NCBI GenBank assembly: GCA_030599585.1
Contig: JAUVNS010000006.1
Location: 192,001 to 256,000 of the forward strand
Direction: 5' to 3'
From: Promethearchaeota archaeon
GTDB lineage: Archaea > Asgardarchaeota > Lokiarchaeia > Sigyniarchaeales > SOKP01
DNA: 64,000 bases
Shown: in pieces, positions 1-64,000 of the stretch
Position numbering within the stretch: position 1 is the stretch's first letter
How the letters are laid out: every line of letters begins with the position of its first letter
Notes under the pieces: generated by a model
Databases searched by the model: none
What the model saw: the letters and a program-made list of their open reading frames with translations, nothing else
What the model was told of the DNA's origin: nothing
Translations under genes and position numbers: made by a program

Positions 1-1051
1 TAATTTTACTCCCCATTTCGTTCAGAATAAGAAATCCAATAAAGAGCTCCATGAAAAAGAATAAGTCTGTAGCTTCAACAAACATGAAAGACGCACATAA
101 TAAAACAAACACACCATAGCTAAGTTGCTTTATCATTTGATTTTTTCTTGTTTTGCCTATTATCCAAAGTAAATAAATACCGGTTGTTAACAGTCCTACG
201 CTAATAATTGCCCAATTTAAAAGGATAAGGTTTGATCCTATATACGTAAATCCTAATACATATATTAATGTCCAGGCAAAAATATCCGAAGATCGAATAG
301 AATGCTCTTCGGTTTCAATAGTAAAACCGGAGTCTACGAAACCCAATATAATGATAACTCCAACAAGAATAAAAATAAGAGGTAGTTTTCTTTTAATTCC
401 TTTTATGTTGATTCTTTCCCTAAACATAAAGGGAAGAATGAAAATAAGAGGACAAAGAACTACAACGGACAAAACTTGTCCAATTTCGAAGAGTATTGAG
501 TGAAATTCAGGCGGAATATTAAATACTGAGTTTAATGTAAAAAATAATTCGTGAATTAACGCAAAATCAAAGATAACAACAATCAATATCAAAATTGAAT
601 TACTAATTATTGAAACTTTCAAGTTATCACCACTAATCTCTTTTGATTTTATCTTTTGAATAGTGAGAAGATTAATTATAAAACCACTTATCAAAAACCC
701 AATAAATTGAAATAATAATGGAAATGATATTGGAAATGCTAGATTAATATAATAAAAAAGATAGCTTGTGGAAAAAAAGAAGAGTTCAAAGCCCAATAAA
801 ATTTTATAAAAAAAATCGAATCGTTTTTTGTATAAAAAAAATCCCAACATTATGAAATTTAATAATACCATCATTATACGGGCTATTGCTCCTAGTACAT
901 TTATAGCATAATAAAGATTTCCCAAGGAGAATGCCGTACCTACTCTATAAAATAATCTATCGATTAACACTTCGATTGTAATAGTTAATAAAAACACTTT
1001 TTGAATTTGATAAAACAAAGTTTTAGATTCGTTTGAGCTTTCTTGTTTCAT
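1..1051 (-). CDS. Polytopic membrane protein, hypothetical; 3' end runs off the window
   Basis: Not in the ORF track. ATG at 1051 reads MKQESSNESKTLFYQIQKVFLLTITIEVLIDRLFYRVGTAFSLGNLYYAINVLGAIARIMMVLL..., with many hydrophobic stretches. I translated the 5' part by hand; the frame appears to stay open to the edge. Confidence 0.75.
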   Translation of the reverse strand, partial: MKQESSNESKTLFYQIQKVFLLTITIEVLIDRLFYRVGTAFSLGNLYYAINVLGAIARIMMVLLNFIMLGFFLYKKRFDFFYKILLGFELFFFSTSYLFYYINLAFPISFPLLFQFIGFLISGFIINLLTIQKIKSKEISGDNLKVSIISNSILILIVVIFDFALIHELFFTLNSVFNIPPEFHSILFEIGQVLSVVVLCPLIFILPFMFRERINIKGIKRKLPLIFILVGVIIILGFVDSGFTIETEEHSIRSSDIFAWTLIYVLGFTYIGSNLILLNWAIISVGLLTTGIYLLWIIGKTRKNQMIKQLSYGVFVLLCASFMFVEATDLFFFMELFIGFLILNEMGSKI

Positions 1052-1131
1052 GAACTGATACCCTACTTATATTTTTATTCGTGTTGTACTTCTAAATTAA
1101 AAAAAAAAAAAAATTTTATTTCTATAATTTA

Positions 1132-2316
1132 TTACCTTTTACGTTTGACAACGCGTACGATAATTCCGATTGTTACTATCGATGCCATTCCTAACATAAT
1201 TACCGAAAACCCATCAATAAATGGAGGTTCTGTTGTAGGTGCCGTACTTAAATACAAAGTCTTCCATGCTGCCGTAATGTACTTAAATTCGTGGTCGTGG
1301 TCGTAATTTCCATCGTAAATTGAGAGGGCAAACTTTATTGTATCTCCAAGCGACATAGCCTTATCAATAACTGCGTTACTCACTGCTAAATCTCGTTCTA
1401 CCTCTAGACTCCAGCCAGCGCCATCGTGATTGGCTTTAGCTTCAATAAAGTATCGTTCTTCAGAACTAAGTGGTGATGGAAAGATTCCGAAAGCAGTATA
1501 TTCACTATCGCCAGATCTCTTTCGCGATTCTGTATCTAAATACTCGTTTTCAGCAAAAGAGAAATCATGTGAGATGACAGTTGCTGCTATAGCGCTGGTG
1601 TTCGTGCTAACAGACCATCTATATTTTCCTGTCGCATTAGCGACATAGTAGACTTGATCTCCTACAACACCACCCATATCTGAAAGGTCCCATATATCCC
1701 AATTAGAGCCTGTATAGTTTTCTTGATAGTAAATCGCTGTATGGGCTGCAACTGGAAGACCGTTGTAAGTTCCTGCACTATCTCCAGTATTAAAAGCAAC
1801 TCCATGTCGTGGAACAACTATGTGTTTTTCGCCTTCAGAATCTGTTCTTGCCGCTTTCCAATGCCAATGATCAGCCGTACCACTTGTTGTAGCGCCATTA
1901 GTCGATGTATTCATGCACGGAGCATCCATATCGTTTAAACCCTCTATAAGGATCATTGCAGATAAACGATCTTCATGACCTTCGATAGTATTATTCTCTG
2001 TTGGATCAGTCCAATTGAAAAAAAGTCTTATTTTAGTATCAGTGACAACAGCTTTCATTGTTACAATACGTTGGTTTACTGGCATTACTGTAGCACTTGG
2101 AGTAGCTGTCAATGAAAATGTCTGACTCGTTGCAGTTGACCAAAATGCTTCATTATCGAGACCATCAACAGTAATATCACCAGATACATAAGGTGCTGTG
2201 ATATTAGGTGATTGTGCTCCGACAAGAGCGGCATTTGAGACAAATAGAATCGTAGATATTCCGAATATCGCTAACAAGATTATACTAAATCTTTTATTTT
2301 TCATTTTCTTCAACAA
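1132..2316 (-). CDS. Exported DOMON-like heme-binding protein (ethylbenzene dehydrogenase gamma-subunit / EB_dh family) with a Loki-CTERM-like C-terminal anchor
   Basis: Signal peptide; family motifs ITVDGxxxExxW, MKAV...FNWTDPT, EDRLS, PCM, DHWHWKAART, W-S-LEVERDL and YDG...FKY; C-terminal IDGF + TM helix + basic tail (KRKR). Confidence 0.8.
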   Translation of the reverse strand: MLKKMKNKRFSIILLAIFGISTILFVSNAALVGAQSPNITAPYVSGDITVDGLDNEAFWSTATSQTFSLTATPSATVMPVNQRIVTMKAVVTDTKIRLFFNWTDPTENNTIEGHEDRLSAMILIEGLNDMDAPCMNTSTNGATTSGTADHWHWKAARTDSEGEKHIVVPRHGVAFNTGDSAGTYNGLPVAAHTAIYYQENYTGSNWDIWDLSDMGGVVGDQVYYVANATGKYRWSVSTNTSAIAATVISHDFSFAENEYLDTESRKRSGDSEYTAFGIFPSPLSSEERYFIEAKANHDGAGWSLEVERDLAVSNAVIDKAMSLGDTIKFALSIYDGNYDHDHEFKYITAAWKTLYLSTAPTTEPPFIDGFSVIMLGMASIVTIGIIVRVVKRKR

Positions 2317-2477
2317 AAATTTTTTTTAGTTTAAAATTTCTTAATTTAGAAGTTATAAAAGGAAAATATTTCCCTTTTATTTTGAAAATCATGAACAATA
2401 TTTAAGATTTTGTCTTTTGGGTAATTTTAAACTGCCAGATCGTTTCAAAGTTCAATTTTAAGCAATATTTTAATATT

Positions 2478-2494
2478 AGTTTCAATTTTAAACT
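2478..2494. promoter_or_regulatory. Imperfect palindrome AGTTT-N7-AAACT, putative operator upstream of the EB_dh gene
   Basis: agtttcaattttaaact; exact reverse complement of 3011-3027. Confidence 0.45.
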
Positions 2495-2606
2495 TACGAA
2501 TTATAGAATATATGGTTCACCACTAGTTTTATTATTCATATGTTCCTAAAAAAAGCACGAATTCAAAAACCAGCTTGATTTTTTAAAAAAAAAAGTTAAG
2601 GTATTC

Positions 2607-2864
2607 TCACACTGTTATTTCGAAAATGCTCACGCGCTTATCAATTATATCCTTGGATTTTTTAATAAAATTTTTCTCTTGGAGCTTCTTAAGAGCGTAG
2701 GCGGTTGTTCGTTTTGGAAGAAGTGTTTTTTCTATAATTTCTTGCTGTTTCAGAGGACCTCTTTGTTTCAAAAGATATAAAATAAATTTACTTGAGGGAG
2801 ATAATGAAAACAAATTGGTTCTTTGTTCGTAATCTCCGATGAAGTATTTGTCCTCTACAATCAT
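2607..2864 (-). CDS. Small winged-helix (MarR-like) transcriptional regulator
   Basis: LSPSSKFILYLLKQRGPLKQQEIIEKTLLPKRTTAYALKKLQEKNFI...DKR matches a wHTH with the MarR-type DxR wing. Confidence 0.8.
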   Translation of the reverse strand: MIVEDKYFIGDYEQRTNLFSLSPSSKFILYLLKQRGPLKQQEIIEKTLLPKRTTAYALKKLQEKNFIKKSKDIIDKRVSIFEITV

Positions 2865-3010
2865 GAAACCATCTAGATTAAAATTATTTGAATGTTTATT
2901 ATTTTGTTCAATTTATAATAAAGATTATGTATATTTAAGATTATGGCTAATTGATTAATAAGTTTTTCTAATTTAGCCCGTGTTTCAAATAGCTACAATT
3001 TTGAAAAAAA

Positions 3011-3027
3011 AGTTTAAAATTGAAACT
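3011..3027. promoter_or_regulatory. Imperfect palindrome AGTTT-N7-AAACT upstream of the wHTH gene
   Basis: agtttaaaattgaaact, ~150 nt upstream of the start at 2864. Confidence 0.45.
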
Positions 3028-3540
3028 TTTCAATTCTTCAAAATATTGATGAAAAAGAGAGTTATAGCACAATTAACAACATATTTAGCATGATCGAGTA
3101 CAATTCACCTAATAATAGTTTCTTACTGTCAAATTTTAAGTGTTTTTATTGTTTCTAGTAATATAATAGATTGAAATAAATTATTTGGTCCAGATTAAAG
3201 TGCGCATAAATCTTTTAGAACCGAATTTCCTTTCTTATCAGGTTAGAACTTTTCCTTAGTTTGGGAAAATCCGAGAGATTTATTATTTTTTTAATAAAAC
3301 AACAATTATGCAAAACTTGCACATATCTTTATAATGCTCCGTAATGTTTTCATTCTTCATAAAAGGAGAATATTAATTCAAATTAATCTTGAACTTCGCC
3401 CTTAGCATTATATTTTAAAAAAAACTAACTTCTTGCGATTACTTTTTATTTGAATTTAATTCTCCTTTACTCCTTTCTTATTCTGTTAATAGAAAGCTAA
3501 AAAAGTTAAAAATAGAATTTTAAACCATTGAAAATAATTA

Positions 3541-4920
3541 TTATTGGTAAAATTCACAATCGTTTAGGAGTTGGGATATGTCCATTACTTTTAGTGGGGA
3601 ATTATCTTCATTTGCTACTTGGAATAAGTTATTCTTACAAAATACGCATGAGCTCACTAAAACTTCGGCATTTGTTTCAACTGCTTCTTTCAATCTATCC
3701 TCACGAATTCTAATCATACAAGTACGAGTCTCAGCTATTCTATCTCTTCCTACCTCACCAGCAATGTCTCCATATAGCGCTTTAACTCCGCCCCCCGCCC
3801 CACAACACCAGGACATATCTCTATTATGTTTCATTTCGTATAATTTAACGCCTTCAATCATATTTATTAATTCTCTCGGTTCCTCAAACACGCCACAATA
3901 TCTCCCTAAATGGCACGGATCGTGATAAGTTATCAATAAGGGATTTTCTTTTGTTCGCTTGGTATATCTTATTTTAAGGTTTTTTTCCTTTACCTTTTTT
4001 AACACAAATTGAGTTAGATGGAAAATATCAAATCCTAGATTTCCACCAGCAAACTTAGAATATTCTAAAGTGAAAGTAGAAAAACAACCCGAGCAAGAAA
4101 AGACAACTTCAGAAACACCGCTTTCACGAATCATTTTATAATTATGTTTAATGAGCTCAATAGCCTCATCCTCTAAACCTGTGCGAAATAATACAGATCC
4201 GCAGCATCTTTCTTCTGGAAAAACATAAAATTCTATTCCTAGTTTTCCTAATACATCACTTGTAGCATTGACGAGTTCTCTATTTCGATAAGAGGAAGTA
4301 CAACCAATAAAATAGCCAACACTATCACTATTTCGTTTTCCTTTTTTTAAATCCTCAGATGAAAACTTTTCATCTATTAAATCAAGTTCCCGTTTTGTTC
4401 GTTCATAGGCTTGTTTACCAAATTCAGAACTCTCACACCAATTAAATCTATCACTATGATTTTCAAGATAAGGATTATTATTTTTAAGAATTGAATCTCG
4501 CATCCCTTTTAACCTGGCAGGTATAGCACCTCTTTTGACCACTGCTTTACGAAAATTTTGAAACACTTCAAGAGTATCGATTCCTACGGGACAAACAGTT
4601 TTACAATTCCCACAGAGCATACAGCGAAAAACAGAAGGTATTATCTCTTCCTTATCAAACTTAATATCCTTACGATCTAGTGCTTTGATAATTCTATTTC
4701 GCCCACCCGCATAATCAGTTTCTGACCAAGAGGTGTTATAAACTCTGCACACGTGACGACAATACCCACAATGAGTACAACGGTCATAACCGAATTTTTC
4801 TTCTTTTTCCTTTGTTTTTGGTTCAATTAGATTCTCTCTAGAAGGAGAAACTAAACCAGCAACGGGTGGACCTGTTGTAATTACATTTTTAATATCATTT
4901 TTTTCCTTGCCTTCACTCAT
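3541..4920 (-). CDS. Fe-S oxidoreductase, GlcF/GlpC/HdrD family (2x[4Fe-4S] plus two CCG domains)
   Basis: CTHCGYCRHVC and CMLCGNCKTVCP ferredoxin motifs; CCG domains YFIGC...CCG...CSGC and YHDPCHLGR...CCGAGGG...CVFC. Confidence 0.9.
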   Translation of the reverse strand: MSEGKEKNDIKNVITTGPPVAGLVSPSRENLIEPKTKEKEEKFGYDRCTHCGYCRHVCRVYNTSWSETDYAGGRNRIIKALDRKDIKFDKEEIIPSVFRCMLCGNCKTVCPVGIDTLEVFQNFRKAVVKRGAIPARLKGMRDSILKNNNPYLENHSDRFNWCESSEFGKQAYERTKRELDLIDEKFSSEDLKKGKRNSDSVGYFIGCTSSYRNRELVNATSDVLGKLGIEFYVFPEERCCGSVLFRTGLEDEAIELIKHNYKMIRESGVSEVVFSCSGCFSTFTLEYSKFAGGNLGFDIFHLTQFVLKKVKEKNLKIRYTKRTKENPLLITYHDPCHLGRYCGVFEEPRELINMIEGVKLYEMKHNRDMSWCCGAGGGVKALYGDIAGEVGRDRIAETRTCMIRIREDRLKEAVETNAEVLVSSCVFCKNNLFQVANEDNSPLKVMDISQLLNDCEFYQ

Positions 4921-5047
4921 ATTTTTATCCTCGGCTCTTTTTATTATTTACCAACTTTAAAAGATGGTTTCACGTAATTAATTTTAATTGTTATATTTTA
5001 TTTGAGATATAATTTTATGATATTTACTCGGTCTAACAAATATTCAA

Positions 5048-6562
5048 TTATTTTTTAAAAGATATTTTATACAATAATTTTGCTGTCGTAAAAAGTAATG
5101 AAATCCGCCAATGTTTCATTCTAGCTTTAACTAAACGATAGGAGTTAAACATATCTTTGGAGTCTAGCTTATTCTTCAATATTTTTCTATTTTTTACGAC
5201 TTCTCGTCTGTATTTTCGCAGATAAAAGGTATTAACAATCCCTATTGTGTAGAGACTATCTCCTTGTTTGAATGCTTCCTTGGACAAATCGTGCAAGAAT
5301 GCCTTGACGGTAAAAAATTCGATTGGTCTAGTAATATCTGAGAGACCAAATATTTTTACTCGGCTCCATCCCTCTTCCCCAGAAATCGTATAAGTTGCGA
5401 TAGGAAATTTATACTTACTGGCTCTTTTTATATAACTTTCATAAAAGGATAACAACCTTTCATTTGAAATCCAGTATTCTTGAAATATGATATTCCTACT
5501 TGTCCTTCCAATTGCTACTTCTGCATCGCTGATATCGCGCCATTTTTCTTTTAAATAAGAATCATCTATTCTAACACCTTTAAAATTTTGAGCTATTCTA
5601 TCAGACCATGAAACACTTCTAACTGTTTCTTCTGGATCATCATAAAAAACGGCCCAAACTAACCAATCTTGACTTGGAAAATTGATGTGTGCATATTGTT
5701 CAAACTTTCGTTCTGAAATTGAAAGAAAAAATGGTTTATCTTGTGGGTTACTTACTAAGGCTTTATAATAATTAATTGCATCTTCAAGAGAGGTAAAACC
5801 GTAGCCTTCAATTTCTAAAGAAGTTTTTAAATTTGTAAGAGATAACACTACCTCCGAGATAGCGCCGTATATACCATAAGTTCCAGTAATATCATCAAGC
5901 GATATTTCTCCATTCGAATCCTTCGAAATATGTTCGATTTTCCCATTAGGAAGAACTAAAGTTAACGATATTATTGAATCGGCCATTGTGCCATACTTTG
6001 GCACCCCAATTCCCGCTTTCCCAGGAGTTGCTATGAAACCACCAACACAAGAAGTTTTGAAGCTAGTAGGATAAGCTTTAGGTGCAAGTCCGTAATCTGA
6101 AAGGTTTTCCATTAAGTTTAACCATGATATTCCTGCCCCCACTCTGACCGTCATTTTTTCAGTGTCGACATGCTCAACTTTGTTAATGCGACGCATATCG
6201 ATTATCACTCCACCCTTTGCAGGAGTTGCTGAGGAAAAGCAAGATGTACCAGCAGCTCTTATTGTTATAGGTAATGAGAGTTCCCAACACTTCTTGATTA
6301 ATAGAGATAAGCTCTCTGTATCCGCGGGTCTAACAATGATGCTAGCAAGATAATTCTTTTTGAATTTGTAATGATAGGATGGTAAAGATGTAAGGTCAGC
6401 AGATGCTGATTCAAGCTCGTATCTATTAGTGCTTACATGGTATGGGGAAATGAATTCTTTAACTATTTCTTCGAAATTACGCTTTTTTCCCCTCTTCTTT
6501 ACTTTTTCTTGAGTTTGGGTTATCTTCCCGTTTATTTTTTCCTTGACTAATGTCTCATTCAT
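5048..6562 (-). CDS. FAD-binding oxidoreductase (PCMH/VAO fold; GlcD / D-lactate dehydrogenase-like)
   Basis: IVRP...ITIRAAGTS...GGVIIDMRRINKV, VGAGI, SCVGGFIA, KYG, LVLPNGKI, GTYGIYGAI and C-terminal LDSKDMFN. Confidence 0.88.
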   Translation of the reverse strand: MNETLVKEKINGKITQTQEKVKKRGKKRNFEEIVKEFISPYHVSTNRYELESASADLTSLPSYHYKFKKNYLASIIVRPADTESLSLLIKKCWELSLPITIRAAGTSCFSSATPAKGGVIIDMRRINKVEHVDTEKMTVRVGAGISWLNLMENLSDYGLAPKAYPTSFKTSCVGGFIATPGKAGIGVPKYGTMADSIISLTLVLPNGKIEHISKDSNGEISLDDITGTYGIYGAISEVVLSLTNLKTSLEIEGYGFTSLEDAINYYKALVSNPQDKPFFLSISERKFEQYAHINFPSQDWLVWAVFYDDPEETVRSVSWSDRIAQNFKGVRIDDSYLKEKWRDISDAEVAIGRTSRNIIFQEYWISNERLLSFYESYIKRASKYKFPIATYTISGEEGWSRVKIFGLSDITRPIEFFTVKAFLHDLSKEAFKQGDSLYTIGIVNTFYLRKYRREVVKNRKILKNKLDSKDMFNSYRLVKARMKHWRISLLFTTAKLLYKISFKK

Positions 6563-6604
6563 TTTTTTAACACTTCCATTTAAAATTCTTGAATCTCATG
6601 CTTA

Positions 6605-7636
6605 TTACTTACTTTTCATTCTATTCTTACGCAATTTCGCTTCTACATACCACAATAAAACTCCTATTGATACAGGTATGATCAAACTCATTACAATGGG
6701 TAGAATGTTTATTATTAAATCATCTAAAGCTGGGGGAACTATTATAAGACCTAAAATGTATCCTGTCCACCAGCAAGCCAATGTAATATATCCCGTAAGT
6801 TTTGCATATTTACGCTCAGCTGCAATTCCAAACAACATACTAAGAAGCCCAGTAAATAATCCCGTAGCACCTAAAATGATATGGCTTACATGGACCCAAA
6901 AAGGCTCAAACGAAAACCAAATATCTATATTATTTAAATCAAATTGGTTAATCAAAGAAATAGCGTTGATCAGGGTTAATATCCAAGAGGCTCCACTAAA
7001 TATTCCGTGGATTTTCACAAATTTGTTTTCGTTTATTAATACGAGGATGGTTCCAACAGAAAGAAGTATCAAAGCAGACATACCGAGGAGTAATCCAAAG
7101 TGATCAAATATTTCGAACTCGGGTTCAGGTGGGGCAACACCTCCAACACTAAATCCAATTATAATATGAGAAAAAGCAGGTGCTCCACTTGCAGAATTGT
7201 TTCCTGCTAGAATGAAAAGATAGTAAAAACCGTCTGTTTCAGGAATCGTAATATTAAAAGTAATAATCATCGAGTTTGGATTCGAATCTTTATCTTCTCC
7301 AGAGCCATCCAATATTTTATCAGTAGTAGGAAGAATCTTTATATCCTTATTCTGCATTACGGTTGTGGTTTCATTAGGAGCTTGAACAAATAAAAAGGTT
7401 CCGGTAGCAGTTACATTAAAAATAATAACATCTGAAGTGGTTACATTAAAGATAATAGCATCCGAGGGATTTACGGTAGTGCCATTTATATCAGCTGAAA
7501 TTGTATATCCTCCGGGTACTGTATGACATATGTCATGGTCTAATACTTGGTCTGGAGTTGCTGTTCCATTCAGGACCAGTAAAAATATTGGTAGACTAAT
7601 AATTACGATAAATAGTACGAAAATTTTCTTTTTCAT
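6605..7636 (-). CDS. Exported beta-domain with an HxxCH motif, fused to a C-terminal cytochrome-b(561)-like 5-TM domain
   Basis: N-terminal signal/TM; HDICH at aa 34-38 (nt 7523-7537); PPEPE linker; TM helices carry His residues (DHFG, KIHG, VHVSH) placed like b-heme ligands. Confidence 0.6.
   Translation of the reverse strand: MKKKIFVLFIVIISLPIFLLVLNGTATPDQVLDHDICHTVPGGYTISADINGTTVNPSDAIIFNVTTSDVIIFNVTATGTFLFVQAPNETTTVMQNKDIKILPTTDKILDGSGEDKDSNPNSMIITFNITIPETDGFYYLFILAGNNSASGAPAFSHIIIGFSVGGVAPPEPEFEIFDHFGLLLGMSALILLSVGTILVLINENKFVKIHGIFSGASWILTLINAISLINQFDLNNIDIWFSFEPFWVHVSHIILGATGLFTGLLSMLFGIAAERKYAKLTGYITLACWWTGYILGLIIVPPALDDLIINILPIVMSLIIPVSIGVLLWYVEAKLRKNRMKSK
7410..7467. repeat. 30-nt in-frame tandem duplication (SDAIIFNVTT / SDVIIFNVTA)
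   Basis: gttacattaaaaataataacatctga at 7410 and gttacattaaagataatagcatccga at 7440. Confidence 0.7.
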
Positions 7637-7840
7637 TATCCTTACATTGTATTGTGATAATTTTAATTGATGTTATAAAACAATTAAAGGTTTTAATTAA
7701 GAATTATAAGTCAATTTTAAACATTGATGCTAAAATTGCACCTTTTTTCTAAATGCATCCATAAGAGAGAAAGAGTTAGGTTCTTGTTTATAAATTTTTA
7801 TGATAATCTTTTTTAACACTAGTTATTTCATTTTTTTATA

Positions 7841-9553
7841 ATGAAGTTTGATCACTATACACTCAAGAAGATATTTCTTATTGATTTAATAGTGATCCTA
7901 AGTGTTGTTATTGTTATTCCTCTCGTTTTAGATTTATTTGGGTTAAATGTCAAAATATTGGTCATTTCTTTTATAGGGAACCTTCTGATTATTTCAACTA
8001 TCATAATTACGATTTTTGATCTATTTTATCTTTTAAGGCTTAAACGAAACATTTATCTATTATCTTCTTTAAGCATGGCTTTGTCAATTTCTTTATTTTT
8101 CCTCCTTGAATATTGCTTTGTTAACGACTATTTTGATATAATATATGTTTGGAGCTATAATGAAACTACTCTCCCACTTGTATACAAATTTGTGGCAATT
8201 TGGGCTGGCGAAGCAGGTTCTATCATGACTTGGATGGTATTTAATACTATAGTTATTTTCTTCTATAGGCTCAAGAATCAAAATAGAGATGACACCGTCT
8301 TTATAATGTCAACTATAGTCTCAATGCTAATTTCTTCGGTCTTTCTCATAATTTTATTTTTCTATAACCCCTTTCAAACAGAGACCCCAATTATATTTCC
8401 TAACGGGAGAGGATTAAATTCACTTTTAATATCACCATTTATGATATGGCATCCATTATTTACATTTATTGCTTACGCAACTTTCTTAATTCCTTTTACT
8501 ATTTCAATTATTAGATTATTAAAACCAAACTTATCGCTACAAAATCCCTACCAAAAATCTTTTTACGATTTTAGCTTGAAGTTTGGATGGTTAGTTTTGA
8601 CTTTAAGTATTGGATTGGGAGCTTATTGGGCAAAAGTAGCGTTAACATGGGGTAGGTATTGGGGATGGGATCCTGTTGAGACTGTTTCTCTTATCCCATG
8701 GTTCCTTAGTACAGCTTACTTTCATACAATAACTTTTAAAAAGACTAATAGTAAACTAGTAAAAATTAATGGTATAATGATTTTTTTATCAATAATTTTT
8801 TCTACTTTAATAACGCGGGGAGGAGGTTTAACATCATTACATGCCTTTACAGGTGAAAGTAATCTCATTATCTTGACTTTAATAGTTGGTTCCATATTGG
8901 TTGTGTGTTCACTTTATGTGATTTATGAAACACTGAATTCTTTATCTGAAAATTACAAGAAAACAAGACTCTTTTTAGATTATTTAAGTTATTTATGTTT
9001 GGTTATGCTTGCCTTTGTTTGTATATTTGGCCTATTAATTTCTCCTCTTACATATTTCCTCTCTCTTTTTTCTAATATAAATGTCTTATATGTAGGAACG
9101 GACTACTTCATTTTAACAACATTGATTTTAGCTTCCGTATTGGTCATATCATTAGTTTTTTGTTCTTTTTATGGGACATATAAGCTTAAAGTAATAGCTA
9201 TTATATTAGTTATCGGAGTAATAGTACAAACTATACTCTCCTTTGTGTTATTTTCCATTTCCGGTGTCTGGATGAATCCAGTGATTTCTATATTTATTAT
9301 CGCATTACTATCTTCGATTCTGAGACTAATAAAAGATTTTGACATAAATACGGGTTTAAAGCAGTATTTAAGAATAAATTCGAAAACATATGTGCATATT
9401 GGTTTATCGTTAATTTTAATTGGGACGCTAATTAATCCAGGGATTTGGATATTTCAGGATATTTTCTACATTTCGGGGTTTATTTTTTTTATGAGCGGAA
9501 TAATTCCCTCTATTTTTATCTTTTTTTTTCTCAGAAGAAATAAGTTAAAGTGA
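7841..9553 (+). CDS. ccmF: Cytochrome c maturation heme lyase CcmF
   Basis: YKFVAIWAGEAGS, GRGLNSLL...MIWHPL, WWD domain GAYWA...WGRYWGWDPVETVSLIPW...AYFH, ITRGG..SLHAF and a C-terminal YVHIG histidine. Confidence 0.95.
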   Translation: MKFDHYTLKKIFLIDLIVILSVVIVIPLVLDLFGLNVKILVISFIGNLLIISTIIITIFDLFYLLRLKRNIYLLSSLSMALSISLFFLLEYCFVNDYFDIIYVWSYNETTLPLVYKFVAIWAGEAGSIMTWMVFNTIVIFFYRLKNQNRDDTVFIMSTIVSMLISSVFLIILFFYNPFQTETPIIFPNGRGLNSLLISPFMIWHPLFTFIAYATFLIPFTISIIRLLKPNLSLQNPYQKSFYDFSLKFGWLVLTLSIGLGAYWAKVALTWGRYWGWDPVETVSLIPWFLSTAYFHTITFKKTNSKLVKINGIMIFLSIIFSTLITRGGGLTSLHAFTGESNLIILTLIVGSILVVCSLYVIYETLNSLSENYKKTRLFLDYLSYLCLVMLAFVCIFGLLISPLTYFLSLFSNINVLYVGTDYFILTTLILASVLVISLVFCSFYGTYKLKVIAIILVIGVIVQTILSFVLFSISGVWMNPVISIFIIALLSSILRLIKDFDINTGLKQYLRINSKTYVHIGLSLILIGTLINPGIWIFQDIFYISGFIFFMSGIIPSIFIFFFLRRNKLK

Positions 9554-9673
9554 AAATCTATGGAATAGATTAAGAAATGTATCTTTTTAGTAGTTCTCTT
9601 AATTTTAATTTAGATAAATCTCATAATATAATCGTTTGAAATTAATTCAAATTGAAACTCAATTATCGATCAT

Positions 9674-9690
9674 AGTTTAAGAATGAAACT
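9674..9690. promoter_or_regulatory. Third AGTTT-N7-AAACT site, upstream of the stalked HxxCH protein gene
   Basis: agtttaagaatgaaact; a half-matching site (taattcaaattgaaact) lies at 9643-9659. Confidence 0.4.
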
Positions 9691-9885
9691 GTGGCCTATT
9701 TGATTGTTTAAATCAACCCAAATTAATAAAAGTTATAAATTATAACAAATTTTTTCAAATTAAGCAATTTTATAATATATTTGATAAGGTCAAATTCAAA
9801 ATGAACTTTATCAAACTATTAAAAAAATAGAAATACAACTAAAGAGCATTTAAATCTTTAGTTTTTTAGGGAAAAAGGGGTTTTA

Positions 9886-12800
9886 ATGAAAATAAACAAG
9901 AAAATTTCATCTTTTTTAATCACGACGATACTGTTTTTATCGATTACGGGGCTTGTAATAGCCAGAACGAGTCAATTTAGTGATTTTACAGGAGAAGGGC
10001 ATTCAAGCTGTCACGGAAATATAACAGAAAGCACAAGTGGGTATATTTCTTTATCGTCAAGTTCAGGATCATCTGTAGCGCCAAGTGAAACTTTTACAAT
10101 AACAATTCAAATATTAAGTTTTAGTGAGGCTCTCAATGAAAAAAAAAAAACTACAGTAGGGTTTCCAAGTGGATCTCCTGGTAGAGGAGATAATAAGGAT
10201 TTTTCCTTTAACACAACTCAAGAAGAAATCGATATAGATAGTTCTGGGAATTCAGTTACATTAGATTTTCAAGTTACAGCACCAGCAACTGAACAAACCT
10301 ATACTCTCCATTCTGATGCTATTTACAAAGGCGGCTCAACCTATTTTGCTCATGGTAATTTTACTGTTACTGTGGAAGTGCAAAATAATCCACCTCAATT
10401 TAGTAATATAGTTGAGAGTAGCGATCCTTTAGAATTTGGCCAACAAGAAACTTTTCAAGTCGATGTGACTGATTCTGAAACAAGTGTAGACACTGTCTTT
10501 ATTGAATTAGAAGGTACTAACTACACTATGTCTAATACTGTTGGAGATACATTCGAGTATAACTGGATTTCAAATACACTTGGCACAAAAAATTATGTTT
10601 TTTATGCAAATGATACAGATGGAAGTTGGAATTCAACAAGTGGAAATATAAATATAATTGATACTACTAATCCAACTTTGACAAATTTAATTGAAAGCGC
10701 CGATCCTTTAGAGTTAGGTCAAATAGAAACGATTCAAATCAATGCAACCGATTTGTCTGGTATCAGTCAAGTTATGATAGAGATTGAAAGTGCAAATTAC
10801 ACAATGGTAAATATTGGTGGAACTATATGGGAATACGACAGCTGGACTCCAGTTACCACCGGATTGAAACTATATACTATTTTTACGAACGATACTGAAG
10901 GTAATTGGAATTCTCTAAGTAATTCAATAACTGTTCAAGATACGGTACAACCCTCGTTGACAAGTCTAGTAGAAAGTGCAGACCCTTTAGAGTTAGGACA
11001 AACAGAAACGATCCAAATCAATGCAACAGATTTATCTGGTATTAGTCATGTTTTAATCGAAATCGCCAGCACGAATTACAGCATGAACCAAATTGATACA
11101 AACACTTACCAATTTAATACATGGAATCCGTCATCAGTGGGAGTAAAAGGTTACACCATTTATGCAAACGATTCTAAAGGAAATTGGAATTCTCTAAGTA
11201 ATTCAATAACGGTTCAAGATACTACTCTTCCATCTCTTTTTAATTTAGTTGAAATTACTGATCCTATAGAGATAGGCCAAACAGAAACGATTCAAATTAA
11301 CGCAACTGATTTATCTGGTATTAGTCATGTGCTTATAGAAATTGGTGGTATAAATTATACGATGACAAAAATCAGTAGCGCAACTTGGGAATACAATAGT
11401 TGGACGCCGTTGTCTGCCGGTTTAAAATCTTATAAGATTTTTGTGAATGATACTGAAGGCAATTGGAACTCTTTAAACGATTCAATAACCGTTCAAGACA
11501 CAAATCAACCTTTGTTAACGAATTTGGTAGAAAGTGCTGACCCTTTAGAGTTAGGACAAACAGAAACAATCCAAATCAATGCAACTGATTTATCTGGTAT
11601 TAGTCATGTGTTTATCGAAATTGGTGGTATAAATTATACATTAACAAAAATCAATAGCGCAACTTGGGAATACAATAGTTGGATACCAACAACAGTAGGA
11701 TTAAAATCTTATACTATTTATGCTAATGACACTGAAGGTAATTGGAATTCAGTATTAAACGATATCACAGTAGAAGACACAAAAGCACCGAAATATTCCG
11801 ATTTAATTGAAAGTGCTGATCCACTCCCATATGGTCAGAATGAAACAATTTCCATTAATGTTTATGATAATCCAGGTTCTGGAGTGAAGGAAGTAATTCT
11901 TGAATATAACAATATTAATCACACGATGATTTTTATGGGATTCAGCACCTGGTCATGGCCAAATTGGAAACCATCATCCACAGGAACCTTTAATTATACC
12001 ATTTACATGATAGATAATAGCGATAATTTAAATACGACAACAGGTTCTATTGAAGTTATCATATCTTCGGGTCCGACAATTCAAAACATATCTAAAAGTG
12101 CAGATCCTTTAGAGCTAGGCCAAATAGAAACTATTCAGGTTGATGTTAATGATACTGATGGAATTAGTGTTGTATTTATAGAAATCGGGGGACAGAACTA
12201 TACGATGGGAAACATTGGTGGAAGTACATATGAATATTCCTGGTCACCTAATTTAACTGGGACAAAATTGTTTACAGTATACGCTAATGATTCTTTAAAT
12301 AATTGGAATCAATTAAGTAACAGCATCTATGTTCAAGACACAATACCTCCAAATTACGCAAATTTAATAGAAAATAGCGATCCTGTTGAATTGGGAAATA
12401 GCGTAACAATTTCTATTGACGCTACAGACTTATCAGGCATAAATCAAGTTAAAATTGAATTTGATGGCGTGAATTATACTATGTCTAATCTAGGAGGAAA
12501 TATGTGGTCAAACGATACTTGGATTCCTGGGACTGTTGATGTCTTTTCATACACTATATTTATTCAAGATAAATCAAATAATTGGAATAGCACAAGTGGA
12601 AGTATTGAAGTAATAGACACAATATCGCCTGAATTATCAAATTTATATGAGGAATACGAACCAATAGAATTAGGCCAGAGTCAAACGATTCAGGTTAATA
12701 TCAGTGACTTAGCTTCTATAAGTTTAGTACTACTTGAATTTCAGGGAGTAAATTATACTATGACAAAAATAGGTAGCCAAACTTGGGAATACAACAACTT

Positions 12801-14427
12801 AATTCCAATTGGAATAGGTTTAAAAGTCTATTCAATTTACGCAAATGATTCGAGTAATAACTGGATTTCTTTAACTGCCAATTTTACAGTTGTAGATACT
12901 AATGCTCCTGTATTATCTAATTTATTTGAAAATGCAGATCCACTGGAACTAGGACAGACGGTTACAATTCAAATCACTGCAACTGATTTATCTGGTATTA
13001 GCTACGTACTAATAGAGCTTGATAGCGTGAATTATACCATGGCATTTATAGGTGGCAACACATGGGAGTATAATAGTTGGACGCCAATTACCTCCGGATT
13101 AAAATTGTATACTATTTACGCAAATGATACTAACGGAAATTGGAATTCTTTCAATAGCGATATTACTATAGTAGATTCGAGTGGACCATCTTTAGGTAGT
13201 TTGTCCGAAAGTGCAGATCCACTAGAACTAGGACAGACAGTAACAATTCAAATCAATGCTACTGATTCATCTGGTATCAGTCATGTGCTAATAGAACTGG
13301 ATAGCGTGAATTATACCATGGCATTTTTAGGTGGCAACACATGGGAATATAATAGTTGGACTCCAAGTACTACGGGATTGAAATTGTATACAATTTACGC
13401 AAATGACACGGAAGGAAATTGGAATTTATTAATCGATTCAATAACAGTTCAAGATACAATAATACCGGTCTTATCAACCCTTATAGAAAGTGCTGATCCA
13501 TTAGAACTAGGGGAGACAGAAACTATTCAAATTAATGCAACTGATTTATCTGGTATTAGCTACGTGCTAATAGAGCTTGATGGTGTGAATTATACCATGG
13601 CATTTATAGGTGGCAACATATGGGAATATAATAGTTGGACACCAATTACCTCCGGATTAAAACTGTATACAATTTACGCAAATGATACTAACGGAAATTG
13701 GAATTCTTTCAATAGCGATATTACTATAGTAGATTCGAGTGGACCATCTTTAAGTAATTTATTTGAGAATGCGGACCCGTTAGAATTAGGACGGACGGAA
13801 ACTATTCAAATTGATGTTAATGATTTATCAGGAATCAGTCATGTGTTAATAGAAATCAGTGGTTTAAATTACACGATGACAAACATCAGTAGCGCAACTT
13901 GGGAATACAATAGTTGGACGCCGTTGTTTACCGGTTTAAAATCTTATAAGATTTTTGTGAATGATACTGAAGGTAATTGGAACACTTTAAGCGATTTTAT
14001 CACCGTTCGAGACACAAATCAACCTTTGTTAACGAATTTGGTAGAAAGTGCAGACCCTTTAGAGTTAGGACAAACAGAAACAATCCAAATCAATGCAACT
14101 GATCTATCTGGTATCAGTCACGTGCTAATTGAAATCAGTGGTTTAAATTACACGATGACGAAAATTAGTAGTGCAACCTGGGAATATAATAATTGGATAC
14201 CAACAAAAGAAGGATTAAAATCTTATACTATTTATGCTAATGACACTGAAGGTAATTGGAATTCAGAAAGTGATACAATTATGGTGAATACGCAAGGTGG
14301 TAATGAGAATACCGGTATGTCTGAGGAATTTCTTGATTTAATTGTTATATTTAGTACATTCGGTAGTTTAGGCGTTTTTTCGTTAGTCTTAGTGATTAAA
14401 CTAAGACCTAAACGTTTTATTAAGTAA
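9886..14427 (+). CDS. Large surface protein: N-terminal HxxCH domain, 14 Ig-like repeats of ~93 aa, C-terminal TM anchor
   Basis: Signal peptide; HSSCH at aa 39-43 (nt 10000-10014); repeats ESADPLELGQTETIQINATDLSGISHV...NYTM...WEYNSW.P...YTIYANDTEGNWNS; many NxS/T sequons; C-terminal TM + KLRPKRFIK. Confidence 0.85.
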   Translation: MKINKKISSFLITTILFLSITGLVIARTSQFSDFTGEGHSSCHGNITESTSGYISLSSSSGSSVAPSETFTITIQILSFSEALNEKKKTTVGFPSGSPGRGDNKDFSFNTTQEEIDIDSSGNSVTLDFQVTAPATEQTYTLHSDAIYKGGSTYFAHGNFTVTVEVQNNPPQFSNIVESSDPLEFGQQETFQVDVTDSETSVDTVFIELEGTNYTMSNTVGDTFEYNWISNTLGTKNYVFYANDTDGSWNSTSGNINIIDTTNPTLTNLIESADPLELGQIETIQINATDLSGISQVMIEIESANYTMVNIGGTIWEYDSWTPVTTGLKLYTIFTNDTEGNWNSLSNSITVQDTVQPSLTSLVESADPLELGQTETIQINATDLSGISHVLIEIASTNYSMNQIDTNTYQFNTWNPSSVGVKGYTIYANDSKGNWNSLSNSITVQDTTLPSLFNLVEITDPIEIGQTETIQINATDLSGISHVLIEIGGINYTMTKISSATWEYNSWTPLSAGLKSYKIFVNDTEGNWNSLNDSITVQDTNQPLLTNLVESADPLELGQTETIQINATDLSGISHVFIEIGGINYTLTKINSATWEYNSWIPTTVGLKSYTIYANDTEGNWNSVLNDITVEDTKAPKYSDLIESADPLPYGQNETISINVYDNPGSGVKEVILEYNNINHTMIFMGFSTWSWPNWKPSSTGTFNYTIYMIDNSDNLNTTTGSIEVIISSGPTIQNISKSADPLELGQIETIQVDVNDTDGISVVFIEIGGQNYTMGNIGGSTYEYSWSPNLTGTKLFTVYANDSLNNWNQLSNSIYVQDTIPPNYANLIENSDPVELGNSVTISIDATDLSGINQVKIEFDGVNYTMSNLGGNMWSNDTWIPGTVDVFSYTIFIQDKSNNWNSTSGSIEVIDTISPELSNLYEEYEPIELGQSQTIQVNISDLASISLVLLEFQGVNYTMTKIGSQTWEYNNLIPIGIGLKVYSIYANDSSNNWISLTANFTVVDTNAPVLSNLFENADPLELGQTVTIQITATDLSGISYVLIELDSVNYTMAFIGGNTWEYNSWTPITSGLKLYTIYANDTNGNWNSFNSDITIVDSSGPSLGSLSESADPLELGQTVTIQINATDSSGISHVLIELDSVNYTMAFLGGNTWEYNSWTPSTTGLKLYTIYANDTEGNWNLLIDSITVQDTIIPVLSTLIESADPLELGETETIQINATDLSGISYVLIELDGVNYTMAFIGGNIWEYNSWTPITSGLKLYTIYANDTNGNWNSFNSDITIVDSSGPSLSNLFENADPLELGRTETIQIDVNDLSGISHVLIEISGLNYTMTNISSATWEYNSWTPLFTGLKSYKIFVNDTEGNWNTLSDFITVRDTNQPLLTNLVESADPLELGQTETIQINATDLSGISHVLIEISGLNYTMTKISSATWEYNNWIPTKEGLKSYTIYANDTEGNWNSESDTIMVNTQGGNENTGMSEEFLDLIVIFSTFGSLGVFSLVLVIKLRPKRFIK
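10384..14292 (+). repeat. 14 tandem coding repeats of ~279 nt (Ig-like/beta-sandwich units)
   Basis: Counted from the translation using the recurring (E)S(A)DPLELG and GNWNS motifs; repeats 10/12 and 4-5/13-14 are nearly identical over long stretches. Confidence 0.9.
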
Positions 14428-14495
14428 TAATTACTTTTTATTTTTTTAATTACAATTTTTATTGAGTCTTAAATTAACCTTTATTATAGTTAATT

Positions 14496-15209
14496 ATGAA
14501 TTCCTCTAAAACGATTTTATTAGAATGTGAAAACATTTCTAAACAATATGGTTTTTTCTTCGCTCTGAACAAAATATCTTTTATTTTAGACGAGAACTCC
14601 ATTTTGGGGGTAATTGGTGCTAATGGTGCAGGAAAAACGACTCTTATTAGAATCTTATCTGGTCTGACTTCTCCAACATCTGGTACAATTGCCATAAAAG
14701 GAAGGAATTATAAGACAGATACTAAACGTATCAAACAAATTATTGGAACAATCACTGACAAATCGTTTTTATATGAAGAGCTAACAATTTATGAAAACCT
14801 AAAATTCTACAGTAAATTGTACTCCATGTACAATAAAAATGAATTTAAAGAAAAAATTGAACATTACGCAAAGAAATTTAATCTTTCTGACTGGATTTTT
14901 GAACCAATTAGTAACTTATCAACTGGAATGAAACAAAAAGTGGAAATAATCCGAAGTTTGATCCACAATCCATCAATCTTGCTTTTAGATGAGCCGTTTT
15001 CTGGACTAGACTTTACTACCATAAAATTATTGATAAAAATTTTAACAGAATTAAAAGAAAAAGAAAATTTAACATTAATTATAGCAACTCATAAAATTGA
15101 GGTAGTTCAGGAGATCAGCGACACAATTTTAATTTTAAAAAAGGGTAAGATAAGTAAATTTGCTCCAAAAAACGAGATAGATATAAGTAAAATTGAATCC
15201 TACTTTTGA
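14496..15209 (+). CDS. ccmA: Heme-maturation ABC ATPase CcmA
   Basis: Walker A GANGAGKTT, signature LSTGMKQK, Walker B LLLDEPFSGLD, H-loop IATH; directly upstream of ccmB. Confidence 0.85.
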   Translation: MNSSKTILLECENISKQYGFFFALNKISFILDENSILGVIGANGAGKTTLIRILSGLTSPTSGTIAIKGRNYKTDTKRIKQIIGTITDKSFLYEELTIYENLKFYSKLYSMYNKNEFKEKIEHYAKKFNLSDWIFEPISNLSTGMKQKVEIIRSLIHNPSILLLDEPFSGLDFTTIKLLIKILTELKEKENLTLIIATHKIEVVQEISDTILILKKGKISKFAPKNEIDISKIESYF

Positions 15210-15221
15210 GGTGTGAATTGA

Positions 15222-15947
15222 GTGAAAAACAAAAAAAGAACTGCTAAATCTGGCTTAAAACTCTTCATAACAATTCTGCAAAAGGATATTAAATCCGAAA
15301 TTAGGCAAGTCAATGACATCTTTTCGATTATTTTGTTTGGAGTTATTTCAATATTTATTTTTTCTTCCTCATATAACACAATTAATCTAGGTGGTATGAT
15401 GCCTATTGAGATATTTGTTATTCAAATATGGCTAATTATTTTCTTTACACTTATTTTTATTATGATCAAGCTATTTGTTCAAGAAAAAGAGAAAGGAACG
15501 CTGGACGGACTTACAACTTCTCCAGTTTCTAATACTATTCTTCTGATTAGTAAAGTGGTTTTTTGTTTTATTTTATTAAGCCTGATTGAATTGATATTAC
15601 TCCTTTTTAGCTTTTTTATCTCTGTTCCTTCGGTTCAAGCTTTGAATATTAATGAATTTCTGTATTACGTTATGATAGGAATTGTGTTACCTACTCTGGA
15701 CATATCTATTTGTGGAACCTTAGTTTCCGCTTTATCAATGTATTCAAAAAATAAGTCTTTCGTCTTACCTTTATTACTATTCCCAATAATACTTCCAATA
15801 ACATCTCCCATAATATCGCTAAATATAAAACTATTAGAAGGTGAACTAATTTCAATGGTATTTATTGAAATTTTGTTTTTAGTGGCTCACGCTATGCTGA
15901 TGTTTTCGATTTTAGTATTAGTTTCGGAAGAACTATTATCGGAATAG
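15222..15947 (+). CDS. ccmB: Heme-maturation ABC permease CcmB
   Basis: ILQKDIKSEIR, FVQEKEKGTLDGLTTSP, ISK, GTLVSALS and VLPLLLFPIILP are typical CcmB motifs; 6 TM helices. Confidence 0.9.
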   Translation: MKNKKRTAKSGLKLFITILQKDIKSEIRQVNDIFSIILFGVISIFIFSSSYNTINLGGMMPIEIFVIQIWLIIFFTLIFIMIKLFVQEKEKGTLDGLTTSPVSNTILLISKVVFCFILLSLIELILLLFSFFISVPSVQALNINEFLYYVMIGIVLPTLDISICGTLVSALSMYSKNKSFVLPLLLFPIILPITSPIISLNIKLLEGELISMVFIEILFLVAHAMLMFSILVLVSEELLSE

Positions 15948-15953
15948 TATAAA

Positions 15954-16301
15954 TTAACTACATTGCACAAGAATTTGTGTTGCGTTTAAGTATAATAATG
16001 AGTTAAACAAGCCCATTACAACTACTTGAATCCCATCCTCTACATCATCAGGAACAGTAATATCTGAAACATCAATAAGAATCTTATCGTCACCTTGTGT
16101 TAAGTTAAAATTTCCCCCGGAATACCCTTCTACTATTCCAATTACTTGAATCTCTTGATTATGGTATCTTGAAGGATCTTCAAGAACTTGGGAAATTTGA
16201 AGATAGGGTCTGAAATTAAAAATCAAAATTACCGTAATGATGCTGATAGCTCCAATGATCCCTAAACCTGCAATAATACGCGATTTTTTCACAATTAACA
16301 C
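15954..16301 (-). CDS. ccmE: Heme chaperone CcmE, Cys-type, ending at ...VQCS-stop
   Basis: N-terminal TM, PYLQISQV, IQVIGIV, FNLTQG, VPDDVEDGIQVVVMG (OB fold) and ATQILVQC; lies in the ccm cluster; GTG start. Confidence 0.85.
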   Translation of the reverse strand: MLIVKKSRIIAGLGIIGAISIITVILIFNFRPYLQISQVLEDPSRYHNQEIQVIGIVEGYSGGNFNLTQGDDKILIDVSDITVPDDVEDGIQVVVMGLFNSLLYLNATQILVQCS

Positions 16302-16304
16302 TGA

Positions 16305-16448
16305 TTATTTACTTTGATTTAATCTCTTAAGCCTTTTTTCTATTTTTCTTTTTGACAATTTAGGATACAAGATTAGAATTATGATTATTAACCAAAATAA
16401 CACGTAGCTTATGCTTATTGTGGTTATATCTAAGATTAACTCGCTCAT
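16305..16448 (-). CDS. ccmD: CcmD-like small single-TM protein (47 aa), absent from the ORF track
   Basis: MSELILDITTISISYVLFWLIIIILILYPKLSKRKIEKRLKRLNQSK*; ATGA overlap with the ccmC stop, ends 3 nt before ccmE; Tyr-containing TM + basic tail in the canonical C-D-E position. Confidence 0.75.
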   Translation of the reverse strand: MSELILDITTISISYVLFWLIIIILILYPKLSKRKIEKRLKRLNQSK

Positions 16449-17152
16449 CTTCCTTCCTCCATTTTAATATATAAAATTTCTTGTAATTTTTCTTTTGCTA
16501 TATCTAACTCCTTCAATTCACGAATCAAGTAGATAAATAGTAGAGTCATAGCAATTAAGTTAAAAAATAGAATGAAAAGTTTAATAGAATCCCAATAAAT
16601 ATTTCCTGGTTCCCCGGGATTTGGATTTATGAGGGGATGTAAACTTGTGAAAAGAATTGCTGAGAGATAACTTAAAGGGACGGTCGGAAAAAAAACAATT
16701 CCTAAAATCGCAGAAAGTTTAGCCTTTTTCTCCCTTTCTTCGATAAAGTTTCTAAATATTAAATATGCGACATAGGAGAAGAATAATATGAGCGTTGTAG
16801 TTTGTCTGGCATCACTCCACTGCCAGTATATATTATTATATGAGCCCGAAGTCGCATTAAACCACAGTGACCCCGTTATTAACGTAAAGGCAACAAAAAA
16901 AACTCCAACTATTATGCTATTTTTTCCTAAATTACTCCAGTTCATCTTTTTTTGTTTAAGATATAATAGATGACCTATCAGGCTTACACCGAATGAAAAG
17001 TAAGACAACCAAGCAGCTGATACATGATAAAAAAATATTATATATATAATTCTTTGAAACGATGCTAAACCTAATATTAAGAATAAATTGAGTATTAATA
17101 ACATTAAAGAAACTATAAGAAGATATGAATTTTTTTTTAATTTATAATTCAA
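16445..17152 (-). CDS. ccmC: Heme-handling protein CcmC
   Basis: IFFYHVSAAW (His1), LITGSLW...YWQWSDARQTT (variant WWD domain), SLHP (His2); 6 TM helices. Confidence 0.92.
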   Translation of the reverse strand: MNYKLKKNSYLLIVSLMLLILNLFLILGLASFQRIIYIIFFYHVSAAWLSYFSFGVSLIGHLLYLKQKKMNWSNLGKNSIIVGVFFVAFTLITGSLWFNATSGSYNNIYWQWSDARQTTTLILFFSYVAYLIFRNFIEEREKKAKLSAILGIVFFPTVPLSYLSAILFTSLHPLINPNPGEPGNIYWDSIKLFILFFNLIAMTLLFIYLIRELKELDIAKEKLQEILYIKMEEGR

Positions 17153-17244
17153 TATTAGAAAACCTCACTTTTTTGGCTCTTGAGTTTGAATTCAGTCTAT
17201 TAGTAAAATTAAATCATGGAGCAAAATTGTAATATTCCAATTAG

Positions 17245-17808
17245 TTAGAAGTTACCACATCCATCGCATTTACCGTCAAGATAGGCTTCACAGTCAACGC
17301 AGATATTACCGCAATTGTGCTCATTACTTTCGTTGCTAAAAAGATTAAGGGGTAAATATTTTGGTCTGATAAAATCCGAACCGAAGATTAATGCTGAATG
17401 TAATAATCCTTTTTTATTAGTTGGGCCGCAATGATTTACATATCTGTGTAGGACATCTAAACTCTGTCCTATGATCCCCATTATTAAATTGTATTGTCCC
17501 GTGACTTGTGCTAACAAAAAAACTCTTGGACATTCAGAATAGGAGTTAACAATATTTCTTATTTCCTCATAATTGCCCCATTCCATGAGTATAAACAGTG
17601 TTTTATAATTTACTTTGTTAATATTGATATTACCTTGAACCTTAAGAATGCCTTTATTTTCTAACTTTGCAATTCTTTTAGCGATTCCGGTATGGCTCAT
17701 AGTTTCATCGTCTTTTTTGAAGATAATATCTTTTAAACTTGTTAAACTCTCTCGACCGCTTTTAAAGAGCGCTTTTACAATTTGTTTATCTACGTTATCA
17801 AATTCCAT
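17245..17808 (-). CDS. Lrp/AsnC-family regulator with a C-terminal Cys cluster
   Basis: DNVDKQIVKAL...GR...SHTGIAKRIAKLENKGIL HTH; RAM domain CPRV...VTGQYNL; tail CGNICVDCEAYLDGKCDGC. Confidence 0.85.
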   Translation of the reverse strand: MEFDNVDKQIVKALFKSGRESLTSLKDIIFKKDDETMSHTGIAKRIAKLENKGILKVQGNININKVNYKTLFILMEWGNYEEIRNIVNSYSECPRVFLLAQVTGQYNLIMGIIGQSLDVLHRYVNHCGPTNKKGLLHSALIFGSDFIRPKYLPLNLFSNESNEHNCGNICVDCEAYLDGKCDGCGNF

Positions 17809-18022
17809 AATTTAATTTTGTTTAAAACTTAGTTTAATTCCTTTGTGATTGTTTATTCTTGAATCATTTAATTAATTTTTCCTTAAATTTTAAAAATAAA
17901 TTCATAATCTACCTTTAAATACATCTAAAATTACAATTTATTAAGTTGAAGATTATACAAGGTCAAAACCCATCTAAACTCTTCTCTTCTTGTAGTGAAA
18001 ATTAAATTTTTTAGTGGGTTTC

Positions 18023-18961
18023 CTATTTAGAATAATGTTCTGATTCAGGATGTACTTCTTGTATAAATTTAAAATCAAAAATATCACTGCTTCTAAGATT
18101 TTCTTTAATATAGCCCAAATCTTTGAGTGTCCTCACGAATTCCATTGTGGATTTAACATATCCTTCTGAAAGAGCTATACAATATTTAGGTGAAATTTCT
18201 AAGACTGCTGAAACATAATTTTGAGTCAAGATCTCAAAAGTGGTTGATATAATTTCAGCAGCTCTGGTGGGAGATTCCCTAAGCATTAAAGAAGCGATCT
18301 TATTGTGATTTAAGAATTTTAATACTATTTCAGGCTCTTTTTCTATAATATCCTCATGAAAGAAGATTCCATAACTTGGATTATTCTTCCATAGAACTTC
18401 TGGAGGGATGATCAAGTGAGAATCAAAAATTGTTGAAGCGAAAACCGCTAAAGCTGGAGTTCCAACACCTCCTTCCAAAATTCCTTTTTGCATATCTGTA
18501 GCGATAAATTCTGCCTGTTTATAATGTTTTACTTCAACATCATCTAATAAATTATATTTTTTTAAATAAAAATTAAGAATTACATCATGGATCGATCCTT
18601 TACTTGGAACTCCAATAGTATATCCTTTAAATTGAGTAAAAGCTTCTGAGAGATCATTATTGAGGTAAGACATTGTTTTATATGCTTTGCTAGCTACCAT
18701 AATAGTCCCTTCTATGTGACCTCCCGCTACACACTTGATTGGAGCCCCCTTATCAATACCAATAATTGCAGGGGGTAATCCCATATAGCCAATATCTAAC
18801 TTCTTATTTTGAAATGCCTTAACCATTGCTGGACCTGTACCAAACAATTTCCATCGAAGATCTAGATTAAAATCATTAGTTAAGTCTTTTTTTCCCATTA
18901 ATATGAAATTCGCATGGTAGGCTGTAGAGAGATGCCCTATCCTTAATTTATTTTTTCTAAT
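18023..18961 (-). CDS. NMT1/SsuA/TauA-type substrate-binding-fold protein with no signal peptide; probable start upstream of the track ATG (18898), at ATT 18961
   Basis: FGTGPAMVKAF...DIGYMGLPPAIIGI...CVAGGHIEGT, IGVPSKGSIHDV. The in-frame extension IRKNKLRIGHLSTAYHANFIL supplies the family's first beta strand (LRIGxL). Confidence 0.8.
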   Translation of the reverse strand: MRKNKLRIGHLSTAYHANFILMGKKDLTNDFNLDLRWKLFGTGPAMVKAFQNKKLDIGYMGLPPAIIGIDKGAPIKCVAGGHIEGTIMVASKAYKTMSYLNNDLSEAFTQFKGYTIGVPSKGSIHDVILNFYLKKYNLLDDVEVKHYKQAEFIATDMQKGILEGGVGTPALAVFASTIFDSHLIIPPEVLWKNNPSYGIFFHEDIIEKEPEIVLKFLNHNKIASLMLRESPTRAAEIISTTFEILTQNYVSAVLEISPKYCIALSEGYVKSTMEFVRTLKDLGYIKENLRSSDIFDFKFIQEVHPESEHYSK

Positions 18962-19102
18962 TTAGAACACCGATTTGATTAATATGTAATCGCACTAAGA
19001 ATATTATATTTTCAATTTATAACCAAAATAATTAATTTATTATAATTTTTTTATGTTAATGAATATAATATTAATACTATAAAAAAAACTAACATTATCC
19101 AG

Positions 19103-19390
19103 ATGATTGATGTAAAAATAAATTTCTTATCGTTATTAGCGGATATAACTAAAATTAAAGAATTAAATATGTCAGTTCAAGACGACTCTACAATTAAAGA
19201 GATTTTAGAAAGACTAATTTCTAAATTTGGAAAGGATTTCGAAAGAAAGATATTAGATTCCCCGGATTCTTTAAGTAAATACATAATTTTAGGTTTAAAC
19301 GGTAAGGATATTCGTACACTTGAAAATTTAGATACAGTTGTCAGTCATCACGACGAAATCTTGCTTTTACCAGCAATAGCTGGAGGATAA
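19103..19390 (+). CDS. MoaD/ThiS/SAMP-type ubiquitin-like sulfur carrier
   Basis: Beta-grasp pattern VKINF...LNGKDI...DEILLLPAIAGG; ends in diglycine. Confidence 0.93.
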   Translation: MIDVKINFLSLLADITKIKELNMSVQDDSTIKEILERLISKFGKDFERKILDSPDSLSKYIILGLNGKDIRTLENLDTVVSHHDEILLLPAIAGG

Positions 19391-19446
19391 ATAGAATCTG
19401 GTTAAGAGAGTATCTCACTTTTTGTTATCCTACATTTAATATCGAA

Positions 19447-20484
19447 CTATAGAAGGTAGGGTATTAAAAATTCTTGAGTTGCTTTTTCCACGGTTAAATG
19501 CTCATTTAGGAGATTAGATTCTCTACCATATATCACTTCTCCTCGCGGTTTTAAAGCATCTGAATATCTCAATGTCAATCTCGCAGCAAATTTTATTACG
19601 GCCGCTTCAATATTCCCCTGAATAAGTGTTATTGGTCCCTTTACATTGGAAGCTTCCATTACAATTTCATCTGTTCCCTTTAGATGAACTAAAAAATTAT
19701 TCTCTATCTCATTTCTTCCCACAATAATTTTAGCTCCATTAAATCTGAAGTGTCTACCATACTTTAGAAGTTTTACTCCTTCCATAGTAGGATTTTTACT
19801 AAATTTAAGATAATCTCTCATTCTGTTAGCAAATTCTTTTTCTGTAAGGAGACATCCTCCACATGCATTGTATTCGTTTAAAATTCCATGAGTTCTCGCG
19901 AGTTCTAACTGCTTTTTTCTACTCCTCCCTTGAATCCCTAATAGCTTTGATCTATCTATTAAGCCTTTTTCTTCTAAAATAGTTGGTTTTAACATTAGAG
20001 CAGATAAAGGCCTAAGCAATTTTCCTTTAAGATTTGATTCTTCCTCGATTATTCTTAACGCTTTAAGATTTTGAGACTTAGGTCTTTGATCTATGACTTC
20101 GCCAGTAAAAATGAAATCAGCATTAATTTTTTCAGCGAATAATTTTGCCTTCTTTAAAATGTAAATCCTACAATCAATACACGGATTCAAATTTTTTCCG
20201 TAGCCAAATTTAGGATTTCGAATTATTTCTAGGTAATCATCTTCTTTTTGTAGAAAATAGGTTTTTATTCCTAACTTATCGTAATAGAGATTTAATCCGC
20301 ATTCTGCGTTTTTATACGCCTTATCACAGATGCAAAACGGAGATTTAAAATTTAATCCAATCACTTCAATATTCTGTAACTTTAAAACCAAACAAGCAAT
20401 TAAACTATCTAAACCACCAGAAATCAGACCCAAACCAATAGGGGGATTATTTTTAATATCGTTCAAGATTTTGTTCACTGTCAT
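19447..20484 (-). CDS. PP-loop tRNA thiouridylase (ThiI/MnmA-like) with a C-terminal DUF814/NFACT-R-like domain
   Basis: SGGLDS PP-loop, GYGKNLNPCIDC, TGEVIDQRPKSQ, LRPLSA, GGCLLT, GRHFR...IIVGRNEIEN. Confidence 0.85.
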   Translation of the reverse strand: MTVNKILNDIKNNPPIGLGLISGGLDSLIACLVLKLQNIEVIGLNFKSPFCICDKAYKNAECGLNLYYDKLGIKTYFLQKEDDYLEIIRNPKFGYGKNLNPCIDCRIYILKKAKLFAEKINADFIFTGEVIDQRPKSQNLKALRIIEEESNLKGKLLRPLSALMLKPTILEEKGLIDRSKLLGIQGRSRKKQLELARTHGILNEYNACGGCLLTEKEFANRMRDYLKFSKNPTMEGVKLLKYGRHFRFNGAKIIVGRNEIENNFLVHLKGTDEIVMEASNVKGPITLIQGNIEAAVIKFAARLTLRYSDALKPRGEVIYGRESNLLNEHLTVEKATQEFLIPYLL

Positions 20485-20748
20485 TCATAGCTTTTTCAAT
20501 ATCATTATCCATTCCGGTCTATCAGAATCGTGTTCCTTTATTTCTAATAATTCAGCAATATTTTGTCTTCTACAATTTTCGGGAACATTCTTGAGAGCCG
20601 CAGGGAAATCTAAATATACTTCTAGTATCTTACCCTTCTTTAGTTTTTCTAGCGCTAATTTAGTGTAAACAAATGTTAATGGACAAACTTTACCTCGAAT
20701 ATCTAATTGAGTGCTTTTTTTATAATACGGTTTATTTATACTAGTCAT
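20485..20748 (-). CDS. tusA: TusA/SirA-family sulfur carrier
   Basis: LDIRGKVCPLTFVYTKLALEKL..G.ILEV.LD...A..NVP; the ATG at 20748 overlapping the E1 gene stop is the likely start. Confidence 0.88.
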   Translation of the reverse strand: MTSINKPYYKKSTQLDIRGKVCPLTFVYTKLALEKLKKGKILEVYLDFPAALKNVPENCRRQNIAELLEIKEHDSDRPEWIMILKKL

Positions 20749-21550
20749 TACAACCATCAAAGCCCCCATAATTTGATTCTTTAACTAAATCCTTAGCATC
20801 ATCCCCACAAGCCATGCATTTGTTATCTCTGTGTACCTCGATAGAATCAAAACTGTTTCTTAAAAGATCAACATACATTATTTGATTTGTTAGTAAATCG
20901 CCTATATTTAGTAAGCATTTCAGCGCTTCATTGGCTTCCAAGCAACCTAAAACTCCCGGAACGAAACCAATTACTCCCGCCTGAGAACACGACATACTTG
21001 AATCCCCCTCGGTAATATCACCGAACACGCACCTATAACACGAAGTCTTCTTTTCTGGAACAACAGTCATAATTTGTCCGTGGAATCTCAATACACCCGC
21101 AATCGTGAAAGGGATTTTTAAACTAATACATGTATCGTTTATAAGCATTTTGGTCGGAAGGTTATCAGAGCCTTCAATAACAAAATCCGAGTCTTTGAGT
21201 AATTCTTTTGAGTTTCTAGGCGTAATCGTATCGTTGATTATTTCAAGAGTACAATCGGGATTTAAAGAATTTAGTTTTTCTGAGGCACTCATAGTTTTCT
21301 TACTGTCAATATCCTTCGTAAAATGAAGTATTTGCCTATGTAAATTTGATATTTCAACAGTGTCGAAGTCTATTATTTGTAGAGTTCCAACACCCGCAGC
21401 AGCTAAATAGTAAGCCGCAGAGGATCCGAGAGCACCCAATCCGATTAACGAAACTTTGGAATTCAAAAGCTTCTTTTGTCCTATTCCTCCAACTTCCTTT
21501 AGCACAATCTGCCGTGAATACCTATTAATTTGTTCTTCAGTTAAATCCAT
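20741..21550 (-). CDS. ThiF/MoeB/UbaA-family E1-like adenylyltransferase
   Basis: RYSRQI, GQKKL, GLGALGS, DFDTVEISNLHRQ, Zn motifs CYRC and CMAC, catalytic-loop Cys in SCSQAGV. Confidence 0.93.
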   Translation of the reverse strand: MDLTEEQINRYSRQIVLKEVGGIGQKKLLNSKVSLIGLGALGSSAAYYLAAAGVGTLQIIDFDTVEISNLHRQILHFTKDIDSKKTMSASEKLNSLNPDCTLEIINDTITPRNSKELLKDSDFVIEGSDNLPTKMLINDTCISLKIPFTIAGVLRFHGQIMTVVPEKKTSCYRCVFGDITEGDSSMSCSQAGVIGFVPGVLGCLEANEALKCLLNIGDLLTNQIMYVDLLRNSFDSIEVHRDNKCMACGDDAKDLVKESNYGGFDGCND

Positions 21551-21835
21551 TTGTGTTCATCTAAAAAAAATATCTAAGAGTCAAAATGTTTATGATTATA
21601 TTTAAAAAAAACTGCAATTATTACATTATTATTTATGGTAATTATACTATCTCGAAAAAATTAGCATGCTGTATGTACACCTCCAAGTATACAGAGGACC
21701 TGTATGTTCAGATAACCCTCTTAACTATTTATTCGTCTTTTTTGCTTAAACATAAGTTTAAATTAGCCGTACAGATTATTTAATTATATGAAAATTATGA
21801 TTAAAAATGCTCACATAATTAACTGGGTTTAGATA

Positions 21836-24673
21836 ATGGAAGTATTCTTAAAAAGAGCTGAAGGTTCTTTTAGAAAAAAAATAGGTGAAAACAAAACAAC
21901 CTCTATTTTAAACAATATAAAAAAATCTATCAACGAAATTCCAGCAAAATTCAGAAGAGTTTTTGCTTCAGAAATACCAAGATTCTTATTCACCTACTCA
22001 CAAGAGATTGAGGATGTATCACCAGCGATTACTCAGGGTGTTTTGATTCATATTTTCATATTTGCAGAGTCATTGAAATCTCTTGTTAATATGGATAGAA
22101 ATCAAGTAAATCATATGTTAATAAAAAGAAGTAATAGTTCAATGCGAAATCTTTCTGATTTATTAAATGCATTTGTCGAAAGAGCAAAAAATGGTGCTGA
22201 GATAGAGAATCTCGAAACATTTGAAGATTTATTGACATATATGGTTGGTGGAAATGCAGAGATAACTCAGTTAAGTGATGTTGAGTTGTTTATTAAGCGT
22301 GCTGAAAAAAATTTTTCAGAAAAATTAGGAGAAGATAAATCCCAAAAATACTCAGTAAAAATAAAGAAATCATTTGAAGAAATAGATGCATCTCATCGGG
22401 ATTATCTGAGCTCTGAAGTGTCAAAATATTTACTTACATTTTCACAACACCTTGATAGGTTATCGAATGAAACTTTAGAAGAAATATTAACTAATAGTTT
22501 AGTATTTTTAAGTTCAATAACAGATTTAGATGGAAAAAATAGAGATCAAATTAATCAAGAAATAAGAAAAAGAAGTGATAATGAAAGAGGATCTTTGCTA
22601 GATTTATTCAAAGCTTCTATTAAGGAAGCTAAAGAAAATAATTTATTAAATAATAGCAAAAATTTTAAAGATATTTTAACTTGTTTATTTGGAGAAGAGG
22701 AAGAACGTGTTCAATTTACAGATGTGGCAGCTTTTTTAAAAAGAACAGAAAAAAAGTATTCGCTTATTCTTGGACAAGATATGATTCGAATGCTTATGGA
22801 GGAACTATTAGATGCGTTTGATCAAATACCAGAACATCATAGAGCGTATCTTGGTTCGGATATAGCAAAATATTTATTTAAATATTCAGAAACAGCTTCA
22901 TATCATGAACCAGAAAAAGTTGAATTAGTATTTAATGGAGCTATCATGTTCGCCAATTCTTTAGTAGATATTGGTGATTTAAATAAAGCAGAGATTAATC
23001 AATTCATTATAAACAGATCTAATCATAAAATCCGTGGATTATTTGATTTATATCTAGCATTTCTGAAAAAAATTGAAATTCGTATGCCTTTTTCTTTAGT
23101 GCCCAATTTTGATGAAATTCTTGTTCATACGCTAGGGAGATATAGTGGTCCCAAAGATTTGGAACAAGGAGGGTTAATTCATGATTTATTGTCAGATCAT
23201 CATGAAGAAATTCCATTAGCGATCGAGCACTCAAATTGGGCTAAGGCTTTAATTGAAATAATCCCTCGTTATTTAGATATTCTTCCAAAGGCTGAAGGAG
23301 ATCGAGTATTAGACTTTTTATGGGAAAATAAATTTCCAGAGGAACAAATCGTCGAAAAATATAGATTAAAAATTTCTGAAATGCCAAGAGAAAAAGAAAA
23401 AAGATTCATGTTTAGATTAATGAATATGTTAACAAATCAAATTTTAATTGATATGGAGAAAGATAAAGTATTAGCAGGAGCTTTGGCTCTTAGAATCCTT
23501 GGAGGGATATTTGTAGAAATTTTTGGTGGACGGAATGCTCAAATAAGAGCAATTCGACTCAATCAATTATTAAAAGATAGAAAAGTTTCAAATATCGAAA
23601 ATAAGAAGAAAATTGATGAGCACATTAATAGAATACTTGAAGAAGATTTGAAGGCTATTCAAAAAAGAACTATGACAATAAACACTTTAATTCCTATATT
23701 AAGTAAAAAAAGATATTTTATTAAAACATACGATATCGTTACTAAAGATTTCCCAGAATTTATTGTAAAAATGATAACTGTTCGAGAGGAAGATAAGTTA
23801 AAGGATGTTGGTGATGAATATAAAAACCCAAGTGTTACAGGGGAGCTTATACCTCTTGTTAATAATTTTTTGATGGATCTTGATTTAGCAAGAAGATTTT
23901 ATAAAAAATATTTTGAAGAAATGTACAAAATAGCTTCTGATGCTCAAAAAAATATGTTATTTATTAGAAAATTCTTTAAATCATTAATAGAACTTAGTGA
24001 GAACATGGATGCTATTGAGTTTTTTGAAAGACCTATAGCAAATACAGAACATATAATTTATATTTCGTTATTAAAGTATTTGTTTGATTGTCTACCAGAG
24101 GTGTTTGAGATAACTCGAACCATTCTTGATGAACAAGAATATCAAAGAAGAATAATGAAATTAGATACTTATCTAAGTAATTGGAAATTAGAACAACTAA
24201 ATTTAGAAATTAGTGAAACTGAAAACAAAATTAAGGAATATGAAGGAATGGAAGAGTGGGATACAACAGATAAGTTAAGAAATTTAACTAAATTTCTTAA
24301 TCGGGATAAAAATGAGCTCAAATTCTATAAAATTATGTTTAAACTCCTTAATGAGATAGAGAAAAACGATAGAATTTTAAAAAAAAGATTAGATTTTTCG
24401 AAAAGTTTTTTGGAATATTCTAAATCATTAAAAAAGGTACATCCAAATCTTCCAGCAGCTTTACATGACTACTTAGAAAATTTTAATAATTTCACTATAG
24501 AAATAGATAAAATCATTGAAGAATTAAAAAAGAAAAGCACATCTGGTATTATCTCCCCTTTTGATTTTAGAGAGAGATATGAAATAGCAGAAATGTCAAA
24601 AAAAGAGTTATTATCCCTCTGTTCAAATGAAGATTTTATGAATCACATTAAATCCTTGTTGGAATTTCATTGA
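21836..24673 (+). CDS. Large all-helical hypothetical protein with three N-terminal repeats of ~148 aa and a C-terminal coiled-coil region
   Basis: Repeat heads EVFLKRAEGSF, ELFIKRAEKNF and AAFLKRTEKKY at ~21836, 22277 and 22721, each followed by SE/DI.(R/K)(F/Y)L..(Y/F)S and Q(V/I)N..(L/I)..RS. Confidence 0.8.
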   Translation: MEVFLKRAEGSFRKKIGENKTTSILNNIKKSINEIPAKFRRVFASEIPRFLFTYSQEIEDVSPAITQGVLIHIFIFAESLKSLVNMDRNQVNHMLIKRSNSSMRNLSDLLNAFVERAKNGAEIENLETFEDLLTYMVGGNAEITQLSDVELFIKRAEKNFSEKLGEDKSQKYSVKIKKSFEEIDASHRDYLSSEVSKYLLTFSQHLDRLSNETLEEILTNSLVFLSSITDLDGKNRDQINQEIRKRSDNERGSLLDLFKASIKEAKENNLLNNSKNFKDILTCLFGEEEERVQFTDVAAFLKRTEKKYSLILGQDMIRMLMEELLDAFDQIPEHHRAYLGSDIAKYLFKYSETASYHEPEKVELVFNGAIMFANSLVDIGDLNKAEINQFIINRSNHKIRGLFDLYLAFLKKIEIRMPFSLVPNFDEILVHTLGRYSGPKDLEQGGLIHDLLSDHHEEIPLAIEHSNWAKALIEIIPRYLDILPKAEGDRVLDFLWENKFPEEQIVEKYRLKISEMPREKEKRFMFRLMNMLTNQILIDMEKDKVLAGALALRILGGIFVEIFGGRNAQIRAIRLNQLLKDRKVSNIENKKKIDEHINRILEEDLKAIQKRTMTINTLIPILSKKRYFIKTYDIVTKDFPEFIVKMITVREEDKLKDVGDEYKNPSVTGELIPLVNNFLMDLDLARRFYKKYFEEMYKIASDAQKNMLFIRKFFKSLIELSENMDAIEFFERPIANTEHIIYISLLKYLFDCLPEVFEITRTILDEQEYQRRIMKLDTYLSNWKLEQLNLEISETENKIKEYEGMEEWDTTDKLRNLTKFLNRDKNELKFYKIMFKLLNEIEKNDRILKKRLDFSKSFLEYSKSLKKVHPNLPAALHDYLENFNNFTIEIDKIIEELKKKSTSGIISPFDFRERYEIAEMSKKELLSLCSNEDFMNHIKSLLEFH

Positions 24674-24674
24674 A

Positions 24675-25220
24675 CTATTTTCTTACCAATACTCCAATTT
24701 TCCCCCCAATTTTTTGCCTTGAGTTGCCTTCCGCTACATCAAATACATTTTCGTCAATGAGATCGTAAATTGAATGTTTTAGAGTAATTAAAGGTATTTT
24801 TTGAATTTCATTTATTTCAATTAACTCATCTATCGTAATAGATTCTCCTGGAGATATAAGAGACTTAATAAACTTCTTGATTTCAGCTAAATCTGTTGTA
24901 ACGGTTAAGATATCGCGGCCATTTTTTTTCATTACAGACACCTTCGATACGCTAATTTCTGACATCAAAAATTTGACCTGCTCTTCAATTAATTTAACTC
25001 TCCCTTTTAACTCTGAAATCACATCTTGGTTTGTCTTTTTCGGTGTGGATTTTTGCCCGTAATATTTTTGTACTAATCGATCAAGCCTCAGTTCTTCAAG
25101 ACCAGCGCTTTTGATTTTAGCAATCTTATCTGGTTTCTTATCTCTTTTGTTAAATTTGATTCCTATTTCCTTTGCCAATTTATCCAGTAAAGGAACGGTT
25201 AGATCGCTCACATTCGCCAT
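24675..25220 (-). CDS. Hypothetical nucleic-acid-binding protein (Rho-N/SAP-like helix-extension-helix, coiled coil, C-terminal wHTH-like region)
   Basis: LTVPLLDKLAKEIGIK...KKPDKIAKI; ISELKGRVKLIEEQV; GESITIDELIE...LKHSIYDLID. Confidence 0.6.
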   Translation of the reverse strand: MANVSDLTVPLLDKLAKEIGIKFNKRDKKPDKIAKIKSAGLEELRLDRLVQKYYGQKSTPKKTNQDVISELKGRVKLIEEQVKFLMSEISVSKVSVMKKNGRDILTVTTDLAEIKKFIKSLISPGESITIDELIEINEIQKIPLITLKHSIYDLIDENVFDVAEGNSRQKIGGKIGVLVRK

Positions 25221-25524
25221 ACTAATTCATCCATCAAAATTTGGTGTTAGTAATATAATCTGGGTTTAGGGAGTTATTATTTAAAATCAAATCTCATATA
25301 TAACTTTTTAATCTCGATTTTAAAACTTTGATTCTTAAATTAATAAAATTGCAAAGAGATCAAACAAAATCTATTTCTACAACTTTCTTATAATCAAATT
25401 TAACAAGATTTATTATTAATGGTTGTTACATCAAAGGTGAAGAGTATGGATATAGTGAAATACTCTTTAAGTTTCAAAAAATAAGTTGAACAATAAATAA
25501 TTAGTAATAAAATGTGTATTTGAA

Positions 25525-25776
25525 ATGGTAAAAGGAACCGTAAAATGGTTTGACTCTAGAAAAGGATATGGTTTCATAACTCGTGAAGATGGTTCTGGTG
25601 ATATTTTCGTCCATTTTTCCGCAATTAAAGGAGACGACGAAGAATTTAAAATCATCTATGAAGGAGATGTTGTGGAATTTGAAGTTACCGATGGTGCCAA
25701 AGGACCCCAAGCAACAGATTTAGTTGTAACGGAAAAAGGCCCCCGCCAGAGTTATAGATCTGAAAGTCGTTATTAA
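25525..25776 (+). CDS. csp: Cold-shock domain protein (CspA family)
   Basis: [16 protein letters not shown] (RNP1), DIFVHFSAI (RNP2), [16 protein letters not shown]. Confidence 0.95.
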
Positions 25777-25978
25777 AAATTAATGTATAATTAATTTAGA
25801 ACGTGTAAGAAAGAAATATTTTAGGAAATGTCAGAAAGATAGAAACGCATAAAATGCCCAATGGGAAGAGATTTTTACTTTTTATTAGTTTTGATTTTTC
25901 CCTTTTTTTTTATTTTTTAATTAATCATTAGGATAAAGTAAAATTATATATGACTAAACTTCTATTATTGAAAGTGAA

Positions 25979-27007
25979 ATGGTAATCCTTTTCGAATCCT
26001 TTGGCAATTTTACTACGGGACAAACCTCCTATATAGCACTTGTCTCAAAAAAGTCCAGGGGTACCATTACTTTAACAGAAAAAGAGTTTTTGTTTAAATC
26101 TGTAAAAGATAAAATTACATTCCACTTGAGAATTAGCGATATTCAAAATTTCGCTATGAAATCGAGATTTCAGCTTCCGACTATTGAACTATTAAGCATT
26201 CAAGGAATAATATATACATTTTATCCTCATAAGAAAGAAGGAAGTTCACTTGCAACCTCCAAGAAAGCTACTACAGATCTTTTTAGACAGTTGACAAGAT
26301 CGACATTCAAAAAAGAGAGTCCGATATTGTTCGAAACAATAGGTAGCTTTAGAGATTACGATTTGAAAGAAAAAGGGGTGTTATCAGAATCTCTAAGGGG
26401 TATGATATTTTTAAATGAAGATTATTTATCTTTTAAACCGTTTACAGAAAAATCTATTTATCAAATACCAATATTGAACATTCTTAAAATTATAATTGAC
26501 ACTTCAAATATCGGACCAGCAGTAAACGTTCAAACAAAAGAGGGTAAGTCTTACACTTTGATGGCACTCAAAAAACAATTAAAGATGTATGCTAAAGACA
26601 AGTCAAAAACCGGTAAACTTTACGAACTCTTAAACCAAGCTAAAATATATAAATCCTCTGAGCAAATCCGTCTAGAAAAGGATGAGCAGGAAAAAATTGA
26701 ACGGATAAAGTCGATGATGGAAGTTTCTAATCGTTTAAGACTTGACATGATTAGAGTTGCTTTAGACATGGATGAAAAATCATTCACTCAAAAGGTTTTC
26801 CAATGGGCTAAAGAATTTAACTTTTTAATCGACGGAGATTATTTGATTATTAACCAAGATACTGCTATGGAATTTATAGAAGACTTATCAGTGGGAGCGA
26901 ATATCTTATCGCGTAAGGGGTTAAAAATAAAATGTCGATTTTGTGAGAAGTTGATTGAATATGGCGCTAAAATATGTCCTCATTGTGGAAGGGACACAAC
27001 TAATTAG
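25979..27007 (+). CDS. Two PH/GRAM-like domains + winged-helix (PCI-like) + C-terminal zinc ribbon
   Basis: Repeated RGTITLTEKEFLFKS..IT.HLRISDI and RGMIFLNEDYLSFKP...YQIPILNI; wHTH-like RLRLDMIRVALDMDEKSF...IDGDYLII; CRFC...CPHCG. Confidence 0.6.
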   Translation: MVILFESFGNFTTGQTSYIALVSKKSRGTITLTEKEFLFKSVKDKITFHLRISDIQNFAMKSRFQLPTIELLSIQGIIYTFYPHKKEGSSLATSKKATTDLFRQLTRSTFKKESPILFETIGSFRDYDLKEKGVLSESLRGMIFLNEDYLSFKPFTEKSIYQIPILNILKIIIDTSNIGPAVNVQTKEGKSYTLMALKKQLKMYAKDKSKTGKLYELLNQAKIYKSSEQIRLEKDEQEKIERIKSMMEVSNRLRLDMIRVALDMDEKSFTQKVFQWAKEFNFLIDGDYLIINQDTAMEFIEDLSVGANILSRKGLKIKCRFCEKLIEYGAKICPHCGRDTTN

Positions 27008-28375
27008 TTAGTCTCCCCATTGAACAAGACGTCGTTCACCTTCAAGAGATCTTAACCGAGAAAGTTCTTGAGAAACTTCTAACGTTCCAACATATTTTCC
27101 AGCGTCATCATGCATAGCGAAATATCTAATCATTATGAAAGCTTCCCCTGCTTGAATCCAAAATTCTGCTACTTTTTTTTCTCCTGATTTAAACTTCTCT
27201 AAAATATCCTCTACGACATCCACACTATTGGGAGGATGGCATTTTTGAACGCTTCGACCAATAACTCCCCGACTCCTTGGAAATATTCGATCTTCTGTAT
27301 CAGAATAATATGCTACTTTATCGTTCTCGTTTACAAAACTTAAATCTAAGGGTAGGGTTTTCAACATGATATTGATTTGTTCTATGGTTAAATTTCCGAT
27401 GTCAAGGTTGAGAATACCCTCTACTTTTGCAGTTTTCGTTGGGAGAGGTTTATGAAGATCGACAGCAGAAACTGGCTTCCATTGGTCGCCGGGCGTAATT
27501 CCAAATACAAAGCCTATTTCTTCTTCGCCTTCACGAACATTTGTCCAATCAGGCTCGCTAAAAAACTCTAATGTCATTGGAAATAGAATATGTTCCTCTT
27601 TGTAAATCATATCCTCTATTTTTTGTAATGCTAATAGTATTTCTTCACTTTGTGTTGTTTTTAGCAATGGGCGTATCTCATCGTGAACAGCCCACATGAC
27701 TTGTGGTGGCCCAGAAATTCCATGTTTCTCAAGGATTGGAAATAATTGGTTTTCTTTTCGGGCATAATGTATAGTAATCGCCCCTAATTTACGAAATAGT
27801 TCAACTTTATCGGATTCCGGGGCTGATCTAATTTGTCGTATTAAATTTGCAATTTCTAAGTTTTCTTGTAAATAGGTATGGATTGGATGTCCAGGGATCG
27901 TTTCGTACTCTTCTTTCATATTTAAAGAATCTCTAAATAATTCAACGTGTAAATCGCTTAACTTTGTGATCTCTTTCGGATCTAAATGTCCTTCGTCTAT
28001 AAGTTGCTGCTCCAACTGAGCAATTTCATACGATGTTATGTCGCCGACAGCGTCTTTAAATTGAGCTTTTAATATATCAATTTCGACACCTTTATGCATA
28101 TCAAGTAATAGTTTTTTCAACATTTCTTTTCGATCTTTCTCTGGAGGTATATCAGCACTGGCTTCAATAGCACTCTTAACGGTTGATATTATTCGTTCTA
28201 AAGAAACTTCTAATATTACCGCAACCATTTCTAGAGTTGCTTTTTTTCCTATCGTTTTCCTTACGATTGGATTTTTAAATCTCTTAGCTTTAGTAGAAAG
28301 TTTATACAATTCATCGTAAACTAATGGATATTTATCAATTAAAGGAAGTATTTTGGTTGAGTTATTTATTTCCAT
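27008..28375 (-). CDS. DUF438 / hemerythrin-like / PAS_10 protein with a DUF1858-like N-terminus
   Basis: GHPIHTYLQEN, HYARKENQLFP.LEKHGISGPPQVMWAVHDEIR, MIYKEEHILFP; PAS region LPLDLSFVNENDKVAYYS...RIFPRS..VIGRSVQKCHPP. Confidence 0.9.
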   Translation of the reverse strand: MEINNSTKILPLIDKYPLVYDELYKLSTKAKRFKNPIVRKTIGKKATLEMVAVILEVSLERIISTVKSAIEASADIPPEKDRKEMLKKLLLDMHKGVEIDILKAQFKDAVGDITSYEIAQLEQQLIDEGHLDPKEITKLSDLHVELFRDSLNMKEEYETIPGHPIHTYLQENLEIANLIRQIRSAPESDKVELFRKLGAITIHYARKENQLFPILEKHGISGPPQVMWAVHDEIRPLLKTTQSEEILLALQKIEDMIYKEEHILFPMTLEFFSEPDWTNVREGEEEIGFVFGITPGDQWKPVSAVDLHKPLPTKTAKVEGILNLDIGNLTIEQINIMLKTLPLDLSFVNENDKVAYYSDTEDRIFPRSRGVIGRSVQKCHPPNSVDVVEDILEKFKSGEKKVAEFWIQAGEAFIMIRYFAMHDDAGKYVGTLEVSQELSRLRSLEGERRLVQWGD

Positions 28376-28504
28376 TTTTATTCTACTCTTAAACTATATA
28401 TTGTGAGTTGTGTTAACGCTATATACAATTCATATTTCTTTATGAACATTTTCCTAAAAAATAATAAATAAAAAAAAAGTTGGATTATAGAAGTTTTACC
28501 TTAG

Positions 28505-29413
28505 TTATAAGTCTATTTTGCTTAAAATAGCTTTATAGAGATCGTTAGCAAATTCTGGTTGATATTTTAGAATTTTGTAAGAATCCAAAGTTAAGATTCG
28601 AAATTTTAAGATAATTTCATTGCTGTATTCTTGAACGTGAAATCTTGGTCTTGTTCCAAAAATATCGGCATATTTCGCGCAAAGTTCGTTAATTTTATCA
28701 ATTATAATGCGGAAGTGAGTATAAGGTACTCTCATTTTAAAATTGTAGGTGTGTACGATATCTTGGTCGTTCTCAGAGAACGATGTAAAGAAGTTTTTTA
28801 TATCTGTTTCTTCTTGTTTTCTAATCTCTTCGTTGTATACATCAATATCCAACCTTGCATTTCCTATATCTTGAGGAGCCCGAGTTTGTCTTTTGAAATG
28901 GATGTATTTCTTCCTCGATGAGAGCTTTATTGTATAGTTTAAAACTATTGAGGATACAACGTCAGAATTAGAAATTTCGACAATGATACGATCCATAGTT
29001 TCAATAACTACTTTTGTAAGTGTAATAGATTTTATTATGCCTTTATGGCCACTTATTTTAACTACATCGCCAATGTCGAAAGGATCTACTATCCATATTA
29101 GCAATCCGGCTACAAAATTAGAAAACACGCCGCTGAATATAAATGCTAACGCTGTGCTTACTGCCCCAGTTATTATTGCGGAATACTCTGCAGGAAGGGT
29201 AGTAAAAGAAGGAAATCCATTAATTATGAGATATAATAAAATTAAAATTGAGATTATTCTGAAAGCGAATAAAATTTTATTCTTCCTTGCTATTGGGATT
29301 CTTCCTATCCGATTAAATAGAATTGAGAGAAGCTTGTTAAAAATATATAACAAAAAAGCAATTAACACTACAACAATGAGTGCGAGAATGTCATTTTCAA
29401 AAAGAGACTCTAT
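28505..29413 (-). CDS. MscS-family mechanosensitive channel; probable start ATA 29413 (the track gives 29368)
   Basis: ALAFIFSGVFSNFVAGLLI...PFDIGDVVKI.G.KG.IKSITL.K..IET; in-frame extension IESLFENDILALIVV. Confidence 0.85.
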   Translation of the reverse strand: MESLFENDILALIVVVLIAFLLYIFNKLLSILFNRIGRIPIARKNKILFAFRIISILILLYLIINGFPSFTTLPAEYSAIITGAVSTALAFIFSGVFSNFVAGLLIWIVDPFDIGDVVKISGHKGIIKSITLTKVVIETMDRIIVEISNSDVVSSIVLNYTIKLSSRKKYIHFKRQTRAPQDIGNARLDIDVYNEEIRKQEETDIKNFFTSFSENDQDIVHTYNFKMRVPYTHFRIIIDKINELCAKYADIFGTRPRFHVQEYSNEIILKFRILTLDSYKILKYQPEFANDLYKAILSKIDL

Positions 29414-30390
29414 TTTTCATCACCCTCGCTCTCTAATTTTGTTTCAGGGAGACTTTTTTGATATTCTTCCCAGTCTCTATAGATTCTATCAGGGTACAAC
29501 GTAAATAGAATATCTCTTAAAAGTGAATCCAAATAATTCAAAATGATCGTAGGATTACTTGATTTCACATACAGGCGAATACGAACACGTCCGAATCTAG
29601 TAGTGTCAATGGCATAATCGGGCATAATCCCGAATATTGGTTCATAAACTTTAAAAACATTATTTAACATTTCATCAAGAAGGTTAGGATTCAAACGCCC
29701 CAACAGTTCTAACTTCTTAACATAAGTAGTTGTCTTTATTTTGGCAGATAGAATTCTATTAATAAGCTTAATGTATTCTTTGTAATGACGTTTTTTGCGA
29801 AACTCTTCCCTTGTTAATGGTTCAAATATCTTAAATTTGTCGTGAGTAAATTTGACTGTGGTAAAACCATATACATTACTGTTGGGTATAATTATATCCA
29901 CTCCATCAAACTCCCTTATTTTGGTGTAATTTAAATTGATTTCTCTTACAATTCCTTGAATTTCATTTGTTTCGATTAGATCTCCAATCTCAAATTGGTC
30001 CGATGATAATAACAGCGCTCCTGAAACCATATTATTAATAATATTTTTAAAATTTAAGGAAACAGCTACTACTATGAACGGCACTATGGCAAAAAACAGT
30101 GGACGATCAAACTCTATAAGAAACCAGAATAAAAATATGCTCCAAATTATATTTACAATAAGAGATACAATCATTCGATAAGAACGCTTTTTAGATACAA
30201 ACGCAATAATGCTGCTGAGAGGTTTACGTATTATATAAACGAATATATTTATTAGGATTAAAATTTTGACAATTTGCTTCCATGTAGAGAGGTAAATTAC
30301 TAGAATCGCAACGATAATAAGAATTAAATATATAACGAAATAGTATTTTTTCTTCATAATTCTATATCTTGATTTCTCGTTTATAAACAA
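29410..30390 (-). CDS. MscS-family mechanosensitive channel
   Basis: AVSLNFKNIINNMVSGALL...FEIGDLIE...QGIVREINLNYTKIREFDG..IIIPNS. Confidence 0.9.
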   Translation of the reverse strand: MFINEKSRYRIMKKKYYFVIYLILIIVAILVIYLSTWKQIVKILILINIFVYIIRKPLSSIIAFVSKKRSYRMIVSLIVNIIWSIFLFWFLIEFDRPLFFAIVPFIVVAVSLNFKNIINNMVSGALLLSSDQFEIGDLIETNEIQGIVREINLNYTKIREFDGVDIIIPNSNVYGFTTVKFTHDKFKIFEPLTREEFRKKRHYKEYIKLINRILSAKIKTTTYVKKLELLGRLNPNLLDEMLNNVFKVYEPIFGIMPDYAIDTTRFGRVRIRLYVKSSNPTIILNYLDSLLRDILFTLYPDRIYRDWEEYQKSLPETKLESEGDEK

Positions 30391-30489
30391 TTTTTTTTCG
30401 TGGACGAATAAACTATAAATTCTAATCTAGCGTAAGTTTTATTTAACCGAGAATCACAATTCTGTAAAAAATATGAGGCGTACGAGTAA

Positions 30490-30903
30490 ATGATGTATAA
30501 TAATTTAGATGACTTATCACCAGAACATGAAGAGGAACTTAATCTTTTGGAAACACACATTTCAGAATTATTCACACGTCTGGAAAAAAGTGAAATTCAA
30601 ATAGAACTGTTAAAAGATGAGAATTTCCAACTAAAAGCTCAAATCCAAAAATTGCAGCAACAATCAAAACAAGCTCAATATAAAAGCCCTCGAGCTGAAA
30701 CCATTAGAATCCCTAAAGATATTATTCCTACTGTTTCTTCTTCTGATACAAATGTAAGGCAAAATAAAAGAAAATGTCCAAATTGTGGTGCGTCGGGTTT
30801 TTCCATTAAAGAAGTGGACGATAAGACTCGTATTATTACTTATGTCCCAAGAAAAATTTACATGAAAAAGAAAGTATGTACCAAGTGTAGATTTGAGTTC
30901 TAA
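30490..30903 (+). CDS. Coiled-coil + C-terminal zinc-ribbon hypothetical protein
   Basis: Heptad region LETHISELFTRLEK...LQQQ; CPNCG...CTKC.FEF. Confidence 0.75.
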   Translation: MMYNNLDDLSPEHEEELNLLETHISELFTRLEKSEIQIELLKDENFQLKAQIQKLQQQSKQAQYKSPRAETIRIPKDIIPTVSSSDTNVRQNKRKCPNCGASGFSIKEVDDKTRIITYVPRKIYMKKKVCTKCRFEF

Positions 30904-30936
30904 ACCCTTATTCCTTTACTACTGAAGAATATTCTT

Positions 30937-31665
30937 CTAAAATCCTAATGAATTTTTATTTTTCCACCAATAAGGATTAGGGATAGCGTGAAATCGATCT
31001 CTATCAAATAACTTTATTTTGTTTTCGGTTAAAACAAAAGCAACACCACCCAAGAAAGGAACCCAATCTTGGTCCGGAGGTAACCCAAACCACCCATATT
31101 TTAACGCTATTAGAAAGATATCGTGCGTGACATGGATATCTATCCCTCCTTCTTGAGCATCGTTGATTCCGTTCCAAATAACATCTGCCGCATTTTGACA
31201 GTATGATTGAAATGGGAAAATTTTATCAGGAGAATAGAAACCAACTGCCCAACGATACAAAAATTCAAGGGGATTTTCATTTTTAAAAAGATTTAAAAAG
31301 AATTTTGGAGCAGTTCCCGCATGAAATAGCGGAGTTAGCACTCCATTCAAGGTTCCTTCCCCTCCAACGCTTCCAAATCCCGTCAAAATGTCTTCGGCTG
31401 TTTCTTGACAACGTTCGACAACACTATGAAACAATCTAATTGATCTTGATGTAGGTAACTTTTGACCAAAAATTGTAGCGACTTGATGTCCTTGAGGCGT
31501 TAATTTTAACTCAAACATCTTTTCAGACGCTGTAGGATTATTTCTGTGCGAATGTCGCAGAAGTAGAATTATTTTAGAGTTCTCTGGGAATTCCTTGAGA
31601 GCTTTAATAATATTGCGCGTTTGTAATGTCCATTCGGCATTTTCCCAAATGTTTACCCCTTCCAT
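30937..31665 (-). CDS. Histidine phosphatase superfamily protein
   Basis: LLRHSHR (RHG-like), LTPQG, HSVVERCQETA, VTHD. Confidence 0.88.
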   Translation of the reverse strand: MEGVNIWENAEWTLQTRNIIKALKEFPENSKIILLLRHSHRNNPTASEKMFELKLTPQGHQVATIFGQKLPTSRSIRLFHSVVERCQETAEDILTGFGSVGGEGTLNGVLTPLFHAGTAPKFFLNLFKNENPLEFLYRWAVGFYSPDKIFPFQSYCQNAADVIWNGINDAQEGGIDIHVTHDIFLIALKYGWFGLPPDQDWVPFLGGVAFVLTENKIKLFDRDRFHAIPNPYWWKNKNSLGF

Positions 31666-31734
31666 CTTATAAAATTAAAAGATACACTACTAAAAAAGTT
31701 AATTTAAGCTTAAAAGAAAAATTGAGATTATATT

Positions 31735-32286
31735 CTATCTCGTAGGTGGCTGAATATCACCATAAATCAACAATTTATCGACTATAGTTTGAAATAGCAA
31801 ATCCACATTTTCTCCGGTTTTTGAAGAACATTCGAGGTAATCGAATTCTTCCATTACTGTAAGATAAGTTTCTATATCCTTTTTATTAAAAGACCTTTGT
31901 TCTTCTAAGTCTAACTTTCCAGCAACAATAAGCACAGGAAATTTTGGGTTTCTAATATTCGATCCCTCGTTAAATTTCAAAAGCCATTTATCTATATTTG
32001 TAATGCTATCACGCTTAGAAAGATCGCACATAAAGATCGCTGCAGACGATCCTTGAGCATAGATAGGTAAAAGAGAGCTAAACTTATCTTCTCCGGCAAA
32101 ATCCCAAATTTGTAGCGTTATTTTCATAGTTTCCGTTTCTATGAATTTCATCAAAATTGCCGCTCCTAAAGTCGACTTTTGGTCATGATCAAACTTAGCA
32201 GTAATATATCGATTGATCAATGATGACTTACCAACACCTGAATCTCCAAATATACACATTTTGAAGGCTAAATTAAGTTTTTCCAT
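31735..32286 (-). CDS. Ras-superfamily (Rab-like) small GTPase
   Basis: G1 GDSGVGKS, G2 STLG, G3 WDFAGE, G4 variant AGKLD, G5 CSSKTG; no C-terminal prenylation Cys. Confidence 0.93.
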   Translation of the reverse strand: MEKLNLAFKMCIFGDSGVGKSSLINRYITAKFDHDQKSTLGAAILMKFIETETMKITLQIWDFAGEDKFSSLLPIYAQGSSAAIFMCDLSKRDSITNIDKWLLKFNEGSNIRNPKFPVLIVAGKLDLEEQRSFNKKDIETYLTVMEEFDYLECSSKTGENVDLLFQTIVDKLLIYGDIQPPTR

Positions 32287-32451
32287 AACCTGAATTCTTT
32301 ACTAAAGGATTAAATTAATGAATTTGATTTTTAAAAAGTCTTTCAAACACTTTTCTTATACCATACCACAAGGCAAGTATTATACTTCCTTGTAATCAAT
32401 TAAAGTTACATGGGTTAAAAAAATTTACTACTTTAAAATTTAAATTATATT

Positions 32452-33129
32452 CTAAAGATACGGTTGATCTTTTATTTTTTTACGCGCGCCATATTTCTTA
32501 GCTTGTTGATTCCAACCTAAATTTCCCATTTTTGTATAAAGAGTAATAGGTATGAATTTTTTTCCAAAAAGCTCAGTAGCTTCGACTGGAATATCTTTTC
32601 CGTCTGCTAAGGCTTGTGCTGCTATATCAAGCCCTTTTATCACATTTCTTACCATCCCTCCACGCTCTTCCAAGGATCGACCACCGATTGCTCCTCCCAT
32701 TCCAAGCGATAATGCGCCTTTCCACTCAAATCCCACTTCTCTAGAAAATATTTTACAAATTGATACTGCAGTGTTATTATGCTGAGTTTCTGGAAAACCA
32801 CAGTTGATGATTATCGCAAATCCTTGTTTGTCTCGATCTTCTTTTGATTTTCTATGATCAGCTATAAGCTCCAGTGCTTTAATAACTCCCGCAGGTAAAC
32901 AATCAACATAGAGAGGAAATGCTAAAATAATCAAACCAGCTTCTTCCACTTTAGTGAGTAGGTTTTTCTGTCCTTCTTCTTTTCTAACGAGTTTGTAAAT
33001 ATATTCTTTACCAACTGTCAAACCATATTGTTCTAATCGTGAAATTAAGTAATCTCCAAGAGAATTAGATGTGCTTGACGCGCTTTTTGGGCTTCCAACT
33101 AGTAATAAAATGTTATTATTATTATTCAT
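32452..33129 (-). CDS. Flavodoxin-fold NAD(P)H-dependent FMN reductase family protein
   Basis: LLVGSPK...S.S, LAFPLYVDCLP, NCGFPE. Confidence 0.85.
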   Translation of the reverse strand: MNNNNNILLLVGSPKSASSTSNSLGDYLISRLEQYGLTVGKEYIYKLVRKEEGQKNLLTKVEEAGLIILAFPLYVDCLPAGVIKALELIADHRKSKEDRDKQGFAIIINCGFPETQHNNTAVSICKIFSREVGFEWKGALSLGMGGAIGGRSLEERGGMVRNVIKGLDIAAQALADGKDIPVEATELFGKKFIPITLYTKMGNLGWNQQAKKYGARKKIKDQPYL

Positions 33130-33701
33130 AGAATAGCTTCTACCTCTATTATTGCGTTATTAAAATTATCAGTAAAACCTGACAAGTCTTCACCTTTTAA
33201 GGATATTATAGCTCGCTGAAAAGGAGCCCACATATTAATGGCATTTCGAGCAACTAACGTTTTAAATATCTCTTCCTTTTCGGTATCGTGTTTGTCTATA
33301 AGCCCTATACTTAATAAGGACTGTTGTTTTTCGTATCTTTTTGAGTGATGAATCTCTCCATCTACTTTTGTAAAATAAGGTAATACTCGGCCTATTTGAC
33401 GATCTAGGGCTTTTTTTAGAATTGACGAATATCCTCCAAACATAATGGGTGTAAGATAAATTATTAGATCGCTATGAATCATGTCATTTACAATATTTTC
33501 TTCGTAATCTTTAATTACACATTCGCCGGGGGTTTGAACCCAACATCCAAAACAACCAGTACAATAACCAATAACCTTATCTTCAAGACCAATGGAGATT
33601 ACTTCCCAATTTAGATTCGTGAGTTCTTCAACCATTAAATCAAAAATCTTAGTAGATTCGTTATTAGTGGATTTGGTTCCATCTAAAATTAAAGCTTTCA
33701 T
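33126..33701 (-). CDS. Iron-sulfur flavoprotein (Isf / multimeric flavodoxin family)
   Basis: CTGCFGCW..TPGECVIKD; TPIMFGGYSSILKKALDR; 4-nt overlap with the next gene. Confidence 0.88.
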   Translation of the reverse strand: MKALILDGTKSTNNESTKIFDLMVEELTNLNWEVISIGLEDKVIGYCTGCFGCWVQTPGECVIKDYEENIVNDMIHSDLIIYLTPIMFGGYSSILKKALDRQIGRVLPYFTKVDGEIHHSKRYEKQQSLLSIGLIDKHDTEKEEIFKTLVARNAINMWAPFQRAIISLKGEDLSGFTDNFNNAIIEVEAIL

Positions 33702-33896
33702 TTCAAACTTCTCTATAAGTCATTATTATTTTTTTAAATGTAAATTAATATAAAATTTAATATTTCCCGCTTTAAAAAAAATGAATAGACCAATTTTAAT
33801 AATATCTTGAAGAAGTTAAGCTAAACTCTTAAATTGTAGAAAAAAGTCAATTTTAAAATAAGTAAAATAAAAAAAAAATAAAAAAAGAAATTTTGC

Positions 33897-34718
33897 TTAC
33901 TCTGTACTACCCATGATTTTATTCCACTTTTTGGAAGAGATGAAAAACAACCCTACCACAAGGCTAACAACTGGACCCATGATGAACATGGAGAAAGTTG
34001 GGTCCGCACCTTCAAAGAACATGGAATAGAATGCTAAAGGAAACCCTGCCGAAATTGCCAAGAATAATCCAGCCAAACCGGCAACTCGCACAAACTCTTT
34101 CTTTTTGGCTAGGAAAAGCCCTACTGCTACATATCCAAAAATAAAGGATGCAATCATATTCGTAGGCATAGTGAGCATATATATACTAGCTTCACCATAA
34201 TCAGGTATTCTATTTAACATTCTTGTAGTTGCCGCAATTCCGTTTATGAAATTCAGAATGAATGCCATACCAACGCCCAAACCAAGTATTGCTTTACCCC
34301 AAGATTCTTTCCCATTGTTTCTTACTAGAATGAAGTATACCAATAAATTAGGGAAAAAAATCAGAAACCAAGGACCTGGTACCGCTGCTTTACTTTCCAT
34401 AGCAGGAATATTTGGCCACATGGTGGCAAAAAGGGTTATAACTACGGCGATTACACCTACTGAATGAGCCCAATCCTTTTTCTGGTAAAAGCCCACACCC
34501 GCAACTAACCATAATATCCCTCCCAGAATACCGACACCCGCAAAAGCAGGTATGAAAAAGGGAGCTGTAAGTCTGCACTCTTGAGCGGCGGCGGTTTCGG
34601 CAGCCAAAATAGGTTCTAGAAAGAGAAAGATTAATAAATAGGAAAGAAATACTCCTAAAATCCCCAAAATGATGGAGACAAATCCCATAAATCCACTATA
34701 TCTCATTTTTATTACCAA
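33897..34718 (-). CDS. Multi-pass membrane protein, unknown function
   Basis: About 8 hydrophobic segments; the two halves look internally duplicated. Confidence 0.7.
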   Translation of the reverse strand: MVIKMRYSGFMGFVSIILGILGVFLSYLLIFLFLEPILAAETAAAQECRLTAPFFIPAFAGVGILGGILWLVAGVGFYQKKDWAHSVGVIAVVITLFATMWPNIPAMESKAAVPGPWFLIFFPNLLVYFILVRNNGKESWGKAILGLGVGMAFILNFINGIAATTRMLNRIPDYGEASIYMLTMPTNMIASFIFGYVAVGLFLAKKKEFVRVAGLAGLFLAISAGFPLAFYSMFFEGADPTFSMFIMGPVVSLVVGLFFISSKKWNKIMGSTE

Positions 34719-34923
34719 TCCGTTTTTAATTTTATATTTAATTTTTTTTAAAATAAATTATATTTAAAAATAATATGGATTACAATTATATAAAAGTTTT
34801 CACAAAAGTAGAATTTTGATTTCTAAAATTGGGAATTAAGAAAAGATTGTCTGATTTATGCTTCTTCTTCAAAATATCGATTATTTAAAAAAAGTTGGGA
34901 TATCATATATCTATCTAAAAGCC

Positions 34924-35928
34924 CTATTTTCGTCCTATACCAAACAGATGCCCTTTGTATACAAAAACTTTAGCTTCTTTGGCACCTGCTTTAAGTAATA
35001 CATCTTTAAAACCTTCTTCGGAGTAGAATTCTATATCGGTGTAAATATATTTGACCCATTTAGTGAAAATATTAAGAAACGCATGGTCTATGTCTGGCAC
35101 ATTTGTATAGCTGTGAATTATTACAACTCCATTCTCCTTAACAATCCTAAACGCTTCTGACAGAATAGACTCTTTAGATACATCTTTAAAATTAGTGTTT
35201 CTGAAGTGATAAGGGACAAATACTCCGTCAAAAAAATTATCCGATTCTCTGATGGTATTGCTAAATAAAGAAGTATTTTGAACATTCTCCAAGCCCAATT
35301 TATAAATGTTTTCAAAAGCCTCTTTATTAGATAAGATAAATAAATTCTTAGTTAATGTAGAAAAAATGTTTATACATTTAACATTAATAAAATTACTAAA
35401 CCATATATAAAGCATAGTTCCAAATTTCTTATCTTCTAAATCCGAGAGTACTTTTTCTTCAACTACTTCTTTAATGATCTCTGGTAGAAATTTACTCTGC
35501 TCAGCTTCGATTAACCCAAATTCTATAATATGTTTTAGAATTGTGTTAATGAGAATTTCAGTGTATTGAGTTGCTTCAACTGATTCGACTCTATCTTTTT
35601 TATCGTAATTGAACTTAACTAACCCTTTCTTTTCTAAATTGTCTAAACTATAGTAAAGACTTGAACTAGAGAATATTTTATTTGCTTGGATAAAATTTTT
35701 AAATTTTTTTGCCCCAGCGGGAACATCGTTAAAATTAGTTATTTCCGCTACCTTTTGTTTTTCTCTGGTTAAAAATTGCGAAATTTCGTTATATAAATTA
35801 TGTCGAACTACTGGCTTCGTGTGTTTCATCAATAGTTGTAGCATTACCATATCTACAATGGAGAGGTTCACGATATCCTTAATTGAAAAACTATCAATAG
35901 ACTTTTTTTTCTCGGTTTGATCGGGCAT
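34924..35928 (-). CDS. PadR-like wHTH fused to a degenerate class I methyltransferase-like domain (putative regulator)
   Basis: SSSSLYYSLDNLEKKGLV wHTH; C-terminal DNFFDGVF...ILSEAFRIVKENGVVII MTase post-II/III pattern with no GxGxG motif. Confidence 0.6.
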   Translation of the reverse strand: MPDQTEKKKSIDSFSIKDIVNLSIVDMVMLQLLMKHTKPVVRHNLYNEISQFLTREKQKVAEITNFNDVPAGAKKFKNFIQANKIFSSSSLYYSLDNLEKKGLVKFNYDKKDRVESVEATQYTEILINTILKHIIEFGLIEAEQSKFLPEIIKEVVEEKVLSDLEDKKFGTMLYIWFSNFINVKCINIFSTLTKNLFILSNKEAFENIYKLGLENVQNTSLFSNTIRESDNFFDGVFVPYHFRNTNFKDVSKESILSEAFRIVKENGVVIIHSYTNVPDIDHAFLNIFTKWVKYIYTDIEFYSEEGFKDVLLKAGAKEAKVFVYKGHLFGIGRK

Positions 35929-36165
35929 AATCGTTAAATTTCAAGAGCAATATTTTCAATCTCTATTCAACAATTAATTCACTTTTGTTATTAAATTTTA
36001 TTCTTGGGAATCATAAATTCCAAATTTTTTATAGCACCAAAATTCTCTGGAACAACCAACTCAATTTTATGTTAAACCGTTTTAGACGGGTCATATTAAT
36101 AAAATTTAGCGATTATGATAAATATCCTAAATAATTATCATAAAAAAGAAAAGAAAAAAAAACTA

Positions 36166-36633
36166 TTATTTTGAATCTTTCTGATTATCTTTAGCGATTA
36201 TGAGGTTATTTAATATTCTTCTTAAATAATCTTCAAAAGTATCTCTTTCTCCCTCTGTTAGATTGCCGTAAAATACTTCTGTCATTTCTCCAGATATTTT
36301 TTCGTAATCTTCTTTGAATTTTTTACTCTTGTCAGAGAGTTTAACAATAAATTCTCTTCTATCTTTACCAGATTCTCTCGATAAAAAATCCTTTTTTTCA
36401 AGCCGATCTAACATCGTAGTTAATGTAGATTTTGTTAGTTGAGTTTTGATTGAAAGCTCGCGTATAGGTATATTGTCTCGCTGCCAGAGAGTGTAAAGTA
36501 TTCGCCCTCGTCCCGAATTTAATTCGTCAAGACCGTAATCCTTTAGCATTTTATTAAAGATTCTGTTAGTGATTTGGTGAATTTTAGCAATTAAAAATCC
36601 ACTTTCTCGCTGTTCTTGCTTTTCTGGATTCAT
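36166..36633 (-). CDS. MarR-family regulator
   Basis: GRILYTLWQRDNIPIRELS..TQLTKSTLTTMLDRLEKK...DRR. Confidence 0.93.
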   Translation of the reverse strand: MNPEKQEQRESGFLIAKIHQITNRIFNKMLKDYGLDELNSGRGRILYTLWQRDNIPIRELSIKTQLTKSTLTTMLDRLEKKDFLSRESGKDRREFIVKLSDKSKKFKEDYEKISGEMTEVFYGNLTEGERDTFEDYLRRILNNLIIAKDNQKDSK

Positions 36634-37100
36634 AACTTAAAGTTTACCTGTTTCAATTTGTAATAATACCTAGCATTCTTAGGAGTCAATCGCAGTAAAG
36701 TATAATCTGAATCTTCGATTCCTTTTGGATAATATTTCGTCCACCAATCTAACCAAATATTTTTCTTTAACTTGATATCGTCGATGAATTCCACTGAGCC
36801 CCCCAACATAAACCCTTGGAAATTATCTGCGTCACAAAAATAAACGCACAATAAAGGATTATTTTTTAAATGCTCAACTTTTGTCGAAGATGTATTGGTT
36901 GATATGTAGATTGTAAAAATATCTTCTTGGTTTTGAAAAAATTCTGAGAATTCTGGAAACTGTTCCTTGTTTCTTAAATTAAACATTGCCCTAGTTATTG
37001 GAAAACCTTCTGAGTCAATTGTTGTAAGATATGCCGCTTTTGATTCTGAGATTAGTTTTAATGCCGATTTTTTAACTTTTTCTACCTCTTCAAGTCCCAT
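36630..37100 (-). CDS. Pyridoxamine 5'-phosphate oxidase-like FMN-binding split-barrel protein (general stress protein 26 type)
   Basis: LTTIDSEGFPITRAM, STNTSSTKV..LKNNP...VYF, YYPKGIEDSDY.LL. Confidence 0.85.
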   Translation of the reverse strand: MGLEEVEKVKKSALKLISESKAAYLTTIDSEGFPITRAMFNLRNKEQFPEFSEFFQNQEDIFTIYISTNTSSTKVEHLKNNPLLCVYFCDADNFQGFMLGGSVEFIDDIKLKKNIWLDWWTKYYPKGIEDSDYTLLRLTPKNARYYYKLKQVNFKL

Positions 37101-37130
37101 TATTCACACGACCTTGTTTTTTATTTATTA

Positions 37131-37478
37131 CTATAGATATTTTCTTATTTCTTCTAAATTGCGCTTCGCATTTGGATCTTTTTCAAGACTATTTTTTAGA
37201 ATATCGCAAATATAATCGTCACAATAAGCACAATTTTCCAACTCTTTTTCAGTACAACACTTTTTAATGTCGCAGTTATCAACCCAACTAAAATGCCTGC
37301 CTTCTTTACAGCACCCATCGCAATAAATCTCCTCAGGTTTGAATTTCATATTATCACTTGACCATTCTTTTGCGATTTTCTTGATTTCTTCTACATCATT
37401 TTTTTGAGTTGCTAAATAAGCTGGACATTCAGCACAATTAATTCCACAATGTGATAAGATTTTGTCTATAATTGTCAC
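37131..37478 (-). CDS. DUF3795 family Cys-rich protein
   Basis: HCGINCAECPAYLAT...CDGC...CDIKKCC.EK..ENCAYCDDY.C. Confidence 0.88.
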   Translation of the reverse strand: MTIIDKILSHCGINCAECPAYLATQKNDVEEIKKIAKEWSSDNMKFKPEEIYCDGCCKEGRHFSWVDNCDIKKCCTEKELENCAYCDDYICDILKNSLEKDPNAKRNLEEIRKYL

Positions 37479-37630
37479 CTAAGTTTACTTTTAATCGTCT
37501 AACGCTTTTTTAATTAATATTATAAAAAAAATTAGTTCGTCGTCGTACTATCCTATATCGTAATATTTAAACATTTTCATTTTTCAAATATGAAAATCTT
37601 TTTTTACATCTCCTCCTAATAAACTTTAAG

Positions 37631-38041
37631 ATGCCAAAAAATTTCCCTCTGAATCATAAAGGGTTCCATCCGTTTGGAGATTTAATTGGTTTAAAATTTA
37701 CTAAACTCGAAAAGGGATATTCCCAATGCACTTTAGACATTGTTGACAAATTGCTAAATCCTCACAAAGTAGTACATGGGGGAGTATTGTACTCAATGGC
37801 AGATACGGGGATGGGGGCAGCAGCGTATACCACTTTAGCTAAAAACGAACTTTGTGCAACAATTGAAATCAAAATTAATTACTTTAAAGCTACAAGGGCT
37901 GGTGTGCTTACTTGCAATACAAAAGTAATACATCAAGGCAAGAAAATTGTTGCAATGGATTCTGAAATTTTAAACGACGGTCAAATTGTAGCAAAAGCTA
38001 TGGGAACTTATTCTATATTTAAACCGAAAAATAATTCTTAA
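37631..38041 (+). CDS. PaaI-family hotdog thioesterase
   Basis: LLNPHKVVHGGVLYSMADTGMGAA, TIEIKINYF. Confidence 0.92.
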   Translation: MPKNFPLNHKGFHPFGDLIGLKFTKLEKGYSQCTLDIVDKLLNPHKVVHGGVLYSMADTGMGAAAYTTLAKNELCATIEIKINYFKATRAGVLTCNTKVIHQGKKIVAMDSEILNDGQIVAKAMGTYSIFKPKNNS

Positions 38042-38091
38042 ATCCTACTATTGGACAAAGGTTACATTAAATAAGTTTAATATTGATTATT

Positions 38092-39027
38092 CTATTGTTT
38101 CCTATTGAGAATTACGCCCAAGTTACGGGGGTATACGGATAAGTAGTAGCCTAAGCCGTGTTCTTCAACTTTATTTTTAGTTTCTTCAGGTAAGTTTTCT
38201 ACGGACATTCCTTTCAAGAGTAATCTTGTCTCTTCCTCGCTAAAAGATGGTCCAGGTTCGATCCAATTTATAACTTTCTCGTTTGCAGGGCACACTTTTT
38301 GACAATGAAGGCAACCAACTAAGCAATTATGCCAGGACGGATCAATCCAGTCCGGAAAAGGCACATCAACGGAATGTTCGTTATGAAAAGTTAAACACCG
38401 TTCGGCGCGTAAAAGAAACTCATCTTTAGGAATGGCTCCAGTAGGGCAACTACGGACACATGCAGAACACTCCTTGCAAAGATCCATCATTCGTAATTCT
38501 TGCCAATTGTCTTGTTCGTAAGGAAAATCGGAGTAAAACGTAAACAAACGATGAAAACTACCCATTCCTTGTATATATGTAATATTATTTCTACCGTATT
38601 CAGCTAATCCGACACGTACAGCTAAAGTTTTTTGAGGTAGACGAGCAAATTCTACGCTATAGCCGCTCGGATTTAACAAGTCACTTAAAAACGCCTTTGA
38701 TTCTTTGATTAACGCTCCACCATGTAAATAAGTTGGGGGTACTATCAGAGGTACTTCTTTATTTTTCCAGGTAAAAACGATTTTGTATTGGGGTTGTGGC
38801 ATTGCTATCATAAAAAGAGATTTTACCTCACCAAAATCCGTCTTAGGTTCAAATTCAAAATATTTTTCATACTCTTTGTAGAATGCTGGATCTAAAAGCT
38901 TCTCGTCGTTAAAAGTTTTAACTGCGATTTGTAAATCTGGGATGCGTTTAGCCGTAATGACTTTTCCTTTATATCCTTTTAATTCTAATATTTTGTAAAA
39001 TTTCTCAATAATCGTATTATCACTCAT
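38092..39027 (-). CDS. QueG / reductive-dehalogenase-like cobalamin-Fe-S protein
   Basis: LPQKTLAVRVGLAEYGRNNI...GSF; CKECSACVRSCPTGAI; RCLTFHNE; LVGCLHCQKVCPAN. Confidence 0.85.
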   Translation of the reverse strand: MSDNTIIEKFYKILELKGYKGKVITAKRIPDLQIAVKTFNDEKLLDPAFYKEYEKYFEFEPKTDFGEVKSLFMIAMPQPQYKIVFTWKNKEVPLIVPPTYLHGGALIKESKAFLSDLLNPSGYSVEFARLPQKTLAVRVGLAEYGRNNITYIQGMGSFHRLFTFYSDFPYEQDNWQELRMMDLCKECSACVRSCPTGAIPKDEFLLRAERCLTFHNEHSVDVPFPDWIDPSWHNCLVGCLHCQKVCPANEKVINWIEPGPSFSEEETRLLLKGMSVENLPEETKNKVEEHGLGYYLSVYPRNLGVILNRKQ

Positions 39028-39300
39028 CGTCGCTTAGGCTCTATGCAATATTAATTAAATAATACTCGACACTTAATAGTCTTATTTCATTTTTTATTGA
39101 TTTTAGTAATTAAAATATAATTAAAACAATCACTAGCAAATTTGATAGGTTTATTGGGATAATTGATCGTTTTACCACTAAATTTAGCTAAAATAAACAT
39201 TTTTGGTGGTAAAAAAGATAGTTTTATTAATAAATAGGGTAGAATGTTTAAATATTAGAATTATATTTAAAATCTTAATACATAAAAGGTGTTAAATTAA

Positions 39301-40026
39301 ATGGCTCTTCCGAATATCGATATATTAAATGGAATTACTGGTCTAGAAATTATTCTTAGTGGCTATATATTAGGCTTTATTCTTATTTTCAAGCATGCAC
39401 GAAAAGCACCAAACAAAAAAGTTAAAAAAAACTTAATATTAAGCGGAATTGGTTTGATCACACTTTTTCAAGCATGGTTTGGCGTTTCAGCAAGTTTTAC
39501 ATTAATGGTGTTAGGATTTGACGCTCTACCGGGCGTCCCAATAAATGTTCAGGTATTTTCATATGCATGGGGACCAACTATAGGAGTTCCCATTTGGGCG
39601 TATATCACATCGAGTTTATTCAAAAAAGGTCGCTACAAAATACCTATTACGGGAATATTCCTAATATTGAGCATTATTTTTGCGGTGTTCGTCTATTTTG
39701 TTCCTGGTTCTACTTCCTGGCATGCATCACCAAGTGGATTACCTGAAACAGGAATCAGAGGCGTAGCTTTGTATACGCTAGGGATTATGTTGATTATAAT
39801 GATGGTATTTCTAGGACCTATCGCTATTATATCGGGTTTAAAAATAGAGGACAAAAGCGCTAAATGGAAGAGATTCATGTTTGGTTTTGGGATAATAATG
39901 GGGTCCCTCTTTGGAATTGTCGATGCGGGAGTTTCAGGTCTTCCCTTAATTGGTTTAGCTATTGTCAAAGCAGGTATTTTTACATCAATTTTTCTAATAT
40001 ATGAAGGAATAGACAAAGGAACATAA
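39301..40026 (+). CDS. 7-TM membrane protein (putative sensor)
   Basis: Seven hydrophobic segments with short basic loops; first gene of a tight 3-gene run. Confidence 0.7.
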   Translation: MALPNIDILNGITGLEIILSGYILGFILIFKHARKAPNKKVKKNLILSGIGLITLFQAWFGVSASFTLMVLGFDALPGVPINVQVFSYAWGPTIGVPIWAYITSSLFKKGRYKIPITGIFLILSIIFAVFVYFVPGSTSWHASPSGLPETGIRGVALYTLGIMLIIMMVFLGPIAIISGLKIEDKSAKWKRFMFGFGIIMGSLFGIVDAGVSGLPLIGLAIVKAGIFTSIFLIYEGIDKGT

Positions 40027-40052
40027 TTTTAACAAATCAGAAATAAAAAGAG

Positions 40053-41789
40053 TTGAGTATAATGGGGATTGAGCAAAGATTAGGTAAAGATAAGTCGTTA
40101 AAAAAACGAATCATGACGACTATGGTCATTAGTATTTTAATACCGTTCATGATTTTAACCTTAGTATTAATATTAATGCTAATATCGAATATAGACGAAT
40201 TTATTGTGGATGGTCACAGTCAACTTGAAGTACTCAAACTACCGATAATCTTATCTTTCTCTCTTATTGCGGTAGGAGTTATTTTTATAGTACTTTTTGG
40301 AGTCATTAGAATCGCTAATAGAATTACATTACCTATTATTGATTTAACTCATTCATTAGAAAATATTACTGAAGGAGATCTGTCTCAAGAAATTATTATT
40401 GATGGCAGGATCAGAGGGAATGAGATTGGTTTGCTCGCCCAATCGTTTCAAAGTTTATTAGTAACAATGCGTTTGGGAAATAAAAGTTATTATCAAGGAG
40501 ATTTAACTGTCGCGTTCGCAAATTATAACGCAGCTTTAGATTTATTTAAATCAACAAAAGATCACCATGGGCAAGGAATGTGTTTGAATAACATTGGAAA
40601 TATCTATAGAAATTGGGGCGATTTAAAAGAAGCAATGGAATCTTACGATAAGGCTATTGAAATTGCTTTAGAACACGACGATATTTCTGGCTTAGGTCCT
40701 CGCTACAATAATAGAGGGCTTCTTTTCCTTTCAGAAGAAAACTGGACAAAAGCAATGAACGATTTTAACAAGGCTCTTGAGATGGATAAGGAAATGGGAG
40801 ATGAAGAAGGAATAGCCTCAAGAAAAAGAAACATAGGTATACTTCACATGCTTAAGAAAGAGTTAGATCTAGCTCAAGAGTTCCTAGATGAGGCAATTCA
40901 GTTAGATAGTAAATGGGAATATAATGTTGGATTAGCGGAAGATGAGTTTCAACTAGGAAGACTTGCTTTATTGAAGAACAATAATGAATTAGCGGAAGAG
41001 CATTTTAAAGATTCTTTAAAATTTGCTGAAGGTCTTGGAAACTATCCACTAATGAAAAATGTTCTTGAAATATTAGTAGATTTGTATGAAAATCAAGGAA
41101 ATACAACGCTCCATCATAAGGCGGAGAACGAGCTTTCAAAATTAACCACTGTACTCGTTCGAAAAAAAGACGTAATATTTGTAATAGATCAATCAGGAAG
41201 CATGCATGAATGGGGAAAAATGGGAGCCGCTCGAACAGGAGCTTTAGGAGTTTTTAACGAAACGATTAACATCGGGGATCGAATAGCTGTTATAGGATTC
41301 CATTCTAAAACATTAGTACATCTAAAATTGACTGAGAAGAAAGGAGCTTTTTCTGACATTACAGATATTTTTAACAATTTGAAAGCTCAACCATATAACA
41401 CTCGCTTATACGATTCTATAGCTCAAGCGATAGAAATGTTAATAGAAGCACCAAGAATTAGGGGTGAAGAATCTCAGGAACGCCTGAAATGGGTCGTTAC
41501 TTTAACAGATGGAGAAGATAACGAAAGTAAAAACTATAATCCAAAAAAAATATCAAAATTAATTCAAACTATCAAACCACCCCTGAATTTTATATTAATT
41601 GGAATTGGCCCCGAACTTAAAAAATATCATCGTAAGATGACTGATATGGTTAATGCCACTCCACGTGGAAAATATATCACCATTTATTCTGTTAAAAATG
41701 TTCAAAAACGAATAGAAAATGCTTTTAAAACAGTTAAGGAAATTATGGCATCATCTGAAATAGAAGGTTTCGTACCGGAGGAAGGATAA
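40053..41789 (+). CDS. 2TM-HAMP-TPR-VWA signalling protein
   Basis: Two TM helices; [14 protein letters not shown]...ITEGDL...[10 protein letters not shown]; ~5 TPRs ([12 protein letters not shown]...A...Y.KA); VWA with intact MIDAS DQSGS...T(RLYDSI)...LTDGEDN. Confidence 0.88.
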
Positions 41790-41791
41790 AA

Positions 41792-42244
41792 ATGTCAATA
41801 CAAAAACAACGCAAATTTGGAATCAGACAACAAATTCTTGTTAGTTTCGTTATTTTATGCATAATTGCTTTGGGGAGTATTGCTATAACTGCAGCAATAT
41901 TCAATAATATGATCGGCGATAATATAGTTGGTGCTACACTTGAAGAACAAGAGCAAATTGTTGAAAACTTACAGACACAGATGGCTATAATATTTGTTTC
42001 GCTATGGGAAATAATCGTAATAAGTCTTTTTATAGGCTTAAAATTATCTGATTCAGTAGTGAAACCAATACATAAGTTGACTAATATAGCACTAAAATTA
42101 TGCACTCACGATCTAAAAACAGTTTCTTTTGAAGAGATAGACACTGATTTTGATGAAGAGATAGAGGTGCAAAATACAGAAATAGGTAATTTAACAGAAG
42201 CTTTTAAAAAGTTAGTGAAAAAAGTTAAAGAGGATATGGAATAG
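41792..42244 (+). CDS. 2TM-HAMP-only protein (no output domain)
   Basis: FGIRQQIL + TM, second [12 protein letters not shown]...[14 protein letters not shown], then stop. Confidence 0.8.
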
Positions 42245-42407
42245 AGACTGTTCCTGCGATACGAGCAATTTTCCATTCTAATTACTCACCTATATAATTA
42301 GATAAAAGTTGTACAATTCCAACAAAACTCTCTAATATTTATTTAAGTGATTAAATCTACTAACATTATGGAATATTAAATTATAATTTATTTTATTGAG
42401 ATATTAA

Positions 42408-44237
42408 ATGTCAATCCAATTAATTAACGTTAAACCACTTTGGAATCGTCGTTTTAAAAGAGCAGTCTATTCTTGCATAATAGCAAATTTAATAGGAGAT
42501 CCTGAGCCTGAAGTAATAGGATGCTCGTTTAGTGCTGAAATGAAGGCGTTTGATTTAACCGGTAAGGAGGTATTCCTCACCGAATTCTCTTCGAACATAA
42601 CATGTTTCGACATCTCTTCGGTTAGTAAAGAGAAAACCATAGAATTAATATCAGGTTCGTTAGATGGAACAGTATATGTAATGGATATAAAAGGAAATCC
42701 CATTTGGGAAGCGGATTTAAAATCCCCTATTCTGTGTATGGAAACAGGTGATATTATAGCGGATTCTAGGAGTGAGGTTATAGTTGGGCTCGAAAATCAA
42801 CGATTAATTGGATTAGATAATGAAGGGAAGGAATTCCTTAAATATGTGGCAAAAGAAACAATACTAGATTGCACTATCGGTTACCTCTCAGATGATTTTT
42901 TAGGGAAAATTTTCGTACTGCTTAAATCGGGAAAGCTTGTTAATGTCGATAACAAAGGTAATTCAGTAGTTGTTTCACAACTTCAAAATAGCCCGACAAG
43001 CATCGATTTTTGTGAATTTTACGGACAACCTACTTTAATCATAGGTGATAGGGCTGGATCAATAAAAATCATTAATTCTGACTTAGAAATCATTGGTGAA
43101 TACAGCTTAGAAGATAAAATTACAAGTATTGACAACATTATCATGCTTTCAGAATATAACAAAGATGTTTTCTTGGTTGTAGCATCAAAAAACACCATTA
43201 CTCTTTTAAGTTTAAGGAAAGGAAATATAATAGAATCCAACAAGAAACTGGTTAAAATTGATGCACAAACACAACCGCCTTCTGTTGTCGAAACAGAACC
43301 TGTAACTGAACCAATAACTGAACAACCAACAAAAAAACAACCTGATCCAGATGTATCCTCTATAACTACCCCCATTGCATCAGATGAGGTGCCCCAAACC
43401 GTCCGTGTGCTTCGAGGAGGCCAAATTGAAGGAGGAGATTACATTTTTAAAGTCAAAGTAATTAACAATAAAATCTATAACATAACTGATGTTGATATTC
43501 ATATACTTTCCTACCCTGAAGAGAGTTTGGTTTTATCGCGCGTCGATGGACACCAAAAAAGTTCTACAGATAGAGCAAAATTCCATAAGATTTCTAAGGG
43601 GGGAGGTTTTGTTAGCCCATCTTTTGTTTTTAAACCAAAAAAGGACTGCTTAAAAGGAAAAATTCACGCAGTCATAAATTTCATTGACGAAGAAGATCGA
43701 ATCAAGACAATAAACGTTGAACCTCACGACATCCGAATTATTTGTGGATTACTGAGACCAAAAAAGGTAACTAGTGAAGAGTTTGACGAGCTTACCAGCG
43801 ATCTTCTTACTTTCAAAAAAGTTGGTCAAGACCTTACAATCTACTACAAACCCGAGCAACTTTACCAGAAATTATTTGTTTTATTAAAAAATAAAAACTT
43901 TGCAATTATTGATTCCGAACAACAAGATTCAAGTGGGGAATTCTTAGGAGTTATAAAAGGTTTTGCAGAAGGAACTTTTAAAAAAAATGCTGTAGGATTG
44001 AAATTATCCATAACAGGGACTACGGGTGAACAATTTTCGACATTAAAAGTAGAAGTTTTTGCAGAAGATAAAGATATGACTCCCTCTATCATCAATGAGT
44101 TTGAAAATGCCGTAAATCCTCAATCTTGTCCAGAATGTGAAGGAAATATACCCATTGATCTTATTAAGCAAATGATGACAGGTTCTATTGCATATTGTGA
44201 AGCTTGTGGCTCACAACTACACGAACTAAGTGAATAA
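42408..44237 (+). CDS. Beta-propeller + Pro/Thr linker + adaptin/COP-type ear (Ig sandwich) and platform domain + zinc ribbon
   Basis: FG-GAP/WD-like blades (ELISGSLDGTVYVMD, GDIIADSRSEVIVG, LIIGDRAGSIKII); linker 43261-43400; FKVKVIN...ITDV...HDIRIICGLLRPKKVTSEEF; C-terminal CPEC...CEACG. Confidence 0.65.
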   Translation: MSIQLINVKPLWNRRFKRAVYSCIIANLIGDPEPEVIGCSFSAEMKAFDLTGKEVFLTEFSSNITCFDISSVSKEKTIELISGSLDGTVYVMDIKGNPIWEADLKSPILCMETGDIIADSRSEVIVGLENQRLIGLDNEGKEFLKYVAKETILDCTIGYLSDDFLGKIFVLLKSGKLVNVDNKGNSVVVSQLQNSPTSIDFCEFYGQPTLIIGDRAGSIKIINSDLEIIGEYSLEDKITSIDNIIMLSEYNKDVFLVVASKNTITLLSLRKGNIIESNKKLVKIDAQTQPPSVVETEPVTEPITEQPTKKQPDPDVSSITTPIASDEVPQTVRVLRGGQIEGGDYIFKVKVINNKIYNITDVDIHILSYPEESLVLSRVDGHQKSSTDRAKFHKISKGGGFVSPSFVFKPKKDCLKGKIHAVINFIDEEDRIKTINVEPHDIRIICGLLRPKKVTSEEFDELTSDLLTFKKVGQDLTIYYKPEQLYQKLFVLLKNKNFAIIDSEQQDSSGEFLGVIKGFAEGTFKKNAVGLKLSITGTTGEQFSTLKVEVFAEDKDMTPSIINEFENAVNPQSCPECEGNIPIDLIKQMMTGSIAYCEACGSQLHELSE

Positions 44238-44276
44238 TAAAAAAAATTAATTGAAAGAATTCTTTGTTTTTGGTTT

Positions 44277-45131
44277 TTAAAGGTTAGTCATCTCTAAACT
44301 GATTTCCCACAATCGTTTAGCATATTCTTCGTTATATGATTCTTTAGAAGAAGGTTTTGTTTTCTTTTTAGTGAAATATTTTCCTGTAATTCCCTCTACT
44401 TCTGGTGAAGTGGCTAAGAAAATTGAAGTTTCAGCACCAATTTCAGGGCTTTTAAAGAATTTTTTTGCGAAACCCTTACTGGTTGATGACCGATCTCGAC
44501 CCAAATTAGTATTAATAAGCCCGGGGTGGACAACATTTACGGTTACATTAGAACCTTCTAATTTTCTGCTGAGCTCATAAGATACAAGAGTCATTGCTAA
44601 TTTTGAACTTCCGTACAACCCCATAAACCGTCCTTTCTTGTTTTCTCTTTGTAAATCCTCAAAATCTATCTTCCCCATTCTATGTGCCGCTGAACCTACA
44701 TTAATGATGCGACTTGGTGCTGATTTTTTTAATACACCAAGTAGTAAATTAGTCAGTAAAAAAGGTGCAAGGTGGTTAACGGCAAAATTCATCTCAAAAC
44801 CATCTACAGAATAAACTTTTTTTGATAACATAACTCCAGCGTTATTTATCAGAACATGAAGTTTATCATATTTGCTCCTGAATTCATTTACAAAATTGCG
44901 AATTTCTTTTTGGGAGGATAAATCACACAAAAATAAATCTATATTCTCGTTGCCAGTGATTTCGATTATCTCATTTTGTGCTGATTCACCGCGTTCTTTA
45001 TTGCGACATAACATTACTATTGTGGCGTTCATCTTTGCTAACTCAATAGCGGTAGCTTTGCCAATGCCGGAGTTCGCACCGGTTATTATACATATTTTAT
45101 TTTGCATACTCTTGATTGAAATTAAATACAT
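44277..45131 (-). CDS. Short-chain dehydrogenase/reductase (retinol dehydrogenase / WWOX-like)
   Basis: TGANSGIG, LINNAGV, VNHLAPFLLT, YGSSK, VHPG. Confidence 0.95.
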   Translation of the reverse strand: MYLISIKSMQNKICIITGANSGIGKATAIELAKMNATIVMLCRNKERGESAQNEIIEITGNENIDLFLCDLSSQKEIRNFVNEFRSKYDKLHVLINNAGVMLSKKVYSVDGFEMNFAVNHLAPFLLTNLLLGVLKKSAPSRIINVGSAAHRMGKIDFEDLQRENKKGRFMGLYGSSKLAMTLVSYELSRKLEGSNVTVNVVHPGLINTNLGRDRSSTSKGFAKKFFKSPEIGAETSIFLATSPEVEGITGKYFTKKKTKPSSKESYNEEYAKRLWEISLEMTNL

Positions 45132-45242
45132 TTCAATTTTCTTATTATTTCTTATATAGTAAAAATAAAGTTTAGAAATCCTTAAAATTCATATGGTTAT
45201 GTAATATTCCCCATTTAAGTGTATAATTTAAGGTAAAAAATC

Positions 45243-46646
45243 ATGAACATAATAGAAGAACCTTCAAGAAAAACACCTATTATGGCTGAAACCGATGTTA
45301 TAATCGTTGGAGGAGGTCCAGCTGGGCTTTCAGCTTCTATCGCTGCTGCGAGAGAAGGAGCAAACACGATACTTGTTGAACGCTACGGCTGTTTTGGAGG
45401 AGTTATAACACAAACGATGGTTGGAACTATTGCTTGGTATCGATACGCAAAAACTGTTGATGCAGGTGGAATTGGGTTAGAATTCGAAACATTAGCGAAA
45501 GACACGAATGGAAGCATTAATGTATTCGGAAACATAAAGAATAAAGAAATGATTAAAACCATAGAACAGGAGGGGTTGATGGTTAATGGAGTTCCAACAT
45601 ATGAAATCTTAGATACTGAAATGTTTAAATATATAGCAGACAAGCTCGTACAAGATGCAAACATAACACCTATACTCCATTGCTCTGCTGTTGATGCGAT
45701 AATGGAAGATCAAACAATTAAAGGAATTATCACGGAAAGTAAATCGGGGAGACAAGCGATTTTAGCAAAGCGAGTAATAGATGCCACGGGAGATGCCGAT
45801 ATTGCGTATCATTCAGGAGTGCCTTTTCGTAAAAGCCCAAAGAACGAATTAATGGAAGTAACGGTTAATTATGGTTGTAGTGGAATAAATATTGGCAAAT
45901 TTCTTATGTATGTATATTTAAATCCTGGTAGTATAGGAGACTGGGGTGATACTTCTGGAAAGGAAGACAGTTCTTTTAGCACATATTTGGTAGAACCATT
46001 TAACAAGGCCAAAGAAGCTGGTGAGATACCAAAAGATGTTGATATAGAAAGTTTTTGGACCAATTATACAGATGCGGGAGAAATTACATCTTTCAATGGG
46101 ATTCACATGACAGATATAGACCCTACAGATGTATGGGACCTCACGAAAGCAGAAATAGAAGGTAGAAAGCGAGTTATGTGGGCAGTTGAAGCATTAAAGA
46201 AGTATACTCCCGGTTTTAAAAAAGCAAGACTAAGAACGATCGGAGCATCTTTGGGTACCAGAGAATCGAGAAAAATTATAGGTGAATATGAGATCACCGA
46301 AAACGATGTAAGAAATGAGGGGCGTTTCGATGATTCCATTGGGATATGCCCTGAGTTCATAGACGGTTATGGCATAGCGATCATGCCTACATCAGGCCGA
46401 TATTTTCAAGTTCCATATGGGATTATCGTTCCTCAGAAGGTAGAAAACCTACTCGTAGTTGGTCGTTGTGTGGCAGGTGATAAAATATCTCACGCAGCTA
46501 CCCGACAGATGTGTTGTTGTACAGTTACCGGTCAAGGAGCAGGAGTTGCTGCCGCTATTTCGTACAAAGACAATGTATCTTGTCGAGACGTTAGTATTTC
46601 TAAGGTTCAAACAAGTCTTAAGAAACAAGGAGTTAGAATTGAATAA
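45243..46646 (+). CDS. FAD-dependent oxidoreductase (FAD_oxidored family)
   Basis: DVIIVGGGPAG, VIDATGDAD, GTRESRKI.G.Y, YFQVPYGIIVP..VENLLVVGRC. Confidence 0.9.
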   Translation: MNIIEEPSRKTPIMAETDVIIVGGGPAGLSASIAAAREGANTILVERYGCFGGVITQTMVGTIAWYRYAKTVDAGGIGLEFETLAKDTNGSINVFGNIKNKEMIKTIEQEGLMVNGVPTYEILDTEMFKYIADKLVQDANITPILHCSAVDAIMEDQTIKGIITESKSGRQAILAKRVIDATGDADIAYHSGVPFRKSPKNELMEVTVNYGCSGINIGKFLMYVYLNPGSIGDWGDTSGKEDSSFSTYLVEPFNKAKEAGEIPKDVDIESFWTNYTDAGEITSFNGIHMTDIDPTDVWDLTKAEIEGRKRVMWAVEALKKYTPGFKKARLRTIGASLGTRESRKIIGEYEITENDVRNEGRFDDSIGICPEFIDGYGIAIMPTSGRYFQVPYGIIVPQKVENLLVVGRCVAGDKISHAATRQMCCCTVTGQGAGVAAAISYKDNVSCRDVSISKVQTSLKKQGVRIE

Positions 46647-46767
46647 GTTTTTATTTTAATTTCTATAGATTTAGATTTCACGATATTCTCTTAGAGCAAA
46701 CTAAAACTATTTAAAATCATATTTTTATACAATGAATATCTTAATATAATTATCTTATTTTACATAA

Positions 46768-47637
46768 TTGTCAAAGAAGTTGACGATCTATAATTTTTCG
46801 GTTATTACGAGTGATGGTTTTCCTTATTATACCTTGGATGTGAAGGAAGCTCCAAACAACACAAAATTAAATTTGCGATTTTTTGATTTTTCGAAAGAAG
46901 AACTAAATCATCAATCTGATTTTGAAGTATCTAATTCTTTTGAATTAAATGCCGGATTAGTTTCAGCATTATTTAAATTCGCACGAGCGATGTCTAAGAA
47001 CATTCATATACTTGAATTTAATTCTGACGAATCACTATACTTTGAAAAAGATAAAACTCAATTTTTAGGAGATGTTTTAATCACATGTCAAACAGAGTCG
47101 TATCTATTTCATAAATCAGTTTACGCAAAAATTAAGTTGATTTACGATTCGCTCATTACGTATAAAATTCCTTTAGAATCTGCTATCGAGATATTACCCG
47201 TTCAAGAGGAAAAAATCTACAATATTTTAACCGATTTTGAAGCAAAAGCCCGGGTTAGTGAACATAAGACTCAATTAAAACGATTAGGAAACGATTTTCT
47301 AAAAGAGATGAAAAATTACGGCTTAAGGGATGTTTGTATTACGTCGTTCGATCTTTCTCCCATAATGATTCTCGGAAAAAAATACACCTCTGACGATATC
47401 CACGAAATTTTAAGAAATATTGGAAACGTTCCAGAAATTCCACCATTAAATTGGGTGTATCGCCAATCAACTCACGCTGGCGAGCAAATATGGGTTTACA
47501 TCTATAAATCGGATGTTGGACCAACTATTGAAGGCTTATTTGAACCCTATCTTTATTTACTTTTTTGCGATCTTAACTCCTACCTTGGAGAAATACCAGA
47601 AGTTCTTGGAAATAAAATTAATAGGATTTTAAGCTAG
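46768..47637 (+). CDS. Longin-like domain protein with a second alpha/beta (profilin/roadblock-like) domain
   Basis: IYNFSVITSDGFPYY and LNAGLVSALFKFARAM...IHILEF resemble Asgard longin beta1-beta2/alpha1; a second module starts at LRDVCITSFDLSPI. Confidence 0.5.
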   Translation: MSKKLTIYNFSVITSDGFPYYTLDVKEAPNNTKLNLRFFDFSKEELNHQSDFEVSNSFELNAGLVSALFKFARAMSKNIHILEFNSDESLYFEKDKTQFLGDVLITCQTESYLFHKSVYAKIKLIYDSLITYKIPLESAIEILPVQEEKIYNILTDFEAKARVSEHKTQLKRLGNDFLKEMKNYGLRDVCITSFDLSPIMILGKKYTSDDIHEILRNIGNVPEIPPLNWVYRQSTHAGEQIWVYIYKSDVGPTIEGLFEPYLYLLFCDLNSYLGEIPEVLGNKINRILS

Positions 47638-47705
47638 GCAACAATATCTATAAATGAAGCAAATAAAGAATTTAACCTACATTTTCTGATAGGTTCTTTA
47701 AAAAC

Positions 47706-47945
47706 TTAGAAGATATGACAGATTCCAATTTCTCCGTTATTTAAGTAGCTTTCAAAATTACCGTTTAGCTGTGACTTAAATTCCCTATCACTCTGAGCAA
47801 TGATTTTGCTAAAGGGAGTGTTTTGAATATTTCCTTGCTTATCGTAAATTAAGAATTGATACGAAAATGTAGGGATTGACTCGTATAAATGTGGTACCTT
47901 TATCATGGTGTGAATTCTGTATCCATTGATCTTGAGATCTTCCAT
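47706..47945 (-). CDS. Small hypothetical protein, paralog A
   Basis: MEDLKINGYRIH..IKVP.LYE...FSYQFLIY.K...IQN.PFS.I...F.SYLN.G; closely similar to 48355-48627. Confidence 0.75.
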   Translation of the reverse strand: MEDLKINGYRIHTMIKVPHLYESIPTFSYQFLIYDKQGNIQNTPFSKIIAQSDREFKSQLNGNFESYLNNGEIGICHIF

Positions 47946-48354
47946 ATTGTTAACCCTGTTATTAGAAAAATAAGTTTTTATTACAATTAATATCTATCAA
48001 AACCTAATTGTAATATTTAAATTGCTCTATTCAATTTTTGAAGTATTGAATTTTGATAGGATTAAAAGCATAAAAATCTCCTTTTCTATCGAATAAAAAC
48101 ATAAAAAAGTCGTAATAGAATTATACATCTGTTATGGTTACCGTAATTTATTATATAAGCACCACTTAAATTCTCAAAATTCATATTCCCTACATCAAAA
48201 TTTCTGAATTCCTTATAATCGTAGAATTAACAATGTTAAAGACTAATAATTCATTTCAGCTGCTTCGTACATCAAAAAGTAAATGTAAATTGCAATTTTT
48301 GAAAGATAGAAATCTAACTTTTACTGTTAATCCAATTTAACATTTATAGAGGAA

Positions 48355-48627
48355 TTAAGTCAAATTTTCTGATAAATTTTTTATCAATTTAGAAATAGGA
48401 TATGCTTCAATTACTCCGTAATTTAAGTAACTTTTAAAATTTTCTTTTAATTTAGATTTAAATTCAGCATCGGTTTTAGCATTGATTCTACTGAATGGGT
48501 AGTTCTGAATTTCACTATTTTTATTGTAAATTAAAAATTGGTATGAATATGTTAGGATTTTCTCGTATAATTGCGGTACCTTTATAGCGATATGAATTCT
48601 ATATCCTTTAATCTTGAAATCTTCCAT
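48355..48627 (-). CDS. Small hypothetical protein, paralog B
   Basis: MEDFKIKGYRIHIAIKVPQLYEKILTYSYQFLIYNKNSEIQNYPFSRI...FKSYLNYG. Confidence 0.75.
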   Translation of the reverse strand: MEDFKIKGYRIHIAIKVPQLYEKILTYSYQFLIYNKNSEIQNYPFSRINAKTDAEFKSKLKENFKSYLNYGVIEAYPISKLIKNLSENLT

Positions 48628-49119
48628 TTTTTTAACCCTGTTATTAATAAGATTATAAAATGATTATTAAGTATCAAAATCAAATTGCAATATTTAAATA
48701 GCTATATTCTCTTTTTGAGGTATTGAATTTTTTTAGGGTTAATTGCGATAACAATCCTTTTCTTATCATATAATAAAGTGAAGGGCAACTTAAGAACTAA
48801 ACAATTGCTATGGTAAACAGAATTAATTAACTAAATTCCCGTTTGTTTATCTACTTGCCTAAACATTACATAAAATTTTACGATCTCATTGTAGTCGTGG
48901 AATAGAGAATATTAAAGGTTAAAAATTCATATTTGTTGCCTCAATATTCAAAACTAAAATAATTATTGCTACTTTTGGAAGTTTGAGAGCTACAATTTGC
49001 TGTTAATCCAATTTATCAAGAAGTATACTTCAAAAATTAGATATAGCGATTTATATACCAGCTTCAAAATTATTAATATAGCATAATTTTAACACAATTT
49101 AACACAAGGTAGACTAAAA

Positions 49120-50250
49120 ATGAAAACAAAATACATTGTATTAGGACTTTTTGTTATAGGGATTCTATTTGTTAGTTCAAGTTTTGGATACGGTTTTGAT
49201 GATAATGATGATCCACCTGTAGGAGATGACGATAATGATGGTATTGACGACGAGTACGAGGATGAGAACAAAAGAAACATCGAAGTCTGGATAGGCGAAA
49301 ATGTAATAGAAATAGCTTCAATAAAAAGAACCGAAACGCAAAAAGATATCATCGATCTTAGAGTAGGATTTAATGATTACGGTATTTCCATTCGAGTTTC
49401 CTATGGGACATATATTATACATGCTCCAGAAGAACCAGAAGAACCACAAGAACCTGATAAACCTGATGAACCTGAGGAGCCTATAGAAGAAATAGTTGTT
49501 GCAAACGGAGAAAGTTATGAGGATACAATTGAATATAAAATAACATTCGAAGTATTGTTCCGTGGTCTTATTGAATATGTTGATGTTAACGACAATGGTG
49601 TTTTAGAAGAAGATATTGACGAAATCGTTTCAGATTATGGATTCAATTCATTTCAACCAATTAATTATAGCCTTGAAAGCATTTCAGAAGATAGCAACAA
49701 ACACTACATTTTGATCAACACTACTGACGGAATATTTGCGCTACACATTTTTCTCGTAGAGGAATTCGTGTATATCGATGAAAATCTGATCTCTCCTACT
49801 CAAGCAAAGATCGACATTGAAATTACAAACTATGACTACGTAGATAACAACTCAAAGTTAGCTTTATTTACGAAACTATGGTCTGAGGAGACTTATAATG
49901 AAAGAGAGGAAACTGAAGACGAAGAAGATGGATATGCAACTGACGAGAAAGAAGTATTCGTGGAAAACGATGTGTACTCAGGGTTTTTCAGTTGGAAAGA
50001 AACAGCGTTAGTTGATGGAGTTGAAATGGAGGTACTAGCAAGGAGAGTTACTCACGAGGAAGAAGAACTTCAAAGGTTATATCTATGTTATCCACGAGGT
50101 AACCATATATATCACGATCCTAAAATCGGTATTCTAATCGGATTACCTGTGGACGATTTTACACCAATAGTTATGACTGTGTCTATAATTTCAATAATTG
50201 GAGCAGCTACCATAGTGGGAATAGTACTTAGGAAAAAAAGAATCCTTTAA
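49120..50250 (+). CDS. Acidic exported surface protein with Ca-binding-like Dx[DN]xDG motifs and a C-terminal TM anchor
   Basis: Signal peptide; DDDNDGIDD, FRGLIEYVDVNDNG, SPTQAKIDIEI, GFFSW, YPRG..IYHDPKIG; PEEPEEPQEP low-complexity insert; TM + RKKR. Confidence 0.75.
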   Translation: MKTKYIVLGLFVIGILFVSSSFGYGFDDNDDPPVGDDDNDGIDDEYEDENKRNIEVWIGENVIEIASIKRTETQKDIIDLRVGFNDYGISIRVSYGTYIIHAPEEPEEPQEPDKPDEPEEPIEEIVVANGESYEDTIEYKITFEVLFRGLIEYVDVNDNGVLEEDIDEIVSDYGFNSFQPINYSLESISEDSNKHYILINTTDGIFALHIFLVEEFVYIDENLISPTQAKIDIEITNYDYVDNNSKLALFTKLWSEETYNEREETEDEEDGYATDEKEVFVENDVYSGFFSWKETALVDGVEMEVLARRVTHEEEELQRLYLCYPRGNHIYHDPKIGILIGLPVDDFTPIVMTVSIISIIGAATIVGIVLRKKRIL

Positions 50251-50405
50251 TAAACAAATTAAAAAAAATTTATTATTTTTTTTATCAAATTAAATACACA
50301 AAAAAAGGAAGATAAAACTACTAAAAATTATTAAAGCCAAATATATGTAATGTTTAGTGAAGAGATTTTATTAAATAAAACTTAAAGGAACATTTCTTAA
50401 CGAAA

Positions 50406-51752
50406 ATGAAAAAACGAGCTCTATGGGTTGGATGTTTTCTTTTCACAATATTGCTGTTTAACTTTAGCATCGGTTTTGCAGCTGCTTTAACAAACGATAA
50501 TTCATTTGTTATTAGCAGCGATGACGTTGATAATGATGCTATAGACGACAACTTCGAAGATCTTAATAAAAGAAAAATCGAAGTAGATATTTCAGAAAAC
50601 GAGGCGACAATCCAATCAATCAGACAAGGGACTGAAACGAAAGATCTGATAAGAACAGATATTGTGTATAGCGAATATGGTGTCGAGATTCAAATTGGAT
50701 ACAAATCGAGCATAGAAGCGGATTTTGAAATAACTTTTGGAATAACATTTCGCGAGTTAATTGAGTTTATTGATAATGACTTTAACGGATTGTACGATCC
50801 AGAAGTTGATCAAAGTATCCAAAATTACACTCTGAATGACTTCTTACCAATTTATTACGAAAAGGTAGTTATCCAGGATGAGAGCTTCCTGCATCATCTT
50901 AGAATTCAGACTGTGAGTAGCAACTTTACTTTAAACGTATATTTTGCAGAAGAATTTACTATAGTTGAAAACTCGTTAATAAGTCCTACCCAAGCAAAAA
51001 TCGACATTGAAATAGAAAATTTTAATTATTTAAACGATAGTTCTCAAATTGCATTATATACTAGCTTGGATTCTGAGGCGGATTTTCAAAGACACAATGA
51101 TACTGAAGATGAGGAAAAAGGTTATGCGAAAGCTGAACTTGGAATAGCAACGGTCGTGAATGAATACACAGGATTCTATTCTTGGAACGAAAGCGGAATT
51201 GTTGACGAGGCTTCACAAAACATTCTCGTAAGTGGTATCTTACCTGATGATATTATTGAGAACGGTAATAAGGTGTATCTCAATTACCCTCGCGGAGTAA
51301 TCATATATCATTCTTCTAAAATCGGCATTGAAGGTTTATTGATAACCGAAGAATTCCCTCTGTTAGGCCTCGCTTTATTGTTAATTGCAATAGGTGCTGT
51401 AAGTTCGATAGTAGCATATTCAGTATATCATCGAGAGAAAAGTAAGCCTAAAGGCAAGGCCGAGAGAAGAGATCGAGAGAAAAGTGGTATGTTGAAAACT
51501 CAAAGACAAGAATTTGTCAAGTTATTTGATAGTAAACTAGCCCTTCAAATACTTGAAGAAGAGGACGCTATTAGAAATCTTTACGATAAGGGGGATATCG
51601 AGATAACAGCAATTTCAAATGATTTTTACGAAACTGTCGATAATTTCGGTTTTAAGGGGAATGAAAAAAGCGAATTTATTAAAGAAATGCTCAACTTGCG
51701 CCCATTTGAGAGAGAAGTAATCCTTAGAGAAATGTTGATAAAATCTCAATAA
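50406..51752 (+). CDS. Paralog of the upstream surface protein with a ~110-aa cytoplasmic tail
   Basis: DDVDNDAIDD, FRELIEFIDNDFNG, SPTQAKIDIEI, GFYSW, YPRG..IYHSSKIG; TM, then a tail ending EFIKEMLNLRPFEREVILREML. Confidence 0.75.
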   Translation: MKKRALWVGCFLFTILLFNFSIGFAAALTNDNSFVISSDDVDNDAIDDNFEDLNKRKIEVDISENEATIQSIRQGTETKDLIRTDIVYSEYGVEIQIGYKSSIEADFEITFGITFRELIEFIDNDFNGLYDPEVDQSIQNYTLNDFLPIYYEKVVIQDESFLHHLRIQTVSSNFTLNVYFAEEFTIVENSLISPTQAKIDIEIENFNYLNDSSQIALYTSLDSEADFQRHNDTEDEEKGYAKAELGIATVVNEYTGFYSWNESGIVDEASQNILVSGILPDDIIENGNKVYLNYPRGVIIYHSSKIGIEGLLITEEFPLLGLALLLIAIGAVSSIVAYSVYHREKSKPKGKAERRDREKSGMLKTQRQEFVKLFDSKLALQILEEEDAIRNLYDKGDIEITAISNDFYETVDNFGFKGNEKSEFIKEMLNLRPFEREVILREMLIKSQ

Positions 51753-51760
51753 GTAAGGAA

Positions 51761-52450
51761 ATGAATATTCTTAAAATAATGCCGGTTGAAACAACTGAAT
51801 ACGAAACTCTTATTTTAACTTTAGTTCAGGATTATCTCAACCAAAATAAATATTTTAACATGAGGAAGGTAGTTTCTTTTATTAATGCTAAATTGAGGTC
51901 TTATTCAGTTGATCTTAATTACCGAGCGATTGAAGAAATTCTAAGATCTTTAACAAAAAAGAAATTGATTGATGAAGGCACTAGATTTACGAAATTAGAT
52001 GTCTTGAATAACAAGAATAGGAAACAAATATACGATTTCATCTTAAAAAATCCGGGTGTATACTTTAATACAATCGTTCGGGACTTAAAAATTAACAAAC
52101 CAGTCATTGTATGGCACATTAATATGTTAGCTAGGTTTGATTTCATTAAAAGAGAAGAATTTGAGAACCATGAAATCTATTTTGACTCGCGTTTAAGTGG
52201 AATGAATAGAAAATTTAGATATTTCACATCAAAAGAAGAGAGTAAAAAAATTCTTGAATATTTGAAAAAAAATGATTATGGCATAACTAAAACCCATCTT
52301 TCAATAAATTTAGGCATGCACCATAATACTATTACTAAATACCTTACTAAATTTGAGGAATTTAACATAATTTTAAAGAAGAAGATAGCTAAAAGAACAT
52401 TGTATTTCTTGAATGAGGATTTAACAGAGGCTTTAAATCTCAACACTTAA
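51761..52450 (+). CDS. Multi-winged-helix transcriptional regulator (COG3398-like)
   Basis: VLNNKNRKQIYDFILKNPGVYFNTIVRDL...VVWHINML; second HTH GITKTHLSINLGMHHNTITKYL. Confidence 0.85.
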   Translation: MNILKIMPVETTEYETLILTLVQDYLNQNKYFNMRKVVSFINAKLRSYSVDLNYRAIEEILRSLTKKKLIDEGTRFTKLDVLNNKNRKQIYDFILKNPGVYFNTIVRDLKINKPVIVWHINMLARFDFIKREEFENHEIYFDSRLSGMNRKFRYFTSKEESKKILEYLKKNDYGITKTHLSINLGMHHNTITKYLTKFEEFNIILKKKIAKRTLYFLNEDLTEALNLNT

Positions 52451-52609
52451 CAAGAAACAATTTTTCAGTTTTAGCTTGAATACTCTATTCTCATTTTTAC
52501 ATTAATGTAAAATATTAAATAAAATGTGTGAATATTGAATCACACTGTATAGGTTAATGATCTATACAGATGCAAATCCAAAACAAATAATTTGTAGGTG
52601 GAATGTAAA

Positions 52610-52921
52610 ATGTTGTTTATATCGTATTGGGAATTAAACCCAGATTTTGACCCCTCAGAATTAGCTGAAATTGCGCAAAAATTAATGAGTAAGAAACTAT
52701 ATCCGGTTGAAGGAGTTAAACAATTAGCTTTTTATATTAGTACGTCGGATTTTTGGGGAATTAGTGTAGAAGAGGCTGAAAGTGAAGAACAAATGGCAAA
52801 AGGTTCAAACATATGGAGACTGGCTAAACCAGGCTACATTAAGCTTATGAGAACTACTCCAGCAATGGAAGTTATTCAAATGGTTCCCTTACTAATGAAA
52901 CTAAAAAAACAGCTAGAATAA
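52610..52921 (+). CDS. DUF3303/GYD-like small ferredoxin-fold protein
   Basis: MLFISYWEL...YPVEGVKQLAFY...WGISVEEAESEE...TTPAM; ATG at 52610 preceded by GGTGG. Confidence 0.65.
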   Translation: MLFISYWELNPDFDPSELAEIAQKLMSKKLYPVEGVKQLAFYISTSDFWGISVEEAESEEQMAKGSNIWRLAKPGYIKLMRTTPAMEVIQMVPLLMKLKKQLE

Positions 52922-53002
52922 CAGAATAATTCTAAATTTTAATTATCTTTTTTTTTTAACTGACAAATTTTATTTATTGACATACATTTTGCCATCTATA
53001 GT

Positions 53003-53893
53003 ATGGTGGAAAGCATGACTAAAGTTGCTGTTATTTCTACAAACGATCGCGTGTATGGAGTAAATAGATCCCTCGAGTTGCTAGGACTAAATCCTGTTAA
53101 AGGCAAAGATGTAATTTTCAAGCCAAATTTCAATACTGCTGATCCTCCTCCTGCTTCAAGCTCAATGGAGACAATAAAACAGCTTATTATAAAGTTAAAA
53201 GAAATGGGTGCGAATTCAATAACTGTAGCTGAACGAAGCGGTCCCGCTAAAACTTCGGATGTTTTTGAAAAAAAGGGCTTGTATGTTTTGGCAAAAGAAT
53301 TGGATTTTACGATCGTTGACTTAACAAGAATACCTCGAGATGGCTATGTCCTCAAAAAAACAGAGGGTAACCATTGGAGAGATGGATTTTTTTTTGCGAA
53401 AATATACGATGAAGCAGAATGTATTGTAGAAACGTGTTGTTTAAAGACTCACATGTATGGTGGACGCTTTACATTATCGCTTAAGAACGCAGTAGGAATA
53501 GTCAAAAAGAAAAATATGTCTGAATTACATTCCTCGGAACATCAGAGAGAAATGATTGCAGAAATAAATTCTGTTTACAAGCCTGACTTAATCGTTATGG
53601 ACGGCGTTATTACTTTTGTAGATCGAGGACCTATGGAAGGAACTCGAGTAGAAGGGAATGTATTCGTTGCGGGCACAGACAAAATTGCAATCGACTCTGT
53701 AGGCGTAGCAATATTGAGAATACTTGGAACTACGCCAGAGGTTACAAAAGGTTCTATTTTCGAACAAGATCAAATTAAAAGAGCCGTCGAATTAGGTATA
53801 GGCGTCTCATCACCCTTAGATATTGAATTTTTAACTGATTCTGAAAAAAGCGAAAAACTCGTTGCTCAAATAAAGGAGAAATTAGCACACTAA
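53003..53893 (+). CDS. DUF362-domain protein
   Basis: VIFKPNFN, VAERSG, LKTH...FTLSLKNAVG, PDLIVMDG, D.IAIDSV. Confidence 0.9.
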   Translation: MVESMTKVAVISTNDRVYGVNRSLELLGLNPVKGKDVIFKPNFNTADPPPASSSMETIKQLIIKLKEMGANSITVAERSGPAKTSDVFEKKGLYVLAKELDFTIVDLTRIPRDGYVLKKTEGNHWRDGFFFAKIYDEAECIVETCCLKTHMYGGRFTLSLKNAVGIVKKKNMSELHSSEHQREMIAEINSVYKPDLIVMDGVITFVDRGPMEGTRVEGNVFVAGTDKIAIDSVGVAILRILGTTPEVTKGSIFEQDQIKRAVELGIGVSSPLDIEFLTDSEKSEKLVAQIKEKLAH

Positions 53894-53945
53894 ACCAGAT
53901 TTCGAATGAAAAACAAATTAAAAAAAAAAAGAAATATTTTTGAAT

Positions 53946-54344
53946 TTAACTTCTTTGTTTCATCCAGCAGTAAATCCCTAGGATTAAATAGATTGCTACA
54001 AGGATAGTAACGACTATTGTATTCGTTAGGGCCATGGCGGGCAAAGATATTAGCGTTAATTCCAAAATATTAATGATTGTTACCATTAATAACCACATCA
54101 CGGATAATTCGTATAATAGTTTTATTTCTTCCCATTCCTTTTTAAAATAAGCCATAAGTGAAGCCAAGCCAAGAACCAAAAGTGTTCCTCCAAACAACCT
54201 AAAGTAAATAGGGTCGTTAAATGGCCACTGAGTTAAACCGTATATATAAATATCGGGAATTACCAAGTATAGAAATGCAAAGAGAAAACCTGCCAATACA
54301 TTCAAAAGCAAGGAAATTTTGGTAAGTTTTTGAATTTCAGTCAT
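53946..54344 (-). CDS. 4-TM membrane protein, hypothetical
   Basis: Four hydrophobic helices; WPF.DP...RLFGG motif. Confidence 0.7.
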   Translation of the reverse strand: MTEIQKLTKISLLLNVLAGFLFAFLYLVIPDIYIYGLTQWPFNDPIYFRLFGGTLLVLGLASLMAYFKKEWEEIKLLYELSVMWLLMVTIINILELTLISLPAMALTNTIVVTILVAIYLILGIYCWMKQRS

Positions 54345-54452
54345 TATATCATACCTCTTCTTGTTAATTTTGAATAATATATTTCGGATTTAACCGTTCA
54401 ATAAATTTACAGAATTGTAGAATCTTCGTGTATATATAAAGATATCTTACTT

Positions 54453-55313
54453 TTATATGCTAAAGAGGATAGAAAAATATTTTTTAACATCTTTTAATTT
54501 AACAAAAAAAGCTGGTACGGTTTCGCTATATTTTTTGTAAGCTCCCTCATATCTTTCCATAAGTTCTTTTTCTTCAACGTATTTGAGATGAATATTTATT
54601 CCAACTAAAAAAATTAAAAAATAGATAACTGAATAAATGGAGAATCTAAAAAATATACTTCCTATGCTAATTAACATTAAACCATGATAGGTTGGGTGAC
54701 GTAATATTGAATAGATTGCGTGATTTTGAAGCGTAGATTCTTCTGGATAAAAAACATAAAGCATTGCCATGTTGTCAATGCCAAAGAAACTCAATGTTTT
54801 AAAAATTACAATAAGTCCTAATCCAACAAATAAAATTGACAGGACTAGTCTGATATAAAGAAAGTAAAAAGGAAAACCCATTATTAGTCCAGAAATAGGA
54901 ATTCCTAAATAATGGCTTAATGTATCATCAATCCCGTATGTAGCAATCAGATCATTGGGGATAAAACTATGAACTATGACAGAAAAAAGCATTGGAATCC
55001 CAATTGCTACAAATTTAAATGCTTTTTGATATGCTTTTTTCCCCGATTTAGATAAGTACTTATCTCGAACCCTCCAAAACTTACGTACTACCGAAAAACC
55101 AATAGATATTATTATTAAAGTCCCAAGTATGGGAGTTAAAGGGGCAATCATCTGTAAAATACCTATACTTCTAAAAATTCGGGGCAAAGAATCTAGAACT
55201 AATTGGAACATTAACGATGTTACAAAAACGATGAAAGCTATTACCGCAAATAATCGTATTTTTCTACCTTGGTAATCCGGTAATTTTGTTCTAAGCTGAT
55301 CTAATCCTTTCAT
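54453..55313 (-). CDS. ICMT/PEMT-family integral membrane methyltransferase
   Basis: IYSILRHPTY.G, EEKEL.ERY...YKKY...VPAF. Confidence 0.85.
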   Translation of the reverse strand: MKGLDQLRTKLPDYQGRKIRLFAVIAFIVFVTSLMFQLVLDSLPRIFRSIGILQMIAPLTPILGTLIIISIGFSVVRKFWRVRDKYLSKSGKKAYQKAFKFVAIGIPMLFSVIVHSFIPNDLIATYGIDDTLSHYLGIPISGLIMGFPFYFLYIRLVLSILFVGLGLIVIFKTLSFFGIDNMAMLYVFYPEESTLQNHAIYSILRHPTYHGLMLISIGSIFFRFSIYSVIYFLIFLVGINIHLKYVEEKELMERYEGAYKKYSETVPAFFVKLKDVKKYFSILFSI

Positions 55314-55501
55314 TCGATGTATTAAGCTCGTTAAACCTATATAAAATTAATATTAATTATCTAGTTATTATGTATTAATATTTTTGCATAGACTTATTTT
55401 TATATATTTGAAACACTAATTATTTATCTATCAAGAGAATACATTTTCAACTAATCTGAATATTTGTTTTTAAATTATATTGATATCTTAGGGGATTAAA
55501 A

Positions 55502-58500
55502 ATGGTAAGGAATAAAAAAAAAAATTATTATATCAAGCAATTGTCTATTCTTTTTGTTGTTTTAATTGTTATTGGAAATATATCAAGTTTTCAATCAAAT
55601 ATCATTGTTCTGGATGATATTAATCAAGAACCGTTTAACAAGCCCACAGAAGATATCTTAGATAAGCAAATAAGCGATGTCCCTGATGATGTAGGTGGAT
55701 ATAAGGTAGATGGTGCATCAAGTTTTACTACAATCCAAAACGCGTCTAGTATAATATCTGATCGCGATTATTTTGCGAACGAAACTTATTTCAACATAAC
55801 GACTCCCGTTGCGTGGAATACTACTTCTAAGCAGTTCGATATCGAATCTTATTCAAAAGAGCAATTTATTAAAGACCCCTATTTTGATCAAAAATACAAC
55901 GGTTCTGGCGATTACTGGGCTCCAGAAGAGGTACAGAGCGGACAAGGTATTTTTACCCAAATTCCTTTAGATATCAACCCATATGCTAAAACTAACATCT
56001 TCAATTTAAAAAAGAGACTTAATCCGGCGTTTGAGAGCGGTGATTACGCATTTTGGACCCGTGAGCTTGATGGTTTAAATCCTGAAAACATAGATATTCA
56101 AAGAGGTAGGATATACCAACAGAAAGATGAGACAATTGAGGACTATAATAATTTTCAGGCTAACCCCGGCTTTTATAAAGATACAAACGCACCTTATGGA
56201 GGAGTTTATGACCCATTATACGATTTTATTGATTTATTTTATGACGAATCTCAAACGAGTCTGAAAATAATTATTGATCCCCATGTTTCTTCTCTCGGGG
56301 GTAATCCCTCAGCAGCGTGGTGGTATTTTGGGGTTATTCCGTATGCTGTTGATTACGCTCAAATTACAATTAGTTGGAATATTGAGGGGGCTTCTACTTT
56401 TGAGGCTGAAGATGAATACGAAATTCGCGCCCGTATTAACAATAAGTATATCAACGGCGTTGATTACATATCAAAATCCGGAGATGTGCCCTTTAACGGG
56501 TCAAAAGATGCGTTAATGGTTTATAACAATACACATTTCGCCGGCCATATTAGTCACTCTACTATCACTAGAACATATAATATTACGGATCTAGTAGATG
56601 GATTAGTAGGAGTAAATAAATTTGATTTTGGTGCGTGGGCTAAAAATCCTAGTCAAGGAGGAGATAACGATCTTATTATCGTAAATTTCGAGTCTGTAGA
56701 GTTAATGTTTAATACCTCAACAAAATACGAAGTCGCTCGCTTAAATTATCGATATAAACTAATAGATAATGATGAATTAGGAGTTAATATATTTAAACTT
56801 AGTAATAACGCTTCTTTTTTCTTATATCTTAAAGATAGGGATACAGATCAAAGTGAATTAATCAGAGTACTTCCTTTTTCAATGGCTCAAATTAGTTCAT
56901 CAGATTTTAGTAAAACTCCATGGATTGATATGGAATTTAGTATTTCTCAAAAGTATCAAGAATTTTTAAAAGCTGATAATTTGGAATTTAAAATTGGAGT
57001 GTACTTTGAAGAAGATTTCAATATGCGTATCGATTACGACCATTATATTGATGACGTATTTTTCAGTATAAATTACAAACAAGCAGTTGATCGTGTGGGT
57101 TTAAAAATTAAAATTGATGGTTCTCCACCTTGGTATAATGTAACCAGCGATACCTACACCGTAGACACATCGAGTTGGATTTCGGGAGATACTCACTCGT
57201 TCCAATTTACTACATTCAATATTAGTTACCTCAACAGATTGTTTTTAAATCTTAAGTCTTTTTTAGATGTTACTTATACGAGTAATTCGTCTAACTTGGC
57301 TCAGGCAAGCTATGCTATTGAAGGTGGGAACGCTAACAAAGGCGTTTGGAATGTCACTTACGATAACACCTACTCCTTTTTTAAATTAATAGAAGCACAT
57401 TCAACAAACCTATTCAATTTATCTCGGTACTCATTATCATACATTGACTTACCTGCGTTTGATTCCAAGGGATCTAACAGCGAAAATTGGGATGTATTCA
57501 GCGCTTTGACACCCAATTTATATAACTATACGCGGAATCTATATCGTTTTAACTACACAGGAAGCAATACTGATCAAAGTGCGACCATAGAGAATGCTTT
57601 TGCAGTTGGAAATTGGAGTATACAAGCTTATCAAGCAAATTATATATCAACCTGTTCCTTTAATAATACTGTCTCTTATTTGACTGATCCTGCCTTTTAC
57701 AAGGACGACACTATACGATTTAATTTCACCTTATTAGAAACAACAATGGGAAATTATAGTTATGAGTTGTATAATTCAACTGGAGATTTAATGAGTAATT
57801 TTCCTAAGTTTAATTCCTCCAATTATAAAAATGTAATTGGGCTATTGAATCTAGCAGAGAAATTTTCAGTTGGATCTTATTATTTAAGATTTAAATGGAA
57901 CGATAGTGCCAGTTTCGCTGGAAGTGCGTTAAGGTATGGTTCAATAATATTATCCTTTTATATTTTTAATAAAACTAAAGCTCAATTCACCCATCTTGTA
58001 AGCGAAGTATCTTCTGGAGAAACAGCAGAATTTGCTTTAAATTACACTACCTATTTAGATTGGGGTATTGAGGATGCAACGATACTTGTATATGAAAATT
58101 CTTCAGGATCCTTAAAATTTTGGGGTGTGGATTGGACTGGTAGCTACCAAGTTGGCGTTATTACGCATTTAGGAAATGGTAATTATTCTATCCCTCTTTT
58201 TACGGTAGGTGCACCGAATGGAACTTATCAACTTTTCTTTCTCTGTCTAAAATCTTTACATGAAGGACAAATTTTAACTAGTAGTCTTAGAGTAATAGCT
58301 GAATACTTAATTGATTTCAACATTACTATGGGAGCTTACATTGATAACTCCGAATGGGTCATATCTTCAGACAATGTTCCATATGTTAACGATACAATAA
58401 ATAGCGTTATTAGAGTTAACCTTACAAAGGAAGCTGATGGTACTCCACTAACGGGAGGTTTGGTTATAGGCACCATAGAAGGAAGTGAAAATTATTTCAC

Positions 58501-61291
58501 TGCTCAAGAAGTTGGTGGTGGTTTATACGATTTAACACTAAATACTACTTATATAGACGCCTCTCAAAAAAGTGGTAGCGTCTATCTAGATAACGAAACG
58601 CTTGAAATAAGGTGTACTTCCAGCGGATACAACATATATCGAGAAAATGTTACGTTCTTTGTTGACAAGATTCCCACCCAAATTTCGCTTCAAAACCCTG
58701 GAGATGTTTTTGCAGGGAGTAGTATAAGTGCTGTGGCAAGCATGCAAAACAACATTGATCCTATAAATCCTAAACCAAATACTTACGGAAATTTAGAATG
58801 TTACATAGTTCAAGGAATTACGGTGAAACTTAACGGTTCGTTAACGCATTTGCTTAGCGGTGTGTATCAAAATGGTTTCTCACTAGCGGGCCTCTCACCT
58901 GGTGAATACAGCTTATATGTAAATGGTACAGCTATCAACTGTTTGAATTCTCAAAGCAATATTGTAAACTTCACAATAATATCCCAAACATCAACCGACT
59001 TAGCAATTTCGGTTCCAACTTCAATACGAATTTTACAACCGTTTCAGATAAGGACGACATTAAGCTACACTATAAATGGAACTACAATTCCGGATCAAAT
59101 TGTAAAACTCAACATTTCAATTAATGATGATGAAGGTTTTATCGTTTCTACCGTTACAAATTCCGAGGGTGTTAGTATATATGAATACATTATTTCCGCG
59201 CAATATGAAACACAAAACTTAACGATTGTAGCAATATATGAAGGTTTAGTAGAAATAGCTGGATCATCAAGCAATATAACAAAAGTTATTCAGGGAAAAA
59301 TACCCATATTTCTACAAATTTTTGATTTCCCTAATGCTCTGAGAGTAGGATATTCTGCAAAATACCAATTAAGGATAAACATAACAGAGGGTGGAGAAAC
59401 TCTACAAAATAGGATAATATTGTTTTCAGCATATTACAACGACGAATTTTCGGCTCCTTTCGTAACAGATCAACTCTACACAGATGAGAATGGACAATGT
59501 GAATTTACAATAACCGAGATCTCCGATGGAAGCAATAATGTAACAGTGTTTTTCGAATACCTCGGATCAACAACAGTTTCGTACAACTTAACATCAAGGT
59601 TAGATACAATTCAACCGAAGTGGACCTCAAATTTTACAGTAGAGCCTTTACCAAGCACTATAAGGTTTGGTCAAAGTATTAGTTTTAATATGAAGTTTTA
59701 TTGTGAAAACAACTCTATTTCTCTAGAAAACCTTCCAACCGTTTTAACTTTTAATTATGCTGGTACTAACGAGATTTATATCAGATGGGTGAATGTGAAC
59801 AATTCTCTTAACTATGTATATCGTGTTGCGAACTTTTTTAGCGGAAATTTAAATTGCTCACTAGTTTTTGAAGGAACGAGTAAGATTGCAGGATTTTCAT
59901 TAAACTTTAACTTATCTATTAATCCTAAGATCATTGTAAACTTAGAATTTGTAGAACCTCCACAATCACAGTATTTATATGGCTCAGAATCGTTTGAAGT
60001 TCGAGTCACAGACGAGTTAGGCACTTTATTAGACGGGTTACTAATTAATTTTCAAGTTATCGACCAAAATAGCAACACAATTTATAACTACACATCTACT
60101 TGCGTAAATGGAATTGCAGTTGCGATTTTAGACTTATCAGTAGGCGATACTTACATCATTCAAGTCCAATATTTTGCTGAAAGTTATTATGAAGGTGATC
60201 TTTTAACATCGTCAGAAATTCGAGTTGTAAATGAATGGGTAATGTTCCTTGATATGCTTCCCACCATTTTAATAGTGGCTGGAATCGTGTTAGCATTTGG
60301 GTTTATAGTACATCGTGGCTTTATTGTTCCAAAACGAAGAAGAAGAATCAAATCGTTAAAAGATTTGTATCAAAAATTATCTGATGCCGAAAATATGCAA
60401 TACGTGTTAATTTTAACCAAGGATGGGGGTATTCCATGCTACAGTAAAAGTTTAGCTGATGTACCAATAGATGAATCTTTAATTTCGGGATTCTTAAGTG
60501 CCATCTCCACCTTTGGCAAGGAGATAGGAGCTAAAATTCAAGATGGAGAGGGAAAGGGAGGTTTGGAAGAATTATCCTATAGACAATTTAAAATTATTAT
60601 CAACGAAGGTAAGTTTGTTAACACTGCGCTCTTACTCTTAAAACGCCCAAGCGACGCTATAAAAGAAAAATTAAGAACTTTTAATGGTATATTCGAAGAT
60701 ATTTATCGGGATCGCTTAGTTAAATTTACAGGGCAAATGTTAGAAGACACACCCATCACTAAGATGATAGAAGAAGTTTTCGAAGCAGATTTATTGTATC
60801 CTCACCAAGTAGTCGAATCAAAAGTAGGAGTTTATTTGAAATCCGCAACACCTACTAAAATAGATAAAAAGGTAGTTATACTTGTTCGAGGTGAAGAATT
60901 TGAATCCAACTTTTACTTGAGGGATCTAATAAATCACCTAAAAACTAAGGGAATAGAGGAGCTAAAATCATTTGAGACGATTCAAAAACTTAAATCAGAT
61001 AAAATTGTGTTTGCCATAAACCCAAGGACTAACTACTTAATCGTGGAATTTCAGAAATATATTAAACACATGGACGCTGACGATAAAAGTGTGTTGTATG
61101 CTATCTTTGATGGCCAAAATGACTGGATGAAAATTACCAAATATTTGAATAAGAGAAACATAGAAATATCAAAACCCGTAGATGATATTCTTGGAAAGTT
61201 AAAAAAACTACATTTAATCGACGATCTTAATCAAATCAGCGAAACTGGGAGCGCGATAGCAACCATTTTGAAACTGATTCCAGACCTTTAA
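55502..61291 (+). CDS. Giant single-pass surface protein: beta-rich/Ig-like ectodomain, TM, cytoplasmic longin domain and winged-helix-like C-terminus
   Basis: N-terminal signal/TM; Big-like repeats (TNSEGVS, TDENGQC, AIYEG, EYLG); TM ILIVAGIVLAFGFIV + RRRR (~60260); longin pattern YVLILTKDGGIPCYS...LISGFLSAISTFGKEI...LSYRQFKIII.EG. Confidence 0.8.
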   Translation: MVRNKKKNYYIKQLSILFVVLIVIGNISSFQSNIIVLDDINQEPFNKPTEDILDKQISDVPDDVGGYKVDGASSFTTIQNASSIISDRDYFANETYFNITTPVAWNTTSKQFDIESYSKEQFIKDPYFDQKYNGSGDYWAPEEVQSGQGIFTQIPLDINPYAKTNIFNLKKRLNPAFESGDYAFWTRELDGLNPENIDIQRGRIYQQKDETIEDYNNFQANPGFYKDTNAPYGGVYDPLYDFIDLFYDESQTSLKIIIDPHVSSLGGNPSAAWWYFGVIPYAVDYAQITISWNIEGASTFEAEDEYEIRARINNKYINGVDYISKSGDVPFNGSKDALMVYNNTHFAGHISHSTITRTYNITDLVDGLVGVNKFDFGAWAKNPSQGGDNDLIIVNFESVELMFNTSTKYEVARLNYRYKLIDNDELGVNIFKLSNNASFFLYLKDRDTDQSELIRVLPFSMAQISSSDFSKTPWIDMEFSISQKYQEFLKADNLEFKIGVYFEEDFNMRIDYDHYIDDVFFSINYKQAVDRVGLKIKIDGSPPWYNVTSDTYTVDTSSWISGDTHSFQFTTFNISYLNRLFLNLKSFLDVTYTSNSSNLAQASYAIEGGNANKGVWNVTYDNTYSFFKLIEAHSTNLFNLSRYSLSYIDLPAFDSKGSNSENWDVFSALTPNLYNYTRNLYRFNYTGSNTDQSATIENAFAVGNWSIQAYQANYISTCSFNNTVSYLTDPAFYKDDTIRFNFTLLETTMGNYSYELYNSTGDLMSNFPKFNSSNYKNVIGLLNLAEKFSVGSYYLRFKWNDSASFAGSALRYGSIILSFYIFNKTKAQFTHLVSEVSSGETAEFALNYTTYLDWGIEDATILVYENSSGSLKFWGVDWTGSYQVGVITHLGNGNYSIPLFTVGAPNGTYQLFFLCLKSLHEGQILTSSLRVIAEYLIDFNITMGAYIDNSEWVISSDNVPYVNDTINSVIRVNLTKEADGTPLTGGLVIGTIEGSENYFTAQEVGGGLYDLTLNTTYIDASQKSGSVYLDNETLEIRCTSSGYNIYRENVTFFVDKIPTQISLQNPGDVFAGSSISAVASMQNNIDPINPKPNTYGNLECYIVQGITVKLNGSLTHLLSGVYQNGFSLAGLSPGEYSLYVNGTAINCLNSQSNIVNFTIISQTSTDLAISVPTSIRILQPFQIRTTLSYTINGTTIPDQIVKLNISINDDEGFIVSTVTNSEGVSIYEYIISAQYETQNLTIVAIYEGLVEIAGSSSNITKVIQGKIPIFLQIFDFPNALRVGYSAKYQLRINITEGGETLQNRIILFSAYYNDEFSAPFVTDQLYTDENGQCEFTITEISDGSNNVTVFFEYLGSTTVSYNLTSRLDTIQPKWTSNFTVEPLPSTIRFGQSISFNMKFYCENNSISLENLPTVLTFNYAGTNEIYIRWVNVNNSLNYVYRVANFFSGNLNCSLVFEGTSKIAGFSLNFNLSINPKIIVNLEFVEPPQSQYLYGSESFEVRVTDELGTLLDGLLINFQVIDQNSNTIYNYTSTCVNGIAVAILDLSVGDTYIIQVQYFAESYYEGDLLTSSEIRVVNEWVMFLDMLPTILIVAGIVLAFGFIVHRGFIVPKRRRRIKSLKDLYQKLSDAENMQYVLILTKDGGIPCYSKSLADVPIDESLISGFLSAISTFGKEIGAKIQDGEGKGGLEELSYRQFKIIINEGKFVNTALLLLKRPSDAIKEKLRTFNGIFEDIYRDRLVKFTGQMLEDTPITKMIEEVFEADLLYPHQVVESKVGVYLKSATPTKIDKKVVILVRGEEFESNFYLRDLINHLKTKGIEELKSFETIQKLKSDKIVFAINPRTNYLIVEFQKYIKHMDADDKSVLYAIFDGQNDWMKITKYLNKRNIEISKPVDDILGKLKKLHLIDDLNQISETGSAIATILKLIPDL

Positions 61292-61337
61292 ATGGTTTTT
61301 TTATTTAACATATTCTAGTTTTTTTTTTCTTTTACAT

Positions 61338-62633
61338 TTACATTAAAATTAAAGTGTAAATCATAGTATATCCTAGAATAATGACAAAATGAAGCGTTGC
61401 GAAAAGAGAACCATTTTTAAGTAAACGCCTGTAATTTAGGTTCACCACCTTATTTTTTTTTGCTAACATAAGTGTGAGAAGATCACAAGCTGAACCTTGC
61501 GGTAAGAAGTTACCCGCCATATTAACTCCCCCTATGAAGGCTATAATGATCGGATTGGGAAAAAATCCTTTTCCAACCAATGTTGCAAAAATCGGGAGGA
61601 GGATAATAGTAACAGGCGTTCCTGCAAGAAATGCTGACAAGAGAGTTGAAAGGCCTAAAGTAATAAGAACGGCCAGAAAAATGTTATCGTTTACCACGCT
61701 AACAAGCCCAGCAGATATTAATTCCGATAAGCCAAAAAGCGATAAAGAATTCGAAAGTATAAACAATACCGCAAAGACAATGATGATTTTCCATGCGATT
61801 TCGTTCTTCAAATCAGAGAAATTAGATTTTTTTGAGTGAATAAGCATCAAAATTGCTGCAGACACGATCGCGACAAGTGCGGGAGTAAATCCTAAAATCA
61901 TTAAAGCGAAAGTGGCTAGAATTACGATACTTGTTGTATAAAAATAAAATTTATTTTCTATGACAATTCCAGGGTCGAGCATAGTTAGGAGGATATTTTT
62001 ATTGTATTCCGTTGGTTTTTCCTCCTTTCTTATTATAAACCAATCCATCAAAAATATGGTGGAAATTAACGCAATCAAGTATAATATACCCATATTGGCT
62101 ATAAACTCACCAAAACCCCACCCAAATTCCTCACCAATTATCAAATTTTTTAAACTTGAAACAGGCGTGAGAATAGCGCCAATGTTTATCGTTATGGTCA
62201 TCCCCATCATATAACTCCCAGCAGGAATCTCTAAAATTCGACACGTCCTGAAGATGAGAGGGACTAATATCAACGAAAGGGTTAAATCTTCTACAAAAGC
62301 AACTATTGTTCCTGTAAAAAAGCAAATCATATAAAAAAATAATCTATTATTTCCTTTCGTAATATGAACTAATTTAATCGCAAAATAATCTAAAACACGG
62401 TTATGAGAAGCAAAATAAATTATTATTTGCATTGCGAATATGAAGATCAGAGCGTTAAAATTGATGAAACCAACGATTTCTTCCTCTGAAACGCCGCCTA
62501 ATGTAATCATTGAAACCACAGCAATGGCTCCTATGATTAGAGCAATTGGAAAATAGTCGAACTTTTGTTGAGAAAAAAACGCCATCAAAATGGCAAATAA
62601 AACCAAGATCAACAGTATCGCGGGTAAGTTCAT
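61338..62633 (-). CDS. ArsB/NhaD/SLC13 (IT superfamily) permease
   Basis: About 12 TM helices; AFVEDLT, INIGAILTPVSS.KNL, NMAGNFLPQGSAC. Confidence 0.88.
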   Translation of the reverse strand: MNLPAILLILVLFAILMAFFSQQKFDYFPIALIIGAIAVVSMITLGGVSEEEIVGFINFNALIFIFAMQIIIYFASHNRVLDYFAIKLVHITKGNNRLFFYMICFFTGTIVAFVEDLTLSLILVPLIFRTCRILEIPAGSYMMGMTITINIGAILTPVSSLKNLIIGEEFGWGFGEFIANMGILYLIALISTIFLMDWFIIRKEEKPTEYNKNILLTMLDPGIVIENKFYFYTTSIVILATFALMILGFTPALVAIVSAAILMLIHSKKSNFSDLKNEIAWKIIIVFAVLFILSNSLSLFGLSELISAGLVSVVNDNIFLAVLITLGLSTLLSAFLAGTPVTIILLPIFATLVGKGFFPNPIIIAFIGGVNMAGNFLPQGSACDLLTLMLAKKNKVVNLNYRRLLKNGSLFATLHFVIILGYTMIYTLILM

Positions 62634-62822
62634 TAAATAAAAAAGAATGGTTACTCTATAAAAAATTATCTCTTTTATCGGAGAATGGTAAAAGATTCAT
62701 ATGTTACTAATAATTTTTATGTAGTTATAATATATAAAATTTGAATGACAACAGTTAACATTAAAAATTAAACATAAAATGAGGAGTAGCGTAGAGAGAA
62801 TTAGAATTAAGCCAATGAAATC

Positions 62823-63605
62823 ATGCCAGAACTTCCAGAAGTAGAAACTTTTAAGCGGTACTTAGATAAAACATCCTTAAAGCAATTCATTACAAATATC
62901 AAAGTTACGGATAGTAGGATATTGAATACGGATGAGACTCATTTAAGAGAGACTTTAAAAAGCAAGCGATTCGAATCGTCAACTAGACACGGAAAGTATC
63001 TGCTTGTTTATCTCAAGCCTCGATATCTTGTATTGCATTTTGGCATGAGCGGAGACTTAAAATACTTTAATAAAAATGAGGCTCCCCCTAAATTCAGTAA
63101 AGTGATATTCCAATTTAATAATGGCTTTAATTTAGCCTATATCTCCATAAGAATGTTTGGAAAAGTAGCCATCGCTAATTCTATTGAGGAATTTATTGAA
63201 GATAAAAAATTAGGCCCCGATGCGTATAAAATGACTCTTGAAGAATTTGAAGACGCTGTACAGAGAAGAAGCGCTATCGCTAAAAACGCGCTACTAAATC
63301 AAAGTTTTATAGCAGGTATCGGTAATATTTATTCTGACGAAATCTTGTTCAGAACAAAGATACATCCTAAAACTAATATTAATTTTTTGAGTGAAAGTAA
63401 AATTAAGGAATTGTTTGTTAATATTAAAGAAGTCTTGGAGTATGGAATAAAAAAAAAAGGCGATTTAATTACCTATCCTAATGAGTTTTTAATTCCACAT
63501 CGCAAGAAAGAAGAAAAATGCCCGATATGCAATAGCGATATTACCCGTTTTGAAATTTCAGGACGTCATGGGTTTTTTTGTCCATCTTGTCAAATCCAAT
63601 CATGA
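62823..63605 (+). CDS. mutM: Fpg/Nei-family DNA glycosylase/AP lyase (MutM-like)
   Basis: N-terminal PELPEVE, RHGKYL, HFGMSG, LGPDA, LLNQSFIAGIGNIYSDEIL, zinc finger CPIC...R....CPSCQ. Confidence 0.9.
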   Translation: MPELPEVETFKRYLDKTSLKQFITNIKVTDSRILNTDETHLRETLKSKRFESSTRHGKYLLVYLKPRYLVLHFGMSGDLKYFNKNEAPPKFSKVIFQFNNGFNLAYISIRMFGKVAIANSIEEFIEDKKLGPDAYKMTLEEFEDAVQRRSAIAKNALLNQSFIAGIGNIYSDEILFRTKIHPKTNINFLSESKIKELFVNIKEVLEYGIKKKGDLITYPNEFLIPHRKKEEKCPICNSDITRFEISGRHGFFCPSCQIQS

Positions 63606-63830
63606 ATATTCTATTTTTTTTTCTATAACAAATGGTTAATTATTTAGAAAAACCATCAGACTAAGAACAAAGTAGTAGAGTTCATAGATTTCAAATATAT
63701 TAAGTGCTTTATAAAATAAAAGCTACTTTCTCCCTTTTTAATATTTTATAACGCTCACGATTATATTTCTATATTTTTTGGTTAATCCTAATAACTTCAA
63801 TTCAAAGTACTATAAAATTTAAGTGATTTT

Positions 63831-64000
63831 ATGAAGTCAAACGGATGGATAATTGAGCTAACTGAGTTTACAGACCCATATTGTACTTGGTGTTGGGCCT
63901 CAGAACCAATTTTAAGAAAAATTAAAGAGCTCTATGGAGATCAGGTAAAAATAACCTTTAAAATGGGAGGTTTAGTAGATGATATAAAAACATTTTCCGA
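63831..64000 (+). CDS. DsbA/FrnE-like thioredoxin-fold protein, 5' part only
   Basis: Not in the ORF track. MKSNGWIIELTEFTDPYCTWCWASEPILRKIKELYGDQVKITFKMGGLV... contains CxxC in FTDPxCxWCW. Confidence 0.85.
   Translation, partial: MKSNGWIIELTEFTDPYCTWCWASEPILRKIKELYGDQVKITFKMGGLVDDIKTFS

Follow-up and report, generated by a model that had tools for sequence, protein, structure and literature searches.

We identified two exported proteins with an HxxCH motif and a complete set of Ccm genes in the window (the whole 64-kb stretch of Lokiarchaeia DNA analyzed), which points to an undescribed route of heme attachment to surface proteins. The initial annotation had interpreted this locus as the maturation system of a non-canonical cytochrome, and sequence analysis supports this reading: the motif is conserved and linked to ccm genes, and an ordinary CxxCH client was not found in the genome. 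The explanation that we favor, and to which we give about even chances, is a variant System I with a Cys-type CcmE, dedicated to monoheme surface cytochromes that carry only the second Cys of the motif and take part in an outward electron path. No published description of an HxxCH cytochrome or of such a Ccm system was found in the literature.

Table 1. Features of the ccm locus and adjoining genes (window coordinates).
Feature	Position	Strand	Remarks
Fer4_8 + CCG iron-sulfur protein, GlcF/HdrD-like	3541..4920	-	family match
FAD_binding_4 oxidoreductase, GlcD/D-lactate dehydrogenase-like	5048..6562	-	family match
Client 1, 343 aa	6605..7636	-	signal peptide, HDICH, beta-sandwich domain, then helical membrane module
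HDICH motif of client 1 (H34-D-I-C37-H38)	7523..7537	-	first codon CAT
CcmF, 570 aa, compact	7841..9553	+	PF01578; nrfE/CcmF E 5.5e-46
Client 2, 1513 aa	9886..14427	+	signal peptide, HSSCH domain, Big_7 stalk, C-terminal membrane anchor
HSSCH motif of client 2 (H39-S-S-C42-H43)	10000..10014	+	first codon CAT
CcmA	14496..15209	+	ABC ATPase match; always beside ccmB in relatives
CcmB	15222..15947	+	PF03379 E 1.2e-10
CcmE, Cys type	15954..16301	-	PF03100; C-terminus ...QCS-stop
CcmD, 47 aa	16305..16448	-	PF04995 E 1.3e-5, at cut-off; kept in relatives
CcmC	16445..17152	-	TIGR01191 E 6e-21
AsnC-like HTH regulator, Cys-rich C-terminus	17245..17808	-	weak match, E 0.07

The ccmA, ccmB, ccmC, ccmD-like, ccmE and ccmF genes originally annotated all had family profile matches. 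The start of ccmD overlaps the stop of ccmC, and the gene for the 343-aa client is the first of a run that also includes the FAD and CCG genes. The FAD_binding_4 gene comes after the membrane client in His-type and Cys-type lineages alike, and nearly all Loki clusters have one or two copies of the AsnC-like regulator next to them. Neither CcmH nor CcmG was present within the ccm cluster, and DsbD/CcdA was not found in the window's genome. These absences had been taken to fit single-Cys clients, but are weak evidence because CcmH is missing from archaeal System I* in any case (PMC3601427).

Both HxxCH motifs and their CAT first codons were confirmed (Table 1). C42 is the sole Cys of the 1513-aa protein, and the 343-aa protein has, besides C37, only C288, which is located in the membrane. 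A read error as the source of the His was excluded: both codons match in a separate assembly, built from a public run that may represent the source sample, and the His is also kept in more than 100 homologs. The reported absence of exported CxxCH proteins from the window extended to the whole 4.85-Mb genome, in which CxxCH occurred in 30 ORFs of at least 100 aa, none of them a signal-peptide cytochrome by a hydrophobicity screen. Among 530 signal-like ORFs, only the two window clients had H/C-x(1-5)-CH directly past the signal. Both proteins have signal peptides and differ from canonical c-type cytochromes in containing H-x2-C-H rather than the two-Cys C-x(n)-C-H.

The beta-domains of the two clients are homologous, as first proposed, based on BLASTP (E 2e-5) and alignment, and the predicted model of the client domain is all-beta. 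In the 1513-aa client, the HSSCH domain (about 9964-10386) forms the N-terminal tip on a long stalk of Big_7 Ig repeats. The helical membrane module of the 343-aa client has four conserved His residues (H179, H210, H249 and H252) and is probably a b-type heme module. A late His (FSH/FAH) that had been described as a shared feature was not conserved, relatives having FAT, WAS, YAS, AY or DY. In 144 family sequences, the only invariant columns were the Cys and the His after it; outside the motif, the family alignment showed no conserved His or Met within the domain. The choice_anch_V profile matched 63 of these 144 members (best E 1e-9), and a window protein matched NF041895 with E 1.3e-6 and 28.6 bits, under the curated cut-off of 42 bits. 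A relationship to choice-of-anchor V (NF041895)/Reeler-like domains was also suggested by an atlas feature match to a cluster with 27% Reeler; however, the Loki domain has His for the first Cys, archaeal membrane anchors and a score below the cut-off. In two homologs, P0017 and P0019, the His-type domain was fused to Fer4/CCG.

We further checked the occurrence of the domain and found it in 30 of 161 genomes of the class. The 30 genomes represent two genera, are patchy within them and are not independent. CcmF was present in 28 and CcmE in 29 genomes, and the two sets united correspond exactly to the 30 domain genomes. The proposed linkage of the motif to ccm genes thus held, in that ccm genes occurred only with the domain and were interleaved with client genes. 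H-x(2-4)-C-H was present in 59 of 64 domains in Loki loci and CxxCH in none. Orthologs in the same operon of another Asgard family (f31) contained C-x(1-5)-C-H in all 31 cases; in the alignment, the Loki His shares a column with the first Cys of these proteins and its spacing covers the same range, and the f31 loci have FAD and CCG genes downstream as in Loki. The presence of Cys at the His position in orthologs makes the heme reading much stronger. With the motif masked, a single clade of His-type rows was rejected (p-AU 0.005), and therefore the motif follows the genome rather than the paralog. The search for ordinary CxxCH clients in relatives comprised two queries: an f31 multiheme protein, which had no match in the 161 class genomes, and Paired_CXXCH, which was detected in none of the 30 Loki genomes versus both of two f31 controls.

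These distributions also bear on the possibility that the domain is a Cu or Zn site, binds heme non-covalently or captures heme for an auxotroph, the Ccm proteins being a remnant or serving an undetected client. His-x-x-Cys-His is a plausible metal site, position 1 of the motif is variable across Asgard homologs (C, H or none; also CxCH), CcmE is truncated, and searches of the window's genome for heme synthesis genes detected neither HemB nor HemC. Against this, the ccm genes are intact and restricted to genomes with the domain, CcmF is 53-88% identical across 28 genomes, canonical CxxCH is present in orthologs beside ccmF, and the Tyr of CcmE is dispensable in E. coli (PMC3601427). We consider this explanation unlikely. 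HemB was detected in only 1 of 31 relatives, and in one genome a hemA/hemL/hemB/ahb operon lies roughly 13 kb away from the cluster. HemB was likewise missing from 14 of 14 genomes of f31, a family with ordinary multiheme cytochromes in its ccm loci, so scavenging presumably supplies the heme.

The heme-handling motifs of the Ccm proteins were retained. CcmF has the WWD motif (WGRYWGWDPVE) and four His residues (204, 295, 334 and 519); in CcmC, both flanking His (H43 and H172) are present and the WWD segment is divergent (YNNIYWQWSDAR). Of CxxxY, the window CcmE has the Cys but not the Tyr, stopping two residues past the Cys; CcmE of nearly all Loki relatives likewise ends QCS-stop, and that of families f31, f16 and f32 mostly reads CPS[KR]Y. 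System I* of archaea and Desulfovibrio (PMC3601427, PMC9084895) is similar in having CcmA, B, C, E and F, Cys as the heme residue of CcmE and a cluster without CcmH. In contrast, the Loki locus lacks the CcmE Tyr, described as universal in archaea (PMC9084895), contains CcmD, which Methanosarcina does not have, and encodes a compact CcmF, an altered CcmC and clients without the first Cys, with no exported CxxCH client found in the window's genome.

Mitochondrial cytochromes c/c1 of Euglenozoa (A/FxxCH) also have a single Cys immediately preceding the proximal His, for which a single 4-vinyl thioether is expected; however, they have Ala or Phe at position 1, a class I fold and Ccm-free maturation (PMC5526843), whereas the Loki proteins have His, a beta-sandwich and a Ccm machine. 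GlbN and E. coli holo-CcmE (PMC11951088, PMC3268396) are precedents for addition of a His nitrogen to a heme vinyl, but in neither is a His link paired with a Cys thioether within a c-type motif, and both are unrelated in sequence and fold. Such precedents raise the possibility that the same machine and clients yield doubly linked heme, bound at its 4-vinyl through a Cys thioether and at its 2-vinyl through a His nitrogen, the latter either via CcmF or autocatalytically later as in GlbN. The His aligns with the 2-vinyl-binding Cys (PMC5526843), mirrors its x2-x4 spacing and is fixed in several paralog lineages; His to 2-vinyl bonds are known from GlbN and can be engineered where a His is positioned close to a vinyl (PMC11951088), and E. 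coli CcmE binds heme through His (PMC3268396). On the other hand, some Loki Ccm clusters contain His-less xxxCH paralogs (TLGCH, TMGCH, TLSCH and VLGCH), and thus the family does not strictly require the His. We therefore find double linkage somewhat improbable, and of the two link types offered in the initial annotation, one thioether is favored and the His-vinyl bond is weaker.

The upstream His might instead be the sixth iron ligand of a bis-His heme with one thioether, replacing the ligand of Cys-type orthologs. The domain offers no other conserved His or Met, and the spacing tolerates 2-4 residues, often Gly/Ser-rich. However, a residue four positions before the proximal His would need to wrap the heme edge, Cys-type and His-less orthologs would need another ligand, and the short, conserved distance to the signal cleavage site points rather to the N-terminal amine, making this arrangement quite unlikely. 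In 55 of 190 members, compared with 3 of 377 background ORFs, the 20 residues preceding the Cys contained a small-aromatic-Pro sequence, and the window proteins begin R-T and T-P by estimated cleavage site. An N-terminal amine as sixth ligand, in the manner of cytochrome f, is no more than a lead.

Under the favored single-thioether reading, CcmABCD would load heme onto CcmE, and CcmF would ligate it to the lone Cys through a thioether at the 4-vinyl, the arrangement of euglenozoan A/FxxCH; the proximal iron ligand would be the His directly after the Cys. The upstream His would lie at the 2-vinyl position, where it most likely packs onto the heme or contributes to holding it; its addition to the vinyl is possible, not certain. 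As the domain has no further conserved His or Met, the sixth ligand would be either absent or the N-terminal amine exposed by signal cleavage. Single-Cys proteins are very poor substrates of E. coli Ccm and stall as CcmE-heme-cytochrome complexes (PMC3268396); therefore, the Loki machine must work differently if the single-Cys reading holds. Electrons might pass from the cytoplasmic FAD enzyme to the CCG Fe-S protein, cross the His-rich membrane module to reach the outer heme domain, and then move to the same heme domain on the long Ig stalk, an outward path that would operate in a lineage in which the two multiheme queries had no match. A more specific combination, in which a co-adapted System I of Lokiarchaeia with a Tyr-less CcmE installs both a Cys thioether and a His-vinyl bond at HxxCH of a cytochrome f-like domain with an N-terminal amine as sixth ligand and an outward path, appears rather improbable.

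To our knowledge, System I is held to require two cysteines. If true, the locus would provide the first single-thioether (or His-linked) cytochrome from a Ccm machine found so far. Because this naturally occurring Ccm system has a shortened CcmE and no visible clients other than single-Cys proteins, it makes heme release by CcmE and the order of vinyl attachment directly testable. CxxCH counts would miss predicted cytochromes in about a fifth of the searched Lokiarchaeia genomes, including the original Lokiarchaeum GC14_75, in which Lokiarch_23500, annotated as hypothetical, is one such protein. These cytochromes may bear on whether Lokiarchaeia hand electrons to partners or minerals.

Two exported proteins of 343 and 1513 aa flank ccmF and share a choice-of-anchor-V-like β-sandwich domain. 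The initial annotation had assigned HDICH and HSSCH motifs to them, and both motifs lie where it placed them, in open reading frames as described. Its Ccm set also held up: family searches matched CcmF, CcmA, CcmB, CcmC and CcmE, as well as a small CcmD. The window comes from a Promethearchaeota (Lokiarchaeia) archaeon whose CcmF, 88% identical to the closest named CcmF, retained WGRYWGWDPVE and four His; the WWD segment of CcmC was divergent, with both surrounding His kept. A homolog of the 343-aa protein, Lokiarch_23500 of Lokiarchaeum GC14_75, has the motif HDSCH. An EB_dh (ethylbenzene dehydrogenase heme-b type) protein, encoded directly downstream of the Fer4_8 + CCG iron-sulfur (CCG) gene, may be a further heme protein that this cluster sends out of the cytoplasm. 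An AsnC-like regulator, in relatives often duplicated divergently beside the cluster, is a candidate redox or metal sensor.

Features of the window and of homologous loci (L, fetched loci; P, homologous proteins)
Feature	Position	Strand	Details
HDICH motif	7523-7537	minus	343-aa protein, His codon CAT
HSSCH motif	10000-10014		1513-aa protein, His codon CAT
CcmD gene	16305-16448		47 aa
EB_dh gene	1132-2316	minus	394 aa, E 5.6e-15
AsnC-like regulator	17245-17808	minus	~7 Cys
HEHCGH domains	L345:4813-5622; L352:11148-11924		Loki loci, next to ccmF
CCGH domain	L357:14720-15634		family f16
C-x-C-H domains	L061:8694-9546; L064:3063-6597		also P0067, P0080, P0113 and others
Domain-Fer4_8/CCG fusions	L222:3560-6007		P0019; also P0017
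Thioredoxin-like, DsbD_TM and CC_Se genes	L345:13237-15532		one Loki locus
Stand-alone CcmF-like proteins	L212:463-2385; L214:490-2343		family f15, 617-640 aa
hemA-to-hemB operon	L369:465-6583		genome G106

The domain profile matched 30 of the 161 Lokiarchaeia genomes searched, a patchy subset of two genera (11/42 and 19/54). ccmF occurred in 28 genomes and CcmE in 29, and these lists combined are exactly the 30 domain-bearing genomes, a co-distribution which we read as linkage and not as a statistic because kin genomes are not independent. In 20 fetched loci, ccmCDE, ccmAB and ccmF were recurrently interleaved with 1–4 domain genes. The motif was also conserved: 59 of 64 domains from Loki loci contained H-x(2-4)-C-H, four had no upstream His, one read HEHCGH, and none had a first Cys. 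Gly between Cys and His was also seen in an f16 locus (another Asgard family), and a subfamily with the non-canonical spacing C-x-C-H comprised 16 of 144 rows. One single-contig genome (G067; L096/L350) had two tandem ccmF copies, a broken-looking 89-aa CcmE ending in CCDRSTGV and no ccmC in its fetched loci, suggesting that this cluster may be decaying or rearranged.

The absence of exported CxxCH proteins, claimed for the 64 kb, extended to the whole translated genome, a 4.85-Mb assembly with 100% completeness and 8.9% contamination: CxxCH was present in 30 ORFs, but in none did it follow a signal peptide, and the products resemble Fe-S, Zn-finger or radical SAM proteins of the cytoplasm. 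Of the 530 ORFs whose N-terminus resembles a signal peptide (called by a hydrophobicity heuristic, not SignalP), only the pair flanking ccmF had H/C-x(1-5)-CH right after the signal. In family f31, probably Thorarchaeia, a cytochrome with 6–7 hemes adjoins ccmF; it had no match in the 161 genomes, and Paired_CXXCH was found in 0/30 Loki genomes versus 2/2 f31 controls.

In f31, which belongs to the same phylum, the same domain reads C-x(1-5)-C-H in all 31 cases. The membrane-anchored f31 form is clearly orthologous to the Loki form: the four membrane His are shared, the gene is likewise followed by FAD_binding_4 (FAD) and CCG genes, ccmF is close by, and the first Cys aligns with the Loki His. 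CcmE also differed: in f31, f16 and f32 it mostly carries the System I* motif at its end, as CPS[KR]Y, whereas Loki CcmE stops at QCS. Archaeal CcmE was described as universally CxxxY (PMC9084895), but E. coli CcmE can do without this Tyr (PMC3601427), so the short protein may work. In a quick tree of a short alignment (genome-linked rows only, motif removed), the two window paralogs fell into different subfamilies, the 343-aa type grouped with Cys-type orthologs (SH-aLRT 99) and a single clade of His-type rows was rejected (p-AU 0.005). Thus, the type of motif tracks the genome, with the maturation machine encoded there, and not the paralog.

These clients are very probably Ccm-matured covalent heme proteins. 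The Ccm set would join the heme to their only motif Cys, and the His that follows would serve as proximal ligand. The 4-vinyl is the partner of the second motif Cys, as it is in euglenozoan A/FxxCH (PMC5526843). The upstream His would then be placed at the 2-vinyl, where GlbN forms its His-heme bond (PMC11951088), making a second, His-vinyl link chemically reasonable. However, His-less paralogs (TLGCH, TMGCH), each followed by Fe-S/CCG genes, occur within or beside Loki Ccm clusters; we consider this bond rather unlikely and one thioether the common denominator. The main objection to single-Cys ligation comes from E. coli, whose Ccm system is very poor at processing proteins with one Cys and traps them on CcmE (PMC3268396). 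Adaptation to such clients may explain why the Loki CcmE is shortened, CcmF compact and CcmC altered. In one Loki locus, His-less client genes are followed by thioredoxin-like, DsbD_TM and CC_Se family genes; a search of the window's genome detected no DsbD. Two f15 genomes (G211 and G212), which have HemB, encode a bare-CH domain next to a DUF2231-like membrane protein and a stand-alone CcmF-like protein, which may act alone as the ligase of single-Cys clients; CcmE was found in 0/12 f15 genomes.

Heme supply is a caveat for the heme reading in Loki. Searches of the window's genome for HemB and HemC gave no match, and HemB was detected in only one (G106) of 31 Loki genomes tested. In G106, an operon ~13 kb from the Ccm cluster contains hemA, an ahbB-cysG-like fusion, ahbA, NirJ2/AhbD-like, hemL and hemB. 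HemB was also not found in the f31 (14/14), f16 (3/3) and f32 (one) genomes searched, yet multiheme cytochromes are encoded in Ccm loci retrieved from these families, and those of f31 are of the ordinary kind. Asgard archaea that possess cytochromes thus appear to include heme auxotrophs.

The conserved operon with the FAD_binding_4 enzyme and Fer4/CCG protein, the direct fusion of Fer4/CCG to the domain via a membrane helix in two homologs (both H-type), and a membrane module with four conserved His suggest a redox role for this locus. Fold matches of the module include cytochrome b561 and STEAP, not above other bundles. Other domain fusions involved rhodanese (P0092) and LanC-like (P0062) domains. 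Lactate use was reported for Loki-3 (PMC8027215). Our literature search found no description of the HxxCH-type motif or of Asgard Ccm clients. We class the machinery as a variant System I* and its clients as variant c-type cytochromes, outside both canonical definitions.

Follow-up and report, generated by a model that had tools for sequence, protein, structure and literature searches.

A propeller-ear protein encoded beside membrane sensor genes in a lokiarchaeon: predicted appendage fold, mobile ear and a doubtful kinship with the BBSome

Eukaryotic vesicle coats use ear domains as docking hubs, and the same two-lobed fold in an Asgard archaeon is relevant to how older parts were put together into trafficking machinery. 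Here we ask what can be made of a single gene of a Promethearchaeota archaeon (Lokiarchaeia), whose product combines a beta-propeller with such an ear: is it a relative of the BBSome and of vesicle coats, or a protein of another kind that shares their domain order? The gene lies in a stretch of 64,000 nt (the window), which corresponds to positions 192,001-256,000 of the forward strand of contig JAUVNS010000006.1 in assembly GCA_030599585.1. From the sequence alone, the initial annotation had taken the product for a single-chain protocoatomer or BBS-like protein. If this were true, the propeller-ear protein would be a living relative of the module behind ciliary and vesicle cargo adaptors. Caution is advisable here, as a BBSome-like order of domains need not mean ancestry.

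Domain order of the 609-aa protein

The open reading frame at positions 42408-44237 of the window (plus strand) encodes 609 aa according to the ORF listing and its translation, and the start at Met1 is backed by full-length orthologues, which align from residue 1. In the AlphaFold2 (AF2) model the following parts succeed each other along the protein:

42408..43247, + strand: six-bladed beta-propeller with FG-GAP / PQQ-like blades, aa 1-280 (AF2, repeats, Pfam, VIA-align)
43248..43397, + strand: flexible hinge rich in Pro, Thr, Glu and Gln, aa 281-330 (pLDDT, composition, alignment)
43398..43748, + strand: ear lobe 1, predicted Ig-like / GAE-like beta-sandwich, aa 331-447 (C-terminal model, VIA)
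43749..44117, + strand: ear lobe 2, predicted alpha/beta platform (TBP-like), aa 448-570, with the invariant ICGLL junction before it (VIA, Foldseek)
44118..44237, + strand: C4 zinc ribbon, CPEC-x19-CEAC, aa 571-605, together with the stop codon (Cys conservation, weak Pfam match)

The order of propeller, Pro/Thr linker, sandwich, alpha/beta region and zinc ribbon that had been claimed earlier was thus reproduced by AF2, and the number of blades could be refined to six. The propeller is modelled with a pLDDT of ~90 as 24 strands with a 44-aa period, and six sequence repeats of 44 aa can be aligned within its 280 residues, which gives six blades. In the hinge the pLDDT falls below 50 (residues 288-330), and no helix is modelled in the disordered stretch that joins the propeller to the sandwich. 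This segment contains P9, T7, V6, Q5 and E5 per 50 residues with a net charge of -6; it is poorly conserved and its length varies among the aligned orthologues.

The 609-aa protein looks like a soluble, cytoplasmic one. Its cytoplasmic location had been proposed on the grounds that it lacks a signal peptide; that part of the claim is based on inspection and on the fold, the first 26 residues forming propeller strands in the model, whereas the location itself gains from the topology of relatives. In these the ear follows closely after a TM helix located behind ectodomain-type regions, so that it would face the cytoplasm. We also weighed an exported PQQ-type enzyme and dropped it, since a match to a cofactor family above cut-off is absent, a Cys4 ribbon is present and the ear of relatives lies on the cytoplasmic side. 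A search of positions 38000-46000 of the window against Rfam gave zero matches.

Predicted fold and mobility of the ear

We assessed the C-terminal half by modelling it separately (AlphaFold; pLDDT 87.5, pTM 0.75). It is predicted to adopt the two-lobed appendage fold of adaptins and COPI, in which an Ig-like sandwich is followed by an alpha/beta platform, as in the ears of AP2 alpha and beta2, AP4 beta4 and COPI beta- and gamma-COP (PDB 1w80, 3h1z/1e42, 2mj7, 1r4x/1pzd, 9qpq_H, 5nzr_B; Foldseek E 5e-10 to 1e-6). The best Foldseek match of the ear model is the COPI chain 9qpq_H (E 5.4e-10, TM 0.55/0.63). By VIA, both lobes together align to alpha-adaptin (1w80_A, Z 15.5, 213 residues), beta2 (3h1z_A, Z 14.6, 211 residues) and gamma-COP (1r4x_A, Z 13.1, 216 residues), while generic Ig sandwiches reach at most Z 11.3 and thus stay below these two-lobe matches. 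Taken separately, the platform aligns to that of AP4 beta4 (2mj7) with Z 13.1 and rmsd 2.4 over 114 residues. The sandwich lobe aligns to the GAE domain of GGA2 (Z 10.3, 103 aligned) and to the gamma2-adaptin ear (Z 9.8), and it also matches the alpha, beta2 and gamma-COP appendages within their sandwich portion. The ear-plus-platform fold that had been guessed from the letters of the sequence is therefore borne out by the model over both lobes.

The transition between the lobes had been likened to that of the appendages. Its junction, HDIRIICGLLRPKK..EEF, is conserved more strongly than any other part of the family alignment, and P439, I442, I445, C446, G447, L448, L449 and F459 are invariant among 29 aligned orthologues. 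The conserved platform loops GxAxGKYxxK and GEDxAM are candidate ligand sites only.

As in AP and COPI, the ear sits C-terminally and is tethered by a flexible hinge. However, their ears are borne by an alpha-solenoid (HEAT/ARM) trunk, whereas the Asgard ear is borne by a six-bladed propeller, is followed by a zinc ribbon and has no detectable sequence similarity to theirs. With E values up to 1 allowed, neither the target nor any of 41 ear relatives matches the Pfam appendage families (Alpha_adaptinC2, B2-adapt-app_C, COP-gamma_platf etc.), and when PDB sequences were searched with an ear profile (E up to 10), zinc-ribbon noise came back but no appendage. The ribbon itself weakly matches Zn_ribbon_LysW of Pfam. 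Its cysteines C574, C577, C597 and C600 are kept in at least 90% of the orthologues, and all four are invariant across the 41 ear relatives. The zf-Sec23_Sec24 model is weakly matched by 13 of these relatives, in all cases below cut-off. A Sec23/24-like reading, combining the vWA domain of a neighbouring gene with the sandwich and zinc finger, was dropped: ArnB matches the sandwich alone, at the generic Ig level (Z 10.1), and no Sec23/24 chain is among the structural matches listed for the ear model (VIA).

Ear and zinc ribbon together are a mobile Asgard module found on many unrelated proteins. Among 123 non-orthologous relatives the ear is C-terminal in 98 and the zinc ribbon is retained in 89; by a crude hydropathy scan, a TM helix is predicted upstream of the ear in 92, and in 82 the last one lies within 200 aa of it. 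The N-terminal parts of such proteins include beta-helix/NosD, SBBP and WD40 regions and an APC permease. In an ear tree (quick search, midpoint root) all 29 propeller-linked ears fall into one clade with SH-aLRT 100, which points to a single fusion, and the nearest neighbours of this clade (support 88) are ears of polytopic membrane proteins. The ear thus occurs in two settings, as a reusable cytoplasmic handle on membrane proteins and in trans, through a propeller protein tied to a sensor. The fusion is not a one-off, since full-length orthologues reach down to 40% identity. They were found only in one family (f1), in 9 of the 68 genomes sampled (~13%); samples from 29 other families yielded none.

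Archaeal adaptin ears have already been published (Makarova et al. 2024), and the propeller-ear family is a variant of them. Those proteins likewise combine IG and TBP lobes, in some members with a zinc ribbon; some of the "adaptin-like" proteins have N-terminal PQQ/WD40 propellers, and the ear was read as a protein-interaction hub (Makarova et al. 2024). For the Halo_adaptin propeller proteins, IG-like domains alone are described, in contrast to the two-lobed ear predicted here. Our literature search found neither the exact propeller-hinge-ear-ribbon architecture nor the sensor cassette described below.

Archaeal adaptin-appendage proteins have been proposed as functional analogues of ESCRT-0. 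The ear could accordingly dock a sensor complex onto the Asgard ESCRT/ubiquitin machinery, so that receptors would be sorted or down-regulated. Appendage regions (IG and TBP, some with a Zn ribbon) have indeed been reported near archaeal ESCRT genes and within ESCRT-I-like multidomain proteins of Asgard archaea (Makarova et al. 2024). In the genome studied here, two further proteins join an ear to LRR/coiled-coil parts in one case, and to Zn-finger/winged-helix-like parts and a helical tail in the other. The Vps36 NZF zinc-finger model is weakly matched by 6 of the 41 ear relatives, but these matches, as well as those to the Sec23/24 zinc finger, are all below cut-off. The target itself is devoid of an SB or Vps28_C domain (Pfam). 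Moreover, while the proteins of Makarova et al. 2024 come from ESCRT neighbourhoods, the propeller-ear gene sits in a Cache/HAMP/TPR/vWA cassette which is conserved without any ESCRT gene, and both Snf7 genes of the genome lie on other contigs (C22 and C40). We thus consider an ESCRT-linked sorting adaptor unlikely.

A proposed kinase-free sensor cassette

Three genes precede the propeller-ear gene on the same strand:

39301..40026, + strand: polytopic membrane protein of 241 aa with ~6-7 TM, first gene of the cassette (ORF; no Pfam family)
40053..41789, + strand: 2TM-HAMP-TPR-vWA membrane protein of 578 aa with a DxSxS MIDAS motif (Pfam HAMP 87-136, TPR 141-~350, VWA 373-548)
41792..42244, + strand: 2TM protein of 150 aa with a HAMP-like C-terminal segment (weak Pfam HAMP match, E 0.04; NCBIfam)

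The NCBIfam matches of the 150-aa protein are the TM-HAMP parts of histidine kinases. Of 19 loci, 15 have the HAMP-TPR-vWA gene upstream of the target, among them those of all orthologues of 40% identity, and the small HAMP gene lies directly upstream in 16 loci; wherever the flank suffices, both genes directly precede the target, in orthologues down to 40% identity. The association was also seen from the other side: the HAMP-TPR-vWA gene is present in 13 of 101 genomes of the family, and it adjoins the target on the same contig in all 8 genomes in which the target had been placed, i.e., the 8 of the 13 whose target appeared in an earlier sample. The 241-aa gene is kept upstream in seven closer loci (65-72% identity). 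A distant subfamily is without it, and the HAMP proteins there bear dCache domains instead, the partners being a dCache-HAMP-TPR-vWA protein (872 aa) and a dCache protein (507 aa), the counterpart of the 150-aa protein.

An AT-rich gap of 164 nt precedes the propeller-ear gene and may contain a separate promoter, so that the gene may be transcribed apart from the rest of the cassette. Contigs from RNA libraries overlap parts of all four cassette genes at 90-99% identity, and one of them crosses the junction between the vWA and HAMP genes. As these contigs possibly represent DNA carry-over or come from relatives, they give only a weak hint of expression. No GTPase is encoded in the cassette, and the nearest of 78 Arf-profile matches is ~10 kb off.

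Since the gene lies beside membrane sensor genes, the propeller-ear protein looks like a receptor-side adaptor made from coat-type parts. We put at about even the chance that it serves as the cytoplasmic adaptor of a kinase-free sensor cassette, to which it would supply the ear in trans. In this locus the sensors would be the polytopic protein and the two short 2TM-HAMP proteins, and in the distant subfamily this role would fall to two dCache-HAMP proteins. In place of a kinase, one of the sensors would use TPR repeats and a vWA domain with a MIDAS motif, both cytoplasmic, for its output. For binding partners and downstream events we infer the following scheme. A signal passing through HAMP would alter the TPR/vWA module, which in turn may bind or release the propeller end of the 609-aa protein. 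The hinge-tethered ear could then act as a docking hub for a partner, probably one common to the Asgard membrane proteins that bear ear and zinc ribbon on their cytoplasmic tails. The ear would thus come in trans from the propeller-ear protein and in cis on other receptors. In the BBSome, the propellers of BBS1 and BBS9 dock onto the TPR proteins BBS4 and BBS8 (PMC7018512), and by analogy a contact between propeller and TPR repeats in the cassette is a reasonable guess. However, vWA, TPR and HAMP are all promiscuous, so the output of the cassette could differ from recruitment of the propeller-ear protein. The identity of the partner that binds the archaeal ear would show whether ear-based recruitment in Asgard cells serves receptor sorting, a step toward coats, or something unrelated.

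The same set of genes might instead belong to conflict or immunity, with the vWA/TPR sensor and the propeller-ear protein sensing a threat and the ear, or an inserted effector, triggering a response. Ternary conflict systems centred on vWA proteins have reportedly been described, and the cassette is accessory and patchy, being present in ~13% of the genomes of the family. In addition, a close relative (P0056, 61% identity), which nests within the orthologue clade, bears an insertion between propeller and ear, a TIR domain matched by Thoeris ThsB-like TIR models. This variant was seen only once, however, and the cassette contains no MoxR ATPase, nuclease or other effector. PADLOC returned nothing but a generic TPR match for the four proteins, and NCBIfam nothing specific. 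Small extracellular ligands are, moreover, the usual binders of dCache domains. A defence role therefore seems to us quite improbable, and a sensor adaptor is the reading that we carry forward.

Kinship with the BBSome and coats

One argument for kinship comes from the chain as a whole. BBS9, BBS2, BBS7 and BBS1 (PDB 6vbu, 6xt9, 6voa) have propeller, linker, GAE-like sandwich and platform in the same order, and a Foldseek search with the entire model ranks BBS9, BBS7, BBS2 and BBS1 first (E 1e-16 to 1e-12 over 490-700 columns), whereas matches to the propeller only stay at ~1e-11. This could reflect descent from the same fused propeller-GAE-platform ancestor, in which case the protein and the TPR protein encoded next to it might together build a coat on membranes or a lattice that sorts cargo. 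The adjoining gene for a TPR protein invites comparison with BBS4 and BBS8 as partners of BBS propellers, and a TPR protein is a likely partner here as well.

The layout is nevertheless BBS-like only in part: GAE and platform are present, but other elements are missing. BBS propellers have seven blades, and that of the target has six. In BBS9 a coiled coil separates the propeller from the GAE, and the platform is followed by an alpha-helical domain (PMC7018512). Both are absent from the propeller-ear protein, which has a disordered hinge and a 35-aa zinc ribbon instead. Also the ear, although BBS9 aligns to it (6vbu_9, Z 11.1, 190 residues by VIA; E ~6e-5 for BBS7 and BBS9 by Foldseek), is nearer to the ears of COPI and AP2 than to BBS9 or BBS7 by both methods.

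For the propeller the evidence is divided as well. The blades weakly match the Pfam models BBS2_Mid in 29 of 29 orthologues, Itfg2 in 21, the BBS7 propeller in 19 and PHTB1_N in 10. The target stays below the Pfam cut-off of 27 bits with 20.9 for BBS2_Mid (4e-4) and 16.3 for the BBS7 propeller, while single orthologues exceed it (P0065 with 39.4 and P0058 with 28.1 bits for BBS2_Mid, P0043 with 30.8 for the BBS7 propeller). However, the PQQ-like ACSF4 model (7.9e-9 for the target) and the propellers of bacterial lambda-carrageenases (CGLA) match the blades comparably to the BBS models or better. Nor do BBS propellers stand out in rigid-body alignment: VIA-align of the 609-aa model, which covered the propeller only, gave Z 22.7-24.2 with a tie among beta'-COP, WDR5, NHL and designed propellers, so that the closest propeller class cannot be told from it. 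The affinity to BBS propellers consists of weak but consistent blade matches, and in rigid-body terms the propeller cannot be told apart from WD40, NHL and beta'-COP propellers of generic type.

Phylogeny and setting weigh against kinship, too. The ear is a shuffled module in which the propeller fusion forms one derived clade; full-length copies are confined to a narrow lineage, and the cassette has the setting of a Cache/HAMP sensor. Given six blades, a mobile ear, narrow distribution and the sensor cassette, the single-chain protocoatomer or BBS-like protein of the initial annotation is not supported as a statement of kinship or of coat function. Direct BBSome or coat ancestry of the propeller-ear protein is poorly supported, and descent from a common fused ancestor as part of a coat appears to us very unlikely. 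Hardly more credible is that the cassette represents a minimal receptor-coupled coat or adaptor uniting TPR solenoid, beta-propeller and appendage, with a propeller-hinge-ear ancestry shared with BBS1/2/7/9. In the main text of a Nature Microbiology 2026 paper on ESPs, BBS, adaptin and appendage are all unmentioned.

ITFG2 of KICSTOR (PDB 9v9n, 9van, 9o5a) also has FG-GAP-type blades. In our searches it aligned to the propeller only (Foldseek TM 0.48), with ear, hinge and zinc ribbon unmatched, and all matches are weak. When PDB sequences were searched with the family profile, ITFG2 was retrieved at 5e-4 and BBS1 at 0.02, and a "BBS7/ITFG2" structural cluster of Asgard and eukaryotic proteins has been catalogued in a 2026 preprint; both observations speak in favour of kinship.

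The ear at the C-terminus of a propeller protein

The reading frame at 42408-44237 (+) is open and codes for 609 aa. The order of domains reported in the initial annotation was confirmed by a full-length AlphaFold2 model, built on 29 orthologues, in which the following parts are seen:

aa 1-280: beta-propeller (pLDDT about 90)
aa 288-330: disordered stretch (pLDDT below 50)
aa 332-445: beta-sandwich
aa 456-567: alpha/beta domain
C-terminal, after the alpha/beta domain: short zinc ribbon

The 28 full-length relatives (41-92% identity) can be aligned from the first Met through the last Cys pair, with stronger conservation in the C-terminal half than in the propeller. A second model, of aa 321-609, was built from 41 diverse relatives of the C-terminal module (pLDDT 87.5, pTM 0.75). 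In a Foldseek search of the PDB the best match of this model was 9qpq_H, a 243-residue COPI chain (E 5.4e-10, TM 0.55/0.63, 250 columns), followed by the AP2 alpha, gamma-COP and beta2 appendages, while BBS7 and BBS9 appeared at about 6e-5. The model was also compared by an independent all-against-representatives structure alignment.

Structures aligned with the ear model
Alpha-adaptin appendage: Z 15.5, 213 residues
Beta2 appendage: Z 14.6, 211 residues
AP4 beta4 platform: Z 13.1, rmsd 2.4, 114 residues
Gamma-COP appendage: Z 13.1, 216 residues
BBS9: Z 11.1, 190 residues
Single-lobe Ig sandwiches: Z 11.3 or lower

Since only the appendages (two-lobe matches at Z 15.5-13.1) and BBS9 cover both lobes in this alignment, the earlier proposal of an ear plus platform is borne out as a confident prediction.

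Two cysteines, C414 (43647-43649, DC motif of the sandwich) and C446 (43743-43745, ICGLL junction), show no variation among the orthologues and hardly any in the wider ear family.

The propeller and the question of BBSome kinship

The secondary structure of the propeller comprises 24 strands with a period of 44 residues, and its six repeats are mutually alignable, with a core of the form G..(D/S)G..h.hhD..G and an FG-GAP-flavoured loop (GD...D...E-hhhG) in every one; thus, the propeller has six blades. Rigid-body alignment singled out no class, with beta'-COP, WDR5, NHL and designed propellers all at Z 22.7-24.2. Several Pfam models of the BBS/ITFG2 kind were matched weakly but consistently by the 29 orthologues:

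BBS2_Mid: 29/29, best E 7e-10
Itfg2: 21/29, best E 3.4e-6
Beta-prop_BBS7: 19/29, best E 2.2e-7
PHTB1_N: 10/29, best E 9.3e-7

A few orthologues pass the Pfam cut-offs; the protein itself stays below (20.9 bits vs 27 for BBS2_Mid). The PQQ-like ACSF4 model and a bacterial carrageenase propeller were each matched by all 29, as strongly as the BBS/ITFG2 models or more so, and the family profile gave weak matches to VPS15, ITFG2 and BBS1 among PDB sequences. From these sequence comparisons, we read the propeller as a member of a broad FG-GAP/PQQ-like blade class, to which the BBS and ITFG2 propellers belong as well, and not as a specific relative of either.

The initial annotation had read the whole chain as BBS- or protocoatomer-like, and this holds in part. 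The fold of the ear and platform stands, and so does the overall likeness, as a Foldseek search of the PDB with the whole chain placed BBS9, BBS7, BBS2 and BBS1 on top (E 1e-16 to 1e-12, 490-700 columns); a specific kinship of the propeller with BBS is not supported, given the six blades and the equal or stronger ACSF4 matches. True kinship with the BBSome or a protocoatomer is improbable, and we rank it below the adaptor reading described in the last section.

Distribution and mobility of the ear module

The genome consists of 52 contigs (4.85 Mb in total), and the window is AT-rich (GC about 0.29-0.35). We sampled 301 genomes across the phylum and found full-length matches only in the family of the window (9 of 68 genomes, besides the window's genome). 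They occur in just 3/27 genomes of its genus, and the gene is absent from many complete genomes of the family. Ear-only matches were found in 60 of the 76 genomes of a second family, often in multiple copies and tandem arrays, and in a single genome of a third; the 27 other families sampled gave no match at E up to 1e-30. Public relatives are labelled as Promethearchaeota, Lokiarchaeota and other Asgard MAGs, and the NCBI labels of some related contigs (Hermod-, Thor- or Hodarchaeota) are at odds with the coded taxonomy of our survey.

An exhaustive HMMER search (E up to 1e-3) returned 779 cluster representatives, most of which align solely over aa ~325-605, where the match forms the C-terminal end of a protein 260 to 2,870 residues long. 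N-terminal to it, these proteins carry parts such as WD40, beta-helix/NosD with PKD, SBBP repeats and TIR. Of 123 ear relatives, 98 have the ear at the very C-terminus and 89 keep the zinc ribbon. A hydropathy scan, which is a crude method, predicted a transmembrane (TM) helix upstream of the ear in 92, with the last helix at most 200 aa from it in 82 (often 10-50 aa). Every named member belongs to the Hel-, Thor- or Lokiarchaeota.

We built a quick maximum-likelihood tree from the ears and rooted it only at the midpoint. The propeller-linked ears, 29 in all, fall together in a single clade (SH-aLRT 100); the closest to it (support 88) are ears of polytopic membrane proteins, which include an APC permease. 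This topology points to a single fusion event in which a pre-existing tail module was joined to the propeller.

Variants of the architecture were also seen. P0056, a metagenome protein of 783 aa from outside the window (61% identical), carries a TIR domain at aa 332-435 between propeller and ear (Pfam TIR_2 4e-15; ThsB-like in PADLOC); as it is nested inside the orthologue clade of the ear tree, the insertion is secondary. In the ear-less relatives P0117 and P0123 (333 and 348 aa), a short linker joins a propeller of the same type (30-34% identity) to a zinc ribbon that is likewise of the same type, and both the Ig and platform lobes are absent; one ear-less variant lies at a contig edge in a sister family of the same order (G285:C611:1-729). 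P0085 and similar ORFs of ~760 aa in family f9 genomes (e.g., G161:C239, G200:C53) are proteins of Thorarchaeota type in which a helical N-terminal part is followed by two complete tandem ear-plus-zinc-ribbon modules. Ear-tailed genes stand in arrays in several f9 genomes, e.g., G254:C51 (at 20886, 23859 and 26615) and G140:C2 (at 25770, 28767 and 29811).

The window's genome holds three ear proteins, this one included. The other two belong to a pair of loci, G000:C28:110224-114003 (L004) and G000:C8:100404-104090 (L005): a 694-aa LRR/coiled-coil/ear/helical-tail protein and a 790-aa multi-zinc-finger/helical-repeat/ear/helical-tail protein, both devoid of the terminal zinc ribbon.

A conserved sensor cassette and a putative adaptor role

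Three genes precede the propeller-ear gene on the same strand, with intergenic gaps of 26, 2 and 163 nt in order:

39301-40026 (+): 241-aa polytopic membrane protein
40053-41789 (+): 2TM-HAMP-TPR-vWA protein with a DxSxS MIDAS motif
41792-42244 (+): 150-aa 2TM protein with a HAMP-like end

At 19 loci of other species, the HAMP-TPR-vWA and small HAMP genes lie directly upstream wherever the flank reaches, even at orthologues of 40% identity, and no conserved genes were found downstream. The HAMP-TPR-vWA gene occurs in 13/101 genomes of the family, and in all eight of those also sampled for the propeller-ear gene the two stand side by side on one contig. A distant subfamily lacks the separate polytopic protein, and its partners both contain dCache: one is a dCache-HAMP-TPR-vWA protein (872 aa), the other a dCache protein of 507 aa; one MAG contains both subfamilies. 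The 78 Arf-profile GTPases of the window's genome include no member of the cassette. Metatranscriptome contigs from two libraries match parts of all four genes (90-99% identity), one of them bridging the vWA/HAMP gene junction, which is a weak hint that the cassette is expressed.

By these observations, the protein fits the part of a cytoplasmic adaptor in a sensor cassette that has no kinase. A dCache domain or the polytopic partner would act as the sensor and signal via HAMP to the TPR/vWA output, with the propeller-ear protein as an obligate companion. Because BBSome propellers dock on TPR subunits (PMC7018512), our guess is that this protein touches the TPR/vWA module with its propeller end. 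The ear on its hinge would, in turn, recruit a partner common to the many membrane proteins which carry the ear in cis.

Adaptin appendage regions (IG and TBP lobes) have been described across archaea, Asgard included, some with a zinc ribbon and some on propeller proteins, and interpreted as ESCRT-linked interaction hubs (Makarova et al. 2024). A sorting adaptor of that kind seems rather unlikely here and ranks below the sensor-cassette adaptor: the ESCRT-III genes of this genome lie on other contigs than the cassette. A conflict-type system, hinted at by the one TIR-bearing variant, is likewise placed lower and is quite unlikely, as none of the defence-system models fits the cassette. One Asgard-eukaryote structural cluster bears the label BBS7/ITFG2 in a 2026 preprint, where it is given as already catalogued. 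Our literature search found no account of the architecture or of its sensor cassette; the architecture and the gene context in which the protein carries its archaeal adaptin-type ear are thus undescribed.

At least half of the sampled words of the 4.9-kb cassette stretch (39301-44237) were found in 15 public metagenome runs from sediment, cold seep or subsurface (about 10 studies), so the lineage and its cassette are widespread in marine sediments. Further downstream, a 289-aa ORF at 46768-47637 (+), with no Pfam family, is 96% conserved in the locus of the closest relative (L006) and not in the other loci. Two small paralogous ORFs, 47706-47945 (-; 79 aa) and 48355-48627 (-; 90 aa), about 400 nt apart, have very similar N-terminal halves, both beginning MED.KI.GYRIH.
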